13,944 nucleotides of DNA from an uncultured Pseudomonadota bacterium (lineage in GTDB: Bacteria; SAR324; NAC60-12): positions 1 to 13,944 of the forward strand of contig CAJWCD010000100.1 in NCBI GenBank assembly GCA_913020725.1. The letters are read 5' to 3'. The number at the start of each line of letters is the position of its first letter. The first letter of the stretch is position 1. Below, one piece after another: positions 1-13,944 of the stretch. The notes under the pieces are model-generated. The model searched no databases, was not told where the DNA came from, and worked only from the letters and a program-made list of their open reading frames with translations. Position numbers and translations under genes: made by a program.

Positions 1-204
1 CAGGCTCTCCGCTCTTCTGGAGCAAATCCGGCTTTTGCCCGCTCACACTCTCCAAGCACTCTGTCTCTCAGGAAACGGGGCGCTTTGAGTTATTGCGGAA
101 CTATCATTATTGGTTTCCACTCACGGCAATTCCCGTTAGACTGACCATTCGATTTTAGGAGTGAAACCCCGTCCAAAACAATGTATCTCAAAAAGGAAAC
201 CGAA

Positions 205-795
205 ATGAGTGAGTTGACAACGAATCGGGAAACGGCGGTAAACACGCTGCTTGCAAAAGCGGTCGTCATTCAAAAGGAGAGGGCCATGAGCCGCAGTTCC
301 GTTGAGCGCATCCGGACGGCGCTGCTGGAACTTGCGATGCAGCGCGAATTTTGGAACGAAACCGATTACCCTGCGCCAGCAGGTGACGAACGCCAGAACC
401 GCTTCCTGATCGGCCAGGGCGAAAGCGGCGTCTCGCTCTACCTCAATGTGCTGTGTCCCGGCAAGCGGATTCCGCCGCACAACCACACCACCTGGGCCTG
501 CATCGCAGGCGTGGAGGGCGTGGAGGAGAACACATTCTTTGACCGTGTGGACGACGGCTCCGTTCCCGGTCGTGCCGAGATCACAACGCGAGAAGTCGTG
601 GTGGTGGGACCAGGGACAGGCATCGCCATGCTGGGTGAGGACATCCACAGCGTTGAGATCAAGGGCAGTCAAACCATCCGACACCTGCATTTCTATGGGC
701 GCCCCTTGGAAACGCTCGACCAGCGGATTTTCTTCGATCAGGAAGCCGGAACTTACCAGCTCATGGAAATGAGCACCAAGACCAAGACGCCATGA
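205..795 (+). CDS. Cysteine dioxygenase-like (thiol dioxygenase) cupin protein
   Basis: PPHNHTTW and EDIHS give a 3-His metal site; HLHFYG sits at the SxHxY position. AAGGA RBS precedes ATG 205 (ORF track starts at 181). Confidence 0.85.
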   Translation: MSELTTNRETAVNTLLAKAVVIQKERAMSRSSVERIRTALLELAMQREFWNETDYPAPAGDERQNRFLIGQGESGVSLYLNVLCPGKRIPPHNHTTWACIAGVEGVEENTFFDRVDDGSVPGRAEITTREVVVVGPGTGIAMLGEDIHSVEIKGSQTIRHLHFYGRPLETLDQRIFFDQEAGTYQLMEMSTKTKTP

Positions 796-802
796 GCTTT
801 CC

Positions 803-2407
803 GTGCAGAAGATAGCCCAAATCATTCCAGAAACGCTCAAGCAGCGGCTGACGACTGGTGCTGAAATCGCCTTGCTCGATGTGCGAGAATACGGGGAGTA
901 TGGCGAAGGCCACCCAATTTTTGCGGTCAACCTGCCGTACAGCCGCCTCGAAGCCAAGGCAGCGCGGCTCCTGCCCTGCCGCTCAGCGCCCTGTGTGCTG
1001 CTCGATAACGGCGACGGGGTCGCAGAAAAAGCGGCTCGTCGGCTCGGAGATCTGGGGCACTCCAACCTGGCGATTTTGGACGGGGGCGCCCCTGCATGGC
1101 AAGCCGCAGGGTTCACGCTCTACCAAGGCGTGAACGTGCCCTCCAAGGTGTTTGGAGAATTGGTGGAGCAGCAGTTTGAGACGCCGTCACTTGCGGCAGA
1201 AGACCTCAAGGCGATGCAGGAGCAGGGGGAATCGGTCGTGGTGCTGGACGGTCGTTCGCCCAAGGAATTCAGGAAAATGGCAATTCCAGGGGGGCGCTTC
1301 TGTCCAAATGCAGAATTGGGCTACCGCCTCCCCATGCTGGTTCCGGACGAAAACACTCCCGTCGTGATCAACTGCGCGGGGCGCACCCGTTCCCTGATCG
1401 GCGCACAGACGTTGCTCTCATTGGGGTTCCGGAACAAAATCTTGGCCTTGCGCAATGGCACCCAGGGCTGGCGACTTGCAGGATTTGAACTCGTGCATGG
1501 GGCTACGCCCACCGTGCTTCCGGAACCGGACGAAGCCCAGCTTGCAGCCAGTCGCATGCAAGCAAATGCCTTGCTCGTCAAAACCCAACTGCAAACCGTA
1601 GACGGCGAAACCCTGCAAACTTGGCTCTCCGATGACCGCCGCACCACCTACCTCTGCGATGTACGAACCGCCGAAGAATATGAGCGCGGGCATTTCACAG
1701 AAGCGCTCCATGCTCCGGGCGGACAACTGGTGCAGGCCACCGATGAGTGGGTGGCGGTGCGCAACGCCCGTATTGTGTTGACCGATGACACACAACTCCG
1801 TGCTGCAACCACCGCGATGTGGCTGCGGGCCATGGGGCATCAGGTTTGGGTGCTGGACGAGGATGCCTCACAAGCTCCGGAAACCAGTGCAAATGCAGCG
1901 TCTGATTCATCGACACTGCTGCCAGCGCTGGAACCTCATGAGTTGTCTGCACGACTTGCTGCCGGAGCAATTTTGCTAGATGTTTCGCCAAGCATGAACT
2001 TCCGGAAGGCGCACATCACCGGAGCAAACTGGGCCATCCGGCCCCGGCTGGATCAGCTTGACCTCGGCGGGGCATCTGAGATCATTTTAGCAGGAGGAGA
2101 TGTTTCCGCGATTTCCGGAATCGCTTTTGATCTACAGCAAAAATACGCAGTCCAAGTGTTGTGTTTACAAGGTGGGCCGGAGGAGTGGGCTGCGGCTGGC
2201 TTGAGCGTGGTCGCGACTCCGGAAATCCCATCCGATTCGGAATGTCTCGATTACCTGTTTTTTGTCCACGACCGACACGACGGCAATCCCGACGCCTCCC
2301 GGCGTTACCTTGCTTGGGAACTTGGCTTGGTCGCGCAGTTGGACGAACAGGAACGCTCGGTCTTCTCCCCGGATTCCATTCCACCAACCCTTGAGGAAGC
2401 AATATGA
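803..2407 (+). CDS. Multi-domain (four-domain) rhodanese-related sulfurtransferase
   Basis: Repeated rhodanese signatures (LLDVRE, VLDGRS, LCDVRT, LLDVS; LDGGAPAW, LRNGTQGW, LQGGPEEW). Active loop CAGRTRS in domain 2. GTG start is uncertain. Confidence 0.9.
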   Translation: MQKIAQIIPETLKQRLTTGAEIALLDVREYGEYGEGHPIFAVNLPYSRLEAKAARLLPCRSAPCVLLDNGDGVAEKAARRLGDLGHSNLAILDGGAPAWQAAGFTLYQGVNVPSKVFGELVEQQFETPSLAAEDLKAMQEQGESVVVLDGRSPKEFRKMAIPGGRFCPNAELGYRLPMLVPDENTPVVINCAGRTRSLIGAQTLLSLGFRNKILALRNGTQGWRLAGFELVHGATPTVLPEPDEAQLAASRMQANALLVKTQLQTVDGETLQTWLSDDRRTTYLCDVRTAEEYERGHFTEALHAPGGQLVQATDEWVAVRNARIVLTDDTQLRAATTAMWLRAMGHQVWVLDEDASQAPETSANAASDSSTLLPALEPHELSARLAAGAILLDVSPSMNFRKAHITGANWAIRPRLDQLDLGGASEIILAGGDVSAISGIAFDLQQKYAVQVLCLQGGPEEWAAAGLSVVATPEIPSDSECLDYLFFVHDRHDGNPDASRRYLAWELGLVAQLDEQERSVFSPDSIPPTLEEAI

Positions 2408-3237
2408 CGGAAGCCCTCAACCTGCAAAGCCGGGTGACGCTCAGTGATGGCAACACGATGCCGCTGTTCGGACTCGGTGTCTGGGCGGCCAACCCCGGAC
2501 AGGAAACTCAAGATGCGGTTTCGTGTGCCTTGGAAGTTGGCTATCGCCACATTGACACTGCCTCCATGTACGGCAACGAGCAGGATGTGGGCAGCGCCCT
2601 GAATGCCTGCGGGGTTCCCCGCAACGAAATCTTTGTCACCACCAAGGTCTGGGAAACCGAGCAGGGTTATGAACCCACACTGCGGGCTTTTGGGCAAAGT
2701 CAGCAAAAACTGGGGCTGGAGTTCGTGGACCTCTACCTGATCCACTGGCCTGTGGAGGGACAACGAGTTGACACATGGCAGGCACTGGAGCGTTTGCAGA
2801 ATGAAGGGCGAGTCAAATCCATTGGGGTGAGCAATTTCTCTCCAAGCCACCTCCAAGAGATCTTCGAGAGCGGAAAACAGCGTCCGACGGTCAACCAGAT
2901 CGAACTCAGCCCGTTTCTTCAGCAGCGCACGATTGCTGATTTTACACGCTCCGCAGGCATCCACCTCACCGCCTACTGTCCGCTCGCCCGTGGAGAACGC
3001 TTCTCGCACCGCAGTTTGCAGGACATCGCCGAGCAAACGGGTAAAACTCCAGCGCAAATCATGATCCGCTGGGGTTTGCAGCAAGGTCAAACCATGATTC
3101 CGAAATCCGTCAATCCGGTGCGTATTCGTCAAAATGCAGATGTTTTTGACTTCACCCTTAGCGACAAACAAATGCGTCTACTCGCTGAACTGGACGAGGG
3201 CTTTCGTTTTTGTCCAAATCCACTGGATCAGCCCTAA
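2404..3237 (+). CDS. Aldo/keto reductase (2,5-diketo-D-gluconate/glyoxal reductase-like)
   Basis: GYRHIDTASMYGNE, FVTTKVW, DLYLIHWP, SIGVSNF and IPKS; D/Y/K/H tetrad present. ATGA overlap with the rhodanese stop and GAGGA RBS. Confidence 0.95.
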   Translation: MTEALNLQSRVTLSDGNTMPLFGLGVWAANPGQETQDAVSCALEVGYRHIDTASMYGNEQDVGSALNACGVPRNEIFVTTKVWETEQGYEPTLRAFGQSQQKLGLEFVDLYLIHWPVEGQRVDTWQALERLQNEGRVKSIGVSNFSPSHLQEIFESGKQRPTVNQIELSPFLQQRTIADFTRSAGIHLTAYCPLARGERFSHRSLQDIAEQTGKTPAQIMIRWGLQQGQTMIPKSVNPVRIRQNADVFDFTLSDKQMRLLAELDEGFRFCPNPLDQP

Positions 3238-3256
3238 ATCTACTTCCGGAAAAATC

Positions 3257-4138
3257 ATGCCTGAACGCCGCAGTCACCGCTCTTTTATGAGTTACATTGA
3301 CAAGTCCCGCGAGTATTATGCCGCCCACGGTTATGACCAGCCCTACCAGTGGCCGTATCATCACGAGGTGCCCTTTGCGACCCTTAGCAAACCTTTGTCG
3401 GAATGCACGGTCGGGGTGGTTTCGACGGCAAGTTTGCCGAGCAGGGCGGAGCAGGTTGCGGCCTCATTCCGGCCCCCCAAGCATCCCTATGCCATTTCCG
3501 CAAATCCCATTCCTGAGTCTTTGTACACGCAGGATGTTGCTTGGGACAAGGAAGCCACACACACAGACGACATCAACACCTACCTGCCACTCCAGCGACT
3601 ACAGGAGTTTCAGCAGCAAGGCCGGATTGGGAAAAACTCCCGCCGCTTTTATGGAGCAGCCACAACTTACAGTCAGCGTCAAACCCTCGAAACCGATGCT
3701 CCCGAAATTCTCGCATGGTGCCGGGAAGACGAAGTGGATGTTGTGCTGCTGGTCCCCCTCTGACCGGTTTGCCACCAAACCGTGAGTTTGGTCGCTCGGC
3801 ATTTGGAAGCAAATGGAATTGCCACGGTGGTGCTTGGCTCAGCCCGCGACATTGTGGAGGAATGTGGAGTGCCGCGTTTTGTCTTCACAGATTTTCCTTT
3901 GGGAAATCCCTGCGGCAAACCGTGGGAGGTGCCCATGCAGCAAGCGGTGATCGGCACCGCCCTCGACTTGCTGGAAAAGGCGTGGCAGCCCCGCACCACC
4001 GTGCAGGCGCCGTTTGTGTGGACTCCGGACAAGAATGACCACTGGCGCGAACGCTTCATGCGCGTGGACGACTCCAATCGCGCAACCCTCGCCCAAGCCG
4101 GAGAAGAACGCCGGGAGCGTCAGCAAGCCCAGCGGTAA
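3257..4138 (+). CDS. Glycine/sarcosine/betaine/D-proline reductase selenoprotein B (GrdB/PrdB)-family protein, Sec at TGA 3761-3763 (U169, UxxC)
   Basis: ORFs 3134-3763 and 3782-4138 are in the same frame and separated by one TGA. Read-through gives EDEVDVVLLVPL-U-PVCHQTVSLVARHLEANGIATVV, the family active-site region. N-half has PFATLSKPLSECTVGVVSTA and DINTYLPLQRL; C-half has VPRFVFTDFPLGNPCG. 293 aa from ATG 3257 (alternative ATG 3287). Confidence 0.88.
3764..3799 (+). promoter_or_regulatory. Bacterial SECIS element (candidate)
   Basis: 7-bp stem ACCAAAC(3774-3780)/GTTTGGT(3786-3792), loop CGTGA with G in position 2, and 17 nt between the UGA and the loop. Lower pairing GC/GC and CCGG/TCGG. 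Confidence 0.75.
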
Positions 4139-4168
4139 AAAGCGGAGGTTCGCAAAGCTTGAAGCCTC

Positions 4169-5644
4169 TCAGCCCTGCGCGGCGTTGACTCCAGCCTGCC
4201 TCCCAAAGACGGAGCCGGACATCAAGCCCGTGCCTCCGGGATAATTGAAGTAAAAGAGGCCGCCGACCAACTCGCCTGCTGCGTAGAGACCCGGAATCGG
4301 CGCATGGTCATCGCTGATCACTTGGCTCGTTTTAGGATTGATCCGCAGTCCTCCGAAGGTAAAGGTGATCCCACATGTGATGTGATACGCCTCAAACGGT
4401 CCCTCGTCAATCGTGTTGGCCCAGTTGGACTTGGGCACTTCCAAACCCTCCGTGCCGCGTCCATCCTTGACATTCGGATTGAACGGAACCTCGCTACAAA
4501 CGGCAGCGTTGTAGCGTGCGATCTCGGTAAGAAATCCGGACTTGTCCACACCTTCCATTTTGTCTGCAAGCGTTTCCAGTGTTGGAGCCGAAACTTTGGA
4601 AACCTGCTTGATGCGGTACTCATCGCGCAAAAGATGTGTCACCTTCTGGTCGAACACCTGCCAAGCAAACTGATCCGGTTGTTCCAGCACAACCCGGCCA
4701 TACTTTGCGTAAGTGTAGTTCCGGAAGTCGGCCCCCTCGTCCACAAACCTCCGACCCCTTGCGTTGACCATGATGCCGAACGGATACGAGTGTTTCTGGA
4801 AACCATCGCCCACGGAGAGATCGCCGTATTCCGGAGCGTTGTAATCCCAGCCGACCGCATGGCATCCGGACCAGTTTCCGCACGATGAGGCTCCGATCTC
4901 GAGCGCCATACGGATGCCATCTCCGGTGTTGAAGGCCGTGCCCCGCACTTTCGCCATTTCCCAACCCGGACCCAAATAGCGGGTGCGCCATTCAACATTG
5001 GATTCAAATCCACCCGCCGCCAACACCACTGCATTGCCACGAATTTCATGAAGTTCGCCGTCCTTGCGAACCTTGACCCCCGTGACCTTGTGGCCATCAA
5101 ACAACAACGAAACCGCCCGTGCGTCATAGCGAATTTCAATTCCAGCCTTGCTTGCCAGTTCGGTTTCACGCTCCACCAGTCCGGGACCACCGCCCCACGC
5201 CTCCAGTGTCAGGCCACCCCAGAACTGGAAACGCCCCTTGACCTTGAACGCCTGCCGACCATAGATCGGCAGAAAACGGAGACCGTGCGAGTGCATCCAA
5301 CCCAGCGTTTCCCGCGAGCCCTGCACCAACTGTTCGCAGAGGTCCGGATCAGTCCGGAAGCGTGTGATGCGGAACATGTCATCGAAAAATTGCTCGGTGG
5401 TGTAAGTGCCAAAATCCGTGATGTCCAACTGCTCTTGCGAAAGCTCCGGACAGAGGGCGCGGATGTCCTCCACGCCATCGTAAGCAAAACGAATCGCCCC
5501 GGCAGTGAAGCGGCTGTTGCCACCGCTCAATTCCTGCGGAGCGCGTTCCAGCACCAGCACAGAGGCTCCGGATTCCCGTGCCGCTAGTGCTGCACAAAAA
5601 GCCGCGTTCCCGGCACCAATGATGATGACGTCGAATTCGTTCAT
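4169..5644 (-). CDS. tcuA: FAD-dependent tricarballylate dehydrogenase TcuA-like flavoprotein
   Basis: DVIIIGAGNAAFCAA FAD motif, SGGNSRFTAG, RGTAFNTGDG, ITFTFGGL and GLYAAGELVGGLFYFNYPGGTGLMSG. Start at ATG 5644 (MNEFD). Family call; substrate unproven. Confidence 0.8.
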   Translation of the reverse strand: MNEFDVIIIGAGNAAFCAALAARESGASVLVLERAPQELSGGNSRFTAGAIRFAYDGVEDIRALCPELSQEQLDITDFGTYTTEQFFDDMFRITRFRTDPDLCEQLVQGSRETLGWMHSHGLRFLPIYGRQAFKVKGRFQFWGGLTLEAWGGGPGLVERETELASKAGIEIRYDARAVSLLFDGHKVTGVKVRKDGELHEIRGNAVVLAAGGFESNVEWRTRYLGPGWEMAKVRGTAFNTGDGIRMALEIGASSCGNWSGCHAVGWDYNAPEYGDLSVGDGFQKHSYPFGIMVNARGRRFVDEGADFRNYTYAKYGRVVLEQPDQFAWQVFDQKVTHLLRDEYRIKQVSKVSAPTLETLADKMEGVDKSGFLTEIARYNAAVCSEVPFNPNVKDGRGTEGLEVPKSNWANTIDEGPFEAYHITCGITFTFGGLRINPKTSQVISDDHAPIPGLYAAGELVGGLFYFNYPGGTGLMSGSVFGRQAGVNAAQG

Positions 5645-5823
5645 GAGATTTTTTGAGGGTAGCGCGGAGTGGCACACCCGCGCTCACCAGACATGAGCAC
5701 GGGTACGCCACCCGTGCTACCGAAATACTTGACGAGTGCCGCAATCAGTGCGGCTTGAGCGCTGAGCAGGGCAGCAACCCACTTGACGATCTCCACTTTG
5801 GTTTCCGCGAAACCCGTGTCCAT
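5641..5823 (-). CDS. Small (60 aa) membrane-anchored protein resembling the C-terminal tail of DUF1640/CCDC90-like proteins; possibly a remnant
   Basis: GGAGG 7 nt before ATG 5823. FAETKVEIVKWVAALLSAQAALIAALVKYF is a hydrophobic tail. Its TGA overlaps the tcuA ATG (ATGA). Confidence 0.5.
   Translation of the reverse strand: MDTGFAETKVEIVKWVAALLSAQAALIAALVKYFGSTGGVPVLMSGERGCATPRYPQKIS
5659..5720. repeat. Inverted pair of GTAG-type REP-like palindromes (REPIN-like)
   Basis: Copy 1 (+, 5659-5686) is GTAGCGCGGAGTGGCACACCCGCGCTCA. Copy 2 (-, 5720-5694) is GTAGCACGGGTGGCGTACCCGTGCTCA. Each is a hairpin, with a 7-nt spacer between them. Confidence 0.7.
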
Positions 5824-6000
5824 AGTTGGACCTCCACATTCGTTCCCAAATGATCTCATGCTCTCACGATTCCTCCAAAAACTCAACGGCGTTTTTTCTT
5901 GCAGGTTCGCGATAAGGCGACCGATTTACCTCTTTCAAAGAGTAAGGTTTCGTGGCTCATCGCTGTTCCTAAGTTTGGGAATAGTGACGGATTTTCGGAG

Positions 6001-6789
6001 TCAGGTGGTGCGTCCCCAGAAGTACTGGCGCACTGCGTCACTGTTGGTTTCGTTGGGCTGTTCGGTGTAGCACAACACCGGCACCAAACGCGAGACACTT
6101 CCGGAAATTTCGGTGACACGGTGCAGGGTTTGGCGTCCTCCGAAAATCAGCAGCGAACCTTCCGTGAAGGGCAGACGGCAGACACCCTCGCGCTCACCAC
6201 CCAAAATGCGACTAACGAGGGTTTGTTCCTCCGGAAGTCCGCGGATCTGCGGAACGTATTCGAAAGCGCCACCGCACTCCGGAGATTGCAGCATGAGCGT
6301 GGTGGTGAACTCAGATTCGTCAAAGTGCCAGCCGTGCTTGCCGCCTGCCCGGAAGACATTGATGGAGCAGGCTCCCAATGGATCGGCAAAGTAATGCAAG
6401 CGAGGTTTGTCCAAGACCCGCCTGATCAGTTCCTTGAGGGGTTCCCACTCGTAAAGGGTACGCAGCAACCCATGCTCAGGAAGCAAATCGTAGGCGACCG
6501 AGCCGACCTCGGTTTGCTCCGGAGCCTTGGCGGGGTTTCCGTTTTTGTGGTCCCCGCCCTTTTCCAGATACACCGTGTGGGTGCCCCGCACAAAATAGGC
6601 TTTCCCCTGAAGTTTCCGGGCCTCCTCCTGAAGGGCTGTCAACGCACCGGGTTTGAGAAACTGCGGCAGGTGACAGAGTCCGTCCGCACGGTATTGAGCA
6701 GTCAGTTTGGCGGCAAACCGACTCCCGGAGGCGGTGTCCAGTTTCATCAAAGGGTAGCGGTCAAGGGCGACCAGTGCTGCGGGGTTCAT
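6001..6789 (-). CDS. Fe(II)/2-oxoglutarate-dependent oxygenase, BesD/HalD-like fold with HxD site (probable hydroxylase)
   Basis: HGWHFD, then GGAFEY, TLHRVT and SRLVPVLCY give the HxD...H...R motif. GGAG RBS before ATG 6789. The ORF-track extension to 7128 overlaps queA. Confidence 0.8.
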   Translation of the reverse strand: MNPAALVALDRYPLMKLDTASGSRFAAKLTAQYRADGLCHLPQFLKPGALTALQEEARKLQGKAYFVRGTHTVYLEKGGDHKNGNPAKAPEQTEVGSVAYDLLPEHGLLRTLYEWEPLKELIRRVLDKPRLHYFADPLGACSINVFRAGGKHGWHFDESEFTTTLMLQSPECGGAFEYVPQIRGLPEEQTLVSRILGGEREGVCRLPFTEGSLLIFGGRQTLHRVTEISGSVSRLVPVLCYTEQPNETNSDAVRQYFWGRTT

Positions 6790-6917
6790 GGCAAGTCTCC
6801 GAAAAAAGTGGCATTGGTGTCCAATTCCCATTCTAGTGCGCTTCTCTCGCGTTTCGCAATATTCCGGAATTTCATAGCACTGCGCTTCCGGGGGATGAGC
6901 CGTCGGCGTTGATTTCT

Positions 6918-7970
6918 TCAGAGAAGCAACATGCAGTCGCCGTAGCTGAAGAAGCGGTAGCGCTCCCGGATGGCCTCGGCGTAGGCGTTCAGCAAGGGGG
7001 CGCGTCCGCAGAGAGCGGAGACGAGCAGCAGCAGGGTGGATTTGGGCAGGTGGAAATTGGTGAGTAGCCCATCCACCATTTGGAATCGATAGGGCGGGTA
7101 GAGGAAGAGGTTGGTCCAACCGGAGCACTCCCGGAAGCCCTGCTGGGCAAGCGTTTCCAGCACTCGCACCGAGGTGGTGCCGATGGCGATGAGACGGTTC
7201 CGGGAGCGCGAAAGTTCCTTGAGGCGTTCTAGGGTTTCCGGATTGACGGAAAAGGCTTCGAAGTGCATGGAATGCTTCCGGACATCCTCAACCTGCACGG
7301 GCGCAAAAGTGCCACGCCCAACATGCAGCGTGACCTCCAACCGTTCGATGCCCCGCTGATCGAGGGCAGTGAGGATTTCCGGAGTGAAGTGCAAGCCCGC
7401 CGTGGGGGCCGCCACGGCTCCGGATTCCTTCGCGTAACAGGTTTGGTAACGTTCGCGATCATGTTGGGCTTCGGCGGATGAAACTTCCCGCCGCTTGATG
7501 TAGGGTGGCAACGGAGGCAGTCCGACGTCCTCCAGCACTTCCGTCAACGGCTCCTTGGTTTCAAACTGCAACAACCAAGTGCCGTCATCGCGGCGTTCGC
7601 GGGCGACTGCGAGCAGCAGCCCCTCGCCGAACTCCAGTTCCTCCCCTTGTTTGATACGTCCAGCTTTGCGGACTAACACGGACCAGAGGTTGGGTGCCTG
7701 TTCCTCCAGCAGCAGGGCTTCCAGCCGCGCTCCGCTGCGCCGCTTTCCCAGCAAGCGTGCGGGAATCACGCGGGTGTTGTTGAAAACGAGGGTGCAGTCT
7801 TCGGGCAGGAGAGTAAGCAGATCAGAAAAGGCGTGGTGGTGCAACTGACCGCTGGCACGGTCGAGCAGCAGCATCCGTGAGGCATCCCGCCGTTGTGGGG
7901 GATGCTGGGCGATCAGGTCTTCGGGAAGGTCAAAGTCGTAGGAATCCAGCAACCAGTCCGGTTGGCACAT
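6918..7970 (-). CDS. queA: S-adenosylmethionine:tRNA ribosyltransferase-isomerase
   Basis: YDFDLPEDLIAQHP, VFNNTRVIPARL, PLPPYIKR, RYQT, AVAAPTAGLHFT, TLHVGRGTF, GTTSVRVLE, TNFHLPKSTL and YRFFSYGDCM. Confidence 0.97.
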   Translation of the reverse strand: MCQPDWLLDSYDFDLPEDLIAQHPPQRRDASRMLLLDRASGQLHHHAFSDLLTLLPEDCTLVFNNTRVIPARLLGKRRSGARLEALLLEEQAPNLWSVLVRKAGRIKQGEELEFGEGLLLAVARERRDDGTWLLQFETKEPLTEVLEDVGLPPLPPYIKRREVSSAEAQHDRERYQTCYAKESGAVAAPTAGLHFTPEILTALDQRGIERLEVTLHVGRGTFAPVQVEDVRKHSMHFEAFSVNPETLERLKELSRSRNRLIAIGTTSVRVLETLAQQGFRECSGWTNLFLYPPYRFQMVDGLLTNFHLPKSTLLLLVSALCGRAPLLNAYAEAIRERYRFFSYGDCMLLL

Positions 7971-7997
7971 CAGCGAAACACTGGTGGCGCCGCGTGG

Positions 7998-8519
7998 CTA
8001 CATGCTGGGCGAAGCAACAGCCCCCATGCGCTTGATACGCTCCTCCGGAGGGATGACCTCCGTGAGCTGCGCCCCGAATTTTTCGTTGATGACCACGACC
8101 TTGCCGTGGGCGATGAGCTTGCCGTTGACGAAGAGGTCCAAGTCCTCGCCCACGAGTCGGTGCAGTTCCAGCACAGACCCCTGACCGAGCGAGAGCAAAT
8201 CGCCGATCTTGAGCTTGGCGCGTCCTACCTCAAAGGTGAGCGTGAGCGGCATTTCCATGAGAAACTCCACGCCCATGCCCTCCGCCGCCGCCTCTTCGCT
8301 GCCGACTTCCATCGGAACCGACGAAGCCTCATCGAGCATTTCGTCCAAATCGCCAGCGTCGCCACCATCCCCAACGGCATCATCGCCGCCTGCGGTGACC
8401 AAATCGGCAAGCCCACCCCCATCATCATCGCTGACGGAATCTTCCGATTCGTTCACGAGCGCATCCAGATCCGCTTCGGCGTCTCCGTTGTCTGCCTGAA
8501 TTTCTTCTTCCTCTGCCAT
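7998..8519 (-). CDS. fliN: Flagellar motor switch protein FliN (SpoA domain) with acidic N-terminal extension
   Basis: MPLTLTFEVGRAKLKIGDLLSLGQGSVLELHRLVGEDLDLFVNGKLIAHGKVVVINEKFGAQLTEV. AAGGAG RBS before GTG 8522/ATG 8519. Confidence 0.88.
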   Translation of the reverse strand: MAEEEEIQADNGDAEADLDALVNESEDSVSDDDGGGLADLVTAGGDDAVGDGGDAGDLDEMLDEASSVPMEVGSEEAAAEGMGVEFLMEMPLTLTFEVGRAKLKIGDLLSLGQGSVLELHRLVGEDLDLFVNGKLIAHGKVVVINEKFGAQLTEVIPPEERIKRMGAVASPSM

Positions 8520-8532
8520 CACTTCTCCTTCG

Positions 8533-9480
8533 TCATGCCCGCAGGGGGGCGTTCAACTGCCGTGATTTCGTTAGCACCCAACCACTGCGCTCTTCGGGTT
8601 CGTCAAGCGCGTCGCAGCCTCCGGGGCCAGCGACGGTTTTGTGGTGCAGCACCAGTTCCAAATGCTGGAACATTTCGGGTTGCTCTGCTGTGCGGTAGGC
8701 GACGGTAAACTGCCGCTGGCTTCCGTTTTCCTCAAGCGACTCCAACCGTGATTCCAAAATTGTTCCGGAATTGGAAACCGCATGGTGCAGCCACGCTTCT
8801 GCGAGTTGCTCCGCATCCATCCGGAAGACATTGCCCCGGTAAGTTTTTGGATGCACTCGCTGCTGCGTCCAAGCGTCCAGCAAGGCCGGAACCTGCTCCG
8901 ATGTCACATGCCCGTGAGCCTCGCCCGAAGGCAGGTGAACCAAAGTCGGTGCAAAGCGGTGTCCGCCCAGATGACTGCTCTGCCAGAGGTTGAGCGACAA
9001 ACCACGATTTTCGATCCCTCGCTGGAATTGTGCGTACAACGCCTGACCAAACTTTGCGCAGCATTTATCATGCCGACCGTGTGTGCAGACCATCACCTCC
9101 GGAATTCCCTGCACACGGGGTGAGTGCTGCTGGCCCTTTCCCGCAAAGTGATCCTCCAACACGGTTTTGAGTTGATCCGGGGCAATGTCTTCATAAACCA
9201 AACCGTCCGGATAAACGTGCAATGAGCAACACTCTGCCGTCATTCCGGGTTGGCTGATCAACCGTAGGACGATTTTGCCATGCTCGACGCTCTGTGATTT
9301 CATCCAGCGCTTCAGGCCTTGCGGAAACCCGCCTCCGGATACCAACGCCTCGTACTTCCAGAAGCGTTTAGGCCAAGTGATGAAGATCAGATGCTGGGCT
9401 TGAGAAGCCGTTCCGGAAAGCGGTTCAGCGAGCTTTTTGGAGATGAGGCTGCAATACTCAATGGTCATGGTGTTGGTCAT
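8533..9480 (-). CDS. Sucrase/ferredoxin-like (Apd1/Aim32-type thioredoxin-like [2Fe-2S]) protein
   Basis: CTHGRHDKCC and SSHLGGHRFAP give the C-x8-C...H-x-G-G-H motif. N-terminal CS...EPLSGTA. Confidence 0.88.
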   Translation of the reverse strand: MTNTMTIEYCSLISKKLAEPLSGTASQAQHLIFITWPKRFWKYEALVSGGGFPQGLKRWMKSQSVEHGKIVLRLISQPGMTAECCSLHVYPDGLVYEDIAPDQLKTVLEDHFAGKGQQHSPRVQGIPEVMVCTHGRHDKCCAKFGQALYAQFQRGIENRGLSLNLWQSSHLGGHRFAPTLVHLPSGEAHGHVTSEQVPALLDAWTQQRVHPKTYRGNVFRMDAEQLAEAWLHHAVSNSGTILESRLESLEENGSQRQFTVAYRTAEQPEMFQHLELVLHHKTVAGPGGCDALDEPEERSGWVLTKSRQLNAPLRA

Positions 9481-9558
9481 GCAAGAACTGGTTCAGGTTT
9501 GCTTTTCCTGCGAATGCTCCATTTTGAGGGAAACGAAAAACGAAGCAAGGCATCCCGG

Positions 9559-9975
9559 ATGTTCCGTCACCTCACTCTCACCCTTTCCCTGCTCGCCCTC
9601 GCAACCTGCGCGTCGGGGGCAGATTATTTCCAGTGGATTCTTGAAGTGTTTCCGGAAGGGGTGTACCGGAATTCAGAACGCCAACAGGTGGACGAAAACA
9701 CAGAGTTTCAAGCGCGGGGTTGGGTTTGCACAGTGGAAAACGCTTGGCAGAGCAACGGGGCATGGCTACTGCTGGAAGGCAAGTCGCTGATCTGCCGCAA
9801 GTCTGGGGGAAGTGTCGAAAAACGCCTCGATCTGGTCTGCACCGATCACGACCCCACAATCCGGAAACGTTCCCGCCCCGTGCAACGCGCCGGACTCCAC
9901 CTCGACGAAACCCGTCCGGAAAGCGCCCCCTTCCTGCGGCTGGGCTGCCAGACCGTGGTGCGGCGTTTGTACTGA
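9559..9975 (+). CDS. Hypothetical secreted protein (138 aa)
   Basis: MFRHLTLTLSLLALATCASGA resembles a signal peptide. Four Cys in the mature part. Divergent from the ferredoxin gene; the ORF-track upstream extension overlaps that gene. Confidence 0.6.
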   Translation: MFRHLTLTLSLLALATCASGADYFQWILEVFPEGVYRNSERQQVDENTEFQARGWVCTVENAWQSNGAWLLLEGKSLICRKSGGSVEKRLDLVCTDHDPTIRKRSRPVQRAGLHLDETRPESAPFLRLGCQTVVRRLY

Positions 9976-10020
9976 TCGGGGGGGGTTACAATCACAGTGA
10001 CCAAATGCAGACTGCCCAGT

Positions 10021-10135
10021 CTCGCTTTTTCACGACGGGATGACGACCTCGGTTCCAAGTGCTTGCATCTTTTCGATAAAGCTGTCAGAGTCATACACCT
10101 TATCCTCGATCACCTTCTCAGAGTTGAAGCTTCCA
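10021..10135 (-). mobile_element. IS5-family transposase remnant
   Basis: The minus frame 10116-10021 reads KVIEDKVYDSDSFIEKMQALGTEVVIPS*KSE, resembling the IS5 (V/L)IADKGYDSD...G.EAVIPxRKNR DDE segment. Internal stop at 10032-10030; no start and no intact ends. Confidence 0.65.
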
Positions 10136-10136
10136 G

Positions 10137-10305
10137 GTAGTGCCCCGGTCCGGCAACGGAACGCCTGTGTGCCCAGTTCATAGTACGACTTCCAAGAACA
10201 GGTGGTTCTCCCCCGCCATCACCCTCGGAACATCCTGCCTGCCCGGAAACAGGCAGGGATGCGCCCCCGCTGATCGTTGTGCAAAAACGATCTCAACGGG
10301 GATAC
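10137..10305 (+). other. Unidentified GC-rich structured element (candidate ncRNA or mobile-element end)
   Basis: Four hairpins in about 170 nt: 10149-10160, 10195-10209, 10231-10261 and 10265-10301. No credible coding frame. Confidence 0.4.
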
Positions 10306-10326
10306 TCATTTTTCAGTTATAAAATT

Positions 10327-11139
10327 ATGACGAAAAAATCAAATAATCTACACCATTCTATTTCTCTGGAGTGGAAATATCCAAACCTAGCAAAGCCAGA
10401 ATGCGATGGCGGTTATTGCTATCTTTTTCAACGGCGTATTTCATGTTATTTCAGCATTTATTTCATGAAACTTGGATTATCACCATCTCAGGCTACTTTG
10501 GTGGATTTTATTTTCGGTTGTCTGGCTGCTTTAGTTCTGGTTTTTCAATATTACCTGCTTGCTGTTATTTTTATCTGGTTTTTTGGTATTTGGTCTTGTG
10601 TGGATGGTGAAATAGCTCGTTTATCAGACAAATGCAGCCTGTTCGGTGATTTTTTCGACACCATGACCGATAGAGTCATTGAAGTCTCAGTAATCATCGC
10701 TTTTTATTGGTCGATTTATTCTGTTGACAGTCAAGTAGATAAATACCTTTCTCTTGCCTTCATCGTCTATTTGGGTGGAGTCTACTTATTGGCCGTTTCT
10801 TCAGAAAAATATCGCTCCACGGGTCGGGGTAACTATCCAAAAAAGAAAATGGAACCCTTATTCTCTTGGGTGTCTGCAGGCAGTGACATTAGGTTACTTT
10901 GGCTAAGCATTGCAATTTTTGTTTTTTGGATGACAGAAAATCAAAAAATCATAACTATTCAGATAGGCGCTCTTTCAGTAATTTTCTTTATTAATTTCAT
11001 TGTTCGTATGTTCAAGATAAATAACCTCCTTTCGTTAAATACGACTTCTCCTTTACAGGTCATAACCTCCGCCATAAACCCCATTAAAAATGATCTTAAA
11101 ATAATGAAAATCGCTCAAGTAAATCTAATAAACGATTAG
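10327..11139 (+). CDS. CDP-alcohol phosphotransferase family membrane protein (DIPP-synthase-like N-terminus)
   Basis: SCVDGEIARLSDKCSLFGDFFDTMTDR fits the DxxDGxxAR...GxxxDxxxD signature with D1 replaced by S. Also KPECDG..FQRRIS, LSPSQAT and several hydrophobic helices. Confidence 0.88.
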   Translation: MTKKSNNLHHSISLEWKYPNLAKPECDGGYCYLFQRRISCYFSIYFMKLGLSPSQATLVDFIFGCLAALVLVFQYYLLAVIFIWFFGIWSCVDGEIARLSDKCSLFGDFFDTMTDRVIEVSVIIAFYWSIYSVDSQVDKYLSLAFIVYLGGVYLLAVSSEKYRSTGRGNYPKKKMEPLFSWVSAGSDIRLLWLSIAIFVFWMTENQKIITIQIGALSVIFFINFIVRMFKINNLLSLNTTSPLQVITSAINPIKNDLKIMKIAQVNLIND

Positions 11140-11271
11140 TATAAAAATGCAAATTTCCTCACCTCAACTGCTTTCAATTTTTACTAAAAATCAAAAGTAC
11201 ACTCAATTTAAATCCAGTTCTTCCATGACATCAAGCACCCCTACTGTATCGGATCAGAACAGCGGGTGCAA

Positions 11272-11955
11272 ATGACGACATCATGTTTGCATTACTTTAG
11301 CGAGATTGGATTCTTAAAAGAAAAACCAATTGCTTTAAAACTACTCAAAAATGTCTCAGAAATTCTGTCTGCGGATAACGTTGCTTATTGTTTAATGTTC
11401 GGAACTTTATTGGGAAAACTTCGGCATGATGATTTTATTCCTTGGGATGATGACATTGACATCATTATTTTTGATGTTGAAAAATTTGAATCACTTTGCA
11501 TTAAGAAACTTAAAAAAATCGGCTACACCACTTTAATCGACCGACGACTCATCAAAAACTCAGATTCTTCTTCCTCTGAAGAAAAATGGTTACATTGCGG
11601 TTATCGAATATACCCGGATGATGGGTTTCCGATCCCAGGACAAAAATGGAAATTCCCTTGGGTTGGTGTTTGGGAACCCGCATATACAGGGGATGACTTT
11701 ACCTTAGCGCCAGAAAAAAATATCTATCAAAAATCAAATTTCTTTCCGCTGCAAACAGTTCAATTTCAAGGATTTCCAGTTTTGATTCCAGTTGATTCGC
11801 CTAAAGTTCTCACTAGTTATTTCAAGACAGATAATTGGATGGAATTCTGTGTCCCGCCAGATTTAAATCATAGAGAATACAAAAAAACTCATGCTCCTCT
11901 CTCTTATTTACCAGTAGCGGAGGTGATGGCGTATTTAAGTGATCTTGAAACTTAA
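11272..11955 (+). CDS. LicD/fukutin-family phosphotransferase
   Basis: YCLMFGTLLGKLRHDDFIPWDDDIDII plus C-terminal FFPLQTVQFQGFPVLIP and YFKTDNWM. Start GTG 11266 or ATG 11272. Confidence 0.88.
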   Translation: MTTSCLHYFSEIGFLKEKPIALKLLKNVSEILSADNVAYCLMFGTLLGKLRHDDFIPWDDDIDIIIFDVEKFESLCIKKLKKIGYTTLIDRRLIKNSDSSSSEEKWLHCGYRIYPDDGFPIPGQKWKFPWVGVWEPAYTGDDFTLAPEKNIYQKSNFFPLQTVQFQGFPVLIPVDSPKVLTSYFKTDNWMEFCVPPDLNHREYKKTHAPLSYLPVAEVMAYLSDLET

Positions 11956-11989
11956 AAATCAGACTACCGAGGTGTGAATACCTTTTTAT

Positions 11990-12697
11990 ATGTTCTATCC
12001 TTCGATCCAAAATTTTCTATCGACTATTCAGGAAAGTTGTCTTTTATTAGCTAGGCACGGAGAAACCGACTGGAATAGCTTGGGATTGGTGCAAGGACAA
12101 CAAGATCGACCTCTGAGCCCCATGGGATATCAACAAAGAAAGAATCTTTTCTTTCGATTGTTTTCCGTTCCGCTACATCATATTTTCACCAGCAGTCTCC
12201 AACGCACAATCCAAACAGCGCTTCCTGTCAGTGAGGAAAAAGGCATCGAACTTGAAAAAATAGTTTCTTTCAACGAAGCTAAACTTGGAGTATTCGAAGG
12301 TGAAAATAAACTCAATTTTTCTGACTCATTTTCTAAAAATATATACAATACTTTTCTCCATGATGAAATCAATATAGCACTTCCCGGTGGGGGTGAAAAT
12401 TTAAAGATGGTGCATGAGCGTATTAAAAAACCTTTAAAAAAAGTTCTGCATGCCACTAAAAAAGGAAATGTGCTTTTAATTGCACATCGTAATGTCAATA
12501 AAATGATCCTTAAAAATTTATTAGGATTAACTTTTGAAGAAGGATACTGTATTGAGCATAAAAACGATTGGTTGTACATCTTTTTTCCTACTTCAACTCA
12601 GTTGTTTCTTGTAAAAATAAATGGACCAATAGGAACCATTGAGATCATTCCTGGGTACGAGACCATTGATTCAAAAAAATCTGATTTCAAGCGATAA
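11990..12697 (+). CDS. Histidine phosphatase (phosphoglycerate mutase-like) family protein
   Basis: LLARHGETDWN, QGQQDRPLS, SSLQRTIQTA, GGEN and LLIAH. Confidence 0.92.
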   Translation: MFYPSIQNFLSTIQESCLLLARHGETDWNSLGLVQGQQDRPLSPMGYQQRKNLFFRLFSVPLHHIFTSSLQRTIQTALPVSEEKGIELEKIVSFNEAKLGVFEGENKLNFSDSFSKNIYNTFLHDEINIALPGGGENLKMVHERIKKPLKKVLHATKKGNVLLIAHRNVNKMILKNLLGLTFEEGYCIEHKNDWLYIFFPTSTQLFLVKINGPIGTIEIIPGYETIDSKKSDFKR

Positions 12698-12819
12698 CAA
12701 ATGCGTCCAGTGAACCGTTATCGTGTTCACTGATGCTGACGTTGATTGAAATAAACCCAGCCAAACCCATTGTCAAATTTCCCTGTTGATGATTTTGTGA
12801 ACTGTTTGCATGAATTGAG

Positions 12820-13944
12820 ATGAGAATTCTGGTGATCGGTGGCGGCGGACGTGAACACGCCTTGGTTTGGAAACTGAAACAAAGTTCCCACGCCACCCAG
12901 CTTTTTTGTGCGCCGGGTAATCCCGGCATTGCAGAACTTGCCGAGTGCGTTCCCATCGCAGCCAACGCGATTGCAGAACTCGCCGACTTTGCGGAATCCC
13001 AACACATCGCCCTCACGGTGGTTGGTCCAGAAGACCCGCTCACGCAGGGAATTGTTGAGCAGTTTTGGGAGCGCGGCTTACGGATTTTCGGTCCCAATCA
13101 GGCCGCCGCCCAACTAGAGGGCAGTAAAGCCTTCGCCAAGTCGTTGATGGCAAAATGCGGCATCCCCACTGCTGGTTACGCTGAATTCGATGATTACGAA
13201 AAAGCCCTCCAATACGTCCGGAAGCAAGGTGTTCCCATCGTGATTAAAGCCGATGGTCTGGCCGCAGGCAAGGGAGTGACGGTCGCTCAAAGCCTTGACG
13301 AAGCCGAAGGAGCGCTGACCGCCGCAATGCAGCACAAAGTATTCGGGGCAGCCGGAACACGGGTGATCGTCGAAGAGTTCATGATCGGCGAGGAGATGAC
13401 CGTGCTGGCGTTCAGCGATGGCCACACCGTCAAGCCGATGATCCCCTCGCAGGACCACAAACCCATCTTTGATGGAGATCGTGGTCCCAACACTGGGGGC
13501 ATGGGGGCTTATGCGCCGGTGCCGCACCTTCAGCGCTATCTCCCGGAAATCCAGTCGCGCATTCTGGAACCGATGGTGGCGGCGCTCCAAGACGAAGGCA
13601 TCGTCTATCAGGGAGTGCTGTATGCAGGATTGATGATCACCACAGAAGGACCGAAGGTCGTTGAGTTCAATGTACGCTTTGGCGATCCGGAAGCGCAGGC
13701 TGTCTTGCCCCTGCTGCAAACAGACCTCATCGAAATCATTGACGCAATTCTCGATCAGCGTCTGGACACTCTCGATTTACAGTGGAGTCAGAACGCTTGC
13801 CTCTGTGTGGTCGCCGCCGCCGAGGGCTATCCCGGCCCCCCCATCAAAGGCACGCCCATCGGTTTGCCAAAAACCACCGGAAGCACACTCCAGATTTTCC
13901 ACGCTGGAACTGCCGAGTATGACGGACAACTCGTCGCCAACGGC
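12820..13944 (+). CDS. purD: Phosphoribosylamine--glycine ligase (partial, runs off the window; absent from the ORF track)
   Basis: Manual translation gives MRILVIGGGGREHALVWKL, CAPGNPGIA, VVGPEDPL, LEGSKAFAK, VIKADGLAAGKGV, QDHK, GPNTGGMGAY and VEFNVRFGDPEAQ. Confidence 0.97.
   Translation, partial: MRILVIGGGGREHALVWKLKQSSHATQLFCAPGNPGIAELAECVPIAANAIAELADFAESQHIALTVVGPEDPLTQGIVEQFWERGLRIFGPNQAAAQLEGSKAFAKSLMAKCGIPTAGYAEFDDYEKALQYVRKQGVPIVIKADGLAAGKGVTVAQSLDEAEGALTAAMQHKVFGAAGTRVIVEEFMIGEEMTVLAFSDGHTVKPMIPSQDHKPIFDGDRGPNTGGMGAYAPVPHLQRYLPEIQSRILEPMVAALQDEGIVYQGVLYAGLMITTEGPKVVEFNVRFGDPEAQAVLPLLQTDLIEIIDAILDQRLDTLDLQWSQNACLCVVAAAEGYPGPPIKGTPIGLPKTTGSTLQIFHAGTAEYDGQLVANG

Follow-up and report, generated by a model that had tools for sequence, protein, structure and literature searches.

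The proteins closest to the one described here are PrdB of D-proline reductase and the GrdB, GrdF and GrdH selenoproteins. In the catalytic cycle proposed for D-proline reductase, a cysteine thiolate cleaves a selenoether to leave a selenenylsulfide, and the section of the review that sets out this cycle calls the proline reductase mechanism hypothetical (PMC10298544). Selenoproteins named 'PrdB' have also been catalogued from the sea. The Sargasso Sea survey lists 42 with a UXXC motif, the third most abundant selenoprotein family there, with grdA and grdB occurring once each (Zhang, Fomenko & Gladyshev 2005, PMC1088965), and the GOS survey counts 235 'PrdB' selenoprotein sequences and 110 Cys homologs (Zhang & Gladyshev 2008, PMC2398784). 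The accessible text of these two surveys treats the family as proline reductase and makes no mention of a missing PrdA or of a glutaredoxin partner. Five 'proline reductases', with no GrdA or GrdB, appear in the available part of a paper on gutless-worm symbionts (PMC1976440), and the operon section of a 2026 review names prdB-prdC and no PrdB-glutaredoxin pair (PMC13188914). A function for the family was not found in the available portions of PMC1794560 and bioRxiv 2022.07.06.499078, and literature searches, which covered few subscription journals, returned no functional study of PrdB-like or GrdB-like homologs, of their structure, of a link to glutaredoxin or nrdH, or of selenocysteine in SAR324.

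The locus analysed here lies in a window of 13,944 nucleotides, the whole stretch of DNA that was analysed, from a SAR324 genome that is 93% complete. The features of interest are as follows.

181..795, forward strand: mercaptosuccinate-dioxygenase homolog (thiol dioxygenase cupin; PDB 8VNI, E 2.8e-56), first gene of a probable operon
803..2407, forward strand: four-domain rhodanese, starting 7 nt after the dioxygenase
2404..3237, forward strand: aldo/keto reductase; it overlaps the end of the rhodanese gene by 4 nt, and 19 nt separate it from the start of the selenoprotein gene
3257..4138, forward strand: PrdB-like (GRDB superfamily) selenoprotein gene, 293 aa, one open frame with predicted Sec169
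3761..3772, forward strand: UGA (predicted Sec169) and the other codons of the U-P-V-C motif, Cys172 being the likely resolving cysteine
3774..3792, forward strand: SECIS-like hairpin, 7-bp stem 3774-3780/3786-3792, loop CGUGA 3781-3785

The first-pass annotation had described two ORFs that share a frame and are broken only by TGA 3761, and translation of 3257-4138 (+) confirmed this: the sole interruption is the TGA at 3761-3763, residue 169, in the context DVVLLVPL-U-PVCHQTVSL, and the terminal TAA follows at 4136-4138. Standard gene calling yields a first ORF ending at 3763 and a second at 3782-4138, in one frame, and databases store the first as a truncated 168-aa protein. The bare TGA/UxxC pattern proves little alone because nine TGAs in the window's genome pass the same crude length and motif test (at least 168 open codons before, at least 124 after, and Cys at +3). 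What raises TGA 3761 above chance is homology, namely the conservation of C169 and C172 and the identity on both flanks. The same genome also holds a truncated duplicate (C92:2225-2464, -) of the first 80 codons, 69% identical, which ends soon after; an 80-aa form is also present in the database cluster.

A database homolog search returned 4,398 proteins, and among the 120 listed, column 169 was Cys in 118 and Trp in one, the remaining entry being the truncated self. In alignment A1, C169 and C172 were both present in 118 of 118 full-length homologs, with a mean identity of 58.6% over the 30 residues before the TGA and 80.7% over the 30 after. Full-length database entries are Cys-biased by selection; TGC was confirmed in two plasmid genes. 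At the DNA level the codon was TGA in 133, TGC in two and CGA in one of 136 loci, some of them near-duplicates, which comprised SAR324 relatives, the best 80 of 553 metagenome matches and samples of two other groups. Restricting the set to at least 36% identity left 121 loci from several phyla (118 TGA, 2 TGC, 1 CGA). The CGA locus is a metagenome homolog (L142) with an intact hairpin, reflecting either an error or a loss of Sec.

Genes for selenocysteine insertion were found in the window's genome, where selA, selB, selC and selD all scored over cut-off; its tRNA-Sec was also found by ARAGORN, and its selD carries a TGA of its own. Among 41 genomes, selA was matched in 40. Two of the checks proposed in the first-pass annotation, a Cys or Sec at position 169 with conservation on either side and the presence of sel genes in the genome, came out in its favour. 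Contigs from other public runs span the TGA codon unchanged (X1 record 8, covering 3254-4077 with four differences at 3391, 3456, 3514 and 3931; X20 record 29, with four differences at 3931, 4031, 4041 and 4136), and because they agree the TGA is not an assembly error. RNA-library contigs also cover the selenoprotein gene, as contigs that cannot show transcription or co-transcription.

The SECIS-like hairpin lies 11-29 nt downstream of the UGA. Its stability alone is unremarkable, with a z of about -1.6 (range -1.1 to -1.8, and +0.3 for one of the stretches folded). The pair 3778/3788, formed by the third base of a Gln codon and the first base of a Leu codon, was the top mutual-information pair; in 104 distinct sequences it is G-C in 96, A-U in six, G-U in one and A-C in one. 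In the window it is A-U, a change that is compensatory and synonymous, and the A-U form also occurs on separate branches (L049, L052, L085), where related sequences are not independent. Codons +4 to +9 vary very little at their synonymous positions (Ser is AGT in 86 of 93), and the hairpin is absent from the two TGC genes. The G-U in the loop presumably agrees with the bacterial SECIS consensus.

Taken together, the in-frame UGA at 3761 very likely encodes selenocysteine. A real stop, whether in a pseudogene or in a gene that is split, or an error of sequencing would suit the ordinary stability of the hairpin, but is vanishingly improbable: the codon is TGA in 118 of 121 loci from several phyla, synonymous sites are frozen, the Sec machinery is complete and independent contigs concur. 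The earlier reading of the locus as a single 293-aa selenoprotein that gene callers split is supported by homology, TGA conservation, the hairpin and the sel genes.

Assignment to a family was less straightforward. The protein passed the Pfam GRDB profile (PF07355) narrowly, at 24.9 bits against a gathering threshold of 22, and in the ESM Atlas a Cys homolog has GRDB clusters as its neighbours, at 0.95. It fell below the cut-off of the PrdB equivalog TIGR04483 (94.5 bits against 300) and below those of the GrdB/F/H profiles (27-48 bits against 65-800). A quick tree search was run on 110 rows, with duplicates left out and with 24 metagenome loci that have no glutaredoxin or MerB neighbours included, 22 of them drawn at random. 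The window's protein was placed in a 90-row clade (SH-aLRT 100) apart from 20 shorter PrdB-like rows, and Cys forms were scattered among Sec forms. Judged by profile score and tree position, the protein does not qualify strictly as a GrdB or PrdB subunit; of the first-pass assignment to the GrdB/PrdB family, membership of the GRDB superfamily holds and strict PrdB or GrdB identity does not.

PrdB proteins of the TIGR04483 type (Clostridia, Ligilactobacillus, Enterococcus) share with the window protein a homologous core, the Sec column and UxxC. Those from annotated prd operons are 25-26% identical to it, with 26% over 229 core columns. Compared with them, the window protein has about 50 more residues, with an aromatic extension at its N-terminus and a helical one at its C-terminus, and the MGGGG loop of PrdB is replaced by a T-Y-S-Q-R segment in its family. 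In contrast to prd hosts, the window's genome has a cytochrome c oxidase and no prdA, prdD or prdE that was found. The GrdB/GrdF/GrdH proteins (TIGR01917, TIGR01918, NF040794, NF040795) match in their C-terminal half, at profile positions about 208-428, and are about 430 residues long against 293; GrdA and GrdE were not found in the window's genome. A Cys form from Alphaproteobacteria (WP_207415257.1, WP_035710215.1) is nearer, being 44-45% identical, stand-alone and inside the 90-row clade. It has TGC instead of TGA, lacks the conserved hairpin and is labelled in RefSeq as 'glycine/sarcosine/betaine reductase selenoprotein B family protein'; literature searches found no functional characterisation of it.

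The AlphaFold model (pLDDT 90) predicts a strand at 162-166 and a helix at 170-185, which would place residue 169 at the helix start. Outside the motif, Y21, Y30, W32, Y138, S139, T143, W255 and W263 are invariant. PDB sequence searches with the protein and with the alignment gave no match, Foldseek gave none at E<=0.001, and VIA-align gave only generic LacI-type and SDR matches (Z 9.3, rmsd 9.7 over 144 residues). No thioredoxin-fold entry was among the top 50 fold matches, the best of which were generic alpha/beta domains; this lack of a solved structural relative does not show a new fold. A second, shorter PrdB-like selenoprotein (L047; C35:4844-5623, +) is encoded in the window's genome, with U-G-L-C, 32% identity to the window protein and a hairpin of the same kind after the UGA; its clade is found widely across the window's family, also without PrdA.

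The partner subunits were sought with PF09338 (the GrdE/PrdA family) and PF04723 (GrdA). Since searches of the window's genome alone hit no control genome, they were repeated over relatives, where controls matched: profile searches found neither family in the window's genome or in 24 same-family genomes, and each was found in 3 of 16 sister-family genomes. The window protein (P0001) itself matched 20 of the 24 same-family genomes at E<=0.001, many of these matches being the shorter paralog. With real PrdA, PrdD, PrdE and a GrdE-like protein as queries, tblastn gave no match in the window's genome at E<0.01, and the same queries do match the control locus L072; PrdC gave only weak partial matches in the window's genome. 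PF09338 was missing from five of five carriers of another phylum, in a search in which no control matched. Among 151 genomes of the Acidimicrobiales class (the class of G042), five have a close homolog and three have PF09338, with no overlap. In one genome, G025, grdA and grdE adjoin a separate GrdB-like match on contig C103, and the PrdB-like copies of this genome lie elsewhere. The control locus is of interest in itself: in Peptoclostridium acidaminophilum plasmid NZ_CP007453.1 (L072:4600-6699) the reading frame of the annotated prdB extends upstream through about 430 codons that are 47% identical to PrdA. This is apparently a natural fusion of PrdA and PrdB, for which the plasmid table gives prdB only.

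The first-pass statement that the usual partners are not in the window is therefore upheld and extends to the genome, where prdA, prdD, prdE, grdE and grdA were not found. A true D-proline or glycine/betaine reductase subunit, with partners in the unassembled part of the genome, could be argued from the genome not being closed, from a proline-racemase-family gene at C42 (32%) and from sources that call the homologs 'PrdB'. Already largely refuted, this reading is highly improbable in view of the same absence in all 24 same-family genomes and the five carriers of another phylum, the TIGR04483 score, the separate clade and the replaced MGGGG loop. By these comparisons the window protein very probably acts without pyruvoyl subunits.

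Upstream of the selenoprotein gene, the spacing of the three forward-strand genes makes 181-4138 a probable operon, ending in the selenoprotein gene, in the window's genus. The related genome G001 keeps the gene order of dioxygenase, rhodanese, aldo/keto reductase and selenoprotein. In the unrelated locus L146 a dioxygenase-rhodanese pair lies 4 kb from the PrdB-like gene and is convergent with it. No dioxygenase match at E<=1e-25 was found in the nearest relatives G019, G055 and G059, whose protein is 72-73% identical, and in 12 other genomes of the phylum that have a dioxygenase its gene is not beside the PrdB-like gene; the link to the dioxygenase is specific to the genus. The msdo genes of Advenella and Variovorax lie in clusters that also carry a rhodanese and a C-S lyase (cystathionine beta-lyase), according to the part of PMC5373536 available. 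No lyase gene was seen between 181 and 4138. This context hints at a functional link of the dioxygenase to the selenoprotein. The thiol dioxygenase, together with cytochrome c oxidase subunit I in the genome, agrees with the earlier remark that the neighbours include O2-dependent enzymes.

No widely recurring neighbour emerged from ORF clustering across about 100 loci, and gene context was mostly scattered and monocistronic. When TGA was read as Sec, and only then, a YruB/NrdH-like glutaredoxin gene was revealed directly downstream in 8 of 121 loci, 100 of which have at least 450 nt downstream; plain ORF clustering missed it because the glutaredoxin gene is split by its own TGA. The eight fall in two phyla, the window's (L034, L056, L057, L058, L061, L055) and another (L179, L180), and the motif is UxxC in seven and CxxC in L055. 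Its start overlaps the upstream stop in three of five checked (L055, L057, L058). In 88 genomes of the phylum the five best glutaredoxin matches all adjoin a PrdB-like gene, including the sole one in the window's family. In the quick tree the glutaredoxin loci belong to the two subclades that branch off first, so the pairing may have been present in the ancestor and lost in the branch that holds the window. At 113 of 121 loci, among them the early-branching L059, L060 and L160 and six paralogs, the dedicated gene is absent, and it was not found in the window's genome, which has two ordinary glutaredoxin-family genes.

Other direct redox neighbours were CMD/AhpD-like (L053, L054), SelW-like (L112) and, by sequence appearance, OsmC-like (L160). 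A 4Fe-4S ferredoxin-like gene, so labelled by motif appearance, lies directly upstream in two loci from Acidimicrobiales-class genomes (L168, L170). Further hidden selenoproteins among the neighbours were sought by an all-against-all comparison, in which the matches listed were mostly wrong-frame noise. Some Cys-form members are fused to an AMP-dependent acyl-CoA synthetase (P0271, P0274, P0125-P0127) or to an APH/fructosamine-kinase domain (P0272, P0273; Alcaligenaceae labels); as a clue to function these fusions were set aside, being lineage-specific and indicating no single pathway, and those with LysR and CoA-transferase resemble artefacts of frameshifts. Viral contigs held no relative of the window protein, and a genome contig scan with a single query gave only two loci.

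A stand-alone PrdB-like two-electron reductase, likely acting on a small sulfur-containing acid, is put forward tentatively as the role of the protein. With the aid of the hairpin 11-29 nt downstream, SelB would almost certainly read the UGA, and the product would in all probability work on its own, with no pyruvoyl subunit. As that subunit is absent, the substrate would have to be reactive by itself. By homology with proline reductase, the U169 selenolate would probably attack the substrate and C172 would then attack selenium, so that the reduced product is released and a selenenylsulfide remains. The gene neighbours make it reasonably likely that a small redoxin of the glutaredoxin/NrdH type would re-reduce the selenenylsulfide, a dedicated one in early-branching members and a general one in the window's genome. 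The substrate in the window's genus might be organosulfur, either a disulfide or a thioether or thiol on the carbon adjacent to a carboxylate, and might be processed jointly with the upstream thiol dioxygenase and rhodanese; the operon gives a slender hint in this direction.

This organosulfur-acid model was ranked ahead of two other functions. The same U169/C172 cycle could serve a general antioxidant or repair enzyme that reduces peroxides, sulfoxides or protein disulfides and belongs to no dedicated pathway. The scattered, mostly monocistronic context and the glutaredoxin, CMD, OsmC-like and SelW-like neighbours would fit such a role, as would the several PrdB-like paralogs per genome (up to six) and the abundance of the family beside Prx, Trx and SelW selenoproteins in the surface ocean. 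It is nevertheless rather unlikely, given a fold search headed by generic alpha/beta domains rather than thioredoxin folds, invariant Tyr, Trp, Ser and Thr residues that suggest a specific pocket, and characterised relatives that, in the part of the review available, all cleave C-N bonds of small molecules (PMC10298544).

GrdB/PrdB chemistry without pyruvoyl activation, that is, reductive C-N, C-S+ or C-halogen cleavage in a betaine, sulfonium or halo-acid such as glycine betaine, proline betaine, dimethylsulfonioacetate or haloacetate, is a somewhat weaker candidate still. It draws on the PrdB core homology and on conserved Tyr and Trp in the extra N- and C-terminal parts, which could form a putative cation-binding cage. 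Betaine and fluoroacetate systems use an unprocessed partner, as the available part of PMC10838667 describes, but these precedents still have a GrdE-type subunit and GrdA/C; moreover, no betaine or choline transporter cluster recurs among the neighbours, and GrdH is not consistently the best Grd match. Binding or reduction of a metal or organometal (Hg, As) through U169/C172 was suggested by a MerB-like protein directly downstream in L075, L115 and L172; since these form one small clade and no mer or ars gene recurs elsewhere, this is quite improbable. Extending the organosulfur-acid model to a separate class of single-subunit selenoenzyme, with PrdB-type Se-C chemistry lacking a pyruvoyl partner, ancestrally linked NrdH-like selenoglutaredoxin recycling, and C-S cleavage of marine organosulfur acids that feed the SAR324 thiol dioxygenase and rhodanese, would be speculative, and is judged unlikely as a whole. 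The MerB-like genes themselves carry in-frame TGAs, two in L075:3555-4265 and three in L115:1548-2258; their proteins, including that of L172, score below the SaoL and MerB cut-offs and possibly form a multi-Sec family.

The first-pass annotation had called the protein a hidden selenoprotein, probably with a different and undescribed role. That its kind is hidden or undescribed is not supported, given the 2005 and 2008 catalogues, in which the family is the abundant marine 'PrdB'. UPVCHQ has 86 matches in Dataset S1 of the 2008 survey as available, including a clear family member (PMC2398784), and the first sequence of that dataset, compared by eye as a single sequence, has the YY..GY..Y.W N-terminal signature and the 17 residues after U as in the window protein. 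Between this marine UxxC family (PF07355) and the window protein there is no difference of kind, and the protein is a new member of a known, functionally uncharacterised marine selenoprotein family. A different role is a fair inference, as no paper describing one was found; it applies to the whole widespread family and not to this locus in particular.

The family ranges over SAR324, Acidimicrobiales and deltaproteobacterial lineages, with the Cys form in Alphaproteobacteria. Databases name its homologs 'D-proline reductase PrdB' or 'glycine reductase', and these labels can lead to a false inference of Stickland fermentation in aerobes. For the window gene itself the result is a correction of annotation, and the wider importance lies in the family, whose function is made directly testable by the lack of partners, by the link to a redoxin and by the sulfur operon. 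A homolog that has one subunit and a known redoxin would also be a convenient system in which to study the selenoether cleavage that is hypothesised for glycine and proline reductases.

Several further observations were made in passing. The window's genome has a UGSC-type selenoprotein candidate with a hairpin (C175, near 3603, +). Within the window, a TcuA-family flavoprotein at 4169-5677 (-; NF006130, 591 against 369) is convergent with the selenoprotein gene and kept in G001, and a HalD-like Fe/2OG halogenase-family gene lies at 6001-6912 (-), downstream of queA. A low-GC island at 10279-12697 (+), about 35-40% against 57%, carries CDP-alcohol phosphatidyltransferase, LicD and histidine phosphatase genes and was probably acquired horizontally.
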